Program-made: the position numbers and the translations under genes
In this document: positions 1 to 53,502 of the stretch, piece after piece
Position numbering within the stretch: the stretch's first letter is position 1
How the letters are laid out: each line of letters opens with the position of its first letter
Notes under the pieces: generated by a model
The model's input: the letters and a program-made list of their open reading frames with translations, nothing else
The model's database searches: none
Told to the model about the DNA's origin: nothing
NCBI GenBank assembly: GCA_040758525.1
Contig: JBFLVQ010000001.1
Span: 1-53,502, forward strand
Source of the DNA: Acidobacteriota bacterium
Lineage (GTDB): Bacteria > Acidobacteriota > Blastocatellia > Chloracidobacteriales > JADJPF01
Reading direction: 5' to 3'
Length of the DNA stretch: 53,502 bases

Positions 1-1208
1 CCAGCACGTAAGGCTGCACGTGGTAGATTCACTGAAATAACTTGAAATACCCCTGTGCGCCCACCCCAATTACCACTCTGTGTAGAAGCACTGGGGGCGA
101 TTCCATAGCGTTCAGCAAAGCCGTCATGCTTGCCACGTATATAGCGGACTTCAAATTGGCCACGCTCGCGTGCCAGCCGACCGAGCAATTCAAAACAGGT
201 CTCGGCATCAGCAGGAAATTCCATGTGGGACTGCGCTAGCCGGAAAAAGATCACTGGTCGAGGATTGATCAGTGGCAAGCCTATATGATCACCAGAGAGA
301 TATAGTTCCAACAGCGCAATCAGTAGCAGGCGTGCTGACTCGCTATAACTTTGATAAGAACCAGGTAGTTCACTACCATCAATAGCCAGTGCAGGACGAT
401 CGGCAAGATAGTCTGGCGCCTGCCAATCAAGAAAGAGTAGACACTCACCACCCAACAGGTTGAACTGTTGTAGCAGCGTTTCGGCCAACATATAAATATC
501 GGTCTTGCTCCAATTGGCAATCAGAGGAGCAAAGGTATAATTAAAACTATCCCAACAGAGTGGACCACTTAAGCATTGTTGTAAGGCCATACTGGATTGC
601 ACTAAATAGAAGACGAACTCCTCAGCTTGGCGAGGCGGCCGCATTCCTCCAGGTGGCACTAAGGCGCCTACACGCTTCAAGTAGTCAGGCGAGAGGCAGA
701 GTGAATATAAGCAATCAATCCCCTCGATCTTCTCTATATGGAAATCGCCAGTAAGATGTGCTTGTGCGATCGGTTGAGAGAAGACTGCACGCAAAGCATA
801 TTCGCGCTTTACTGATTCAGCTAGCATTAAACTGGTCTCCCGAGGATTGAGAGCAGCACGTGCATCTTGATGGTCAAGCTGCTGTACTAAACGTTCGACT
901 TCGCCCAGTGGTAGACCTATTTGTGTACGTGCGCGGTACTCTCTTTCCAAACCATATTCAAGCAGCTTTATATCGATTAGGCCTTCAAGAAGGGATGGAC
1001 AGAATCGCCGTAGACCTACTTCAACAACAATTTGGCTAACCTCTAAGCCTATCTTGCCGGCCAGTTCGGCAGGCAAACCCAATTCTCGTACTAGCTTCTC
1101 GACAAACTGATAGGTATCAAACGCCTGTGATTCCTCCGCGGTATCGGTAACCTCATCGGGCGCAAGTAGAGGCTCATCTGTGGATGGTCTATTAGGTTGA
1201 TGTGCCAA
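1..1208 (-). CDS. Class III (anaerobic) ribonucleotide reductase NrdD-like protein, N-terminal ~400 aa; 3' part runs off the left edge
   Basis: Absent from the ORF track because no stop lies in the window. My translation of the minus strand is open from a TTG at 1208-1206 to position 1. GGAGA lies 5 nt upstream of the TTG, and the in-frame upstream stop is TAA at 1250-1248. The product reads ...AQAHLTGDFHIEKIEGIDC...PPRQAEEF...SGPLCWDSFNYTFAPLI...GRTGVFQVISVNLPRAALRA. This is colinear with NrdD blocks (aH..G.IHIHDL; sG.q....fd..laP; vtINLPRIA). Confidence 0.5.
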   Translation of the reverse strand, partial: MAHQPNRPSTDEPLLAPDEVTDTAEESQAFDTYQFVEKLVRELGLPAELAGKIGLEVSQIVVEVGLRRFCPSLLEGLIDIKLLEYGLEREYRARTQIGLPLGEVERLVQQLDHQDARAALNPRETSLMLAESVKREYALRAVFSQPIAQAHLTGDFHIEKIEGIDCLYSLCLSPDYLKRVGALVPPGGMRPPRQAEEFVFYLVQSSMALQQCLSGPLCWDSFNYTFAPLIANWSKTDIYMLAETLLQQFNLLGGECLLFLDWQAPDYLADRPALAIDGSELPGSYQSYSESARLLLIALLELYLSGDHIGLPLINPRPVIFFRLAQSHMEFPADAETCFELLGRLARERGQFEVRYIRGKHDGFAERYGIAPSASTQSGNWGGRTGVFQVISVNLPRAALRA

Positions 1209-1539
1209 GGCTATCTCCGCGGTAATAAGATCCGCTGTCAGCGCAGTTTAAATCAAGCCACAGGTAACTGTAAAGCGTGCCGTTGGCTTGCGCGTTGCCC
1301 CTTTCCTCGCTCTTATGTTAGAATTCGCTTTCGTTTACGGTGCAGCCCAAACAAAATATTGGTAAAGATAGGGTGTTGAGAGTACCATTTCACTTCAATC
1401 CTATCTACTAAAGAAGTCCGTTGTATAATGATGGCTCAATTGTTACAATAGTGCTGAGTTTCTTTCATCTACAGTACCGAAAAACCCTGCATTAAAAACG
1501 TTTATTGCCCATATAAGGTAGTGGCGACGTTGAGGATAG

Positions 1540-2496
1540 ATGGATAAGAAAGACACGAAGGCATTTGGCGACCAGACAATAGAATTTCAAATGTCGGAAT
1601 GGAATAGCTTCGCTGGCATGGATGGATTCTATTTCACTGTCATTGAGGGTGCCGATTTTGGTCGTGTCTTTCTGCTAGAAAAACCAGAGACTGTACTTGG
1701 TCGTAGCGATGAGGCAGATATACAGGTTGATGATGAGAAAGTCTCACGTAAGCATCTTAAGATTGCTCTAACTAAAAATAATAGTCATCAAAAAGGCGAA
1801 CAGATGCGTGCTGTAGTTAGTGACCTCAACAGCAAAAATGGCATCTTCATCAATGGCACACGAACCTATCAACAAGAACTGCGTAATGGCGACAAACTAA
1901 AAGTAGGTGATACAATACTAAAGTTTGAAATCAAAGACCGACTAGATGTCTCTTATCATGACAAACTCTACAAGCAGGCTACTCGTGATCCTCTTACCGG
2001 TCTCTCAAATCGCAACTATTTTCAGAACGAGTTACGTAAGTTTGTTTCGATCGCATCCCGTTATAACCGAGCCTTCTCGGTAATGATGTTAGATATCGAT
2101 TTCTTCAAAAAGATCAATGACACCTATGGTCATGATGTCGGCGATAATGTGCTTAAGACGGTCGCCTCAATTCTTATGAGCCATCTACGTAATCATGATG
2201 TAGCCGCCCGTTTTGGTGGTGAGGAGTTTGTTATCCTACTCCCAGAGACGCCTTTGAGTGGTGCGGTTGCAGTTGCGGAACGAATTAGGACAGCGATCGA
2301 GACCTGTAACTTTGAACCAATGGGTTGTCTACATGGTGTCACCATCAGTATTGGCCTAAGCGAATTCCCACCTGCCAACATTGAACCAGAAGAATTATTA
2401 AAACGCGCCGATGAGGCACTCTACCAAGCCAAAATGACTGGTCGCAATCGTGTCTGTGTAGGTCAAATAGGTCAGAGCGGCCAAACCTCTTCTTAG
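1540..2496 (+). CDS. FHA domain-containing diguanylate cyclase (FHA-GGDEF)
   Basis: FHA signature VLGRSDEADIQVDDEKVSRKHLKI...NSKNGIFINGTR. The GGDEF domain has an intact GGEEF site and an RNHD (RxxD) I-site at the canonical spacing (RNHDVAARFGGEEF). GAGGA lies just upstream of the ATG. Confidence 0.9.
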   Translation: MDKKDTKAFGDQTIEFQMSEWNSFAGMDGFYFTVIEGADFGRVFLLEKPETVLGRSDEADIQVDDEKVSRKHLKIALTKNNSHQKGEQMRAVVSDLNSKNGIFINGTRTYQQELRNGDKLKVGDTILKFEIKDRLDVSYHDKLYKQATRDPLTGLSNRNYFQNELRKFVSIASRYNRAFSVMMLDIDFFKKINDTYGHDVGDNVLKTVASILMSHLRNHDVAARFGGEEFVILLPETPLSGAVAVAERIRTAIETCNFEPMGCLHGVTISIGLSEFPPANIEPEELLKRADEALYQAKMTGRNRVCVGQIGQSGQTSS

Positions 2497-2504
2497 GCTG
2501 CTGG

Positions 2505-2537
2505 CTGCGGTTGGAGTTTATCTAGTACCAACCGCAG
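2505..2537. terminator. Hairpin between convergent genes (10-bp perfect stem, 13-nt loop)
   Basis: ctgcggttgg (2505-2514) pairs with ccaaccgcag (2528-2537). It lies between the stop of 1540..2496 (+) and the stop of 2566..4770 (-). No clear U-tract on either side. Confidence 0.35.
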
Positions 2538-2565
2538 TATCAGCATACAATTACCTTAACAATAT

Positions 2566-4770
2566 CTATTTAGCCGCTGCTGTTGCGCCTTTGCCGTGGA
2601 TCTCCAATTCCTTCAATAGGTGATTGGCAGCAGCCATCTTCTCAGCTAAAAAGAGCACATATCGTATATCAACACCGATCGTACGCGACTGTTCGGAGTT
2701 ATATACATAGTCGCTACCCAATCCCTCATAATTTCCGTCGAAAACAACTCCAATCAATTCACCATTACCATTAAGAATTGGGCTGCCGGAATTACCACCA
2801 GTAATATCATTGGTAGTAAGAAAAGCTACTGGTACATCATTTACTTTAGTATCCACATAGGAGCCAAACTCTCGTCGTGTAGAGAGATCTTTGAGTACGG
2901 TAGGAACATTGAAAGGCTCTTTACCAGTATCCTTCTCAACCACACCTTGTAGGGTCGTGACATAGCTGTAATAGACGCCATCACGTGGTCGGTAACCTCT
3001 TATCTCTCCATAGGTGAAGCGCAATGTGCTATTGGCGTCAGGATAAAAGAGACCTTTCTTAAATCCGGTCATTGCTTCGATATAGAGTGAGCGAAGTCTA
3101 GCGACACTATTATTGAAATTCTGATCACGCTTGCGTATCTGCTCCAGCTCATTATTGACTTCAGTGACAAAATCTATTGTAGGTGAACTGAGAGTACGCA
3201 TTTGTGTTAGTGGCATATCGAAGAGCTTGTTGATCGTCTCCTCATTCTGTAAGCTACTATCTTCCAGAACTCGTCGAGCAAAATCGGCCACTGCGGTAGC
3301 TCTGGCTGCATCATTACGACCACCAAAACGCTGTTCTAAGAAAGCGACTTTCTGCTCATTCGGCAGTGCTAATAGTTTGTTTAGGTAGAGCTCGATCAAC
3401 TTGCGCTCAAGTGCAGGATTGCGTTCCTTAAATTGACCTGCGAAAGCTCGCTTAATACGCTCTACACGTTCTGCAGAATAGATAGGCGAGCGCTCTGCCT
3501 CAGGCTTCTCTTGATCTAATGCTCGTCCTACTGCAAAGGAGACCGCCCGCAAGGTGTCGGAAGTGTTCATCAGTCCCCCTAGCAGGTTGTTGCGCACATA
3601 GAAAGAATTTTGATCGCGATAGACTTCCGCCAGTTTTGGCAATAACTCACCATATTTCTCTTTAAGATCAGGATGTTGCTCAATATAACGTTGGAAAGCA
3701 ATCTCTTCTGCTCGCTTCTGCTCGATCAGATTCGAGCGCTTCAAACCGACCAATGAACCCTGAAAGTTTTTCAGCGCATTGCTAAGACCAAACTTCTGTG
3801 ACGCATAACGCAGTTGCAAGGCAGTATCTTGGCGTCCTGCTTCATCAAGCAGATTGATGCGTGCTTGCAGCAGATCAATAAAGAAAGGAAGAAATATGTT
3901 CTGTTGAAATTCAATTGAATAGGATTCACGCAGTCGGAAGGTACGGCCAGGGAATCCCATAACCATAGTGAAATCCCCTTCTTTGTAACCTTGTAAGGAG
4001 AGGGTTAGATATTTCTTGGGTCGATAGGGGACATTCTTATCCGAATAGGTGGCGACTTTTCCATCCACACCAACATAGGCACGTAGAAAGGTGAAATCGC
4101 CCGTGTGGCGTGGCCAGATGAAATTGTCATCATCACCACCAAAGAAGCCTATAGACTTAGGAGGCGCATAGACCAGCCGTATATCACGTACAGTCTCAAA
4201 GATGTATAGATGGTATTTAAGGCCAGGCAGCATCTCCACAACATTGTAGCCAAGCTCTGGATTCTTCTGATTAGCTGCCTCCGCAACCTCGCGCCGCTTG
4301 GCCTCAATAGCCTTCTGTCGCTCTTCATAGGTCATCTGTGGCTTCACTGCAGCAAGGATCTCCTGAGTAACATCTTTCACCTCACGAGTGATAGAAACAG
4401 TGTAACCCTTCATTGGCAGCTCTTCACTACGAGACTGTGCAACAAAGCCGTTTTCTAGATAGTTGGCTTGGGGTGTGCTCAACCCTGCAATACCATCGAA
4501 AGCGACATGATGATTGGTGATAATCAGACCTTCCGGAGATACAAATGAGCCAGTGCCACCACCTAAACTCACGATCGCGTCTTTAATACTAAGGCCATCA
4601 GTACGATAGATCTCTTCTGGGGCAAGTTTCAGCCCCTTGGCGCGCATACGTGTGATGGGTAGGGATTTAATATCTTCTGGCAACCACATGCCCTCATCAG
4701 CGGATTGTATTACCGGCAATATGAGCAGAGTCACCAATACCAGTGCGAATGAGAGAAGCTTTTTTTTCAT
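2566..4770 (-). CDS. S46-family dipeptidyl-peptidase (DPP7/DPP11-like), secreted
   Basis: Signal peptide MKKKLLSFALVLVTLLILPVIQSA, followed by the family hallmark DEGMW. Catalytic blocks ITNHHV and GGNSGSP are present. GGAGG lies upstream of the ATG. Confidence 0.9.
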   Translation of the reverse strand: MKKKLLSFALVLVTLLILPVIQSADEGMWLPEDIKSLPITRMRAKGLKLAPEEIYRTDGLSIKDAIVSLGGGTGSFVSPEGLIITNHHVAFDGIAGLSTPQANYLENGFVAQSRSEELPMKGYTVSITREVKDVTQEILAAVKPQMTYEERQKAIEAKRREVAEAANQKNPELGYNVVEMLPGLKYHLYIFETVRDIRLVYAPPKSIGFFGGDDDNFIWPRHTGDFTFLRAYVGVDGKVATYSDKNVPYRPKKYLTLSLQGYKEGDFTMVMGFPGRTFRLRESYSIEFQQNIFLPFFIDLLQARINLLDEAGRQDTALQLRYASQKFGLSNALKNFQGSLVGLKRSNLIEQKRAEEIAFQRYIEQHPDLKEKYGELLPKLAEVYRDQNSFYVRNNLLGGLMNTSDTLRAVSFAVGRALDQEKPEAERSPIYSAERVERIKRAFAGQFKERNPALERKLIELYLNKLLALPNEQKVAFLEQRFGGRNDAARATAVADFARRVLEDSSLQNEETINKLFDMPLTQMRTLSSPTIDFVTEVNNELEQIRKRDQNFNNSVARLRSLYIEAMTGFKKGLFYPDANSTLRFTYGEIRGYRPRDGVYYSYVTTLQGVVEKDTGKEPFNVPTVLKDLSTRREFGSYVDTKVNDVPVAFLTTNDITGGNSGSPILNGNGELIGVVFDGNYEGLGSDYVYNSEQSRTIGVDIRYVLFLAEKMAAANHLLKELEIHGKGATAAAK

Positions 4771-4879
4771 TCTTGTGGTATTCCTCCACGGATTTTACGG
4801 CTTCCCAGGACGAGCCGAGTGCAGATAAGCAACTATAACGAAAAGCTCTTCTCTCATCAAACCCTTAAACCGTGTAAAG

Positions 4880-4904
4880 TGATGGGCGAAAAAACCGCCC
4901 ATCA
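4880..4904 (-). terminator. Hairpin just downstream of the activator gene (9-bp stem, 7-nt loop)
   Basis: tgatgggcg (4880-4888) / cgcccatca (4896-4904), 9 nt past the stop of 4913..6277. The A/T run sits in the loop rather than after the stem, so this is a weak intrinsic-terminator call. Confidence 0.35.
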
Positions 4905-4912
4905 TTACCTGC

Positions 4913-6277
4913 TTAAAGATATTCTGTAAGATTGTGTTTCTTGATCTTGGAATAGAGCCGTGGCCGGTAAATACCTAATATTGCTGCAGCAGCCTGTTTA
5001 TTTCCTTTTGTACGTTGTAAGGTCTGCAAGATTGCCAGTCGCTCTATCTCCTCAAGAGTCATATTGGGTGGGACTATCATCTCCTGGTTACGTGAGGTTG
5101 GCTGTAGGTTAGAAAATGGTAGATCTTCAGCCGAGATCTCTTCACGTTTACATAAGAGCACAGCACGCTCAATCGCATGCTCAAGCTCACGTACATTACC
5201 TGGCCAATGATAAGAGAAGATACGCTCATAAGCATTCTGTGAGAAGCCATGAACATTGCGCTTGTATTTTTCCGAATACATATGCAAGAAATGATCGGCA
5301 AGGTATTGTACATCTTCTGCACGCTCCCGCAAAGGTGGTACCTCAATGGTGATCGTGCTGATACGGTAGTATAGATCTTCTCTGAGTAGGCCATCGCGTA
5401 CGGCATCAGTGGGATCACGATTAGTAGTGGAGATGAGACGAAAATCTACCTCAATCGATTTACCCTCCCCTAGTCGTGTATAGACACGCTCCTGTAGCAC
5501 ACGTAGCAGCTTGGGTTGTAGCTCGACAGGCATTTCAGTAATCTCATCGAGCATTAATGAACCAGTATTGGCTTGTCCTACCAGTCCTTCCGAATCTCTC
5601 GTAGCGCCTGTGTAAGCACCTTTAGTATGACCAAATAGTTCTGCTTCGATGAGTTCCTTAGGTAATGCGGAACAGTTAATTTTCACAAAAGGTTTTTTCG
5701 CACGCAAGCTACTATAGTGAACTGCATTAGCAATTAACTCTTTGCCAGTGCCCGATTCACCCATAATAAGAATGTTGGCATCAGACTTCGCGACTGAATC
5801 GATGATCTCATAAATATCCTGCATGGGTTTACTCTTACCAACAATATTATAGTAAGAGTCTCGCCCTTTGAGACGCTGGCGCAGGTTTTCAGATTCAGCA
5901 AGAATACGCCGCCGCTCAAGCGCTTTCTCAACCAGCACCATCAGTCCCTCTGGCTCGAATGGTTTCTCAACAAAATAGAAAGCACCGCTCTTGGTCGCCT
6001 CTACAGCCTTGTCGATCGATCCATAACCAGTAATTATAATCACTTCTGTAGTAGGCGATTGTTGTTTGATCTGGCGTAACACACTCAGCCCTTCTTGGTC
6101 TGGTAACTGCAGATCAACTAACACCAAGGCATAGCTATCCTGCTCGTAGAGCCTAAGACCTTCCTTACCAGTAGCGGCTGTACGTACTATATAACCGCTG
6201 TCGCCCAAAATCAGTTTTAGACCATCAGTAACAGTGGAGTCATCATCAACTACTAGGACTTTTGGTTTCTCTCTCAC
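4913..6277 (-). CDS. Sigma-54-dependent response regulator (NtrC-family enhancer-binding protein)
   Basis: REC domain (KVLVVDDD, LVLVDLQLPD). AAA+ Walker A GESGTGKE, sigma-54 contact loop GAYTGA (GAFTGA variant) and Walker B LMLDEI. C-terminal Fis-type HTH GNKQAAAAILGIYRPRLYSKIKK. Confidence 0.93.
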   Translation of the reverse strand: MREKPKVLVVDDDSTVTDGLKLILGDSGYIVRTAATGKEGLRLYEQDSYALVLVDLQLPDQEGLSVLRQIKQQSPTTEVIIITGYGSIDKAVEATKSGAFYFVEKPFEPEGLMVLVEKALERRRILAESENLRQRLKGRDSYYNIVGKSKPMQDIYEIIDSVAKSDANILIMGESGTGKELIANAVHYSSLRAKKPFVKINCSALPKELIEAELFGHTKGAYTGATRDSEGLVGQANTGSLMLDEITEMPVELQPKLLRVLQERVYTRLGEGKSIEVDFRLISTTNRDPTDAVRDGLLREDLYYRISTITIEVPPLRERAEDVQYLADHFLHMYSEKYKRNVHGFSQNAYERIFSYHWPGNVRELEHAIERAVLLCKREEISAEDLPFSNLQPTSRNQEMIVPPNMTLEEIERLAILQTLQRTKGNKQAAAAILGIYRPRLYSKIKKHNLTEYL

Positions 6278-6765
6278 GAGTTACTACTCCCAAATCGAAT
6301 GTTATTGGCCTCTTTTGTTAATTGGTCAAGGCTGTCTATTATCTTACCTATCACTTCAAGCAGTTCTGGCTGTTCGCCTAGTTTACGCTTGAGAAAGGTA
6401 GCATAAAGCTTCAAACCACCAATACGATTCTTAATATCATGGCGTAGCCGTGCAGCAACATCTTCCCCAGGTAATATTGGTAGTGATGGTTTGTTGAGTA
6501 GCAACAGGAGTTGCGGCATGCCAACTAGCCCATTAAGACTAAGCAGACTGGCAGACAATGTCTCATTATCAACTGGGAACTCTCTTTGTGCTGTTGGTAG
6601 TCCTGCTGCCAAACTCTCTAAAATCCATTTTGCTAATCCCGGTACGCCAGTATCAATCTCTGTCAGACTACTGCCTGGTTGAGGAGCGTCACTATTAATT
6701 TGACTCCATTCTGGACTGATAGCTAATATACGACCAGTGCTGTCAAGTAGAATGGCTGTCAACAA
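6274..6765 (-). CDS. Mini histidine kinase: PAS-like N-terminus plus DHp/HisKA H-box, no ATPase (CA) domain
   Basis: 163 aa with a TTG start at 6765 preceded by GGAGG and a 5-nt spacer. The H-box RLRHDIKNRIGGLKLYATFLKRKL resembles NtrB-type HEIKNPL. The ORF ends about 40 aa later and overlaps the ATG of the activator by 4 nt (6274-6277), so there is no room for N/G1/G2 boxes. Confidence 0.7.
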   Translation of the reverse strand: MLTAILLDSTGRILAISPEWSQINSDAPQPGSSLTEIDTGVPGLAKWILESLAAGLPTAQREFPVDNETLSASLLSLNGLVGMPQLLLLLNKPSLPILPGEDVAARLRHDIKNRIGGLKLYATFLKRKLGEQPELLEVIGKIIDSLDQLTKEANNIRFGSSNS

Positions 6766-6820
6766 GGCAACCTCCTCTTGTTTCGGCAGTCTGTGCTTTA
6801 TTAAACCCTCGATAAAGTTT

Positions 6821-6837
6821 TGGCAACTGTTATGCCA
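6821..6837 (-). promoter_or_regulatory. Sigma-54 (-24/-12) promoter candidate for the mini-kinase/NtrC-like operon
   Basis: The minus strand reads TGGCATAACAGTTGCCA, i.e. GG-N10-GC with a TTGC -12 element (consensus TGGCAC-N5-TTGC). The -12 GC lies 58 nt upstream of the TTG start at 6765. The 15-nt core is identical to the site at 9359-9373. Confidence 0.6.
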
Positions 6838-6961
6838 ATCTCAGCGTTCTCTCTACAACTATTCCTAAAATAATTGAAAAATATATGCTTAACCTTGCCA
6901 GTCAGGCTCCTTAGGAATCCTTATGAGAGGAAGCTTAAGCTAGCTAATGTCATAAAATCAT

Positions 6962-7004
6962 ACAGTGTCATTAAATAATCTAGTTGGGTATTATGACACA
7001 CTGT
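6962..7004. promoter_or_regulatory. Imperfect palindrome, possible activator (UAS) site upstream of the sigma-54 promoter
   Basis: ACAGTGTCAT (6962-6971) N21 ATGACA(CA)CTGT (6993-7004), plus a further TGTCAT at 6948-6953. It lies 125-170 bp upstream (minus-strand sense) of the -24 element. Confidence 0.25.
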
Positions 7005-7139
7005 CTTAATATAATACATATCTTTCTACGAGGCGTTTATTAGTATCGGATTAGCGCTGTAAGCATCTCAAATCTGACATCTTAGGTTTCCATAGCGAGA
7101 TCAATCAGCTAAAATGACAAAGGTGAAACGGAGGGCCGC

Positions 7140-7511
7140 ATGCATAGACATAAAATATTGGTTGTAGAAGACTTTGAAGACAGCCGTTTCTCGTTATGCA
7201 AGCTTTTGGAGTTGGAAGGATTTGAAGTACTAGAAGCAGTGAATGGCCAACAGGCGGTAACGGTTGCACATAATGCGCAACCAGACTGCATCCTAATGGA
7301 CTTATCACTACCAGTAATGAGCGGTATTGAAGCGACACGTGAGATTCGTCTACTACCCAGATTGCACTCGATCCCGATAATTGCAGTTTCCGCTCATGAT
7401 ACCCAGAATTTCCTCCAGGATGCGCTTGCCTCAGGTTGTAATGATTACATTATCAAACCAGTTGATTTCGACAATCTTCTCAATCTGCTGAAAAAATATT
7501 TTTCTCAATAG
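7140..7511 (+). CDS. Single-domain CheY-like response regulator
   Basis: KILVVEDFED, ILMDLSLPVMSG, AVSAHD and IIKPVDF (acidic pocket, phospho-Asp, T/S and K positions). GGAGGG lies 4 nt before the ATG. Confidence 0.9.
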   Translation: MHRHKILVVEDFEDSRFSLCKLLELEGFEVLEAVNGQQAVTVAHNAQPDCILMDLSLPVMSGIEATREIRLLPRLHSIPIIAVSAHDTQNFLQDALASGCNDYIIKPVDFDNLLNLLKKYFSQ

Positions 7512-7514
7512 CAA

Positions 7515-7586
7515 AATCACAAAGAGCAGACTAAGAACATAGAATATATGTTAGGTATCTATGGTTTTAGTCTGCTCTTTGTGATT
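7515..7586. terminator. 20-bp perfect inverted repeat with 32-nt loop between convergent genes; probable bidirectional terminator
   Basis: aatcacaaagagcagactaa (7515-7534) is the exact reverse complement of ttagtctgctctttgtgatt (7567-7586). It starts 4 nt after the stop of 7140..7511 and ends 20 nt before the stop of 7606..7977. A short U-run (UUUGCU) follows it only on the minus-strand transcript. Confidence 0.5.
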
Positions 7587-7605
7587 AGATCCTTTAGCGC
7601 CGATC

Positions 7606-7977
7606 TTAGCGTACGCGATCAACAATTGCACCTACGACCGCAGTAGCAAGATTGGTCCAGAAGGAGGTGCGGCGGCGTGTAGAGGCGCCCACCAGGTAGC
7701 CTATTGCCACTCCTGAGCCAACTGCAATAGCGAGTGCTTTGCCAGGATTATCCTTAGCATATTCAGTAGCATCACTAGCAAAATGAGAGACACTACGACC
7801 GATTGTTGTGACACCTTGGCCGACTTTCTCGGCACTGCGTGTAAAGGTCTGTCTTGCCTGTCCAAAACGGCCAACACTGGCTGTTTTATCGCCGGCAATA
7901 GTGCCAGTATTAGCAGTATCGGGCTTGTCTGTCTTGTTAGTCTCCGGTTGCGTAATAGGATTAGGATTCTTACTCAT
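7606..7977 (-). CDS. DUF883 (ElaB/YqjD-like) C-tail-anchored membrane protein
   Basis: Start moved to the ATG at 7977 (GGAGG with a 5-nt spacer; protein begins MSKNPNP). The N-terminal part is hydrophilic. The C-terminal anchor is NPGKALAIAVGSGVAIGYLVGASTRRR, as in ElaB/YqjD tails. Confidence 0.55.
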   Translation of the reverse strand: MSKNPNPITQPETNKTDKPDTANTGTIAGDKTASVGRFGQARQTFTRSAEKVGQGVTTIGRSVSHFASDATEYAKDNPGKALAIAVGSGVAIGYLVGASTRRRTSFWTNLATAVVGAIVDRVR

Positions 7978-8004
7978 TAGTTCCTCCTGCAATAAATCAA
8001 AGGA

Positions 8005-8526
8005 TCAATCCGCGACGTTCTGTCGCTGTGCCGGCTCACTGCCGGAGTACCCACCATAGTGTTGCTGCAGTTGCTGATACTCTTCCCATTGACGCTGCAA
8101 CTGTTGCTGATGTTGCTGCTCCTCTTGATATTGTTGGAATCTGTCTAAAACATATTTGCCGGAGAGTGTGAGCAGAGTAGTAAAAATGCTCTGTCGCTTC
8201 GGTTGCAGGGCGGCAATGGTAGACCGGATCAGGCTTTGGAGCAGCTCTTCTGTATTGGAGCGTTTGGGAGCCAAAAACTTGCGAGCGAGATAAAATCCTA
8301 ATAGGGATGCCCCTCCGACTGCTATTAAGGGATATTCACTCAGATAAGCACGCCAGTCAAAAGTCTCTTTCAACTTTTCCCCAAGCAGATCGACAGTATC
8401 AGTAATCTCGTTACGTGTCTGTTCTATATCTTGGCGTATCTTCTCTATACTCTGCTCATGTTCTATGCGCGCTGGTGCATTGGCCGTATTTACGATTGCC
8501 TTGCTGACTCCAGTTGTTTGATCCAT
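8005..8526 (-). CDS. DUF3618-like membrane protein with Gln-rich tail
   Basis: SIEKIRQDIEQTRNEITDTVDLLGEKLKE matches the DUF3618 helix (eIe.TR.eL..TvdaL..Kl). It is followed by one TM (YPLIAVGGASLLGFYLA) and a QQ-rich C-terminus. GGAGG lies upstream, and the gene overlaps the 3' end of 8490..8918 by 37 nt. Confidence 0.5.
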   Translation of the reverse strand: MDQTTGVSKAIVNTANAPARIEHEQSIEKIRQDIEQTRNEITDTVDLLGEKLKETFDWRAYLSEYPLIAVGGASLLGFYLARKFLAPKRSNTEELLQSLIRSTIAALQPKRQSIFTTLLTLSGKYVLDRFQQYQEEQQHQQQLQRQWEEYQQLQQHYGGYSGSEPAQRQNVAD

Positions 8527-8918
8527 CTTTTATCTTCCTCCAAAGTTTCCATGGTCTGCTCCAATTTCAGGTTAACACGCTGCCAGCGCACGCTTCCTGC
8601 CCAAACAGCAAGTAGAGCGCCAACGCCTAAGGCAAGCGCGACGATCGCTGCCGATGCCCATATCGGCAGCCACACTGCCAACAGAAAGATGAGAAAAGTA
8701 GAACTTGCCAAGAATGCGCCCAGACCTAATAGTGCAGCTAAGGCAAAGAATTTGATGCTATCTGCTGATCGGGTAATCTTCTCTTTTGCTTCCTCCTTGG
8801 CAAGCGTAATCTCGGCACGTACGAGCTGGCTTGATTCGTTGGCAAGCCGCCCTAACAGTTCGCCAAAACCAGGCTTCTCCTTCTCTACCTGCTGGTCTTG
8901 TGTCCTGATAGCTTTCAT
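8490..8918 (-). CDS. Holin-X / YqjE-like (phage holin family, DUF1469-type) two-TM membrane protein
   Basis: LVRAEITLAKEEAKEKI followed by two long hydrophobic spans (FFALAALLGLGAFLASSTFLIFLL, IWASAAIVALALGVGALLAVWAG). This is the pattern of the putative Holin-X family. Confidence 0.5.
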   Translation of the reverse strand: MKAIRTQDQQVEKEKPGFGELLGRLANESSQLVRAEITLAKEEAKEKITRSADSIKFFALAALLGLGAFLASSTFLIFLLAVWLPIWASAAIVALALGVGALLAVWAGSVRWQRVNLKLEQTMETLEEDKRWIKQLESARQS

Positions 8919-8924
8919 AACTTG

Positions 8925-9305
8925 TTACCCCTTTTTGCGTAATAACGCGCCAAGTAACAATCCTGTCCCTAGTCCGACTAGCAGACTACGCTCAGGATTG
9001 CGTTTAATGACGCCTCGCAGGTCATTTTGCATTTGTGTGAAGTCGGCTTTCTTCAGATAGCGCGCTGAGTCATTGAGCACGGCAGCGGTGCGCTCGCCTG
9101 CCGCAACCAACCTAGAAGGCTCTTCTTTTCCCTGCTTCATCTCTCCTGCCTTGTTATGAATCATTCCAGCCAATTGTTCGAGTTGGCTCGATATTTGACC
9201 AGTGACCTTGTTGAAGGTGGATGGTTGGTGGGTAGGTTTCAAATTCGTCTCCAATTCGTCTTGTTCTCTAGAATAGTCTCCTGGAATATTTCGTGCTTCA
9301 GACAT
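8925..9305 (-). CDS. DUF883 (ElaB/YqjD-like) C-tail-anchored membrane protein, second copy
   Basis: Start moved to the ATG at 9305 (AGGAGG with a 9-nt spacer; protein begins MSEARNIPG). The C-terminus is RNPERSLLVGLGTGLLLGALLRKKG. The track ORF start at 9401 would run through the promoter. Confidence 0.55.
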   Translation of the reverse strand: MSEARNIPGDYSREQDELETNLKPTHQPSTFNKVTGQISSQLEQLAGMIHNKAGEMKQGKEEPSRLVAAGERTAAVLNDSARYLKKADFTQMQNDLRGVIKRNPERSLLVGLGTGLLLGALLRKKG

Positions 9306-9357
9306 AGACACGCGCCTCCTTAAATTAAAACTGATGGCTGGTTGTTCTGTAATGAAT

Positions 9358-9374
9358 AGGCAACTGTTATGCCG
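9358..9374 (-). promoter_or_regulatory. Sigma-54 (-24/-12) promoter candidate for the DUF883/holin-X/DUF3618 operon
   Basis: The minus strand reads CGGCATAACAGTTGCCT. The GG-N10-GC spacing and TTGC -12 element are the same as at 6821-6837. The -12 GC lies 55 nt upstream of the ATG at 9305. Confidence 0.55.
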
Positions 9375-9578
9375 TATACAAGAGTGATGAATTTCCTGCA
9401 TTTTTCTACAAACTGCGATAACTTAGCACTACCAGAGTGAGTAGTGTGATACCAACTCTTTCCCTGCTGCTACTCAATATAGGTATTGGTCAACCCATCT
9501 AGATAACCGTAACTGACAGTGGCATAAGGATTGTTTTAAGAAAGTAGTAGACAAGAAAAGTAAAAGGGAAATGACGCT

Positions 9579-10088
9579 ATGATTGTCTTTTCATCCACAG
9601 CGCTTGCCGAATATGAACAGTTACGTGCCCGCTATCCAAGCGCACGTGCAGCATTATTGCCAATACTGTGGCTGGCGCAACGCGAGTTCCAAGTGATTAC
9701 ACCTGCTGTGGCCGACTATTTAGGAGCGCTGTTGGGACTCTCGGGCGCCGATGTTTATAGCGTAGCCAGCTTCTACACAATGCTTAATAAGCAGCCTGTG
9801 GGCAGATATCATCTACAAGTCTGCCATAATGTGACCTGCTTCTTGGGTGGCTGTGAGAGGATATTGGCACACTTGAAAACCCGGCTAGCTGTTACAGAAG
9901 GCAATAGCACGCTAGATGGCAGATTTAGTCTTATTAGTGTGGAATGTTTGGGTGCCTGTGATCTTGCCCCAGTAATACAGATCAATGAGCATTATTATGG
10001 CAAGCTCACACCTACTCGAATCGATGAGATCCTCGCTGAACTGGAGAGAGATGAAAAAATACCAACAAGAGACACGGCTGCTGCTTAA
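9579..10088 (+). CDS. nuoE: NADH-quinone oxidoreductase subunit E (24-kDa 2Fe-2S subunit)
   Basis: Thioredoxin-like 2Fe-2S pattern VCHNVTC (C-x4-C) ... ECLGACDLAP (C-x3-C). Typical NuoE N-terminus YPSARAALLPILWLAQ. Confidence 0.85.
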   Translation: MIVFSSTALAEYEQLRARYPSARAALLPILWLAQREFQVITPAVADYLGALLGLSGADVYSVASFYTMLNKQPVGRYHLQVCHNVTCFLGGCERILAHLKTRLAVTEGNSTLDGRFSLISVECLGACDLAPVIQINEHYYGKLTPTRIDEILAELERDEKIPTRDTAAA

Positions 10089-11361
10089 GAACATAGATCA
10101 ACCAGGACCAGACCGGCTGACCGGCTATTTGGCACAAGGCGGTTATCAAGCACTAGCCCAGGCAGTACAGATGAGCGCTGATCAAATTATAGAAGAGATA
10201 AAGCGCTCAGGACTGCGTGGTCGTGGTGGCGCCGGTTTCCTTACTGGTATGAAGTGGGCCTTTGTGCCACGTAATGGCGCAAAACCTGTCTACCTGTTAT
10301 GTAATGCTGATGAGAGCGAACCTGGCACATTCAAGGATCGTGTCTTGATGGAGTATGATCCACATCTACTCATCGAAGGTATTATTATTAGCTGCCTTGC
10401 CCTTAATTGTCATACTGCCTTTATCTACATACGTGGTGAATATGCTTTCCTGATTGATAAGCTAGTACATGCTATTGATGAGGCGCGCGCGGCAGGCTAT
10501 TTGGGTGAGCAGGTGCTGACACGCCAATTTCCTCTCGATATCATTGTGCACAAGGCTGCAGGGGCCTATATTTGTGGCGAGGAGACCGCTCTTATTGAAT
10601 CCCTAGAGGGCTATCGTGGTTACCCACGTCTACGTCCGCCCTATCCGGCAGTGCATGGTTTATTACAATCACCAACAGTAATAAATAATGTTGAGACGCT
10701 CTGTGCGGTTCCTTGGATTATTCAAAATGGTGCTAATGCCTATGCCGCTTATGGCACTCAGAAGAGTTCAGGCACCAAGCTGATCTCGATAAGTGGCGCG
10801 GTAAATCGGCCCGGTGTTTATGAGATTGAGATGGGCTTTCCTCTACATGATTTTATCTTCACGATTGCTGGTGGCATTACTGCAGGGCGACGACTCAAGG
10901 CAGTAGTTCCAGGTGGTTCATCGGTACCAGTATTACGCGCTGATGAGATTGAGAATATTACTATTGATTACGAGTCAATGATGGCAGCCGGCACAATGCT
11001 AGGCTCTGGTGGTATGATTGTGTTCGATGAGACTGCGCATATGCCTTCTGTCTTACAGGTAATTGCTGGCTTCTATGCGCATGAATCCTGTGGCCAATGC
11101 AGTCCTTGTCGAGAAGGTACAGGCTGGGCCAAGCGTGTACTTGATCGTTTACTGACTGGCCAAGGTCTATCAGGCGATATCGACCTACTTGTAAGGATTG
11201 CCGATATGATGGAGGGTAAGACAATCTGTGCGCTTGCTGATGCTGATGCTATGCCGCTGCGTAGCTTTGTAAAGAAATTCCGCAATGAGTTCGAGGCATT
11301 ACTACCAACATCTCTGCCTACACGCTATCAACGTCTTAAACCTGTTGTGCGCCCTAGTTAA
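10051..11361 (+). CDS. nuoF: NADH-quinone oxidoreductase subunit F (51-kDa FMN/NADH-binding subunit)
   Basis: GLRGRGGAGF, and the N3 4Fe-4S motif ESCGQCSPCREGT plus the later KTICALADA. Start set at the ATG at 10051, immediately preceded by GGAGAGAG (436 aa). It overlaps the nuoE 3' end by 38 nt. Confidence 0.9.
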   Translation: MKKYQQETRLLLKNIDQPGPDRLTGYLAQGGYQALAQAVQMSADQIIEEIKRSGLRGRGGAGFLTGMKWAFVPRNGAKPVYLLCNADESEPGTFKDRVLMEYDPHLLIEGIIISCLALNCHTAFIYIRGEYAFLIDKLVHAIDEARAAGYLGEQVLTRQFPLDIIVHKAAGAYICGEETALIESLEGYRGYPRLRPPYPAVHGLLQSPTVINNVETLCAVPWIIQNGANAYAAYGTQKSSGTKLISISGAVNRPGVYEIEMGFPLHDFIFTIAGGITAGRRLKAVVPGGSSVPVLRADEIENITIDYESMMAAGTMLGSGGMIVFDETAHMPSVLQVIAGFYAHESCGQCSPCREGTGWAKRVLDRLLTGQGLSGDIDLLVRIADMMEGKTICALADADAMPLRSFVKKFRNEFEALLPTSLPTRYQRLKPVVRPS

Positions 11362-11369
11362 TATAGGGA

Positions 11370-11401
11370 CTCTTACTAAGTAAGAGGGAAATTTCTCTTA
11401 C
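11370..11401 (+). terminator. Three-arm hairpin element after nuoF (two mutually exclusive stems)
   Basis: ctcttac (11370-11376) taa gtaagag (11380-11386) ggaaattt ctcttac (11395-11401). The central arm can pair with either flank. The element starts 9 nt after the nuoF stop. Confidence 0.3.
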
Positions 11402-11550
11402 CATTGTTACAAAATTGGTAAAAATTAGTAGAACTTCTCTCAACAGTGTTAAGCAACCTCTTGCGAGACAACGATAGACTGCTAAAATAGTGCTTACCTT
11501 TTTTGTCAAGCTTACAACTATCTAAAAGATCTGTGTTGCCGGGAGCATAT

Positions 11551-13041
11551 ATGACCTCATCTGCAGAAAGCCCGGGCGAAGCCAATCCGGCACGCCGTGA
11601 AGCAACCAACTACTTTATGCAGGCTCGCTCTGCACTTAAGAATGGCGAGGTGAACACGGCAGAAAAATTGCTGCGACGTGCCCTTACGCTTTGGCCAGAC
11701 AACTATAATTACTTGCTACAGCTTGCCAAACTCTTTATACAGGTTGGCAAGGATGAAGGTGAGATCGAGCAGTTGCTACGCCAAAGTAGTAGTCTCAATC
11801 TACTTGCCACAGAACCACGTCTGCTGCTCGCTACGCAATATGAGAAGCTAGGCCAACTAGAGAAAGCGGTAGCAATTTATAAAGGTGTGCTTAATATTGA
11901 TCCCGATAACCTGATCGTACGCCGCCGTTTTCGCCAATTAGAGATCGAGCTAGGTCCAGGCATGAGCCTTGCCACACTCTCAGCACATATACCTGCTGGC
12001 CAGATTGAATTGGCCACTGAACCTATCGCTGCCGTGCCAGCACTACAACCAGCTCTACCAGAAGAGAAAACTCCTGAGCCGCAGCAAAAGACATATACCG
12101 TCGAGGTTACAGAGTATGTAACAGGAGCACTTAGCAAATCTGTGACCGATCCTATGAACGAAACAATGATCGATATACCAACGCTGCTGCCTATAGACAG
12201 TCTGCCCAGCGTAGAGAAAGAGCGACCAGCGCAGGAAGAGCCAAAGGTGTTGGGGAGTAAAGAGCTTGCTAATCAAAGTGACAACGCTTGGAATGCATTA
12301 CTAGAATCGATCCATCACGACTCTGAAATGTTCGAAGTTGATGGGAGTATGCCGCTTAATGTGGGTATCTCTTATATGGAGATGGGCTTCTACCAAGACG
12401 CGATTGAAGAACTGCAGCAAGCTTATCAACTCTACGCAAAGAAGGAAGATCCTGAACAGAAGCGTTGCTGTCGTCTACTTGTTGACTGTTACCTAGCGCT
12501 AGAACAGTACCAGCAAGCCGCTGAATGGAGCGAGCGAGCACTTACCCTTTGCTCCCGCAATAGTGAGGAAGGATTGGCACTCATACATGAGCTAGTCAAT
12601 ATTTATGAGCGTCTAGGCGACCGTAGTACTGTCGCCAAGCTAGTATCAGAACTGTCTGCCAGTGCGCCTGACTACCTTGATGATGCCGCTGCTCATACTA
12701 CCAGTGAAAATCCTGTCTTGGCCACACGTTTTGCGTTACGCCCTCTGCGTGGTGTAAATAGCACAGATCTTCTGCTTGATCACAAGCAAGGTGAGATTAC
12801 CATAGGGCGTGGCCCTCAAAATAATATTCAGATTGGTTCTGCGCGAATTTCGAAAAAGCATGCGCTACTACGCTTTACTGATAATGGTATCTTTCTCGTC
12901 AATTTCAGCCACACCAATGGTACATTTTTGAATGGTAATCGATTAGAAATAGATCGTGAATATCGGCTTGAAATTGGTGATCAGATCGGTCTAGGCCGAT
13001 CCATTGAACTACAATTGATCGAGATCGACGTGCCTGTTTAA
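11551..13041 (+). CDS. TPR-repeat protein with C-terminal FHA domain
   Basis: TPR-like helices are present at the N-terminus and mid-protein. C-terminal FHA: ITIGRGPQNNIQIGSARISKKHALLRF...SHTNGTFLNGNRL. Start set at the ATG at 11551 (GGGAG with a 5-nt spacer) rather than the TTG at 11503. Confidence 0.85.
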   Translation: MTSSAESPGEANPARREATNYFMQARSALKNGEVNTAEKLLRRALTLWPDNYNYLLQLAKLFIQVGKDEGEIEQLLRQSSSLNLLATEPRLLLATQYEKLGQLEKAVAIYKGVLNIDPDNLIVRRRFRQLEIELGPGMSLATLSAHIPAGQIELATEPIAAVPALQPALPEEKTPEPQQKTYTVEVTEYVTGALSKSVTDPMNETMIDIPTLLPIDSLPSVEKERPAQEEPKVLGSKELANQSDNAWNALLESIHHDSEMFEVDGSMPLNVGISYMEMGFYQDAIEELQQAYQLYAKKEDPEQKRCCRLLVDCYLALEQYQQAAEWSERALTLCSRNSEEGLALIHELVNIYERLGDRSTVAKLVSELSASAPDYLDDAAAHTTSENPVLATRFALRPLRGVNSTDLLLDHKQGEITIGRGPQNNIQIGSARISKKHALLRFTDNGIFLVNFSHTNGTFLNGNRLEIDREYRLEIGDQIGLGRSIELQLIEIDVPV

Positions 13042-13053
13042 CACCACCTAGCG

Positions 13054-16000
13054 TTATCTACCGACAGGTTCGCCAACCAGTACAAAGGCGGCCCACTGTG
13101 AGGGCTCTTTGTACTTCTCGCGGGTCTTCAATACAGCTTTGCGAAAGCTATCCGCAACATCATTGGACTTCTTAAGTCGCTCATAGAAATTCTTGGCAAA
13201 TAGTATTGTTGTATTGGGATCAACATTCCAGAGTGTGTATACTGCCGATGCACAGCCAGCCAGCATTAATGAGTGTGAGAAGGCGGCCAAGCCCTCACCA
13301 GTAGTAGGACTGAAACCGGCTTGGACAGCAGGAATGACAATAAGATCGGTATTCAACTCCCAGCTCTGCAACTCACCAGCAGTAAGCAGACCATTGTTGA
13401 TAGTCTGTCCTTGCTCATTAATCTCTGGTGAAAGTATCAACGCGCTTTCCAGTGGCTGTTGATCATCCATATAAGCATAGGCGATCAAATGCACGTACTG
13501 TTTTCCACTGGCTTGCTCACGCAACAACATCTTCGTCACTTGCTCGCCTTTAATAAATTTTGTCTTGAGATCTTCAGCTACTGCTTTTAATTCCTCTCGT
13601 GTCCCATTTAGTTCAGGGAATGGTCTACCATTGAGCATAGTAGCAATAGGGTCGCCTATTACTAGGCTGCCGGCATGCGGCTGGTTATCACGACGACGTG
13701 ACTGATCCAACATTAGACTTACAGAAGGAGCAGTAAAGACTTGTAGACGTTCTATCAAGGGGCGGCCTTGTTCATCACGTAGATCGGTAAAAGGAACGGT
13801 AGCCAATCTTCCTGGTGCGATAATCAGCAGACGAGAGTCTTTTTCGGTAGGCAATGCTGCGGCAATCGTGTCAGGAAAGAAAAGTTCGTAGAGGCTCTTA
13901 AGATTCAGTTGCGCAAGTATCTGTTCAGTACCATTGGTGGCCGAGACAGATTCAGTTACGGCTGGCATGCCTAGTGCCTCACGCAATTTTTCGATACGCA
14001 TATTCTTGGGTTCAAGAGCCGCGCGCCATTCCGTCAAGATCGTTTCAAGTTGTCCTGGCTTGATTACACGCGTCTGCCCAAGAATACCTCCGGCTGGTTT
14101 CACCATCCAGATAGTTAACCCTTTTTGCGTAGGCATAAGCTCAACTACTGTAGTGTTCAGTCGTACAGCAACCTGCTGTATATCTTCCACAGTTGCTGGC
14201 GCTAGCCGCAGTGGTCCTTTCCCACTAGTCTTATTTGTTGTACCTGCCGCCAAATTTAGTGTGTATAAGTTATAGACTAGCGCACGCTCGGCTACGGCAA
14301 GGGCAGGAGTAAATAACTGTCGTTGTGTTAATGCATCAACATAATTCTGATAAATGGCTGTGGGGGTAATAAAACCTGGCAATGGTTCACGTGGTGGTAG
14401 CACACCTGGGTTGGTCTCAATACTTCTCAGCGCAGATTCAAAATAGTTCTGTACATCTCGCCAGTTACCCAGTTGGCGTGCCAATTCTGCTAGACCATAG
14501 TAGCAGGAATATTCGCCGGCACCCTCTTTTGCTTCGCCAAACAGAACCAGTGCCTGTTGATAGCTCGATTGCGCTTCTGCAGCACTATTAAGCGCACGTT
14601 GTGAAGTTGCTAGCAACAGCGTTGCTATTGCCTCGCCATTCTTGTCTTTTGCTGTACGCTTAAGCTCACGTACACGTATTGCATATTCTGCTGACTTCTC
14701 ATACTGACCACGTGCATAAGAGATCGCACTTAAGGCAGTAAGCAATGGATCTATACTACCTAGCTCAGAATTAGCATCATTCATCGCCAGCGCTTGTTCT
14801 AAATAAGGGAGCGCACGATCATACTGGGCAAGGGTACGATATGCTGCAGCAATACCGATTAGCGCATTATATTCACCACGTCGGTCCTTAATTTCGCGTA
14901 ATACCGCGAGCGATTTTTCATAGACATCAACAGCCTCCCGCAAGTTTGTTTGTGTACGGTAGGTCATGCCTAGTCCACTCAGTGCAATCGCTTCACCACG
15001 CCGATCCTTAATCTCACGACAGATCAGAAGCATCTGCTGGTAGTTTGAGATTGCCCTTGGTAATTGGCCAAGGGTACGTAAGCACTGCGCCATTCCATTC
15101 AGTGTATAAGCTTCGCCACGCCGATCCTTCAACTCACGTCGTATTGCCAATGTCTGCTCATAGAAAGTCACAGCTTTTGTGCAGTCACCGAGAAACCGGT
15201 AGCCATCTGCAACCGCTGCTAATGTTACTGCTTCTAGGGTACGCTCCTTAATCTCACGGCTTACTGCAAGCGCCTTTTCGTAGAATGGCAAAGCACGCTC
15301 ATACTGTTCTAATACTCGATAACAATCGGCGAGACCAAGTAATGAGTAGCCTTCTCCTGCACGGTTATTGGTTTCACGACTACAAGCAAGCGCTTGCTCA
15401 TAATTAGCAAGCGCCTCCTTGGGACGATTAAGAAAGCGATATGATTGTGCAATACCAAAAAGCGCCAATCCTTCCCCACGCCGATCCTTCTCTTCACGTC
15501 GCAAAACCAGTGTCTGCTGATAGTAATCAAGCGCCTTCTCTGGTTCATCAACAGCCTGATATGCATCTGCCAGCGCGTTTATTGTAACTGCTTCACTGGC
15601 GCGATCCTGGATCTCGCGTTGTAACATGAGTGCCTGTTCCAAGTAAGGGAGTGCGCGTTGATATTCATCATCACGTAGCAGACCTCGCGCAACCGTGAAA
15701 TAGGCTTTTGCTAAGGCAAACTTATCTCCTGCTTTCTGCGCTACTGTGACAGCCGTCTCGGCAGCTTTAAGAGCATCGGCATCACGGCGCAATTCAAGCA
15801 ACCGCGCTAGCTTGGCAATCTGTAACTCGCTCATCCAGGCCGGCTCGGGAGCAGCGCGTAGCAGTCGCTCAAAATATTCCAAATCTGCATTCAACTTCTC
15901 CATACCGGTCTTTACTGGTGTTTCACCTTCCACCACGCTTAAGCGATAACGGCCACCTCGTTGCTGCCAGATTGCCGCAGCCTCAATGTAGTAGCGACCA

Positions 16001-16314
16001 TCCTGGGGTAACTTAATAAAAATTCGCGCATTCAGTCCGGGACCACTATTGTCGTCACTGGCAATTATATTGCCGTTAGCGCCTAAGAGCCTTAAGACAG
16101 GATCGAATTCATCTGAATTCATCTCAATAGTGATAGGCTGCCCAATCCGTCCAATACTCTCCCAACGCTCTAAAGGAGCGCCTTCGCCCTTTACATCACC
16201 TTTATCTACACGACTCTCTAAGGTCTGATTAATTGCAATCGGTCTGTTTTCAACGGCCATTGCCCTGCCCTGCCAAGACAGTAACAATAACGCTAAGGCC
16301 AATGTTGCGCGCAT
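13054..16314 (-). CDS. Secreted TPR-repeat CHAT-domain protein (CHAT catalytic dyad apparently substituted)
   Basis: Signal peptide MRATLALALLLLSWQGRAMA. N-terminal pre-peptidase-C-terminal-like beta domain (LRLLGANGNIIASDDNSGPGLNARIFIKLPQDGRYYIEA). About 10 or more TPR units with a recurring REIKDRRGEA motif. C-terminal CHAT-like region ...YVHLIAYAYMD...LIVIPAVQAG...GEGLAAFSHSLMLAGCASAVYTLWNVD. Confidence 0.85.
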   Translation of the reverse strand: MRATLALALLLLSWQGRAMAVENRPIAINQTLESRVDKGDVKGEGAPLERWESIGRIGQPITIEMNSDEFDPVLRLLGANGNIIASDDNSGPGLNARIFIKLPQDGRYYIEAAAIWQQRGGRYRLSVVEGETPVKTGMEKLNADLEYFERLLRAAPEPAWMSELQIAKLARLLELRRDADALKAAETAVTVAQKAGDKFALAKAYFTVARGLLRDDEYQRALPYLEQALMLQREIQDRASEAVTINALADAYQAVDEPEKALDYYQQTLVLRREEKDRRGEGLALFGIAQSYRFLNRPKEALANYEQALACSRETNNRAGEGYSLLGLADCYRVLEQYERALPFYEKALAVSREIKERTLEAVTLAAVADGYRFLGDCTKAVTFYEQTLAIRRELKDRRGEAYTLNGMAQCLRTLGQLPRAISNYQQMLLICREIKDRRGEAIALSGLGMTYRTQTNLREAVDVYEKSLAVLREIKDRRGEYNALIGIAAAYRTLAQYDRALPYLEQALAMNDANSELGSIDPLLTALSAISYARGQYEKSAEYAIRVRELKRTAKDKNGEAIATLLLATSQRALNSAAEAQSSYQQALVLFGEAKEGAGEYSCYYGLAELARQLGNWRDVQNYFESALRSIETNPGVLPPREPLPGFITPTAIYQNYVDALTQRQLFTPALAVAERALVYNLYTLNLAAGTTNKTSGKGPLRLAPATVEDIQQVAVRLNTTVVELMPTQKGLTIWMVKPAGGILGQTRVIKPGQLETILTEWRAALEPKNMRIEKLREALGMPAVTESVSATNGTEQILAQLNLKSLYELFFPDTIAAALPTEKDSRLLIIAPGRLATVPFTDLRDEQGRPLIERLQVFTAPSVSLMLDQSRRRDNQPHAGSLVIGDPIATMLNGRPFPELNGTREELKAVAEDLKTKFIKGEQVTKMLLREQASGKQYVHLIAYAYMDDQQPLESALILSPEINEQGQTINNGLLTAGELQSWELNTDLIVIPAVQAGFSPTTGEGLAAFSHSLMLAGCASAVYTLWNVDPNTTILFAKNFYERLKKSNDVADSFRKAVLKTREKYKEPSQWAAFVLVGEPVGR

Positions 16315-16526
16315 AATCTCCTCACTAAATTCTTGCGATTTGTCAGGATTATAACCGGTATAGCAGGTAAATAGAAGTATACCAGCACCACACTTAAATT
16401 CAGCCTAGACTACTGCAGCGGTAACAGTAGGCTGTCAGAGGATTGCCCTAGCTGCGGTTTTCCAATATCATTGTGATTCTTCTTTGAGTACGAAATTAAC
16501 TCAATAAACTTTTACAAGAGGAGTTT

Positions 16527-17684
16527 ATGGAAGCAATTAGACCGCATGGTGGTACGCTTATCAATCGTGAAGTCAGTGGTACACAACGAGAGGAATTGAT
16601 CGCACGAGCTGCGAAGATGCCCCGCATTATGCTGAATCTGCGTGAAGTCTCGGATCTAGAAATGATCGCCATAGGCGCTTTCTCGCCGCTTACAGGCTTT
16701 ATGTGTCGTGCTGACTATGAGAGTACCCGTGACCACAAACACTTAGCGAATGGACTACCTTGGACTATTCCTATTACCCTCTCAGCACACCCTGAGGAGG
16801 CGGAACAGTTTCGCGAGGGCCAAGAGATCGCCCTATATCAGGAGAGTAGTGATCACCTGCTGGGTGTACTTAACCTAACAGAGAAGTTTAACTATGACAA
16901 AGAGCGTGAGGCAAAAGCTGTCTATTTAACCACAGAGGAGGCACATCCAGGGGTAAGCGCGCTCTATCGCCAGAGCCAAATACTCTTAGGCGGCCCGGTA
17001 CAAGTAGTCAATCGCCCCCTTAATGCTCCTTTTCAATCCTATCGCCGTACCCCTGCAGAGACACGTGCAATCTTCTCGCAGAAGGGTTGGCGACGTATTG
17101 TTGCCTTCCAAACCCGCAATCCTGTGCACCGTGCACATGAATACATACAAAAATGTGCTCTTGAGATTGTTGATGGCTTGCTGCTACATCCGCTTGTGGG
17201 AGAGACGAAATCTGATGATATCCCCGCCGATGTACGTATGCGCTGTTATGAGGTGCTATTAGAAAAGTACTATCCCAAAGACCGTACGCTACTCTCGGTA
17301 CTGCCTGCGGCAATGCGCTATGCTGGCCCACGTGAAGCAATCTTTCATGCCATTATGCGCAAAAATTATGGCTGTACACACTTTATTGTTGGTCGGGATC
17401 ATGCTGGCGTAGGAAACTATTACGGCACCTATGATGCCCATTATATCTTCGATGAGTTTGATAGTAAGGCGCTTGAGATTACCCCGCTGTTTTTTGAGCA
17501 TACTTTTTATTGTCGGCAATGTGGAGCAATGGCCTCCTCAAAGACCTGCCCACATACCAGCGATCAACATGTTATCTTAAGCGGTACAAAAGTGCGTAGT
17601 ATGCTACAAGCAGGCGAGATTCCTCCAGTAGAGTTTACTCGCCCTGAGGTTGCTGAGATTCTTATTGCTGCGATGCAGAAATAG
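16527..17684 (+). CDS. sat: Sulfate adenylyltransferase (ATP sulfurylase)
   Basis: [12 protein letters not shown] and [13 protein letters not shown] motifs. 385 aa. GAGGAG lies upstream of the ATG. Confidence 0.92.
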
Positions 17685-17699
17685 CTGGTAATTACATTT

Positions 17700-19427
17700 T
17701 TAAGAGTGCTTGATGGGAAGGATCACATAGAAAGAGGTGCCTTCCCCAACCTTACTATTCACTTTGATACGACCACCATGGTTGCGCACAATACCAAGTG
17801 AGACCCAGAGCCCTAGCCCTGTTCCTTTCTTGCCTTTGTTAAGAGAATAGAAAGGTTCAAAGATGTTATGTAGATCGCGCTCCTCTATGCCTATGCCGGT
17901 GTCAGTAAATTCTACTACCACAGAAGGGGCAAGCAGACTCTCTTCACTCATTTCATCCTGTAGACTGGTGGTAATGGTAAGAGTGCCACCGTTCTCCATT
18001 GCCTGTTGACTATTAAGGATAAGATTGAGAAAGACCTGCTTCAATTGATCTGCTGAAGCAACTACTACCGGAATATTCGCTGCCAAGTTCATCTCAGTCT
18101 TGATATGACCCTGTTGCAAAGTCTTGCCTACCAGCACCATGGTTTCATCAAGAAGTTGATTGATATTGACTAGCGCTAGTTCTGTACGACCAGAAGGGCG
18201 AGGGAAACCGAGCATCTGTTTAATGATCCCAGAGACCCTTTCCGTCTCTTTGCGTGCGATCTCTAAGAAACGTAGTGTCTGTGGCTCCTGGCGTGTAACG
18301 GTAGAGGTTGTCTCAAGTAGATAGAGCGAGTTCTTGATCACTTCCAGGGGGTTATTCACTTCATGTGCAATCTGTGCCGACATACGCCCAATTGCAGCCA
18401 TCTTCTCAGACTCAAAAAGTTGCTGCTCGACCCGTCGCCGCTCCAATTCACGCAACTTTGCTAGATCATGCAGGATCGAGACAATTGCTGAGACCTTACC
18501 CTGTTCATCACAGATCTTGCCCGAAATTACATCATAAGCGATCCAGGCACCGGTCTGTGGATCGATAAGTTCTAGCTCTGTCTTATTGCGTGTTTCAAAA
18601 TCTAGGCTAAGGTTGGAGATAAAAGAAGCCAGCTTTACTTTGTTAGAATTGACTGCCTCACATACTACTTTAGCGGCACCATTATCGGCTTGGAAGAGTG
18701 CTTGTGCGCGTTGATTGGTAAGAATAAAGTTTAGCTCAGCATCACATACCACGATTGGCACACCAACATTTTCAAGTATCAGTTCCAACTGATCGCGTTC
18801 ACGGCGCGCTTGTGCTTCAGCCTGTTGTAGGCGTTGGAAATTCATCTCCAGTTCCTTACCAGCGCGTCGTAGTGCAGTAACGTCACGAAATACGGTCACC
18901 ACTCCTACTGAACGGTCATAGTTATCTTTGGAAGGCGTAGAGATTACTTCAAAATGTAGTTCTGTCCCAGTAACAGGATCAATAAGGGAGAGATCCTGTT
19001 TTATTTTTGCCTTATCATCTGCTGAGCGGGCGGCTAAATAGTCAGTAAAGCGAGTGTGATTAAGTTCGCGCAGTTGGCGCAAGGGAGCTGGATCTTCGGG
19101 AGAAAAATTCAATAACTCGGTGGCACGGCGGTTTTGTAATAGTACCTTATTGTTAAGATCTGTGAGTAGAATGGGGTCGGCCATCGACTGCAGAATTGAT
19201 TCCATCCACTCCTTTTCACGCTCTAACTGGTCCAGCATATAAACAGGTTTAGCCTCCCGCCAACACTCTTTTACGGTCGCATCTGCTGACTTGCTTGAGA
19301 GCACCGGCTCCAGGCCAAGGATTGCATGACTCTGGCCGGTAGGATGTGGAAAATCTATTGACACAGATGCACTGGCAGCGACCTCGTGACGGGAATCCCC
19401 TCTCGGTATCGACTGTCTTTTTTTCAT
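17700..19427 (-). CDS. PAS-domain sensor histidine kinase
   Basis: Two or three PAS-like segments. H-box IAHEVNNPLEVI, N-box LNLILNSQQAM, G1 DTGIGI and G2 GTGLGL. Confidence 0.9.
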   Translation of the reverse strand: MKKRQSIPRGDSRHEVAASASVSIDFPHPTGQSHAILGLEPVLSSKSADATVKECWREAKPVYMLDQLEREKEWMESILQSMADPILLTDLNNKVLLQNRRATELLNFSPEDPAPLRQLRELNHTRFTDYLAARSADDKAKIKQDLSLIDPVTGTELHFEVISTPSKDNYDRSVGVVTVFRDVTALRRAGKELEMNFQRLQQAEAQARRERDQLELILENVGVPIVVCDAELNFILTNQRAQALFQADNGAAKVVCEAVNSNKVKLASFISNLSLDFETRNKTELELIDPQTGAWIAYDVISGKICDEQGKVSAIVSILHDLAKLRELERRRVEQQLFESEKMAAIGRMSAQIAHEVNNPLEVIKNSLYLLETTSTVTRQEPQTLRFLEIARKETERVSGIIKQMLGFPRPSGRTELALVNINQLLDETMVLVGKTLQQGHIKTEMNLAANIPVVVASADQLKQVFLNLILNSQQAMENGGTLTITTSLQDEMSEESLLAPSVVVEFTDTGIGIEERDLHNIFEPFYSLNKGKKGTGLGLWVSLGIVRNHGGRIKVNSKVGEGTSFYVILPIKHS

Positions 19428-19546
19428 ATAACACTTCTGTATTCTCTTAATTAAGAATCGTTTGATTTTGCATTAGTACCTGCCTGGGAATCAATAAGTT
19501 AATACCTTTATCGTTAAGTAGGGTGATAACCCCATAACAATTGTTT

Positions 19547-20587
19547 TCAGTTAAGTGAGGGAAGAATAGCCAATAGATCACTTAAGAGACCGTAGGCAGT
19601 CTGGGTAAGGTCAGGCTGTTGTTCAACCAGCGCAATCGTCCCCATAAGATCTGTCTCAAAGATCAGTACATTGGAATACTCATCAATAAAATAGAGTAGA
19701 TCCTCGCTAGCAATCTCTTCTGGCGCAACAGATGCTTTCACCTCGCTATCAGAACGTATCACAGTAGTAACAAGTCTAATCTTTTTACCTGCTAGGCGGG
19801 CAGCAACCAATTGGTCGGTCGATAGCTCGCCTATACCAGTACGAACCACTGCGGTGGGAAGCAGATTGGCACCCATCAGACAGTTAGCCAATACCGTGGC
19901 CTTCACTGCCGCATCCCAACCATCAACATCAAGACTAGCATCAGCCTCTGCAATCCCACGTGCTTGTGCTTCGGCAAGCGCACTCTGATAACTACGGCCT
20001 GTCTCCATTGCGGTAAGAATAAAGTTGGTGGTGCTGTTAACAATACCTCGTAGCTTATTTATCTGTACAAGCGGCAAGGTTCGCTCAACTAAATTGAAGA
20101 TTGGGGCACCATCCATTACTGTCGATTCATAACGCAACGAGAGGTTACGTTCACGCGCCAATGCCCGCAATTGCTGCGCAGCAAAAGCCAACGGGCCTTT
20201 ATTGGCAGTCAAAACATGTTTACCAAGATTGAGAGCATGTCTGATATGGCTACAGGCTGGCTCTCCATCTTCGATATTAAGGGTAGTGGTTTCGATAAGA
20301 ATCTCCGCACGACTCCTCTCAATAGCAACAAATGCATCCGCTACCGGCTGTGCACCCATTAATCCCACTAACGAATCTCCATTACGTACACGTGTTAGTG
20401 CCGCAGTCAGATCCAGACCAGCAGATGAGACTACTGAGCCATGGCGTGCGGTCGCTATCGCTGTGCAGATGAAGCGGACATGGTAACGGTCTTCAATCTG
20501 GTAAGCACGCTCGATAAGCAATTCTGCTAATCGCCGCGCGGCATTACCAAAACCTACTAATATAATCGGTACAGTACGAATAGACAT
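19547..20587 (-). CDS. hom: Homoserine dehydrogenase family protein
   Basis: N-terminal dinucleotide fold PIILVGFGNAARRL. Signature block AEADASLDVDGWDAAVKATVLAN (DP..Dv.G.Daa.K..IL). No ACT domain. No obvious SD. Confidence 0.6.
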   Translation of the reverse strand: MSIRTVPIILVGFGNAARRLAELLIERAYQIEDRYHVRFICTAIATARHGSVVSSAGLDLTAALTRVRNGDSLVGLMGAQPVADAFVAIERSRAEILIETTTLNIEDGEPACSHIRHALNLGKHVLTANKGPLAFAAQQLRALARERNLSLRYESTVMDGAPIFNLVERTLPLVQINKLRGIVNSTTNFILTAMETGRSYQSALAEAQARGIAEADASLDVDGWDAAVKATVLANCLMGANLLPTAVVRTGIGELSTDQLVAARLAGKKIRLVTTVIRSDSEVKASVAPEEIASEDLLYFIDEYSNVLIFETDLMGTIALVEQQPDLTQTAYGLLSDLLAILPSLN

Positions 20588-20724
20588 AGTTTACCAAGCT
20601 CAATAATAGAAGGTGTAAAGGGACATCCCCTGTAGTTAAATATTGACGTACAATCCACCATTGGTTAGATTTGCAACACACTATACAACGGAACGATTTT
20701 ACGGTGGGAGGAAACCATGAGTAA

Positions 20725-21328
20725 AGAGAATGGGCGCCTAAGCCCACCAAAAAATCGCTGATAGTATTTATCGCTGATGGCAATATGCACTATCTCTCTC
20801 TTGCTACTGCTCTGGCGATCGATCCAGGTAATCCTCAGAATATTTATGTGGGTTCTCATATAGGAATATTTCGCTCCCGCACAGGTGGGGGCAGATGGGA
20901 TATAACTTGCTGGTTTACCACGGGTCACGGTCTTTGATTTAGCAATTTCACGGCGTGCCCCGGTCTTACCTGCGGTATTGCATGGGCGTGGTATCTGGGA
21001 ACTTATGCTTGCTCCCGGGGGCGTAGGAGGCGAAGATAAAGAGGCACCTAAGGTGACAGTCTTAAGTCCCACGGGTGGTAAGCAACGTAGTCCCGTACAG
21101 GTCAATTGGGAAGCATCTGACAATGTCGGTATCTTCTCACAATCGGTACTTGTATCGATTGACGGGGATGCCACCTTTAACGACACTAGCACGATTAAGG
21201 GCGATGTATGCTCCGTGCAAGTCCCATTCAGCGGTAAAGTCAAGAAAGCGGTTGTACGTATCGTCTCGCGTAATGCGGCTGGTAATACCGGCTCAGACGA
21301 TTCCAATGTTTTCAAGGTCAAGCCTTAA
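20725..21328 (+). pseudogene. Remnant of a BNR/Asp-box beta-propeller protein with C-terminal Ig-like domain; 5'-truncated and frameshifted
   Basis: Frame A (open 20725-20937) reads ...IADGNMHYLSLATALAIDPGNPQNIYVGSHIGIFRSRTGGGRWDI..., a last-blade Asp-box-like sequence. Frame B (open from 20906 and identical to track ORF 20978..21328) continues GLPRVTVFDLAIS...LHGRGIWEL and then APKVTVLSPTGG...VNWEASDNVG...RIVSRNAAGNTGSDDSNVFKV. A shift is needed between 20906 and 20937. Only about 200 aa of what is normally a much larger protein remains. Confidence 0.5.
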
Positions 21329-21340
21329 AGAGAAACTTAG

Positions 21341-21365
21341 AGATCACAACCTATTTTTGTGATCT
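21341..21365 (+). terminator. Hairpin after the propeller remnant (9-bp stem, 7-nt loop, T-rich tail)
   Basis: agatcacaa (21341-21349) cctattt ttgtgatct (21357-21365), followed by ttgtaat. It begins 13 nt after the stop at 21328. Confidence 0.45.
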
Positions 21366-21411
21366 TTGTAATGAGTATAATTTTTCTATATAGCCTGATG
21401 GAGAATTAATC

Positions 21412-24381
21412 ATGAAAAGAATTATCCTCTACCGGTCGCTTTTATCATTGATACTCTGCCTAAATCTGGTGCTACCGCTGGTTGGTGCAGTAATGGCACA
21501 ACCTCGCCAAGTTCGCAGTCGTGTGCCACAAGCACTGCGTCCACAATCGATAGAGCCTACTATGATGGCTGGCCTGAAGGCAAAGGTGGAAGTGATCCGA
21601 GATAAATTTGGTATTCCTCATATATTTGCCAAGCGTCTTGAGGATGCTGTATTTATGCAGGGTTTCCTGCATGCACAGGATCGTTTCTTCCAAATGGATG
21701 TTACTCGACGTACTGCCGAAGGTACGTTGGCAGAGGTGCTTGGTCCAGGCCCAAACAACAGTGTACTGCTAGGCGATGTACAATTACGCGCACTTGGTCT
21801 ATCACGTAGTGCGGCAGCGGCTTTCCCATTGCTACGGGCAGAGACACGCCGTCTATTAAAAGCCTATACACGCGGGGTAAACTCCTATCTAGCTAATAAT
21901 CCGCTCCCTGCTGAATATCAAGAGTTGAAGATTACCCAGAAGCGTATGTGGACAGAATTAGATTGTCTGAGTGTCGCCAAGGCTATCGCCTTCAGCCTCT
22001 CTTTTGATCTAAATGATATCACCTACACACTAGCATTACAGGCTTATCAGGCAGCCGGCCAGGCACAGGGGTTTGATGGTGCGGCCCTCTTCTATGAAGA
22101 TATGTACCGTACTGCGCCATTCGATCCAACCTTCACAGTGCCAGATGCGCTTGGTCGAAGTGTTAATGAGACGGCTGCAAATACTAGAGAGGATCAAGCT
22201 ACTAAACAGTTGCGCGAGCAACAGCGCACTTGGAGTCAACACCTCGCCCGTACCATTAAGCCAGCAACACTGCGATTGGCTGAGCAATATGTGGCGCGAC
22301 TAAGAGAGATTCCTTACCTTGCTAATTCGGTACGTACACACGATGCCCGCAATGGTAGTAACTGGTTTATCCTTAGTGGCCAACTCACTGAGTCAGGCTT
22401 TCCAATGTTGACCGGTGATCAACATTTTGATTTCAGCACTCCCCCTATCTGGTATCAGATTCAGCTTAATACCAAAGGCGGTGGGGGCGAGCGTCCCGTT
22501 AATGTGATAGGAGTAAGCGTACCAGGGGCACCAGGCGTAGCATTAGGCCACAATGATAATGTTGCCTGGGCTGCTACTATCACCGTCTTTGATGTCACGG
22601 ATGTCTATCAAGAGGAGATCGCGCCCGAATTTGGTGGACTCTCAACTATATATAAAGGCAAGCGTGAGCCAGTAACATTACGTACAGAGACATTCCGCGC
22701 TAATCAGGTGACTGCAGATAAAACTGATAATATTGTCGTCGTACCACCTAGCGACAGTGTGCCGGCCCGTTTTGCTACTGTGCCACGTCGTAACAATGGA
22801 CCGATTCTCGCTTTAGATCTAAGCGCACGCACCGCACTCAGTCTTCAGAATCCTGGTTTAGGTCCAACCTTGGAAGTCGAGGCATTCCTTGATATGAATC
22901 GGTCACGCTCGATTAAAGAGTTTCAACGTGCGCTGCAATTCTTTGATGTTGGTTCAGTTAATATGGCTGTGATCAGTACAAAAGGCGATATCGCCTACTT
23001 CACTACTGGCGAGCTCCCCTTACGCGAGGATTTAGAAGCAGGAAAAGTAAATGGTGTGCCTCCCTTCTTAATACGCGATGGTCGTGGCGGTAATGAATGG
23101 CAATCGCTACGCCGCCGTGAGCCACGTCAAGCCTTACCAAATGATATCCTTCCTGCTGAAGAGATGCCACAAGTGATCAATCCGCCCCGTGGCTTTGTTG
23201 TCAGCGCCAATAATGACCCTGCTGGTACAACTGCTAACAACAATCCCCTTGAGAAGCGCCGACCTAATGGTGGTATATACTATCTGAGTGGGGGGTATGA
23301 TTTTGGTAGCCGTGCCGCACGCCTTACCAGGGAGATCCAACAAGCTGTCCAGAGCGGCAAGAAGATCTCTGTTGAAATGGCAAGACGTTTCCAGGCCAGC
23401 GGTAAGATGCGTGATGCTGAGATTCTAATGCCCTTTATCCAGCAAGCCTTCGCTAATGCTCAGAAACCTGATGCACCAGCAGCACTAGCCGCACTGGCCG
23501 CTGATGCAGGTGTCAGTGAAGCATTAGCGCGGTTTGCTCAATGGGACTTTACTACTCCCACAGGATTGCGTATTGGTTATGATGCTTTTGTGCCTTTTAA
23601 CCAGAGTGAGCCAACTGAGGCACAGATCTCTGCGAGTGTTGCAACAACCATTTATAGTATGTGGCGTTCATTTATTGTTCGCAATACTCTAGATGCGGCA
23701 TTGGCACCACACCAAATAGCCGCTGTGTCAGGTTATGAGGGGGAAATAGCACTCTCGGCGTTACGCAATCTACTCGATAAATTTGCTATGCGCAAAGGTG
23801 TAGGAGCTTCTGGTATCGCTTTCTTCAGCGTGCCTAGCCTTTCTGATGCATCTGCCGAGGCGCAACGTGATTTTCTTATCCTACAAAGTTTGCGCCAAGC
23901 CCTCGATACACTAGCAGGACCCGATTTCGAATTAGCATTTCATGGCTCGACAAATCAAAGAGACTATCGCTGGGGTATGTTACATCGTGGCTTCTTCCCA
24001 CATCAATTTGGCGATGATTCTCGCTTTACGATCCCCTCAATGGATGGAAATTTCCGTTCTCCACTGCCAGGTCTATATGGTATTCCACGTGATGGTGGCT
24101 ATGAGGTACCAAACGCCTGTAGTCATAATGTACGTGCGCGTGGTGTCAATGATTTTATGTTTGTACATGGCCCCAGCCAACGTTTTACTGTAGTAATGAA
24201 GCCGGGTGCAATCGATGCAGTAAATGCGCTACCAGGAGGACAGAGCGGTGATTTAAATAGTCCTTTTCATGACAATCTACTCAACTTCTGGTTAGTATGT
24301 GATGTTTATCCTTTCATTAGTGATAAACAGCGACTTGGCGAGCAAACTGTCGAGCAGCTTATCTTCCTACCAGCAAAATAA
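21412..24381 (+). CDS. Penicillin acylase-family Ntn hydrolase (penicillin amidase / acyl-homoserine-lactone acylase type), secreted
   Basis: Signal peptide MKRIILYRSLLSLILCLNLVLPLVGAVMA. Family N-terminal block IPHIFA...FMQGFLHAQDRFFQMD. Nucleophile context ARNGSNWFILSG. 989 aa. Confidence 0.88.
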   Translation: MKRIILYRSLLSLILCLNLVLPLVGAVMAQPRQVRSRVPQALRPQSIEPTMMAGLKAKVEVIRDKFGIPHIFAKRLEDAVFMQGFLHAQDRFFQMDVTRRTAEGTLAEVLGPGPNNSVLLGDVQLRALGLSRSAAAAFPLLRAETRRLLKAYTRGVNSYLANNPLPAEYQELKITQKRMWTELDCLSVAKAIAFSLSFDLNDITYTLALQAYQAAGQAQGFDGAALFYEDMYRTAPFDPTFTVPDALGRSVNETAANTREDQATKQLREQQRTWSQHLARTIKPATLRLAEQYVARLREIPYLANSVRTHDARNGSNWFILSGQLTESGFPMLTGDQHFDFSTPPIWYQIQLNTKGGGGERPVNVIGVSVPGAPGVALGHNDNVAWAATITVFDVTDVYQEEIAPEFGGLSTIYKGKREPVTLRTETFRANQVTADKTDNIVVVPPSDSVPARFATVPRRNNGPILALDLSARTALSLQNPGLGPTLEVEAFLDMNRSRSIKEFQRALQFFDVGSVNMAVISTKGDIAYFTTGELPLREDLEAGKVNGVPPFLIRDGRGGNEWQSLRRREPRQALPNDILPAEEMPQVINPPRGFVVSANNDPAGTTANNNPLEKRRPNGGIYYLSGGYDFGSRAARLTREIQQAVQSGKKISVEMARRFQASGKMRDAEILMPFIQQAFANAQKPDAPAALAALAADAGVSEALARFAQWDFTTPTGLRIGYDAFVPFNQSEPTEAQISASVATTIYSMWRSFIVRNTLDAALAPHQIAAVSGYEGEIALSALRNLLDKFAMRKGVGASGIAFFSVPSLSDASAEAQRDFLILQSLRQALDTLAGPDFELAFHGSTNQRDYRWGMLHRGFFPHQFGDDSRFTIPSMDGNFRSPLPGLYGIPRDGGYEVPNACSHNVRARGVNDFMFVHGPSQRFTVVMKPGAIDAVNALPGGQSGDLNSPFHDNLLNFWLVCDVYPFISDKQRLGEQTVEQLIFLPAK

Positions 24382-24567
24382 TGAAATGAATGTAGGAAGA
24401 GTATTTTTTATGCTGCTTGTGTTGTTAACTTAATTATAATATCCAGCAGTGACCAGTGACGAGTAAGAACAAATCTAAAGTAATAATATGAATCCCCAAT
24501 CTATTCAAATCTACTTGTCATTGGTCACTATTAAGGTGGTGGGCAACTGGGTAGGCAGGAATCATCC

Positions 24568-27312
24568 ATGAGACAATGTGGAATCTGTGGGAATGTCTAT
24601 GAAGAACAGGTCGCCCAATGTCCTATTGACGGAACGCGACTCTCTTTAGCGAGTGCTTTAATCGCAAATACTACTCGTATGTCCGATCGGCCTATATTTA
24701 ATAGCGGGCTGATCAATACTGACAATAACTCACAACAACTAGCCCCCACTGGCCCTCCTTTTGGACAAGCTTTTTTCCCAAGTTTTGGAGAGTCAACAGA
24801 ATCGATTGACAACAAAACCGATCCTGATCAGTCTCTAGATGGGCCTACTATGGCGCTGGTCTTTCCTCCACCTAATATCGATGAATTGGCTGGTCGTATC
24901 CTTAATAACACTTATCGACTGGAAAAACGCTTAGGCCAGGGTGGTATGGGTACAGTCTATAAAGCTACCCACTTGAAGATCGGTGATACGGTTGCAATAA
25001 AGTTCATTACACCAGAACTGTCTAGCAATCCCACTTTAGCAGCACGTTTCCAGCGCGAAGCACTGGCGGCACGCAAGCTCTCACATCCAGATGCGGTAAT
25101 AATCTATGAACTGAGTGAGACCCTTGATGGACTGCTCTTTATTGTTATGCAGTATGTTGAGGGTGAACGCCTAGATGTCTATCTGAAAAGGACAGAAAGA
25201 CTCTCTGCACCACGTGTATTGCATATACTACGTTGTATTGTAGACGTGTTGGATACTGCACACCGTATAGGCATTGTGCACAGAGATATCAAACCAGCAA
25301 ACCTGATGCTTTATAACAATAGTCGTGGTGAAGAACGCATTAAGGTGCTCGATTTTGGTATTGCCAAACTTATCGACTCGGAGGAGACATTTGACCAATG
25401 GGCGCGTATCACACAGAAAGGGGATATTTTTGGCTCGCCTTTCTATATGTCTCCAGAGCATGCGATGGGTGGGGAGGTAGATGCACGCTCTGATCTATAT
25501 AGCATAGGAGTAATTGTCTATCAGATGGTGACAGGGGAACTACCCTTTACAGGTAAGACTGGGCGTGAGGTGATCGATGCCCATCTTTATCGTGAACCAA
25601 CTCCGCCCTCTCTAGTATATGCTACTAAGATTAACTATGATGCCGTGATATTAAAAGCGATTGCTAAGAAGCCAGAGGATCGCTACCAAAGTATGACTGA
25701 CTTCCTCGCCAGTTTTGCTGCCTTACTCAACAGTGCGACAGTCACAGTAATGCGGGCAAAAAGTCAGGAGTCGCCACTGCCAGAAGCGCTTAAATCTTCT
25801 AAGATGCCTGCCACCAAACCTATGCCACAGGTGAGCAAGCTGCCAGATAAGCCTGCACGTCCAACGGAACCCTTTTTTAACCCATTGCTCAACACCTCGG
25901 ATGAGCTTAATAGAGTCTCGCTTGCTATTCTACCCCTCAAGCGGCTCTCTGATGATCAGGAGATAGAGATGCTCAGTGTCGGCCTGGCCGATACTCTTAT
26001 TAGCGAGTTGGCGGTTGTACAGAACCTGATCCTACGGCCATTGCGCGCTGTGCTTAAATATGAATATATAGACTGGGAGACACTAGATATTGGTCAGCAA
26101 CTTGGCGTTGACTTCGCATTAGGCGCTACGATTCAGGCTTTTGGTCCACGTGTGCGACTCTGTTTCCGTATGGTAGATATCAAACGTAAACAGGATGTTT
26201 GGCGGGATCGTTTCGAAGTCCTTAGTGAAGCCCCGCTAATTATCCAAGATACTCTTACACAATGTATTGTTGAGAACATGGGTATTAATATACGTGAGGA
26301 AGAGAAGGCATTGCTTGCACAAGTGCCTTCGCAAGCACGTATTAGTGCACAACCCTATCATATGCGTGGCCGTTACCTATTTGAGCGCGCCATGGAGATG
26401 CAAGATATAGAACTGGCGCTAGCAATGTTCTTACAGGCAATCGATATCGATCGCTCTTTTGCGCGTGCCTATTTATGTGTAGCACAATGCCATTATCAGC
26501 TCCACAATAATTATAGTGAAGACATCAACCATATCTCTGTTGCTGAAGAGTCTTGTCGCAAGGCAATCGAACTAGATGCCAATATGGCAGAGGCCTACTC
26601 GACATTGGCTACGATCTATCTAGATCTAGGTCGCCGTCTGGAAGCTTTTGATCTTATTAACAAAGCCCTTATGCTATCACCCTATGACCTGGAAGCGAAT
26701 CTTGCGCTAGGACGCTATCATCGCGATAAAGAGCAGTTTGAACGGGCATTCTCGGCCTACAATCGTGCTATGCGCAGCGATCCGAGTTACTGGCGAACCT
26801 ACTGGGCTATTGTTTTTGCATATCTCTACCGTGGTAATTTTGATCAAGCCGAAGCAGTTGCCGCTACTTATCTTAACAATATCGATTCTGAGCAGCCCGC
26901 TATGATCTTTTTAAAAGGATTGATCGCGGTCTATAAAGGCCAACTTGAGGAGGCCGAAGCCTATGCGCTAAAACTTCCTGCTATGGCTACAGATCTACGT
27001 GCATTACTGTTTGCCCAGCTACATGCGGTACGTCAACAGGCCGTACATGCAGAGAATCAGTTAGCCAATGTCAGATACTTTCTCGGTCCAAAAGAGGATC
27101 TATATTATCTACAAGCGCAAGTGCTTTCACGCTGTGGCCAGGTTGCTAGCGCAATAGAGAACCTAGAAAGAGCGATTGCGCTTGGCAATAAGAACTTTAG
27201 CTGGTTTCAACGTGACCCTGCACTGGAGCGTATGCGTACTGCACCAATCTTTTCACAACTACTCAAGGATCGAGGCACTTTCCGCTATCGCGCGGACCGA
27301 GACAAAAAGTGA
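24568..27312 (+). CDS. Ser/Thr protein kinase with N-terminal Cys knuckle and C-terminal TolB-N-like plus TPR region
   Basis: N-terminus MRQCGICGNVYEEQVAQCPIDGTRL. Kinase motifs GQGGMGTVYKA, VAIKF, HRDIKPANL, DFGIAK and GSPFYMSPE. The C-terminus has SLAILPLKRLSDD... and then TPR helices. Confidence 0.92.
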   Translation: MRQCGICGNVYEEQVAQCPIDGTRLSLASALIANTTRMSDRPIFNSGLINTDNNSQQLAPTGPPFGQAFFPSFGESTESIDNKTDPDQSLDGPTMALVFPPPNIDELAGRILNNTYRLEKRLGQGGMGTVYKATHLKIGDTVAIKFITPELSSNPTLAARFQREALAARKLSHPDAVIIYELSETLDGLLFIVMQYVEGERLDVYLKRTERLSAPRVLHILRCIVDVLDTAHRIGIVHRDIKPANLMLYNNSRGEERIKVLDFGIAKLIDSEETFDQWARITQKGDIFGSPFYMSPEHAMGGEVDARSDLYSIGVIVYQMVTGELPFTGKTGREVIDAHLYREPTPPSLVYATKINYDAVILKAIAKKPEDRYQSMTDFLASFAALLNSATVTVMRAKSQESPLPEALKSSKMPATKPMPQVSKLPDKPARPTEPFFNPLLNTSDELNRVSLAILPLKRLSDDQEIEMLSVGLADTLISELAVVQNLILRPLRAVLKYEYIDWETLDIGQQLGVDFALGATIQAFGPRVRLCFRMVDIKRKQDVWRDRFEVLSEAPLIIQDTLTQCIVENMGINIREEEKALLAQVPSQARISAQPYHMRGRYLFERAMEMQDIELALAMFLQAIDIDRSFARAYLCVAQCHYQLHNNYSEDINHISVAEESCRKAIELDANMAEAYSTLATIYLDLGRRLEAFDLINKALMLSPYDLEANLALGRYHRDKEQFERAFSAYNRAMRSDPSYWRTYWAIVFAYLYRGNFDQAEAVAATYLNNIDSEQPAMIFLKGLIAVYKGQLEEAEAYALKLPAMATDLRALLFAQLHAVRQQAVHAENQLANVRYFLGPKEDLYYLQAQVLSRCGQVASAIENLERAIALGNKNFSWFQRDPALERMRTAPIFSQLLKDRGTFRYRADRDKK

Positions 27313-27410
27313 TTTTTAGAGATAACTCACTATCTGCGGTTACCTCATTTTTGGATAAACCAGAATGCTTTACCGCAACTTAGGACAAATCTGTTTGAAA
27401 TAAGGAAATG

Positions 27411-27419
27411 TGCTATAAT
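27411..27419 (+). promoter_or_regulatory. Extended -10 promoter candidate (TGCTATAAT) upstream of the PATAN regulator and array
   Basis: tgctataat at 27411-27419 is a TGn + TATAAT match. There is no good -35 at 17 nt. It lies 130-175 nt upstream of the candidate starts. Confidence 0.3.
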
Positions 27420-27593
27420 GACGACCTAAAGAGGGGCAGTATTTTCCCAAAAGAGTCGGTCTTACCAGCAACAGGATACAAACCGTGCGGTTGATCGGCA
27501 AGTCATATCAGTTTTTAGTGCTGTTACGACTTTTATGGTGAGACGGGTGTGCTATTGAAAAAGATCTCTGGTTCTTGGAAAGTGGTAACCGCC

Positions 27594-29594
27594 ATGAAAG
27601 AGTGTCCGGTTTGCAAAAGCCGTTACGACACCACTATGATAATCTGCCCACAAGACAATACTAGCCTTAATGACATACTTGTGACCACCTATCCAAATCC
27701 TGAATCGGCCAATCGTCGTCAGCAAGAGATGCTTAAGGAACTACAACAGCGTCTTAAGACATCAGCACTACATAACGATTTAAAGGGCTTACGCGAAGGC
27801 TACATAGAACTAGCAAACTACTATCTTGGTCAGAACCAACTGAACCATGCGCTGATCTATTTTCACAAAGCTGAATTGATTGAGGCAGGTGATATTAATA
27901 CAACTCAATTGCCTTTTATGGTTGAGATCTATCTACAGCAGGACCGTACTGATAAAGCACTAGAGTTGGCCAGCCGTATTGCCCAGCTTTATAGCCAAGC
28001 TAATCAACGCGATCAAGCTTCAGAGTACTTCCAACGGCTTATTGTGACACGCTCTTCAGATACCAAATGGGTGTGGGATGTACTTGCAATTATTGAACAG
28101 AGCGGCCTCTCGATAGATCAACCTAATGTTATTGAAGAAGAGAAAGTAGCAGCTAAGCTGGTTGCTGTCGAAGCCCCATCAATTGCTGTAGAAGTGACAC
28201 TAGGGACTGACCAAACTGAGGCCGATTCTTTAACTCTAGACTCCCTGGTTGAGTTGGATATTTCACACTCTGTTGAACCTCTACCATTAGCGCCTATGGG
28301 TGTAAGTAGCACCATTACAGCCCAACCTGGGGAGACAGTTGCACAGTCTCCCAACACCCACAAACGGCCAGCGATAGAAACCACCCACGGAGTCCATGCT
28401 AACAGCCCTACAGGCAACCCTACGAGTGAGAATCGTGCGCTTACATCTTCGGATGAATACCGTGCTTTTACTACTACCAATGAATACCGACCTCTCACTG
28501 TAACAGCGGAACGGCGTGCACTTACGCCTACCGGTGAGCGGCGTGTTTTATCAACGTCTAGTGAACATCGTACCCATAACACAACTGGTGAGCATCCGCC
28601 TGCAATGAGCCGTCCTTCTGGTAGTTTCCGCACTACTGGAGACCTTTCCAAGCTCACTTTCAGTGAACAGACGGCTATGGTGATCGAGGATGATCAAGAT
28701 GTACGCGAACTGCTTGCCGATATGTTGGCAGAATTTGGTTGTCGTGTTGTTACTGCAATCGATGGTGAGGACGCGATCGAAAAATTAAAAGATGTCCATC
28801 CCAGTTTTATTATCTCAGATGTGATGATGCCACGCCTGGATGGATATGGAATTTTCCAATATATACAGAATAATGAGCAACTGAGTGATATTCCTTTTAT
28901 CTTCTTGACTGCGCGTGTAGAAATTGATGAGAAGATACGTGCATTGGAAGGCGGGGTAGAAGATTATTGGCTTAAACCCTTTGACGTTGAGGAACTGGGG
29001 ATACGACTGCGGCGCTTACTGCAAAAAGTACGACTGGCTGGTGATGTACGAGGCAAACTTTCAGAAATGCCTCTTCCTGATCTACTACAATCACTCGCCT
29101 CTGGTAACAAATCCGGCGTGCTACACCTAGCACGCTCAGGCCGCACGGGTGTTATTTATCTCGATCAGGGCCGTATCATTGATGCAGAATTTGAGGATCT
29201 GGCGGGTAAAAGAGGTATCTACTGTCTGGTCAATTGGTGTATGGAAGGTGGAAACTTCAACTTCCATAGTCAGAAAGTGGACCGTGAGGTAGCAATCAAA
29301 CAGAGTATACAGGGTATTCTAATGGAAGCCATGCGACGGCGTGATGAAGAGACACGTCTGATCGAACAATTACCCCCCGGCGATGTTTTTATGTCAGTCA
29401 ATACCGAAGACAACCCAGACTTTTTCTCCGCCGATTTTTCCGATGAGACTATGCGTATTCTACAGCTCTTTGATGGCACACATCCGCTCAAAGAATGTTT
29501 GCGCTGTCTACAGGGGGATTTAGAGACAATTCAAACAGTAGTCGCGCTAAACAAAGCCGGCCTACTGCGCATCGTCGATTTCGGTATCCAATAG
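27594..29594 (+). CDS. Multidomain regulator: Cys knuckle - TPR-like - Thr-rich 9-aa repeats - REC receiver - PATAN (DUF4388)
   Basis: MKECPVCKSRYDTTMIICPQDNTSL has the same C-x2-C-x10-CPxD.T.L spacing as the kinase N-terminus. REC: MVIEDDQDVRELL, IISDVMMPRLDG, KPFDVEEL. DUF4388/PATAN: MPLPDLLQSLASGNKSGVLHLARSGRTGVIYLDQGRIIDAEF...CLVNW. The start is ambiguous: GTG at 27549 (track) or ATG at 27594 (chosen). Confidence 0.85.
   Translation: MKECPVCKSRYDTTMIICPQDNTSLNDILVTTYPNPESANRRQQEMLKELQQRLKTSALHNDLKGLREGYIELANYYLGQNQLNHALIYFHKAELIEAGDINTTQLPFMVEIYLQQDRTDKALELASRIAQLYSQANQRDQASEYFQRLIVTRSSDTKWVWDVLAIIEQSGLSIDQPNVIEEEKVAAKLVAVEAPSIAVEVTLGTDQTEADSLTLDSLVELDISHSVEPLPLAPMGVSSTITAQPGETVAQSPNTHKRPAIETTHGVHANSPTGNPTSENRALTSSDEYRAFTTTNEYRPLTVTAERRALTPTGERRVLSTSSEHRTHNTTGEHPPAMSRPSGSFRTTGDLSKLTFSEQTAMVIEDDQDVRELLADMLAEFGCRVVTAIDGEDAIEKLKDVHPSFIISDVMMPRLDGYGIFQYIQNNEQLSDIPFIFLTARVEIDEKIRALEGGVEDYWLKPFDVEELGIRLRRLLQKVRLAGDVRGKLSEMPLPDLLQSLASGNKSGVLHLARSGRTGVIYLDQGRIIDAEFEDLAGKRGIYCLVNWCMEGGNFNFHSQKVDREVAIKQSIQGILMEAMRRRDEETRLIEQLPPGDVFMSVNTEDNPDFFSADFSDETMRILQLFDGTHPLKECLRCLQGDLETIQTVVALNKAGLLRIVDFGIQ
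28422..28610 (+). repeat. Seven degenerate in-frame 27-nt (9-aa) tandem repeats inside the PATAN regulator gene
   Basis: TSENRALTS / SDEYRAFTT / TNEYRPLTV / TAERRALTP / TGERRVLST / SSEHRTHNT / TGEHPPAMS. The period is visible at both nucleotide and protein level. Confidence 0.8.
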
Positions 29595-29655
29595 CGCTTT
29601 ATCAAACCGGCACGTTTGAGATTTTAACTCTTTACCAAGTTAGATATTTCATCTC

Positions 29656-31998
29656 ATGCTGACACGCCAATCTATTCTTTTAGAAGTGCTCAGGACTGCC
29701 AGCATTGGCCTGCTAGTAGCAATATTCTGTCTACTGCTGCTCTATCAAGATCCTTACTTCTTCTGGTGTGACGATTATCAGGCCGAACATCTACCGGCAT
29801 TGTGGGACATCGCACGAGGTTGGCAGGAAGGTGAATTGCCACTACTCAGTCCCTACTCCTGGTTTGGAGGAGCGCTGGCAGCAGAGTATCAGTATGGAGT
29901 ACTGTCGCTCTCTACTTCGCTAATCTTCTTTTTGGTATGGAAGCTACAACTCTCCTTACCAACTACTGCAGCACTCTTCTCGATCATACACTTAAGCATC
30001 ACAGCAGCAGGAGCATTTCGACTAGCAAGACAGCGAGCATTGAGCACAGACCTATCGATGATGGTAGGTTTGGTTGCTGCTCTCAATGGTTGGTTAATAT
30101 TGTGGGGTGCGGCGGCTTGGACACCAGGATTAACCAGCTTTGCCTGGCTGCCTTGGGCTTGGTGGGGATTGGAAGGATCTCTGCAAGAGGGCAACAGTGC
30201 AGTTCGCTGCATTCTCGCAGGATTTTTCATCTATCTGATCCTAACAGCAGGCTGGCCTTTTACACTCTTGATGATTGGATTGATCACAGTCTGGCTAGCG
30301 TTACGGCAATGGCGTGTCAATCATAGTATCAAGAGACTATCGCGATTGGCAGTTGCTTGGCTGATAGCATTAGGCCTTGCCGCTCCTGCCTTATTAATGC
30401 TTATTGAGTATTCAAAAAGTACACTACGTTTGAAAACCGATCTAGCGCTGCAGAACATTCTTCTAGTACCTAAAATTGGACTACTAGGACTAATACTACC
30501 TGCTATTACACTACCCAGATTTACCTTTATCGGCTGGCAACTACATACTATGACTGAGTTGGCATGTGGACTCGCGCCTGCCGTACTGTTAATCACATCA
30601 TTATTACTACTAGGCAGAAAGTATATTAATAAACTGAGATGGGAAGTGGGACTATTTGCAATTGTATTACTGTTAAGTATCAGTCCCTCCCTATGGGTAT
30701 TTCGCTGGAGCTTCCGCTGGCTGCCACTTTTTCACTTATTGTTGGCATTATTAGCAGCCGAAGGATTGGCGCTTATTCGTGCAGATAATTCTACTAAACA
30801 GAGTATCTGGTCAATCAAGCGCTTGCAGACAAATTGTGGAATTTGGTCATTGCTGCTGCTATTAATAGCGCTATTGGTAACATGTCTGTTTTATCCAGAT
30901 GCTAATCGTCAAGGTCTATCGCTAGGAATTTATCTATTATTGATATCTGCTGGTTGGGCATTGGTTGAACAGATAGCTGCACCAAGATCGCTTATCTCTA
31001 TATGGATGCCCTTGATCGTTACACTGCTCTCCTTTTTCGCAACGTACCAGCATTTCCCTAGAGATCTGCTCTTATTACATTGGAAATTTCCCGAAGCATT
31101 GCGGAAAACCGCACCTTTAGATGCCACGATCAGATATATGAGCCTGTATGAATGCGACCTGCTGCTAAAATCGTCGCAATCTGATTTTGGTACAATATTA
31201 CGGCCTAGCAATACCCCTTACTTTGGTGGTGTAGAGTTTATTAATGGTTATACTCCTATGTTCCCATTAGGATTCAAATACATATTTCAATTTGGCGGAC
31301 ATGGCTGTCTAAGCAGTGGGTATGCTCGTCTAGTTCTTCAAAAGGAGACTGATCCAGAAGGATTATTAGCGCTAATGGGGGTGGATGGTCTAGTAATTTC
31401 CAATAGTTTGAAAGCAGAAGCAGCGAGTTTAACAGAGCGTGGTTGGCGTATGGTAACGGCAACAGACGAAGGCATGGTATTTCATCGTGAAGGTCTACGC
31501 AATCCTCGTGTACGTGTTATCTTATCAGCCACACCATTTTCAGGAGAGATTCAAAAAGAGGCGCTAAATTGGCTTGGTAACCGTCGTGGACCTGTTGCTC
31601 CCGTGTTATTAACGCAATCATCTACTACATCAGAACCATTACAATTTGCTCCTATCAAAATTAGGCCGGTTAAAGAGACTCGCCTACGTGCCATTGCTGA
31701 GGTAGAGCCACTTAGCAGTAGTGGAGAATCATTAGTGTTATTCTCTCGACCTTGGTATCCAGGCTATCGTGCTACTCTTAATGGTAAAGAAGTGCCGGTC
31801 GAGATTGTAAACTTTATTATGCCAGCAGTGCGATTACCTGCTGGCGCACAAGGTGAGTTGATCCTGGAGTATCGTCCTAACTCATTTGTTATTGGCAGTG
31901 GGATTGCGCTGGCAACGATACTGTTGACAGTGCTGGGGCTAGGGTGGATGTTGTGGCAGCGTCGGCCTGCTATGGTCGCTGCTAATCAGACAGCTTAA
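29656..31998 (+). CDS. YfhO-like GT-C-fold polytopic membrane glycosyltransferase (putative), array copy 1 of 4
   Basis: 780 aa. Many hydrophobic spans in the first ~470 aa. First-loop acidic motif FFWCDDYQAEHLP...GELPLLSPYSWFGG. A ~200-aa soluble region is followed by the block FSRPWYPGYRATLNGKEVPVEIVNFIMPAVRLPAGAQGELILEYRP and a terminal TM, as in YfhO-family proteins. No SD before the ATG. Confidence 0.75.
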   Translation: MLTRQSILLEVLRTASIGLLVAIFCLLLLYQDPYFFWCDDYQAEHLPALWDIARGWQEGELPLLSPYSWFGGALAAEYQYGVLSLSTSLIFFLVWKLQLSLPTTAALFSIIHLSITAAGAFRLARQRALSTDLSMMVGLVAALNGWLILWGAAAWTPGLTSFAWLPWAWWGLEGSLQEGNSAVRCILAGFFIYLILTAGWPFTLLMIGLITVWLALRQWRVNHSIKRLSRLAVAWLIALGLAAPALLMLIEYSKSTLRLKTDLALQNILLVPKIGLLGLILPAITLPRFTFIGWQLHTMTELACGLAPAVLLITSLLLLGRKYINKLRWEVGLFAIVLLLSISPSLWVFRWSFRWLPLFHLLLALLAAEGLALIRADNSTKQSIWSIKRLQTNCGIWSLLLLLIALLVTCLFYPDANRQGLSLGIYLLLISAGWALVEQIAAPRSLISIWMPLIVTLLSFFATYQHFPRDLLLLHWKFPEALRKTAPLDATIRYMSLYECDLLLKSSQSDFGTILRPSNTPYFGGVEFINGYTPMFPLGFKYIFQFGGHGCLSSGYARLVLQKETDPEGLLALMGVDGLVISNSLKAEAASLTERGWRMVTATDEGMVFHREGLRNPRVRVILSATPFSGEIQKEALNWLGNRRGPVAPVLLTQSSTTSEPLQFAPIKIRPVKETRLRAIAEVEPLSSSGESLVLFSRPWYPGYRATLNGKEVPVEIVNFIMPAVRLPAGAQGELILEYRPNSFVIGSGIALATILLTVLGLGWMLWQRRPAMVAANQTA

Positions 31999-32456
31999 CA
32001 ATGGACCATCAATATTCTACAGTACGAGAATCACTCTACACCATTGCAGCGGGATTGTTAGTAGTAGTATTCTGTCTATTGTTACTCTATCAGGATGCCA
32101 ACTTCTTCTGGGTGGATGATGCACAGTCTCAGCATATACCGGCATTGTGGGACATTGCACGAAGCTGGCAGGAAGGCGAGCTACCATTGCTCAGTCCTTA
32201 CTCCTGGTTTGGAGGAGCGCTGGCAGCAGAGTATCAGTATGGAATATTCTCGCTCTCTACTTCTTTAATCTTCTTTTTGATCTGGAAGCTACAACTCTCC
32301 TTACCAACCACCGCAGCACTCTTCTCGATCATACACTTAAGCATCACAGCAGCAGGAGGATTTCGACTAGCAAGACAGCGAGCATTGAGCATAGACCTAT
32401 CGATGATGGTAGGTCTGGTTGCTGCTCTCAATGGTTGGTTACTATTATGGGCGGCA
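31675..32456 (+). repeat. 782-bp perfect direct repeat, unit A (3' end of copy 1 + junction + 5' end of copy 2)
   Basis: I compared it by eye, row by row, with 34044-34825 (offset 2369) and saw no mismatch. Out-of-frame track ORFs (32147.. vs 34516..) also translate identically across the shared part. Confidence 0.85.
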
Positions 32457-34367
32457 ATCTCTTGGACACCAGGGATGACCAGCTTTACTTGGCTGCCTTG
32501 GGCTTGGTGGGGATTGGAAGGATCTCTGCAAGAAGGCAACAATGCAGTTCGCTGCATTCTCGCAGGATTTTTCATCTATCTGATCCTAACAGCAGGCTGG
32601 CCTTTTACACTCTTGATGATTGGGTTGATCACAGTCTGGCTAGCGTTACGGCAATGGCGTGTTAATCATAGTATCAAGAGACTGTCGCGATTGGCAGTTG
32701 CTTGGCTGATAGCATTAGGACTTGCTGCTCCTGCCTTGTTAATGTTGACAGAATATTCTGACCAGACAATACGTTCAAAAATAGGTCTGGTTGCCCAATG
32801 GCAATTGATTGTACCTGTATCTAGTCTGCCTGGACTGATTCTACCCTCGTTCACAGTGACTTGGGTGGCAGCGCTAGGTCCACTTCCACATGCATCTGTG
32901 GAGCTAGCTTGTGGGTTAGCACCAACCGTTATTCTTTTAGCTGCACTAATTCTGTTGCGCAAACAGTTTATTAAGAAAGTTCGCTGGGAATTGGGTCTCT
33001 TTGTAGTGACTCTTTTGCTCTCGGTCAGTCCATCTTTCTTTCCATTTCGCTGGAGTTTTCGTTGGCTACCATTTCTCCATCTAGTACTGGCAATAGTAGC
33101 AGCAGAAGGGTTGGCTCTCTTAAGAACTAAGAAAATAGCTGACGATAATTTATTGAATCAAGAGATTACTGGATCAACAAAGCAGTTTATTAAACGCTAT
33201 CAAAATAATCTTGGTGTATGGGCACTCTGTTCTGTATTGATAGTATTAGCAATTTCACAATTACTGAAGCTAGATCTTACCGATAGCAATTTTTCATTAG
33301 GTATTAATCTAGCTCTAATCTCCACTATTTGGGCAGTAGTAGAGCGATTTCTTGCTATCACAGCAACCCTACAAAGATGGGCTATTGTTGCAGTAGTGTT
33401 TGTTGCCTTTGCAGTTACCTACTATTACATCCCCACCAACACAGAAATACCGCGTTGGCAATTCCCAGAAATGCGTACTGCTACGCCACTCGATCCTGAA
33501 ATTCGTTATCTTAGCCTCTATGATTATTGGGATACCTTCAAAACATATCAGCCCAATCTAGGTCCAGTATTACGGCCTGGCAATACTGCTATGTATGCAG
33601 GCTTACAACTCGTTAATGGTTATAGTGCTATGGCGCCAATAAAGCTAGCATACCTACTAGGCTTTAGTGGACATGGATATATGAATAGAGATATCGCCAA
33701 GAATATCTTACAAAAAGAGATTGGTGCTGAAGGGCTACTACAAGTTATTGGTGTCGATGGATTGATAATTCCCGCGTCTTTGAGAAAAGAAACCACTAAC
33801 CTTACACAGCAAGGTTGGCAACAGGTAGCAAATTTTGATGAAGGCACGATCTTTCATCGTATAGGGCCACGCAGTCTACGTGTACGCTCACTTTCATCAG
33901 TGCAATTAACCTCAAGCAATGATGATGCACTAAACTGGTTTGAGACTCGTATTGAAACAGCCGCTCCATTCCTATTATGGGGACAAGCAGCTAGTTCTGG
34001 TCAACAATTAAGCTTTGCTGCCACCAGTGTCAAACTGGTAGCAGAGACTCGCCTACGTGCCATTGCTGAGGTAGAGCCACTTAGCAGTAGTGGAGAATCA
34101 TTAGTGTTATTCTCTCGACCTTGGTATCCAGGCTATCGTGCTACTCTTAATGGTAAAGAAGTGCCGGTCGAGATTGTAAACTTTATTATGCCAGCAGTGC
34201 GATTACCTGCTGGCGCACAAGGTGAGTTGATCCTGGAGTATCGTCCTAACTCATTTGTTATTGGCAGTGGGATTGCGCTGGCAACGATACTGTTGACAGT
34301 GCTGGGGCTAGGGTGGATGTTGTGGCAGCGTCGGCCTGCTATGGTCGCTGCTAATCAGACAGCTTAA
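32001..34367 (+). CDS. YfhO-like GT-C-fold membrane glycosyltransferase (putative), array copy 2 of 4
   Basis: 788 aa. The ATG lies 2 nt after the copy-1 stop (TAAcaATG). First-loop motif FFWVDDAQSQHIP. The C-terminal 107 aa are identical to copy 1. Confidence 0.75.
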   Translation: MDHQYSTVRESLYTIAAGLLVVVFCLLLLYQDANFFWVDDAQSQHIPALWDIARSWQEGELPLLSPYSWFGGALAAEYQYGIFSLSTSLIFFLIWKLQLSLPTTAALFSIIHLSITAAGGFRLARQRALSIDLSMMVGLVAALNGWLLLWAAISWTPGMTSFTWLPWAWWGLEGSLQEGNNAVRCILAGFFIYLILTAGWPFTLLMIGLITVWLALRQWRVNHSIKRLSRLAVAWLIALGLAAPALLMLTEYSDQTIRSKIGLVAQWQLIVPVSSLPGLILPSFTVTWVAALGPLPHASVELACGLAPTVILLAALILLRKQFIKKVRWELGLFVVTLLLSVSPSFFPFRWSFRWLPFLHLVLAIVAAEGLALLRTKKIADDNLLNQEITGSTKQFIKRYQNNLGVWALCSVLIVLAISQLLKLDLTDSNFSLGINLALISTIWAVVERFLAITATLQRWAIVAVVFVAFAVTYYYIPTNTEIPRWQFPEMRTATPLDPEIRYLSLYDYWDTFKTYQPNLGPVLRPGNTAMYAGLQLVNGYSAMAPIKLAYLLGFSGHGYMNRDIAKNILQKEIGAEGLLQVIGVDGLIIPASLRKETTNLTQQGWQQVANFDEGTIFHRIGPRSLRVRSLSSVQLTSSNDDALNWFETRIETAAPFLLWGQAASSGQQLSFAATSVKLVAETRLRAIAEVEPLSSSGESLVLFSRPWYPGYRATLNGKEVPVEIVNFIMPAVRLPAGAQGELILEYRPNSFVIGSGIALATILLTVLGLGWMLWQRRPAMVAANQTA

Positions 34368-34825
34368 CAATGGACCATCAATATTCTACAGTACGAGAAT
34401 CACTCTACACCATTGCAGCGGGATTGTTAGTAGTAGTATTCTGTCTATTGTTACTCTATCAGGATGCCAACTTCTTCTGGGTGGATGATGCACAGTCTCA
34501 GCATATACCGGCATTGTGGGACATTGCACGAAGCTGGCAGGAAGGCGAGCTACCATTGCTCAGTCCTTACTCCTGGTTTGGAGGAGCGCTGGCAGCAGAG
34601 TATCAGTATGGAATATTCTCGCTCTCTACTTCTTTAATCTTCTTTTTGATCTGGAAGCTACAACTCTCCTTACCAACCACCGCAGCACTCTTCTCGATCA
34701 TACACTTAAGCATCACAGCAGCAGGAGGATTTCGACTAGCAAGACAGCGAGCATTGAGCATAGACCTATCGATGATGGTAGGTCTGGTTGCTGCTCTCAA
34801 TGGTTGGTTACTATTATGGGCGGCA
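34044..34825 (+). repeat. 782-bp perfect direct repeat, unit B (3' end of copy 2 + junction + 5' end of copy 3)
   Basis: Identical to 31675-32456. Identity breaks at 34826 (g) vs 32457 (a), and upstream of 34044 vs 31675. Confidence 0.85.
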
Positions 34826-36709
34826 GTGGCCTGGATACCTGCACTGACCTCTTTTGCCTGGCTGCCTTGGGCATGGTGGGGATTGCAATGGTCTTTGCAA
34901 GCGGGTAGTAGTGCAATTCGTTGTATTCTAGCAGGATTTTTCATCTATCTGATTCTTGCTGCAGGGGCACCTTTTACAGTGTTGATGATTGGATTGATCA
35001 CAGTCTGGCTAGCGTTACGGCAATGGCGTGTCAATCATAGTATCAAGAGGCTATCACGATTGGCAGTTGCTTGGTTGTTAGGGTTAGGGCTCGCTGCTCC
35101 TGCTCTGTTGATGTTGATCGAGTATTCGAACTACGCTGTACGTCAAAAAATGGGGTTTGTTACACAGTGGTTATGGGTAGTACCTATCTATAGTCTGCCA
35201 GGATTAATTCTGCCATCATTTACAGTGACCTGGCTGACATTCCTTGGTTGGCGCCCACATGCATCGGTAGAGTTGGCCTGTGGGTTGGCGCCTGCAATTA
35301 TTTTTCCAACTACATTGATTCTGCTACGTAGAGAGTTACTACAAAGAGTTCGCTGGGAATTGGGTCTCTTTGCTGTGACTTTTTTGCTCTCAATAGGCCC
35401 TTCAATTTTTCCATTGCGCTGGAGTTTCCGCTGGCTATCACTGCTACATCTACTATTGGCAATACTGGCTGCAGAAGGATTGGAGTTACTTCGCACTAAG
35501 CAGATTAACAGCAAAAGTACTAATAATATTCAGCCATTGATAAAAGTTTTTCAGAACAATTGTGGAGTATGGGCATTTTCAGGTGTAATGATTGTCTGGT
35601 TAGTATCACTAATATTGCGTTTAGATATTACAGAACAGAGTTATCTGCTAGGTATAAAACTACTGCTGATCTCATTATGTTGGGCAATAGTAGAACAGGT
35701 ATTTTCGATCCAGTCACATATTCGCAGATTGACTCCCGTAGCCGTTATATTGATTTCGTTCTGGGTTACTTATCAACAGATTCCTACTAATCTAGCCCTC
35801 CCACACTGGAAATGTTCTCCTAATATAAGCAAAGTTGCGCCATTTGATCCCAACATACGTTACCTAAGTCTCTATAGTGGTGACGATATGTTTAAAACTG
35901 ATAAACCTGTTGGCACAATAGTGCGCTTTGGCAATTCATCAATGTGTGCAGGAGTAGAGTTCATCAATGGTTACAGTCCTATTATGCCAATTGGACTCAG
36001 GTATCTTCTGCAACTCGGCGGTCAAGGATATATGAATAGATCAAATGCGCTTCTTACCCTACAAAGGGAGATTGGTTCGACAGGGCTACTAGCATTAATG
36101 GGTGTGGATGGACTGGTGGTTCCTGATAGTATTCCTTCAGCAAAAGCCAAACTATTAGAAGAAGGATGGCAGCTAATTGCTTCTTCTGAAGAGGGTTCGA
36201 TATTCCATCGTCCAGGTCCTCCCAGCCCGCGTATACGTTCTGTGCTATCAGTTCAAACCAGTAATGATTATATGAATGCATTAACATGGTTGGTCTCACG
36301 CACTGAGGTAAGCGCGCCCTTTGTCTTGCTGAAACCTGAATCAATGCCAAGTCAACAATTAAGCTTTGCTGCTACCAATGTCAAACTGGTAGCAGAGACT
36401 CGCCTACGCGCCATTGCTCAGGTAGAGCCACTTAACAGTAGTGGAGAATCATTAGTGTTATTCTCTCGACCTTGGTATCCAGGCTATCGTGCCACTCTTA
36501 ATGGTAAAGAAGTACCTGTTGAAGTGATAAACTATTTTCTACCAGCAGTACGATTACCTGCTGGCGCACAAGGTGAGTTGATCTTGGAGTATCGTCCTAG
36601 CTCATTTGTTATTGGAGTCATTATTGCATTAATAACCCTATTGTTGACAGCGCTGGCAATAATACTAATATTACAACAGCGGCGATCTGCTGTGATCACT
36701 GTTAATTAA
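34370..36709 (+). CDS. YfhO-like GT-C-fold membrane glycosyltransferase (putative), array copy 3 of 4
   Basis: 779 aa. The ATG lies 2 nt after the copy-2 stop. The first 152 aa are identical to copy 2. Mid-N-terminal and C-terminal blocks are nearly identical to copy 4. Confidence 0.75.
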   Translation: MDHQYSTVRESLYTIAAGLLVVVFCLLLLYQDANFFWVDDAQSQHIPALWDIARSWQEGELPLLSPYSWFGGALAAEYQYGIFSLSTSLIFFLIWKLQLSLPTTAALFSIIHLSITAAGGFRLARQRALSIDLSMMVGLVAALNGWLLLWAAVAWIPALTSFAWLPWAWWGLQWSLQAGSSAIRCILAGFFIYLILAAGAPFTVLMIGLITVWLALRQWRVNHSIKRLSRLAVAWLLGLGLAAPALLMLIEYSNYAVRQKMGFVTQWLWVVPIYSLPGLILPSFTVTWLTFLGWRPHASVELACGLAPAIIFPTTLILLRRELLQRVRWELGLFAVTFLLSIGPSIFPLRWSFRWLSLLHLLLAILAAEGLELLRTKQINSKSTNNIQPLIKVFQNNCGVWAFSGVMIVWLVSLILRLDITEQSYLLGIKLLLISLCWAIVEQVFSIQSHIRRLTPVAVILISFWVTYQQIPTNLALPHWKCSPNISKVAPFDPNIRYLSLYSGDDMFKTDKPVGTIVRFGNSSMCAGVEFINGYSPIMPIGLRYLLQLGGQGYMNRSNALLTLQREIGSTGLLALMGVDGLVVPDSIPSAKAKLLEEGWQLIASSEEGSIFHRPGPPSPRIRSVLSVQTSNDYMNALTWLVSRTEVSAPFVLLKPESMPSQQLSFAATNVKLVAETRLRAIAQVEPLNSSGESLVLFSRPWYPGYRATLNGKEVPVEVINYFLPAVRLPAGAQGELILEYRPSSFVIGVIIALITLLLTALAIILILQQRRSAVITVN
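34865..35107 (+). repeat. 243-bp near-perfect repeat shared by copies 3 and 4 (partner 37216-37458)
   Basis: One mismatch seen (35014 g vs 37365 a). It encodes WAWWGLQWSLQAGSSAIRCILAGFFIYLILAAGAPFTVLMIGLITVWLALRQWRVNHSIKRLSRLAVAWLLGLGLAAPAL in both copies. Copies 1 and 2 carry a different version of this block. Confidence 0.8.
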
Positions 36710-36720
36710 ATAGTTTAACA

Positions 36721-39069
36721 ATGGACCATCAATATTCTACAGTACGAGAATCACTCTACACCATTGCAGCGGGATTGTTAGTAGTAGTATTCTGTCTATT
36801 GTTACTCTATCAGGATGTCAATTTCTTCTGGGTAGATGATGCACAGTCTTATCACCTACCTGGACTCTGGGACATCGCACGAAGCTGGCAGGAAGGCGAG
36901 CTACCATTGCTCAGTCCTTACTCCTGGTTTGGAGGAGCGCTGGCAGCAGAGTATCAGTGTGGAGTATTCTCGCTCTCTACTTCTTTAATCTTCTTTTTGA
37001 TCTGGAAGCTACAACTCTCTTTACCCGCCACCGCAGCACTCTTCTCGATCATACACTTAAGCATCACAGCAGCAGGAGGATTTCGACTAGCAAGACAGCG
37101 AGCATTGAGCATAGACCTATCGATGATGGTAGGTCTGGTTACTGCTCTCAATGGTTGGCTACTGCTATGGTGTGCGATCTCTTGGACACCAGGAATGACC
37201 GCCTTTACTTGGCTACCTTGGGCATGGTGGGGATTGCAATGGTCTTTGCAAGCGGGTAGTAGTGCAATTCGTTGTATTCTAGCAGGATTTTTCATCTATC
37301 TGATTCTTGCTGCAGGGGCACCTTTTACAGTGTTGATGATTGGATTGATCACAGTCTGGCTAGCATTACGGCAATGGCGTGTCAATCATAGTATCAAGAG
37401 GCTATCACGATTGGCAGTTGCTTGGTTGTTAGGGTTAGGGCTCGCTGCTCCTGCTCTGCTAATGCTAATAGAATATTCCCATCATACAGTACGTTTAAAA
37501 ATCACCCCTATTGCACCTTGGATGTGGGTTGTGCCTATATTGAGTCTACCTGGCCTGATTTTGCCTTCATTCACTGTGAACTGGATGACATTTTTGGGCT
37601 GGCGCCCACATGCATCAGTAGAATTGGCCTGTGGGTTGGCACCTGCTGTGATTCTATTGGCAGTACTGATTGTATTACGAAAAAAGTTTATTGAGAAAGT
37701 CCGTTGGGAATTGGGACTCTTTGCTATCACTCTGTTACTCTCTATAAGCCCATCCTCTTTTCCATTCCGCTGGAGCTTTCGTTGGTTATCGCTTCTGCAT
37801 CTTTTACTAACAATACTGGCAGCAGAAGGGTTGGCGCTCTTCAGATCTGAAAAATTGATAGTGAACGAAAATATTGTTAAGGAAAATGGTACTGAATCAG
37901 CAAAACCATTTATCAAACAGTATCAAAACAATCTTGGTATATGGGCGCTCTGCTCTGTATTGATAATACTAGCAATTTCACAATCACTGAATTTGGATCT
38001 TACTGATAAGAGCTTTTCATTAGCTATTAACCTGATATTGATTTCTACCATTTGGGCAGCATTAGAACGATTTCTTGCTACATCATCAGCACTACGTAGA
38101 TGGGCGATTGTTGGAGTAGTACTAACCTCATTTGCAGTTACTTACCGTTACATCCCGACCAATACAGAAATACCGCGTTGGGACTTCTCAGAGATGCGCA
38201 AAGTCGAGCCACTCAATCCTGAGATACGTTATCTCTGTCTATATGATCGTTGGGATGCATTCAAGACATATCAGCCCAATCTAGGTCCTGTATTACGACC
38301 TGGCAATACTGCTATGTATGCAGGCTTGCAACTTGTCAATGGTTATAGTGCTATGGAGTTGACCAATTTCTGGTACATTTTTCGTTTTAGCGGACAAGGA
38401 TATTTGAATAGAAGAGCAGCTAGAGCCATTCTACAAAAGGAGACAGGTGCTGAAGGACTATTACAACTTATGGGTGTTGATGGATTGATTATTCCTGCAA
38501 CTATGAAAACAGAAAGCGCCATGCTTATACAGCAAGGCTGGCAACAAGTAGCAGACTTTGATGAAGGCACGATATTCCACCGAATAGGACCGCCTAGCCC
38601 ACATGTACGCTCACTCTTATCAGTACAATCAATCTCAAACGATGAATATGGATTAAGATGGTTTGAATTCCGTACTAGACCATCTGTCCCACTGCTACTG
38701 TTAAGTCAAACACCTAGCTCTGGCCAACAATTAAGCTTTGCTGCTACCAATGTCAAACTGGTAACAGAGACTCGCCTACGCGCCATTGCTCAGGTAGAGC
38801 CACTTAACAGTAGTGGAGAATCACTGGTGTTATTCTCTCGACCTTGGTATCCAGGCTATCGTGCCACTCTTAATGGTAAAGAAGTACCTGTTGAAGTGAT
38901 AAACTATTTTCTACCAGCAGTACGATTACCTGCTGGCGCACAAGGTGAGTTGATCTTGGAGTATCGTCCTAGCTCATTTGTTAATGGAGTTATTATTGCA
39001 TTAATAACCCTATTGTTGATCGTACTAGCATTAGGATGGATGTTATGGCAACGACGATATAAGAATTGA
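36721..39069 (+). CDS. YfhO-like GT-C-fold membrane glycosyltransferase (putative), array copy 4 of 4
   Basis: 782 aa. The ATG lies 11 nt after the copy-3 stop. The core region is most similar to copy 2 (e.g. NTEIPRW.F.EMR...PEIRYL.LYD.WD.FKTYQPNLGPVLRPGNTAMYAGLQLVNGYSAM). The ends are most similar to copy 3. Confidence 0.75.
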   Translation: MDHQYSTVRESLYTIAAGLLVVVFCLLLLYQDVNFFWVDDAQSYHLPGLWDIARSWQEGELPLLSPYSWFGGALAAEYQCGVFSLSTSLIFFLIWKLQLSLPATAALFSIIHLSITAAGGFRLARQRALSIDLSMMVGLVTALNGWLLLWCAISWTPGMTAFTWLPWAWWGLQWSLQAGSSAIRCILAGFFIYLILAAGAPFTVLMIGLITVWLALRQWRVNHSIKRLSRLAVAWLLGLGLAAPALLMLIEYSHHTVRLKITPIAPWMWVVPILSLPGLILPSFTVNWMTFLGWRPHASVELACGLAPAVILLAVLIVLRKKFIEKVRWELGLFAITLLLSISPSSFPFRWSFRWLSLLHLLLTILAAEGLALFRSEKLIVNENIVKENGTESAKPFIKQYQNNLGIWALCSVLIILAISQSLNLDLTDKSFSLAINLILISTIWAALERFLATSSALRRWAIVGVVLTSFAVTYRYIPTNTEIPRWDFSEMRKVEPLNPEIRYLCLYDRWDAFKTYQPNLGPVLRPGNTAMYAGLQLVNGYSAMELTNFWYIFRFSGQGYLNRRAARAILQKETGAEGLLQLMGVDGLIIPATMKTESAMLIQQGWQQVADFDEGTIFHRIGPPSPHVRSLLSVQSISNDEYGLRWFEFRTRPSVPLLLLSQTPSSGQQLSFAATNVKLVTETRLRAIAQVEPLNSSGESLVLFSRPWYPGYRATLNGKEVPVEVINYFLPAVRLPAGAQGELILEYRPSSFVNGVIIALITLLLIVLALGWMLWQRRYKN

Positions 39070-39078
39070 TATTCACGA

Positions 39079-40218
39079 TCAAAAGAGCAAGCCGCGGGCA
39101 ATCAGCATACGCTGCACTTCCGAGACTCCTTCACCAATTTCACCTAAACGTGCATCACGGTATAGCTGTTCTACACGATAATCAGTGATATAACCATATC
39201 CTCCATGCACTTGTACGGCGGCATCAGCAGCTCGTTTGCCTACCTCAGAAGCAAAAAGCTTTGCCATTGAAGCTTCCATAGTAGCATCAGCACCAGATTG
39301 AAACTTCCAGGCAGCCTGCAATATCAACATCTCTGCTGCATCGATCTCTGCCTTCACTTCGGCAAGTCGGAAACCAACATCCTGAAAGTTATAGATTGGT
39401 TGGCCAAAAACCTCGCGCTCATTAGCATACTTAATCGCCTCGTCTAGACTAGCCTTCGCAATCCCCAAGGAGAAGCAGGACATACCTATACGGAAAAATG
39501 TCAGGCAGTTCATTGTATGATAAAAACCTTGGTTTGCTTTTCCCAAAAGATTATTAGCTGGTACATGACAATCATCAAAATAGAGAGCGCTAGTAGGCGA
39601 ACCACGTACACCCATCTTGTCCAATGGTGGTCCAGAGCTCCATCCTGGACAATCCTTATCAACAATGATCAGGCTCATCTGATGCGGACCGCCGGTCTCA
39701 CCTGTGACAGCAAGCACCAAGACACAATCGGCAACTGGTCCATTGGTACAGAACATCTTTGAACCATTCAATAGATACTGGCCATTCTGTAGTACCGCCT
39801 TGGTCTTAGCAGCAGCAAGGTCAGAGCCAGCGCTAGGCTCAGTAAGTGCCATAGCGCCAATATTCTCACCACGCGCCAATGGTCTGAGATACTTCTCTTT
39901 CTGCTCTGCTGTGCCTAGACTAAGAATTGTATAGCCACATAGGCCTGTGCTGGCACCCATAGATAAGAAAGTCGATGGGCAGACCCGCGCTAGCTCAAGC
40001 CAGGCCAATATATTGGTAATTATGTCGGCACCACTGCCACCATACTCTTCGGGAAAGGAGAGTGCGCAGAGTCCAAACTGAGCCAGTTTAGCTAGGTTTG
40101 TACGCAATATCTCTACATTCTCCTCAATAGCGCGTGTATGCGGGAGAATTTCGGCACGTAAGAACTCGCGCAATGATTTTAGATATTGTTGTTGTATCTC
40201 AGTCAATTCAAAATCCAT
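39079..40218 (-). CDS. Acyl-CoA dehydrogenase
   Basis: 379 aa. C-terminal signature VHGGYGYITDYRVEQLYRDARLGEIGEGVSEVQRMLIAR. Its stop is only 9 nt from the stop of array copy 4 (convergent). Confidence 0.9.
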   Translation of the reverse strand: MDFELTEIQQQYLKSLREFLRAEILPHTRAIEENVEILRTNLAKLAQFGLCALSFPEEYGGSGADIITNILAWLELARVCPSTFLSMGASTGLCGYTILSLGTAEQKEKYLRPLARGENIGAMALTEPSAGSDLAAAKTKAVLQNGQYLLNGSKMFCTNGPVADCVLVLAVTGETGGPHQMSLIIVDKDCPGWSSGPPLDKMGVRGSPTSALYFDDCHVPANNLLGKANQGFYHTMNCLTFFRIGMSCFSLGIAKASLDEAIKYANEREVFGQPIYNFQDVGFRLAEVKAEIDAAEMLILQAAWKFQSGADATMEASMAKLFASEVGKRAADAAVQVHGGYGYITDYRVEQLYRDARLGEIGEGVSEVQRMLIARGLLF

Positions 40219-40221
40219 AGA

Positions 40222-41931
40222 TTATTCACCTATACGCCTATCTTCAGTAGTTGTTATCTGTTCAAGTAACAGGCGGGCTTGCTGGAAATCAGGATAGTTA
40301 GCAGTAGTTCTGCTAAGCAGTTCTATTGCCTTACTTCTTTGTCCCCTTTTTATATATATCTGGGCAAGATTGGTATAAACCAGCAGATTGTTTACTGCAT
40401 TCATCTCTATTGTGCGCTCGTAAAAGTATGTCGCGCGGTCATAATCTCCCAGCGAAGAATAGTAGAGTCCTAATCCTGTACAAGCACAACCCGATTCACC
40501 ATTCTTTAGCGCTAGACTAAATTGATAGTGATTAGCAGCTTCATCCTTTTTCCCTTCTATATAGAGTGCTGATGCATAGTTGCAATGAGCAAGCTCGGAA
40601 GTCGTATTCTCTGCCACGGCACGCTTCCAAAGATCAAGATCGCTATACCAGAAGCTATTCTGCCTGATCGTCATTATTGAGAAGCCTATTATCATCGCAA
40701 TACAACCCCCTACTATTAGCGATTTGATGTATACCAATATCGCTTTACTCTCAAAGAGCGCGTTAAGTCCTATTGCTAGCGCGATCGAGAAACCGAGCGA
40801 AGGAAGAAATGCATAGCGATCTTGGACTATTAATCCAGGTCTGAATGCTCCTAGATTAAGCACTGGCATTAAGGTGATAAGAATCCAACCAGCAGCAAAG
40901 ATAATTGTGTTTGGTGTACGCAACCAGATAATGGCAGCGATTGCAATAAGCAATAATAGTGGCAACCAGAATGCTAAGCTAGCAAGACTAGTAACAGGTG
41001 ATAGACTATAGATAGCACTCAATCCCATTGGGAAGATAAGTATTCTAAGATATTCTAGGATCACCTCTGGGATAGTCAGTAATACTGCATCAAGCTTCAT
41101 ATTGGCGCCTAGTCCAATCCGTCCTGAGCCACCATAAGCATAGTAACGTAGCCCTAAATAGATCACCACCATTGCCAAAAATGGTAATGTTGCCCCCATC
41201 GCCTTGATGGTTCTCTTAATAAAGTTCGATTCTTTAATAAATATCAATTGGTGGAAAGCAACCAGAATAGGAAAACAGAGCGCCGCTTCTTTACTTAGTA
41301 ATGCTGCCAACACTAATACCATTGAACCTAGCAAGAAGATCCTGCTCTGCTGAGCGCGCGCCTGCAGATAGAGAGCAAATCCTGCTAGAAAGAAGAGTGC
41401 ATGTAATGTGTCACCTAAACAGTTAACCCATGCTACTACTTCCGAATGTATAGGATGGCTGATAAATAGTAATAGACTTAATGCTGCTACTGCCCTCGCA
41501 CCGCTTAGTTGCCTGACAACTACATAGGCAAGCGCCACTATTCCAAGAAAGAGTAGTAGGTTGAGCAGATGCCAATATGGTTCATACTCGCCAAACATTT
41601 GAAAGGCGAGGGCAAAGAGCATACGAGTAAAAGGCCGATAGTGAAGCGTCACTCCAGATTTGGAATTGAGCCAGGATACATCATAAGCAGGCGGATCTAT
41701 GAAGGCACGACTAAAATAGCTCCAATCACGTAGCGCATTATTGGAAACAATCAATAGATAGTCATCATAGACGAAATGATTCCTCAGCGAGTTGGCAAAG
41801 ACAATAGCAGCAATGGTGAGAAGCAGCAGGAGAATCTGCCTATCACTACGTTGGGCAAACCACTGCCAGGCGCGCAGCCCCGCACCGCTGATATACTGCT
41901 CTGTTGAGACAACCTCCGCCTGCGTCACCAT
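40222..41931 (-). CDS. TMTC/PMT-like GT-C membrane glycosyltransferase with C-terminal TPR repeats (DUF1736-type)
   Basis: First-loop motif NHFVYDDYLLIVSNNAL followed by HYRPFTRMLFALAF. About 10 or more hydrophobic spans. The C-terminal ~150 aa consist of TPR helices. Confidence 0.7.
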   Translation of the reverse strand: MVTQAEVVSTEQYISGAGLRAWQWFAQRSDRQILLLLLTIAAIVFANSLRNHFVYDDYLLIVSNNALRDWSYFSRAFIDPPAYDVSWLNSKSGVTLHYRPFTRMLFALAFQMFGEYEPYWHLLNLLLFLGIVALAYVVVRQLSGARAVAALSLLLFISHPIHSEVVAWVNCLGDTLHALFFLAGFALYLQARAQQSRIFLLGSMVLVLAALLSKEAALCFPILVAFHQLIFIKESNFIKRTIKAMGATLPFLAMVVIYLGLRYYAYGGSGRIGLGANMKLDAVLLTIPEVILEYLRILIFPMGLSAIYSLSPVTSLASLAFWLPLLLLIAIAAIIWLRTPNTIIFAAGWILITLMPVLNLGAFRPGLIVQDRYAFLPSLGFSIALAIGLNALFESKAILVYIKSLIVGGCIAMIIGFSIMTIRQNSFWYSDLDLWKRAVAENTTSELAHCNYASALYIEGKKDEAANHYQFSLALKNGESGCACTGLGLYYSSLGDYDRATYFYERTIEMNAVNNLLVYTNLAQIYIKRGQRSKAIELLSRTTANYPDFQQARLLLEQITTTEDRRIGE

Positions 41932-41974
41932 AAATCAGGCCACTGAGGCTCTGTTCCTATTCGATCTGTCCGAT

Positions 41975-42766
41975 TTAACTTACCCCTTCGAAATGGAAGG
42001 TTCCCTTGTTGAGCCATGCGCCACCATCTGCGACTATCACATCACCAGTGATATAGTCAGCCATATCGGAGACTAGAAAGGCACAGATATTGGCCATCTC
42101 TTCAATACTACCAAAACGCTGCAGGGGTACGTCCTTCTCAAGCTTCTCTTTGAGACCTGGAAAAGCCCAAAGCTTGGCAGCACCAGTATTCTCAATCGGA
42201 CCAGGCGCCAGTGCATTGACACGTATATTGTAAGGCGCCCATTCTACCGCCAATGTCTGTGTCATGGTAATTACCCCAGCTTTAGCACAGGCACTATGAA
42301 TGGTACCGGGACCACCTGTCCAGGCATAGGTAGCAACAATATTTAGGATCTTGCCACGCTTCTGTTTGATCATCTGCAGCCCTGCAGCGCGTGAACAGTA
42401 GAACGTACCATTGAGGACAATGTTAATAACCGAATTCCAGCCATTGATCGAGAGGTTCTCGGTTAGACAGACAAAATTGCCTGCAGCATTATTAACCAGT
42501 ATATCGATATGGCCGAATCGTTCTACAGTCTTTGCCATCAACTGATCGACTTGTTGGGGATCACGTACATCAGTAGCGATCGCGACCGCTTCTATACCTT
42601 TGCTAGTCAACTCCTCTACAGCCTTATCAAGCTGTTCTTGTTTACGGCTAGCAATTACTATCTTGGCACCCAACTCCCCATACTTACTAGCGATGCCAAA
42701 ACCTATTCCTGTCGCCCCCCCTGTGATAATTGCCACTTGATCTTGTAGAAATTTGGTTGCAAACAT
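41975..42766 (-). CDS. SDR-family oxidoreductase, 2,4-dienoyl-CoA reductase (DECR)-like
   Basis: AIITGGATGIGFGIA (TGxxxGxG), VNNAAGNF and HSACAKAG. 263 aa. Confidence 0.8.
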   Translation of the reverse strand: MFATKFLQDQVAIITGGATGIGFGIASKYGELGAKIVIASRKQEQLDKAVEELTSKGIEAVAIATDVRDPQQVDQLMAKTVERFGHIDILVNNAAGNFVCLTENLSINGWNSVINIVLNGTFYCSRAAGLQMIKQKRGKILNIVATYAWTGGPGTIHSACAKAGVITMTQTLAVEWAPYNIRVNALAPGPIENTGAAKLWAFPGLKEKLEKDVPLQRFGSIEEMANICAFLVSDMADYITGDVIVADGGAWLNKGTFHFEGVS

Positions 42767-43260
42767 TATCCCTCCGGGGACGTAACAGTCCCTTCTGCTC
42801 CCGTGCCTTCTTGGGAGCTTTCATCAGTATAATCATAATTGGTCTCGACTGATGCACAGATCTGATTCCAGTAACTCACTGGGCGCATAAGCTGCATCAG
42901 CGTTACCTTGTTACCTTCTATCTGATAGTGTGGCGAGGTGAGTGCACGCATAGGCGCCATTTCACCCTTATTGAGCGCTGCCATCATATTGTAAGGACAG
43001 GTAGCACGCATCATCCAAGCAGCATTAAAGGGAGTATTGCGCAATTCCTGCCAAGGAGTTGGTTGTGAATCATACTTCCAGTCTACCAACTTCCCTTGCT
43101 TAAACGTCCACTCCATCATACGGTCCTTACCATCGGGACCATCGTAGACACGAAAAGTGAAAATGCCACTCAGTTTCTTACCTTCTTGCTCAAACTTTGC
43201 ATCGCTTTGAATACGCCGGGCACACTCATCTAGCCAGGCTTTCGTATAATACTTGATCAT
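42766..43260 (-). CDS. SCP2 (sterol/lipid carrier)-like domain protein
   Basis: GIFTFRVYDGPDG...EWTFKQGKL... and MMAALNKGEMAPMRALTSPHYQIEGNKVTLMQLM resemble the SCP2 C-terminal helix/strand pattern. Its stop overlaps the SDR ATG by 1 nt (TAATG). Confidence 0.45.
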   Translation of the reverse strand: MIKYYTKAWLDECARRIQSDAKFEQEGKKLSGIFTFRVYDGPDGKDRMMEWTFKQGKLVDWKYDSQPTPWQELRNTPFNAAWMMRATCPYNMMAALNKGEMAPMRALTSPHYQIEGNKVTLMQLMRPVSYWNQICASVETNYDYTDESSQEGTGAEGTVTSPEG

Positions 43261-43281
43261 AATTCTCCTGACTTAATAGAG

Positions 43282-44487
43282 TTAAACTATCTGCCGCACA
43301 AGCGGCTGAAACTCATCAAAATCTGCCTTGCGAGGATTGAAAGCCATACAAATATCGCACATTGCAATCTCTGTAATGGTCTTCACTACCTCATCATCAG
43401 CAGGGACATTTAATTCACGATAGCGAGTAGGAATGCCAACCGCTATATTTAGTTCACGTACACGTTCGATAGCACGCTGACCTAGCTCTAGATCTGACAG
43501 ATCTACTGCGCTCACTCCAAAAGCACGTGCTAGTGCGGCATAACGGGAGGGACAACTGGGCAGATTGAACTCCATCACATAGGGCAAGGCAACCCCATTA
43601 GAGAGTCCATGATGCAAACCATATAGACCGCCAACAGTATGTGCAATCGCATGTGTGGCGCCAACCGGTGAATTTGAGAAGGCAATACCAGCCATCATTG
43701 CGGCAATCTGTAACTTGGCGCGTGCATCGGTATCGTCAGGCTGTTTTACCGCCGTCGCTAGATTATCAAAGATCATCTCTGCGGCACGTAACGCTAGCGC
43801 CTCCGAGATGGGCTGATTTTCTGTCGAGACATAAGCTTCAATAGCATGGGTAAGTGCATCCATACCAGTATAAGCAACCAATTTGGCTGGTAATGTTGCT
43901 ACCATCTCAGGATCCAGCACTGCCATACGTGGGTATAGATAGGGACTGGCAATTGTGATCTTAGCCTTGGTTTCATGATCTTTAACCACAGCACCTACTG
44001 AAACTTCACTGCCTGTACCCACAGTTGTAGGAACGGCAATGATTGGCACACAAGGTCCTGGTATCATAAAACCACCTTCATAATCGCGCACCGTGCCGCC
44101 ATACGCACCAATCATAGCAGCCAGCTTAGAGGTGTCCATTACACTGCCTCCACCTACTGCAATGATAAGATCGATAGCTAGCTCTTGTATCATCTGAGCA
44201 ACTTTTGTTACTACAATAAGGTCTGAATCGGGTGGCACATCATCAAAGATCGCTTTAACCTGATAGTCAGAACCGTCCAATCCTGCTTTCACTTTATCTA
44301 TTAGACCGGCGCCTACTACACCCTTATCACTGACGATCAGCACGCTATTATGTGCTGCCAGGTCATCTTCCATCTGTAACTCACCGGCAAGCGCAGATGC
44401 CTTACCAATACCGAACTTTACCTGGGTAGGAATGTAGAAGGTAAAATCTGTACGCGCTAATCTTTCATTCTTATTAATAAAGCCCAT
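43282..44487 (-). CDS. Iron-containing (group III) alcohol dehydrogenase
   Basis: VGGGSVMDTSK and HAIAHTVGGLYGLHHG metal-binding motifs. Start set at the ATG at 44487 (AGGAG with a 9-nt spacer), giving 401 aa. Confidence 0.88.
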   Translation of the reverse strand: MGFINKNERLARTDFTFYIPTQVKFGIGKASALAGELQMEDDLAAHNSVLIVSDKGVVGAGLIDKVKAGLDGSDYQVKAIFDDVPPDSDLIVVTKVAQMIQELAIDLIIAVGGGSVMDTSKLAAMIGAYGGTVRDYEGGFMIPGPCVPIIAVPTTVGTGSEVSVGAVVKDHETKAKITIASPYLYPRMAVLDPEMVATLPAKLVAYTGMDALTHAIEAYVSTENQPISEALALRAAEMIFDNLATAVKQPDDTDARAKLQIAAMMAGIAFSNSPVGATHAIAHTVGGLYGLHHGLSNGVALPYVMEFNLPSCPSRYAALARAFGVSAVDLSDLELGQRAIERVRELNIAVGIPTRYRELNVPADDEVVKTITEIAMCDICMAFNPRKADFDEFQPLVRQIV

Positions 44488-44506
44488 ATACGAAAACTCC
44501 TGTAAT

Positions 44507-45664
44507 TCACAATCTCTTCTTGAGCATTTCGGCAGCAATAATCATCTTCTGTACTTCCGAAGTACCCGCGCCTAGCGTAGCAACTTTTATATCACGATAG
44601 AAACGCTCGACTGGGTAGTCATGTATATAGCCATAACCGCCAAAAATTTGTACGGCGTCATTAGCCAGACGCACTGCTGATTCGGTTGTGAAGAGCTTGG
44701 CAATAGACGCCTCCATCATTGCGCTCTGCCCCTTCCCTTTCATACATGCGACTCGGTAGATAAGCAGCCGCGCAGCATCAATAGCAACCTTCATATCGGC
44801 AAGCTTGTGCTGGATCGCCTGGAAATTCGCAATCGGCTGGCCAAACTGTTTACGCTCTTTTGCATACTTAATACATTGCTCAAGTATATACTGCATACCG
44901 CCAACAATTGGCGCAATCATACAAGAGCGTTCCCATTCCAGGATCTCCTTGCCTACCGAAATAAAGCCCATATTCTCAGGCCCTAGCAGATTCTCCGCCG
45001 GCACCTCACAGTTATCGAAGTATAGTTCGCTGGTTGTAGAGGTACGATTGCCCATCTTGTTCAGCTCTCTACCTGCGGAAAAGCCAGCAAAGTTCTGCTC
45101 GACAATAAAAGTCGAGATACCGCGATTGCCTTTTTTCTTATCGGTAACTGCAAAGACAATAAAGATATGTCCGATCGGCCCATTGGTAATAAACATCTTT
45201 GAGCCGTTAAGTACATAATGATCGCCACGCCGCTCAGCAATAGTGCGCATCGCCGCAGCATCCGAGCCTGAATCTGGCTCGGTAAGACCAAAACCTCCTA
45301 CCCATTCTCCGCTAGCAAGCTTAGGCAAGTAGCGCCGCTTCTGTTCCTCATTGCCAAGTAGCCAGATCGGCACACCAGCCAAGATCGTATGTGCGCCCCA
45401 AGCCAGGGTAGTGCCAGAATCGACCCCGCTATGCCCTACTGCCTCCATTGCAATAGCGGTAGCAAGCGGAGAAGCATTGCTGCCGCCGTACTGCTCAGGA
45501 AAAGGCAGTCCTAACAGGCCCATGCCTGCCAACGCCCGCCAATTCTCCCAAGAGAACTCTCCACGTGCATCAAGCTCTTCTGCCTGAGGAGCAAGCTGTT
45601 CCTTGGCAAACTTATAAACGGCAGTGCGAAAATCGATATATTCCTCGGGTATGTCAAGATTCAT
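44507..45664 (-). CDS. Acyl-CoA dehydrogenase
   Basis: FGGYGYIHDYPVERFYRDIKVATLGAGTSEVQKMIIA. Start set at the ATG at 45664 (MNLDIPEEY..., 385 aa). This lies downstream of the promoter candidate, whereas the track start at 45766 lies upstream of it. Confidence 0.88.
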   Translation of the reverse strand: MNLDIPEEYIDFRTAVYKFAKEQLAPQAEELDARGEFSWENWRALAGMGLLGLPFPEQYGGSNASPLATAIAMEAVGHSGVDSGTTLAWGAHTILAGVPIWLLGNEEQKRRYLPKLASGEWVGGFGLTEPDSGSDAAAMRTIAERRGDHYVLNGSKMFITNGPIGHIFIVFAVTDKKKGNRGISTFIVEQNFAGFSAGRELNKMGNRTSTTSELYFDNCEVPAENLLGPENMGFISVGKEILEWERSCMIAPIVGGMQYILEQCIKYAKERKQFGQPIANFQAIQHKLADMKVAIDAARLLIYRVACMKGKGQSAMMEASIAKLFTTESAVRLANDAVQIFGGYGYIHDYPVERFYRDIKVATLGAGTSEVQKMIIAAEMLKKRL

Positions 45665-45716
45665 GATAGCTGCCTTAATTGATAACTTATCCCGCCGGTC
45701 AAAGAAAGAGAAGGTC

Positions 45717-45745
45717 AGGATATCTGACTTTGGCACGACTGTCAA
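45717..45745 (-). promoter_or_regulatory. Sigma-70-type promoter candidate for the acyl-CoA dehydrogenase operon
   Basis: The minus strand reads TTGACA (45745-45740), 17 nt, TATCCT (45722-45717). It lies about 53 nt upstream of the ATG at 45664. Confidence 0.4.
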
Positions 45746-45776
45746 ATCTTTACAACAAGTCAACAAACCATTGCCA

Positions 45777-45806
45777 GCACAGAGAGAAGCGTTAATCTCT
45801 CTGTGC
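45777..45806 (-). terminator. Hairpin downstream of the TonB-dependent receptor gene (11-bp perfect stem, 8-nt loop)
   Basis: gcacagagaga (45777-45787) agcgttaa tctctctgtgc (45796-45806), 24 nt past the stop at 45830. No strong U-tract. Confidence 0.45.
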
Positions 45807-45829
45807 CCTTATATACAATATTATGATCT

Positions 45830-48826
45830 TTAGAAGTTAACACGTAGGCCGAGTTGATATTGGCGAGGAGCAAAGGCGCCACGGAAGCGGTCGCGGGTAA
45901 CAATGAAACGCCCATCTCCATCACGTGCTGGTAGGTTAAAGCGACCTTGTGAATCAGGTGGAAAGATACGCGCAACATCGCTGATATTTACACGATTAAA
46001 TGCATTAAAAATTTCTACGATCCCCTGTATACGTACACGCTCATTGACATTTATTGAACGTGTGAAACGTAGATCAACATTGGCAAACCCAGGGGTAATA
46101 CCAGTATTGCGACCGATCGGCACACCACCAATAAGCGGTCGGTCACCAGGCGGATTGTCGCCATTCTGATTAAGATCCACACCTGCTAGCAGATTGTAAG
46201 GCCGCCCACTATTGAGTGTGATAATGGTAGAGATCTGATATCCATTAAGTAGTGGATTCTTGCCATAGTCAATGTTCCATAAACCAGAAAAGACAAAACG
46301 ATTGCGTACATCTTGCAATGAGAGCCCACGTTCATCACGTGGTCGTAGTGAATTGACGGTCTCAAATAGATCTGTGCGAATATCTATGAAATTATCGATC
46401 CCTTTCGAGAAAACGTAGTTAACTAGGAAAGTAAATTTATCCCTAAATCTCTGGTTTAGAGAGATCGTAAAAGCATGGTAATAGCTATCAAAGGCCGATT
46501 GATACTGATTGACATTACCTCGTGTGGGATCAACACGTCCAGTTAATGCGCTGGTAAGTGGGTTGCCGGTGGGTCGTACAATTGGGTTGATGTTGCGGTT
46601 GGCAATCAACTTGATACCCCGAACAAAATCATAAGTAAGAGAAATAGCCGTATTCTTGCCAAGCAGGTAATCGAATCCAGTGCTGGCTTGTTGTGTATAA
46701 CCAGCACGTAGATTGGGATCGAATTCCAGTACCTGGCTAAGCTGTGGTCTAAAATTGACCCCGCTAGGAATATCATTGGAGATGGGGAAACTTCGGCCTG
46801 GTTGTGAATAAGGCAGAATAGAGAATGGGAAAGGAATTACTGCTAACTTTAGCGCGCCTCGTTGGAAAAACTCTGTTGCAAAGGGAATGCCTACGAGTGG
46901 TGCATTGAAGAAGAGTCCATAGGAAGCGCGTAGATTCATCTTTGAGAGCCAGCCAGGACGATAAGATATGCCTATGCGAGGGGCAATGTTGCCGCTATTT
47001 TTTGGCAAAAATCTGAATAGATTGAGATCATAGCGTAAACCTAACTTCAACAGCAGATTTGGTCGCACACGTATATCATTCTGTACAAAAGCAGCAAAGA
47101 AGTCTCCGCTAACAGGCAGTATTTGGTTGCCAAAGCCCTGTAGATAGGCCTGTGGTAAAGGTAGATCAGCAAGTGGCAGCCCGGCTGGGAAGCCTGGCGC
47201 CATTGATGGCAATAAGCCAGCCAGTAATGTAAGAAAGCTACGTTGTGCAGGTGAGCGCAAGGTAGGATCCAAGGCCTCCAACCCATTAAGATTGGGCAGA
47301 CCAGGAATGCCTGTAAGTGCCGAGAAATTGAATGGTGTAAAGGTGGCAAAACCTGCATTGAAAGTCGGTAGGCTACTCTTACCACGCAGATCGGCATAAT
47401 CTATGCCAAACTTGATCTGATTGCGACCACGTGTAAGGGTTACGTTATTAACGATCTGAATAATGTCAGCAATACGCTCAAGTTGTGGCAGAAAGGTAGC
47501 ACGTCCCAAGGTTATCTGTCCTTCTGGCGCAACTAGCCGTACTTGTGGACCGCCTGCCAGTGGTATTAGATCTTGACTGCCACGGCTGTAAAGGAAGCGT
47601 GTCTCATTAACCAGGTTGAGCCCGGTATTAATATAGGTATTATTGACAGCAAAACTGTTGTCGTCGACTTTCTGTAAGCCACCAGCGGTTTCCGCTATTA
47701 AACCGCCAAATGTCTCGATCGCACCATTGTAGTTGAAGCCACCATTGTAACGTAGATAGAGCGTATCGCTGGGTGAGAGCTTGAAATCAACACGTCCAAA
47801 GAAAGAGGTCTGACCAAGTGAGAATGGCACTGGACCATTACGTACATCAAAACCCTGACGACGTAGCGAGGCGATCGTATCATCAGTAATGGTAATGATA
47901 TTGTTCTGTTTAACAGAAAGTCTTTCAAAAGAGGCAAAGAAGAATGCCTTATCTTGTTTAATAGGACCAGAAATTGTGGCACCAAATTGGCCCTGTTCAA
48001 AGGGTGGATCGATATTGGTAAAAGCGTTGCGCGCACTCAGTTCATCATTACGGAAGAAGGCGAAGAGACTGCCGTGAAAATCGTTACTACCAGACTTTGT
48101 TACAATATTGATAACGCCCCCAAGGGCGCGACCAAATTCTGCCGAATAGCTATCAGAAACAACCTGGAACTCTTGCACAGCATCTTGACTGAAATTTGAA
48201 CGTATTGAGCCTGAACCACTATTATTATTATCAACACCGTCAATTGTGAAACTGTTAAAACGAGGGCTCTGACCATTGAAAGAGAGTCCAGAAGTCTGGG
48301 TAATTCCTTGAGGAGGGATACGATCGGAAGTCACACGTGGTGTTATCAGAGTGAAGTCGATAAAGTTACGTCGGTTGATAGGCAGACTCTCAATTCTTCC
48401 ACTATCAATGTTAGTGCTGCTCTCTGTCTTATCTTCGAACAGACTTAGCGCCGTCACTTCAATAGTGTCGGTGGTTTGGCCTATTTTCATATTGAAAGTT
48501 AATCGAACCGTGCGGCCAAGCTCCAGCACCATACGCGCAGTCTGTACAGCAAACCCTTCCGCCATAACCGTCAATTCGTAAGGACCAGGCGGTAATTCAT
48601 TAAGCAAAAACGCGCCATCCTCATCTGATACTGCTTCGCGGGTAAACTTGGTATTAATATTTTTAGCACTAATAACTACATTGCCGAGCACGCCACCATC
48701 TGGATCGATCACTGTACCAGTGATACTAGCCGTGGTTGAGCTTTGCCCCCAAGCTGGCACTACATTAATAAGAAATATTAAGGTAAATAGAGATTTCCAT
48801 AATATAGTCCATATAGCTTTTCGCAT
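45830..48826 (-). CDS. TonB-dependent outer-membrane receptor with N-terminal carboxypeptidase-regulatory-like domain
   Basis: Signal peptide, then SITGTVIDPDGGVLGNVVISAKN...DGAFLLNELPPGPYELTV (CarboxypepD_reg). This is followed by a plug-like region and a long beta-barrel-like sequence ending in the C-terminal aromatic ...LGLRVNF. GGGAGG lies 7 nt before the ATG. Confidence 0.88.
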   Translation of the reverse strand: MRKAIWTILWKSLFTLIFLINVVPAWGQSSTTASITGTVIDPDGGVLGNVVISAKNINTKFTREAVSDEDGAFLLNELPPGPYELTVMAEGFAVQTARMVLELGRTVRLTFNMKIGQTTDTIEVTALSLFEDKTESSTNIDSGRIESLPINRRNFIDFTLITPRVTSDRIPPQGITQTSGLSFNGQSPRFNSFTIDGVDNNNSGSGSIRSNFSQDAVQEFQVVSDSYSAEFGRALGGVINIVTKSGSNDFHGSLFAFFRNDELSARNAFTNIDPPFEQGQFGATISGPIKQDKAFFFASFERLSVKQNNIITITDDTIASLRRQGFDVRNGPVPFSLGQTSFFGRVDFKLSPSDTLYLRYNGGFNYNGAIETFGGLIAETAGGLQKVDDNSFAVNNTYINTGLNLVNETRFLYSRGSQDLIPLAGGPQVRLVAPEGQITLGRATFLPQLERIADIIQIVNNVTLTRGRNQIKFGIDYADLRGKSSLPTFNAGFATFTPFNFSALTGIPGLPNLNGLEALDPTLRSPAQRSFLTLLAGLLPSMAPGFPAGLPLADLPLPQAYLQGFGNQILPVSGDFFAAFVQNDIRVRPNLLLKLGLRYDLNLFRFLPKNSGNIAPRIGISYRPGWLSKMNLRASYGLFFNAPLVGIPFATEFFQRGALKLAVIPFPFSILPYSQPGRSFPISNDIPSGVNFRPQLSQVLEFDPNLRAGYTQQASTGFDYLLGKNTAISLTYDFVRGIKLIANRNINPIVRPTGNPLTSALTGRVDPTRGNVNQYQSAFDSYYHAFTISLNQRFRDKFTFLVNYVFSKGIDNFIDIRTDLFETVNSLRPRDERGLSLQDVRNRFVFSGLWNIDYGKNPLLNGYQISTIITLNSGRPYNLLAGVDLNQNGDNPPGDRPLIGGVPIGRNTGITPGFANVDLRFTRSINVNERVRIQGIVEIFNAFNRVNISDVARIFPPDSQGRFNLPARDGDGRFIVTRDRFRGAFAPRQYQLGLRVNF

Positions 48827-49043
48827 CCCCTGCCTCCCTTTTAGATGGATTTATCTTTCTAAAACCCCAAACTGCTACACCGATTCCCCAAATATCTATT
48901 AAGCAGCTAGAATATATATTGATGTCGAGCTAGTTCACTTGGCGAGTAATACTATAGTAATAGATCTGTAGTAAGAAATAAACCATTACTCGGCGACAGT
49001 ACGCCGTCAAGTTTTCAGGAAGCAGCAGCGAGGAGATAAAAGT

Positions 49044-49955
49044 ATGGTTCGTTTAGCACTGATTGTAACTATCTTGGCAATGTTAGGGTTGGTCACGGCC
49101 AGCGCAGGCCAGCGCAGTGTACATCAAGGCCTCAACCCAGAAGGACAACCACGCGGAATGGGCAAAGGTTCTACACACCGCTATCTGATCTGGCATGATA
49201 ACCAAGGATGGCATTTGCGTACTACCACAGCACGTGACCAGCACCGTTTCCATGGTGAAGTACTGACCGATAATGGTCGTATCTACGACCTTAGCACTTT
49301 CCGACGTGAGCGCAATGATTGGGTACAGATCGCCCCACAAGGTCAACGAATCTTTTTCGATCTCAGCACAGATGAGGGTCTGGATGGCTTCGATTTTAAA
49401 TCTGATGCCCAGAATATACGTTTCCGCCTGCTTATGGACAACAAAGATCGCCCGGATCTGGTCTATGTAGGCCTTACTGGTAGCAATCCCCGTGAGATTC
49501 CTTTTTCGATTGTTAATCCTGATGCAAAGTCGAAACGAGAAGAACGAAGTGGAGCCCAACCATTACAACCTTTTGGCAAGCCAGAAGGAATGGGGGAAGG
49601 CTCAACACAACGTTATCTACTTTGGCGCGATAAGTTTGGCCTATGGCACTTACGCACCACCACAGCACGTAAGCGTCACCTCTTCAGCGGTGAGATCGAA
49701 GCACAGGGCGGTCGTATCTATGAGCTACGTACTGTGAAAGCAGAGAAAAAGGATTGGGTTAATGTCCGTAGCGATAATCATATTGTCTTCGATCTTACTA
49801 CTGAAGGTGCGATCGATGGCTTTGACTTTCGTACCGATGCCAAGAATCTTAAATTCCATCTACGCATAGATGGTGAGGAACATACTGACCTAGTATATAT
49901 AGGGGCACGTGCTGGTAATCCACCTGCGATACCATTTACCCTGTCCGCACGCTAG
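49044..49955 (+). CDS. Secreted protein of unknown function made of two tandem ~126-aa homologous domains
   Basis: Signal peptide MVRLALIVTILAMLGLVTASA. Repeat 1 is aa 32-157 (nt 49137-49514) and repeat 2 is aa 176-301 (nt 49569-49946). Shared motifs: GMG.GST.RYL.W.D..G.WHLRTTTAR..H.F.GE, GRIY.L, DWV, FDL.T...DGFDF..DA.N..F.L, DLVY.G, NP..IPF. GAGGAG lies 8 nt before the ATG. Confidence 0.8.
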   Translation: MVRLALIVTILAMLGLVTASAGQRSVHQGLNPEGQPRGMGKGSTHRYLIWHDNQGWHLRTTTARDQHRFHGEVLTDNGRIYDLSTFRRERNDWVQIAPQGQRIFFDLSTDEGLDGFDFKSDAQNIRFRLLMDNKDRPDLVYVGLTGSNPREIPFSIVNPDAKSKREERSGAQPLQPFGKPEGMGEGSTQRYLLWRDKFGLWHLRTTTARKRHLFSGEIEAQGGRIYELRTVKAEKKDWVNVRSDNHIVFDLTTEGAIDGFDFRTDAKNLKFHLRIDGEEHTDLVYIGARAGNPPAIPFTLSAR

Positions 49956-49964
49956 ATGTAGATT

Positions 49965-50651
49965 ATGCAATCGACTAAACCTAACAAAGAGCGTCTACGG
50001 CGGCGGTTAATGACTGCCGCCATCATTTCCCTACTTATGATAGGTTGGGCACTGATCGATCTCTATGGTCCCTGGTCTGCCGACCTACGCCACTTTGACG
50101 CTGCTGAAATCGCCCGCCTAGAAACGGATATGTGGCGTGCTTATTATGATAAAAGAAAGCTGCGTCTCTATTGGCTGTTAGTAACAAAACTACGTAGCCA
50201 AAATGGTTTCCCTTTTCTGCGCGCAAACCTTAATGCTTATCGTGCTGCCCGTGCCGCCATTGTCTTTAAGGATGGCAAAAACCGCAATGATTATCAGCAG
50301 GCTCTTCCTTATCTGCGTAACTACTTTAGCGCGCTCTGTAAGATTGGTCATTTGCCAAGCAATGCTGATCGTATCGCAGAGCTAGAACTAGAGTGGTGGA
50401 TTGTGCACCGCGAGCAAGACCATTACGGTGAAGAGGCGCTGATAAACGCGATTGCATCATCAACAGCAGAGCTTTATGGTTTACCAGCAGAAGATCTACA
50501 CGATTATGCCGCGGCACGTGCTGCTGCAATGCGACAAAGAGATGCCTGTGCGTTGGCGGTTGGTGGGGTAAAAGAGTCCCAGTGGCAAGAGATTGAAGCT
50601 AAATTACTCACTGCCTATCGCGCTCTGGTAGATAAACTTAATCACAGTTAA
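49965..50651 (+). CDS. Hypothetical membrane-anchored protein
   Basis: 228 aa, starting 9 nt after the previous gene. One N-terminal TM (LMTAAIISLLMIGWALIDLY), then a helical, Ala/Arg-rich soluble part. I recognise no motif. Confidence 0.6.
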   Translation: MQSTKPNKERLRRRLMTAAIISLLMIGWALIDLYGPWSADLRHFDAAEIARLETDMWRAYYDKRKLRLYWLLVTKLRSQNGFPFLRANLNAYRAARAAIVFKDGKNRNDYQQALPYLRNYFSALCKIGHLPSNADRIAELELEWWIVHREQDHYGEEALINAIASSTAELYGLPAEDLHDYAAARAAAMRQRDACALAVGGVKESQWQEIEAKLLTAYRALVDKLNHS

Positions 50652-50660
50652 TAGGAATCC

Positions 50661-51800
50661 CTATTCTTCCAGCAGGCAATCACAAGACTGGCGTTGTTGA
50701 TCGACTTGAGCACTAATGGAATAGTTGCTGGGTGGTTGTTGTGTGTTAAAAGATCGGTTGCTTACATCAAGAAATTCTCCCAGACCGATCTCAATGGTAG
50801 CTTCTCCGATCAACTGTTGAACCCTATAATGGTAAGTTGTCCCAGCCAAGTTGGCGACAATCTTTACATTGGTCCAATCTTGACCAGTCTTAAGCAAAAG
50901 ATTTGGTCTATCGATTCTTAGTTCTGCTGGCAATGTTCCTATACAGTTGTAACGATAGATCTTTTCCATCACCACAGGCTCATCTGCTGCATAGATCGAA
51001 TGCAAGAATACCTGTACAACACCTAACAGGAGAAAGACAAAGATTAACAGTGCCAATATGTGAGTACGCCGAGAAAAAGCTCTTTTGTCTATCTTCACAG
51101 TATTAGTGACAACTGGTCTTTTATTTGTAGGCCGCACGATCAGTGTCATTGATGACTGACGAGCATTACTTCTTGTCACCGGCAGCGCGGTTGGCCCTGA
51201 CACTGCTTTCCAGCTAATCTCATAACGATGTGTTGTGCTGTTATATTCAGAACTGTGTTTCTCTTTAACCTCTACAGCAATACAACCAATCAATTCCAGT
51301 AGTGCTTCGAAATAGCCCAGTGCGCTTTGACAATAGTCACAAGAGACTTCTTTGGGATAATGGTAGACAAGCACTACAGCTTTTATTTGATCTGTATCAA
51401 CAATAGTTTCATAACGACAACTACCAAAATCCTGGTAGAGCACATTGAGACGTACGGCTCGTTTTAAGATCTCTTGCGGCGACAGTTCAAGCAGTTGCAT
51501 AGGCAAGCGTGAATAATTGTAGTGAGCGCTAAAGCGACCTAATTGGCGTAGTATAGTGCGATCACCCGCTGCCAATTCTCTTACAATAAGTTGATCAATA
51601 AGCTCAAGGGTTGTGTAGTTGAACCAGTTATACTCAAAAATCACGCTATTTAAGCGGCTGCGCTCGTTAATTGGTAATTTGTCTATTAATGACTGCCAAC
51701 CATCTTTACCCCATTGTTGCTCAACAAAAGCTAGTCTTGCTGCAATGATCGAGCCGCGTACACGGTTGACAACGTTTGATCGAAACAGTGATCTATCCAT
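50661..51800 (-). CDS. Membrane protein: N-terminal H-NOX/DUF2378-like (V4R-type) sensor fold, one TM, small C-terminal extracytoplasmic domain
   Basis: The N-terminus VRGSIIAARLAFVEQQWGKDGWQSLIDKLP follows the mkG.i...l.fv...G...w..il opening of the heme-NO-binding / TIGR02265-like fold. TM ILALLIFVFLLLGVVQVFL near aa 240. A ~115-aa tail ends in CDC. AAGGA lies before the ATG. Confidence 0.55.
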   Translation of the reverse strand: MDRSLFRSNVVNRVRGSIIAARLAFVEQQWGKDGWQSLIDKLPINERSRLNSVIFEYNWFNYTTLELIDQLIVRELAAGDRTILRQLGRFSAHYNYSRLPMQLLELSPQEILKRAVRLNVLYQDFGSCRYETIVDTDQIKAVVLVYHYPKEVSCDYCQSALGYFEALLELIGCIAVEVKEKHSSEYNSTTHRYEISWKAVSGPTALPVTRSNARQSSMTLIVRPTNKRPVVTNTVKIDKRAFSRRTHILALLIFVFLLLGVVQVFLHSIYAADEPVVMEKIYRYNCIGTLPAELRIDRPNLLLKTGQDWTNVKIVANLAGTTYHYRVQQLIGEATIEIGLGEFLDVSNRSFNTQQPPSNYSISAQVDQQRQSCDCLLEE

Positions 51801-51822
51801 ATGCTATCCTTCTCTTTAATAT

Positions 51823-52359
51823 TCAAGGTCGTAGTGGCCGATAAGCTGCGGAAGGGAGTGATGTAGCGCTGGGGCCGGCAACTAAAATAATATCCATTGC
51901 ACCAGAGAGACCAGCCATAGTTGTACGGCTAGTACGGTAGCGAAAAGATCTGTGTGTAGCAGTAAGATTCTTCTTGGGATCGGCATCAAGTGTGAAGCCT
52001 TGTGCATCTGCACTGTAGCGGAAACTATAGTCATAAGCGCCATCAGAAACGACTTCAGAGGCAGTATTAGAAGGTAGACCGGCAATCGTAGGCACATTGC
52101 GTGTATATTGACTAGTAGTAAGATAGTCACGGCGAAATAGCTCTTCGAATATTGCGTAACGTCCCAAACTACTATAAAAAAGATTCTGTGAATTGCTAAT
52201 AGTTTTGATATTAGCCAGCGCGCGGCTTTCCCGTGCAACGCGAATAACTGCGAAGAGATTGGGGATCGCGATTGCTATAATAATCGCGATCAGAGCTGTC
52301 AATAAGATCAACTCTAGCAGAGAGAATCCATTTTGATAGCATCGCGCTCGTGAAGGCAT
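51823..52359 (-). CDS. Prepilin-type N-terminal cleavage/methylation domain protein (type IV pilin / pseudopilin-like)
   Basis: Class III signal MPSRARCYQNG|FSLLELILLTALIAIIIAIAIPN with Glu at +5. 178 aa. Its stop is 22 nt before the next gene. Confidence 0.85.
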   Translation of the reverse strand: MPSRARCYQNGFSLLELILLTALIAIIIAIAIPNLFAVIRVARESRALANIKTISNSQNLFYSSLGRYAIFEELFRRDYLTTSQYTRNVPTIAGLPSNTASEVVSDGAYDYSFRYSADAQGFTLDADPKKNLTATHRSFRYRTSRTTMAGLSGAMDIILVAGPSATSLPSAAYRPLRP

Positions 52360-52454
52360 ACTACTCTCTTCCTACTTTTAATTATTTGGCTTTCAGCCCT
52401 AGACAAAAGAGATAGATTCAAATTTCACTTCAGAGCCGTCACGAGTGCTGCTAA

Positions 52455-53255
52455 TTAATCTTTTTGTAGAAAATTTGGTTTACGCTTCTCTGCGAAGGCG
52501 CGTATTCCTTCCTCCATATCTGGACTACCAAGTGGGTATTGACCTAGCTGAGCCTCTATCCGCAAACCCTCTTCCAGTGTCCTGCCTAGCCCATTCATCA
52601 CTGCCTGTTTATCTGTGCGTATAGCACCTTGTGGCATTGCACAGATCCCTTCGGCAATCTCATAAACACGTGTCATCAATCGCTCAGGTGGCACAACCTC
52701 ATTAACCAGACCGATACGGTATGCATGCTGCACATCTATACGTTTACCAGTAATGATTAACTCTAGTGCATTACCCAACCCAACGATATGTGGTAAGCGC
52801 TGTGTACCACCATCAAGTAGTGGCACATTCCAGCGCCGACATAATACGCCAAACTCTGCCTGTTCAGAAGCAATACGGAAATCGGCCAAGCAGGCCAGTT
52901 CCAGACCACCGGCAAATGCCCCTCCATTGATGGCTCCAATAATAGGCTTGAATATATCGGTCTGCCGTGTATAGCCCATATAACCAGGACCATTGTAGAT
53001 AAATCGTCGTAGTTGATTACCTGATTGAGGTAGTGTAGAGGCTTGCGATACATAGCTTTTCAGATCTGCGCCAGCACAGAATGTATCACCATTACCAGTA
53101 AAGACAGCAACATACTGGTTATCATCATCGCGGAAGTCTATCCATGCCTTCATTAATAACTCTGCTGTCTCTTGATCGATAGCATTCTTCTGTTCAGGCC
53201 GATTTATTGTAATTGTAGTTATGTGTCCCTGTTTATTAACAAGTACTTTAGACAT
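52455..53255 (-). CDS. Enoyl-CoA hydratase/isomerase (crotonase) family protein
   Basis: ITINRPEQKNA, FCAGADLK and INGGAFAGGLELACLADFRIA. Start set at the ATG at 53255 (GGAGG with a 7-nt spacer), giving 266 aa. The track ORF start at 53453 lies antisense to the next gene. Confidence 0.88.
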   Translation of the reverse strand: MSKVLVNKQGHITTITINRPEQKNAIDQETAELLMKAWIDFRDDDNQYVAVFTGNGDTFCAGADLKSYVSQASTLPQSGNQLRRFIYNGPGYMGYTRQTDIFKPIIGAINGGAFAGGLELACLADFRIASEQAEFGVLCRRWNVPLLDGGTQRLPHIVGLGNALELIITGKRIDVQHAYRIGLVNEVVPPERLMTRVYEIAEGICAMPQGAIRTDKQAVMNGLGRTLEEGLRIEAQLGQYPLGSPDMEEGIRAFAEKRKPNFLQKD

Positions 53256-53339
53256 AAATGTTCCTCCAACTAAATGTGATTGGCTCATTGCCTGTGTGAT
53301 ATTATCGCCAAGAAACGGCTTTTTTAGGAGGCAAGAGCG

Positions 53340-53502
53340 ATGAACTGTACCAAATGCGGCAATCCTGTACCGGAAGGATATCGATTCTGTATACACTGTG
53401 GTCAGCCCACAGGAGCGATGGCAACTCCTCCACAACCACCTCAACCCCCTCAACCACTACCACCACAACCGCCACCGCCACCACAGAATTATCCGCCCCC
53501 TA
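53340..53502 (+). CDS. Zinc-ribbon protein with Pro/Gln-rich linker; 3' part runs off the right edge
   Basis: Absent from the ORF track (no stop in the window). AGGAGG (53326-53331) with an 8-nt spacer precedes the ATG at 53340. The product is MNCTKCGNPVPEGYRFCIHCGQPTGAMATPPQPPQPPQPLPPQPPPPPQNYPPP... Confidence 0.7.
   Translation, partial: MNCTKCGNPVPEGYRFCIHCGQPTGAMATPPQPPQPPQPLPPQPPPPPQNYPPP

Follow-up and report, generated by a model that had tools for sequence, protein, structure and literature searches.

Two sigma-54-type promoters with an identical 15-nt core beside an NtrC-type activator gene and a yqjD/yqjE-like operon of an Acidobacteriota bacterium

The same 15-nt sequence, GGCATAACAGTTGCC, precedes two minus-strand operons in a 53,502-nt stretch of Acidobacteriota DNA (the window), and one of these operons encodes an activator of the NtrC type. 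This raises the questions of whether both copies are sigma-54 promoters, what they transcribe, and whether the neighbouring activator acts on both. The window belongs to a metagenome-type assembly of 10.3 Mb in 1250 contigs. The explanation that we consider probable is that both 15-mers are RpoN promoters, of which the first (P1) is autoregulated and the second (P2) drives an operon resembling yqjD-yqjE of Escherichia coli.

The two sites and the sigma-54 machinery of the genome

An exact search confirmed the claim of an earlier note on this DNA that one 15-mer with canonical spacing stands before both operons; it was found nowhere else in the window, and allowing up to two mismatches yielded no further match there (shuffle expectation 0.11).

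6822..6836, minus strand: P1, sigma-54-type -24/-12 promoter, tTGGCATAACAGTTGCCa (exact match and sequence)
9359..9373, minus strand: P2, sigma-54-type -24/-12 promoter, cGGCATAACAGTTGCCt (exact match)

Both sites read GGCAT-AACAG-TTGC, with GG-N10-GC spacing and a TTGC -12 element. P1 is intergenic, has the orientation of the next gene and lies 56–57 nt from the first start codon (TTG at 6765); P2 lies 48–54 nt from its start codon (ATG at 9305) and 455 nt upstream of the YqjE-like gene. The upstream placement described in the earlier note is thus correct, but its distances of 58 and 55 nt are each 2 nt off (56 and 53 nt). When the C of GC (6823 and 9360) is counted as -12, transcription is predicted to start at about 6811 and 9348, the positions proposed before, giving leaders of 46 and 43 nt, in which the start codons TTG and ATG are preceded by the ribosome-binding sites AGGAGG and AAGGAGG, respectively. 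No sigma-70-like promoter serving either operon was found above shuffle expectation. The flanks of the GGCAY-N5-TTGC sites in this genome carry the expected T before GG and A after GGCAY; the T is present at P1 (TTGGCAT) and replaced by C at P2. Both sites have a C at -11, after the GC. The textbook sigma-54 consensus has A or T at this position; in this genome 28% of the candidate sites also have C.

The earlier note had made its reading depend on an rpoN gene, and the genome encodes a full-length RpoN of 507 aa (contig C150) with recognisable region I and RpoN box and a DNA-binding domain match of 198 bits. Activator-type AAA+ matches number 42 (about 40 enhancer-binding protein genes), of which 32 have a loop of the GAFTGA type. 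GGCAY-N5-TTGC occurs 288 times genome-wide, with 129 sites in the non-coding ∼12% of the genome and 159 matches in coding regions. A co-oriented ORF start follows 15–160 nt downstream of 89 sites, versus 8 in the opposite direction, at a median distance of 59 nt (interquartile range 43–81, counted between the last base of TTGC and the start codon). Within 5 kb of activator genes there are 11 sigma-54 sites where 3.8 would be found at random, an enrichment of about threefold. Because the genome has rpoN and about 40 activator genes, because its intergenic sites are strongly oriented towards genes, and because sigma-54-type sites are conserved before both operons (see below), P1 and P2 are very probably genuine sigma-54 promoters. 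Sites of this type also precede genes for Hsp20-, Usp- and CBS-like products in this genome, as judged from N-terminal sequences and, for CBS, tblastn.

The mini-kinase and activator operon behind P1

P1 would transcribe an operon of two genes, the first for a kinase-like protein with the phospho-acceptor (DHp) domain alone and the second for an NtrC-type activator; a response regulator gene diverges from it.

6274..6765, minus strand: P1 operon gene 1, 163 aa, PAS-like N-terminal half and HisKA (DHp) H-box (HisKA E = 8.9e-5, below the gathering score)
4913..6277, minus strand: NtrC-type sigma-54 enhancer-binding protein, REC, AAA+ and Fis-type HTH (Pfam)
7140..7511, plus strand: single-domain CheY-like response regulator (Response_reg E = 5.9e-28)
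6947..7019: candidate P1 enhancer block, three direct 18-nt repeats and one inverted, TTATGACA (repeat search)

The activator matches PF00072, PF00158 (Sigma54_activat, 223.6 bits), PF25601 (AAA_lid) and PF02954 (HTH_8), and its sequence contains GHTKGAYTGAT, which bears out the assignment in the earlier note of a sigma-54 activator with a GAYTGA loop. It is one of two GAYTGA proteins among the 42 AAA+ matches. As a loop variant GAYTGA occurs naturally and is functional; it is present in HrpS and in activators of Clostridiales (PMC3105312, PMC6615313). No NCBIfam equivalog cut-off was reached by the activator, the best scores being those of AtoC, the PEP-CTERM regulator and NtrC. The stop of the kinase-like gene overlaps the activator start codon, and Pfam detected no HATPase_c domain in its product. 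The orthologs of this protein are also short in the two closest homologous activator loci (188 aa in L022 and 183 aa in L073); those of six other genomes are longer (∼220–325 aa, or spaced to match), with room for an ATPase (CA) domain.

The arrangement resembles NtrB-NtrC, ZraSR, AtoSC and GlrKR, in which an activator with REC, AAA+ and Fis-type HTH domains likewise follows a kinase-like gene behind a -24/-12 promoter, and the repeats ∼110–180 nt upstream are a further likeness. Unlike in those systems, the kinase-like partner consists of the DHp part without an ATPase domain, the loop is GAYTGA rather than GAFTGA with no equivalog cut-off reached, and there is an additional, conserved, divergent single-domain response regulator. 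The latter is found beside the kinase/activator pair in seven related genomes and in metagenome contigs, and it is probably part of the same signalling module.

The direct repeats start with TGTCAT or TGTCTT. The block as a whole lies 111–183 nt upstream of the GG at -24 of P1, in the intergenic region that separates the P1 operon from the divergent gene. It is a candidate enhancer for P1, and it could alternatively serve the response regulator gene. Most likely the activator would bind these TGTCAT repeats and activate its own operon, a positive feedback that phosphorylation of the receiver domain would gate. At the position equivalent to P1, L022 has GGCACACAGGTTGCC and L073 has two copies of TGGCATAGCAAGTGCT; autoregulation at P1 is plausible because the mini-kinase/activator operon follows a sigma-54-type site in these two closest loci as well. 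No such site was found before the operon in six more distant orthologous loci, and no motif common to the P1 upstream region and the homologous loci was detected.

The yqjD/yqjE-like operon behind P2

P2 would transcribe genes for four small membrane proteins, two of them DUF883-like and tail-anchored, one of the YqjE family and one with DUF3618.

8925..9305, minus strand: P2 operon gene 1, 126 aa, C-tail-anchored, DUF883-like, ending in RNPERSLLVGLGTGLLLGALLRKKG (alignment)
8490..8918, minus strand: P2 operon gene 2, YqjE-family inner-membrane protein (PF07332, Phage_holin_3_6, 87.5 bits)
8005..8526, minus strand: P2 operon gene 3, DUF3618 (PF12277, 32.4 bits, above cut-off)
7606..7977, minus strand: P2 operon gene 4, second tail-anchored DUF883_C-like protein (DUF883_C E = 9.1e-5, 22.5 bits, below the cut-off of 27)
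7515..7586: long perfect hairpin, situated where the P2 operon and the response regulator gene converge (sequence)

The description in the earlier note of a four-gene DUF883/holin-X/DUF3618 cluster was mostly right: PF07332 and DUF3618 are matched, DUF883_C is reached by gene 4 below the cut-off, and gene 1 has no Pfam or NCBIfam match. The N-terminal DUF883 domain was matched by neither gene 1 nor gene 4. Gene 1 aligns with its positional homologs, 3 of the 12 aligned members matching DUF883_C, and with E. coli YqjD, with which it shares an NP...G...G...RR anchor; the N, the P and two G residues of the tail anchor are invariant. E. coli YqjE itself matches PF07332 (75.8 bits); the protein labelled holin-X is therefore of the YqjE family and the cluster is yqjD/yqjE-like, although BLASTP gave no detectable pairwise similarity of gene 2 to YqjE. 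Gene 3 overlaps gene 2 by 37 nt, and relatives have a gene 4 homolog at the same position. The hairpin is probably a bidirectional terminator that ends the P2 operon. The only Rfam match to this hairpin, as an miRNA, was sub-threshold and spurious.

We propose that the P2 operon is the counterpart of the stationary-phase yqjD-yqjE operon of E. coli. As in yqjC-yqjD-yqjE-yqjK, a DUF883-type tail-anchored protein is followed by a PF07332 membrane protein in one operon, the small membrane-protein genes overlap, and the context would be one of stress or stationary phase. Unlike in E. coli, gene 1 has no Pfam match of its own, the third gene encodes DUF3618 (PF12277) instead of YqjK (PF13997), and a second DUF883_C-like gene ends the operon; no PF13997 match was found in the P2 cluster, whereas E. 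coli YqjK does match this family. DUF883 proteins of the YqjD/ElaB type inactivate ribosomes; they are tail-anchored and under RpoS control, and yqjE-like genes are syntenic with them (bioRxiv 10.1101/2024.08.16.608256). Genes of the YqjD/ElaB/YgaM type are RpoS-dependent in E. coli, whereas here a sigma-54 promoter stands ahead of the cluster. The ndi (nutrient-deprivation-induced) locus of Sinorhizobium meliloti responds to oxygen, carbon or nitrogen deprivation (PMC4237140). It is regulated via TspO and FixL without a recognised sigma-54 promoter, whereas the cluster described here lies behind P2; a tblastn search of plasmid records for this comparison gave no match.

Of 15 other clusters of this four-gene kind, 13 are preceded by a sigma-54 site in the corresponding place, if the variant of L172 is included. 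In ten of 12 syntenic Acidobacteriota loci TGGCAY-N5-TTGCW stands 429–496 nt upstream of the YqjE-like gene, and one more carries a TGGCGC variant; the clusters of G023 and G027 also have a site. None was found at that distance in Streptomyces or in other loci lacking the four-gene synteny. In the explanation that we favour, the P2-type operon would be ancestrally sigma-54-dependent in the Blastocatellia. The YqjD/YqjE-type module, RpoS-dependent in E. coli, is consistently found behind a sigma-54 promoter in the Blastocatellia sampled, and among the papers searched none mentions DUF883 together with sigma-54. The locus adds a well-supported case of sigma-54 control of stress- or dormancy-type membrane proteins in the Acidobacteria, an abundant but little-studied soil phylum.

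The identical core and the reach of the activator

The consensus sets eight of the 15 positions. Among the ∼128–130 promoters of this type in the genome, four further pairs, all unlinked, are identical over the same positions. Where a genome has more than 100 sigma-54 promoters, chance produces several exact matches of the 15-nt core, so identity alone is not evidence of co-regulation. The earlier note had argued that the identity exceeds what the consensus requires; in view of the four unlinked pairs its weight was overstated, although for neighbours it is indeed unusual (∼0.01 expected). The identical spacer is best read as the product of chance in a regulon of ∼130 promoters, or of mild selection, and not as a demonstration of a common mechanism. 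At ∼0.011 neighbouring pairs expected in the genome, pure coincidence is uncomfortable, and P1 and P2 may have a functional or historical link. The shared core is mildly unusual within an otherwise ordinary design.

A genome-wide exact search located a third copy of GGCATAACAGTTGCC at C2:20293-20307, at the rpmA/obg junction, where it overlaps the rpmA stop codon and lies 13 nt upstream of the obg start codon. Obg acts on ribosomes, as do DUF883 proteins according to the literature, and in principle the three copies could form one regulon in which sigma-54 links YqjD-type ribosome-silencing membrane proteins to this ribosome-associated GTPase. We regard this as very improbable. A start 11–12 nt past the GC would leave obg a leader of ∼2 nt without a ribosome-binding site, the copy runs into the rpmA stop codon, and none of 29 relatives examined has a sigma-54-like motif at this junction. 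We estimate the probability of a chance copy of this spacer among the 159 coding matches at a few per cent, and the C2 copy is probably due to chance.

The three exact copies (∼0.016 expected in 10.3 Mb for a random 15-mer, as calculated) could also be seen as operators of another DNA-binding protein or as RNA hairpins rather than as promoters. The ends of the 15-mer are self-complementary (GGCA-N7-TGCC), with 6-bp stems at P1 (TTGGCA/TGCCAA) and at the C2 copy (CAGGCA/TGCCTG). This palindrome is, however, inherent in the sigma-54 consensus, and the motif class is strongly directional relative to genes (the 89 versus 8 sites above). Moreover, relatives keep GG-N10-GC with a variable spacer before the cluster, which fits sigma-54 and not a sequence-specific operator, and the junction in the 29 relatives again counts against it. 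Of the readings weighed here we give this one the least credence.

The remaining question is whether one activator drives both. The 53.5-kb window has no other intergenic sigma-54 sites than P1 and P2 and a single activator gene, from which neither site is more than 3.1 kb away. The earlier note had proposed that the GAYTGA activator drives P1 and P2; in its full form this model would have the core selected for equal threshold and strength, possibly with a single enhancer block serving both promoters. The rarity of identical neighbours favours it, as do the two closest loci, each of which has a further sigma-54 promoter next to the activator, preceding BON and CBS genes in L073 and the gene for a 138-aa protein in L022. 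Since the cluster of G023 and a CBS gene driven by sigma-54 stand back to back, activator, CBS and cluster are also linked indirectly.

Against this, the upstream regions of P1 and P2 contain no candidate enhancer in common and no likeness beyond chance or shuffle level besides the 15-mer, and nothing equivalent to the TGTCAT repeats of P1 lies upstream of P2. In ten relatives the cluster has a conserved upstream element of its own, which is absent from this genome. An activator ortholog was found beside the cluster in none of the other genomes examined; the two co-occur in one of 40 relatives, on different contigs, and no convincing activator gene lies within 6 kb of the cluster in the 12 syntenic Acidobacteriota loci. 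The spacer is kept in no relative, and unlinked promoter pairs are equally identical. The part of the earlier proposal that concerns autoregulation is plausible from the L022 and L073 sites, whereas its extension to the DUF883/YqjE/DUF3618 operon is unsupported, and we consider the full model rather unlikely. That P1 and P2 simply respond to the same activator is a weaker statement, to which we give slightly less than an even chance; the neighbouring activator is the leading candidate for P2.

A more speculative history, to which we attach little probability, would be that in the Blastocatellia sigma-54 replaced the RpoS stationary-phase control of a YqjD/YqjE ribosome-silencing module. In the present genome the module would then have been rewired, by replacement of its ancestral enhancer, onto the neighbouring activator with its DHp-only kinase partner; the identical core would be a trace of this rewiring, giving matched output from one enhancer block over ∼2.4 kb.

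Two probable sigma-54-type promoters in a genome rich in such sites

The sequence GGCATAACAGTTGCC was found by exact search at exactly two places in the window, 6822-6836 (P1) and 9359-9373 (P2), both on the minus strand; no further site with two or fewer mismatches was present in the window (shuffle expectation 0.11). The repeated 15-mer, its canonical GG-N10-GC spacing and the TTGC at -12 were read from both sites as the earlier note had described them; the base before GG differs (tTGGCAT... at the first site, cGGCAT... at the second). The features around P1 and P2 are as follows.

4913-6277, minus strand: NtrC-type sigma-54 activator with a GAYTGA loop, 454 aa, REC + Sigma54_activat + AAA_lid + HTH_8
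6274-6765, minus strand: mini-kinase, first gene of the P1 operon, 163 aa, weak HisKA match, ATPase domain absent; its stop overlaps the activator start
6947-7019: TGTCAT repeat block, 111-183 nt upstream of P1
7140-7511: CheY-like single-domain regulator, divergent from the P1 operon
7515-7586: perfect long hairpin between the P2 operon and the convergent CheY-like regulator gene
7606-9305, minus strand: P2 operon, four small genes, overlapping or abutting (gene 1, 126 aa, no Pfam match; gene 2, PF07332 protein; gene 3, DUF3618 protein; gene 4, sub-threshold DUF883_C match)

The gap from P1 to its start codon is 56 nt (TTG at 6765, with AGGAGG ahead) and that from P2 is 53 nt (ATG at 9305, with AAGGAGG ahead). 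The upstream placement given previously was thus correct, but the distances of 58 and 55 nt were 2 nt off. Taking the C of GC as -12 places the predicted starts at 6811 (P1) and 9348 (P2), the same values as proposed before. A sigma-70 scan yielded no promoter for either operon above the shuffle level, and an Rfam search of 4700-9800 gave no real match.

The sigma-54 system was assessed in the whole assembly (10.3 Mb, 1250 contigs, 44% GC). The earlier note depended on the presence of rpoN in the genome, and a full-length gene was found (507-aa product, region I present, DNA-binding domain match of 198 bits). Activator-type AAA+ matches numbered 42, with a GAFTGA-type loop in 32 and a GAYTGA loop in only 2, one of which is the window activator; the contig of the other is without any intergenic sigma-54 site. 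A GAYTGA-specific need for C at -11 was considered and dropped, with C found in 28% of the genome's sites.

The pattern GGCAY-N5-TTGC matched 288 times, and 129 of these matches fell in the ∼12% of the DNA that is non-coding by crude ORF calls. A co-oriented, RBS-bearing ORF start was present 15-160 nt downstream of 89 intergenic sites, versus 8 for the opposite orientation. From site to ORF start, the median distance was 59 nt, which is where P1 and P2 lie. In the flanks, T before GG and A after GGCAY were seen, as expected. Overall, the intergenic sites behave like directional promoter elements, and P1 and P2 are both very probably sigma-54 promoters. Judging from N-terminal sequences, the candidate promoters on contigs C89, C244, C578, C750, C154, C360, C115 and C560 precede Hsp20-, universal-stress- and CBS-pair-like genes. 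Sigma-54 therefore appears to control a large stress-type gene set, and the candidate sites point to a large regulon for stress or dormancy under its control in this acidobacterium. The only words enriched across the 129 upstream regions were AT-rich, such as ATTTTTCAATT, located ∼45 nt upstream of about 20 of the 129 candidate sites (e.g. window 6872-6886); these could represent a DNA-bending or IHF-like site, or the mere low complexity of AT-rich intergenic DNA.

The identity of the two cores had been taken as more than the consensus requires. The search pattern alone sets eight of the 15 core positions. The 128 intergenic sites include five identical pairs, four of them among the 8105 unlinked pairs and with unrelated flanks and downstream genes; for the 89 best-placed sites, three identical pairs were seen and 1.3 were predicted by a position-frequency model. 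Core identity therefore arises by chance in this genome, which weakens the claim. In its favor, P1/P2 is the only identical pair among the 23 pairs within 6 kb (∼0.011 expected); beyond this pair, neighbours resemble each other no more than random pairs do. The identity is thus mildly significant, not compelling.

The P2 operon and the conservation of its promoter

Although PF07332 is labelled 'putative holin', E. coli YqjE matches this family at 75.8 bits, and gene 1 of the P2 operon can be aligned with both its positional homologs and E. coli YqjD via the ...NP....G...G...RR tail anchor. The cluster is thus related to yqjD-yqjE and carries DUF3618 where yqjK stands in E. coli. YqjD, ElaB and YgaM are C-tail-anchored, RpoS-controlled and ribosome-inactivating, and yqjE-like and yqjK-like neighbours are conserved across this family (bioRxiv 10.1101/2024.08.16.608256). 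A sign of horizontal transfer was sought in the GC content of the cluster, which is not distinctive (48-49% versus 45-47% in the flanks). A link to the S. meliloti ndi locus gave no match by tblastn against plasmid records.

Conservation was analyzed in 80 loci coding for relatives of the YqjE-like protein. Of these, 12 from Acidobacteriota keep the window's gene order. In 10 of the 12, TGGCAY-N5-TTGCW occurs 429-496 nt ahead of the YqjE-like gene (455 nt for P2), and an eleventh has TGGCGCGCGCTTTGCA. The relative genomes G023 and G027 carry a sigma-54 site before the first cluster gene; no such site precedes the cluster in L183 and G035. Loci without the four-gene synteny, including all those from Streptomyces, had no site at the 429-496-nt distance; actinomycetes are not known to have sigma-54. 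The spacer differs in every relative; the sigma-54 consensus is conserved and the AACAG of the window is not.

Ten Blastocatellia-type relatives (L154, L155, L157, L158, L166, L174, L175, L179, L193 and L222) have in common an upstream element of ∼40 nt, AGACAC-N2-3-TGCACGGTAAGGGGACA, positioned 103-205 nt upstream of the sigma-54 site and containing three repeats, GACA/GCAC-like and spaced by about one helical turn. This element probably acts as enhancer for the DUF883/YqjE/DUF3618 operon of the ten genomes. A weight matrix built from the ten did not detect it upstream of P1 or P2, nor in the G023 and G027 loci, and genome-wide it gave weak matches only, nearly all of them within coding regions. 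In the lineage of the window, the regulatory input of the cluster has therefore changed.

The P1 operon and the question of a common activator

The activator reached no equivalog cut-off in NCBIfam. Its closest homologs are encoded on a metagenome contig (L073, 70% identity) and in G023 (locus L022, 67%); a metagenome scan for closer relatives gave a best identity of 70%, and GTDB contains no genome of the same genus. In both loci a short kinase-like gene directly precedes the activator. In L022, GGCACACAGGTTGCC lies before a three-gene operon (peptidoglycan-binding protein, mini-kinase, activator), and in L073 TGGCATAGCAAGTGCT occurs twice before the mini-kinase, once per copy of a tandem 59-bp duplication (5225-5340). 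A good sigma-70-like TTGTGC-N17-TATAAT was also seen further downstream. In six orthologous loci that are more distant (62-65% identity), the kinase gene is longer, or the spacing permits a longer one, and a sigma-54 site is absent within 13 kb. Among the kinase-like genes, those of the window, G023 and L073 are DHp-only, and those of the distant loci compared (L023, L025, L026, L028) span about 220-325 aa, or have room for a catalytic domain as estimated from length and spacing; one subclade seems to have lost the ATPase domain. Almost all kinase/activator loci compared retain the divergent CheY-like regulator.

The earlier note had the window activator driving both operons. Its position next to both promoters stands: the 53.5-kb window contains no intergenic site other than P1 and P2, and neither is more than 3.1 kb from the single activator gene there; across the genome, sigma-54 sites are ∼3 times as frequent within 5 kb of an activator gene as at random (11 versus 3.8). 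Second sigma-54 promoters also lie beside the activator in L073, driving BON and CBS genes, and in L022, driving an uncharacterised 138-aa protein; in G023 the cluster and a CBS gene driven by sigma-54 lie back to back. However, no common enhancer was found. Searches of the P1 and P2 upstream regions (k-mers with shuffles; short BLAST of eight upstream regions, all-against-all) revealed nothing common beyond the 15-mer and nothing above chance, and repeat finding placed the TGTCAT block upstream of P1 only, with no equivalent at P2. Footprinting of the window against L022 and L073, whose activators have almost identical HTH helices, gave no motif common to all three. Moreover, an activator ortholog and the cluster occur together in only 1 of 40 relatives, there on different contigs, and the syntenic cluster loci have no convincing activator gene within 6 kb. 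The absence of the ten relatives' own element from the window genome also counts against one activator for both operons; the changed input leaves room for a neighbouring activator at the cluster, without demonstrating its role. Taken together, control of both operons by the neighbouring activator is a serious possibility that falls slightly short of being favored.

In the mechanism we propose, RpoN holoenzyme would form closed complexes at P1 and P2. Phosphorylated activator would bind and oligomerise at the TGTCAT block and use its GAYTGA loop, a natural functional loop variant (PMC3105312, PMC6615313), to remodel the P1 complex. Activation of P1 would raise the levels of the activator and of the DHp-only protein, which, because the ATPase domain is absent, is more likely a phosphatase, phosphotransfer partner or connector than a kinase; the CheY-like regulator may serve as phosphate sink. 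P2 would answer to the window activator or to an unlinked one, yielding tail-anchored YqjD/YqjE-type membrane proteins, for which we propose, by analogy, a role in starvation or stationary phase. The design, in which a sigma-54 two-component operon regulates itself and has a target operon next to it, would be a textbook one. Less usual are the DHp-only partner of the activator and a YqjD/YqjE-type module that in Blastocatellia stands consistently behind sigma-54, in contrast to RpoS in E. coli; the literature library searched contains no paper naming both 'DUF883' and 'sigma-54'.

Other sites resembling the two promoters

The genome-wide scan with the exact 15-mer, as suggested in the earlier note, gave one further copy, at 20293-20307 (minus strand) of contig C2, corresponding to 1501-1515 of the rpmA/obg junction locus L004. 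This copy spans the stop codon of rpmA (L27), ends 13 nt before the GTG of obg and forms, with its flanks, a 6-bp stem (CAGGCA/TGCCTG); a start site from it would leave almost no leader. A conserved obg promoter was rejected, as no sigma-54-like motif was present at the rpmA/obg junction in 29 relatives. The expected number of copies is ∼0.016 for a random 15-mer and a few per cent given the 159 loose-pattern matches in coding regions, and we treated the third copy as chance.

Divergent from P2, TGGCATAAGGATTGTT is present at 9520-9535 (plus strand), 43 nt before the ATG of nuoE (9579). It has a good -24 half and GT in place of the near-invariant GC at -12, and is possibly a sigma-54 site of the orphan nuoEF pair that is weak or has decayed.
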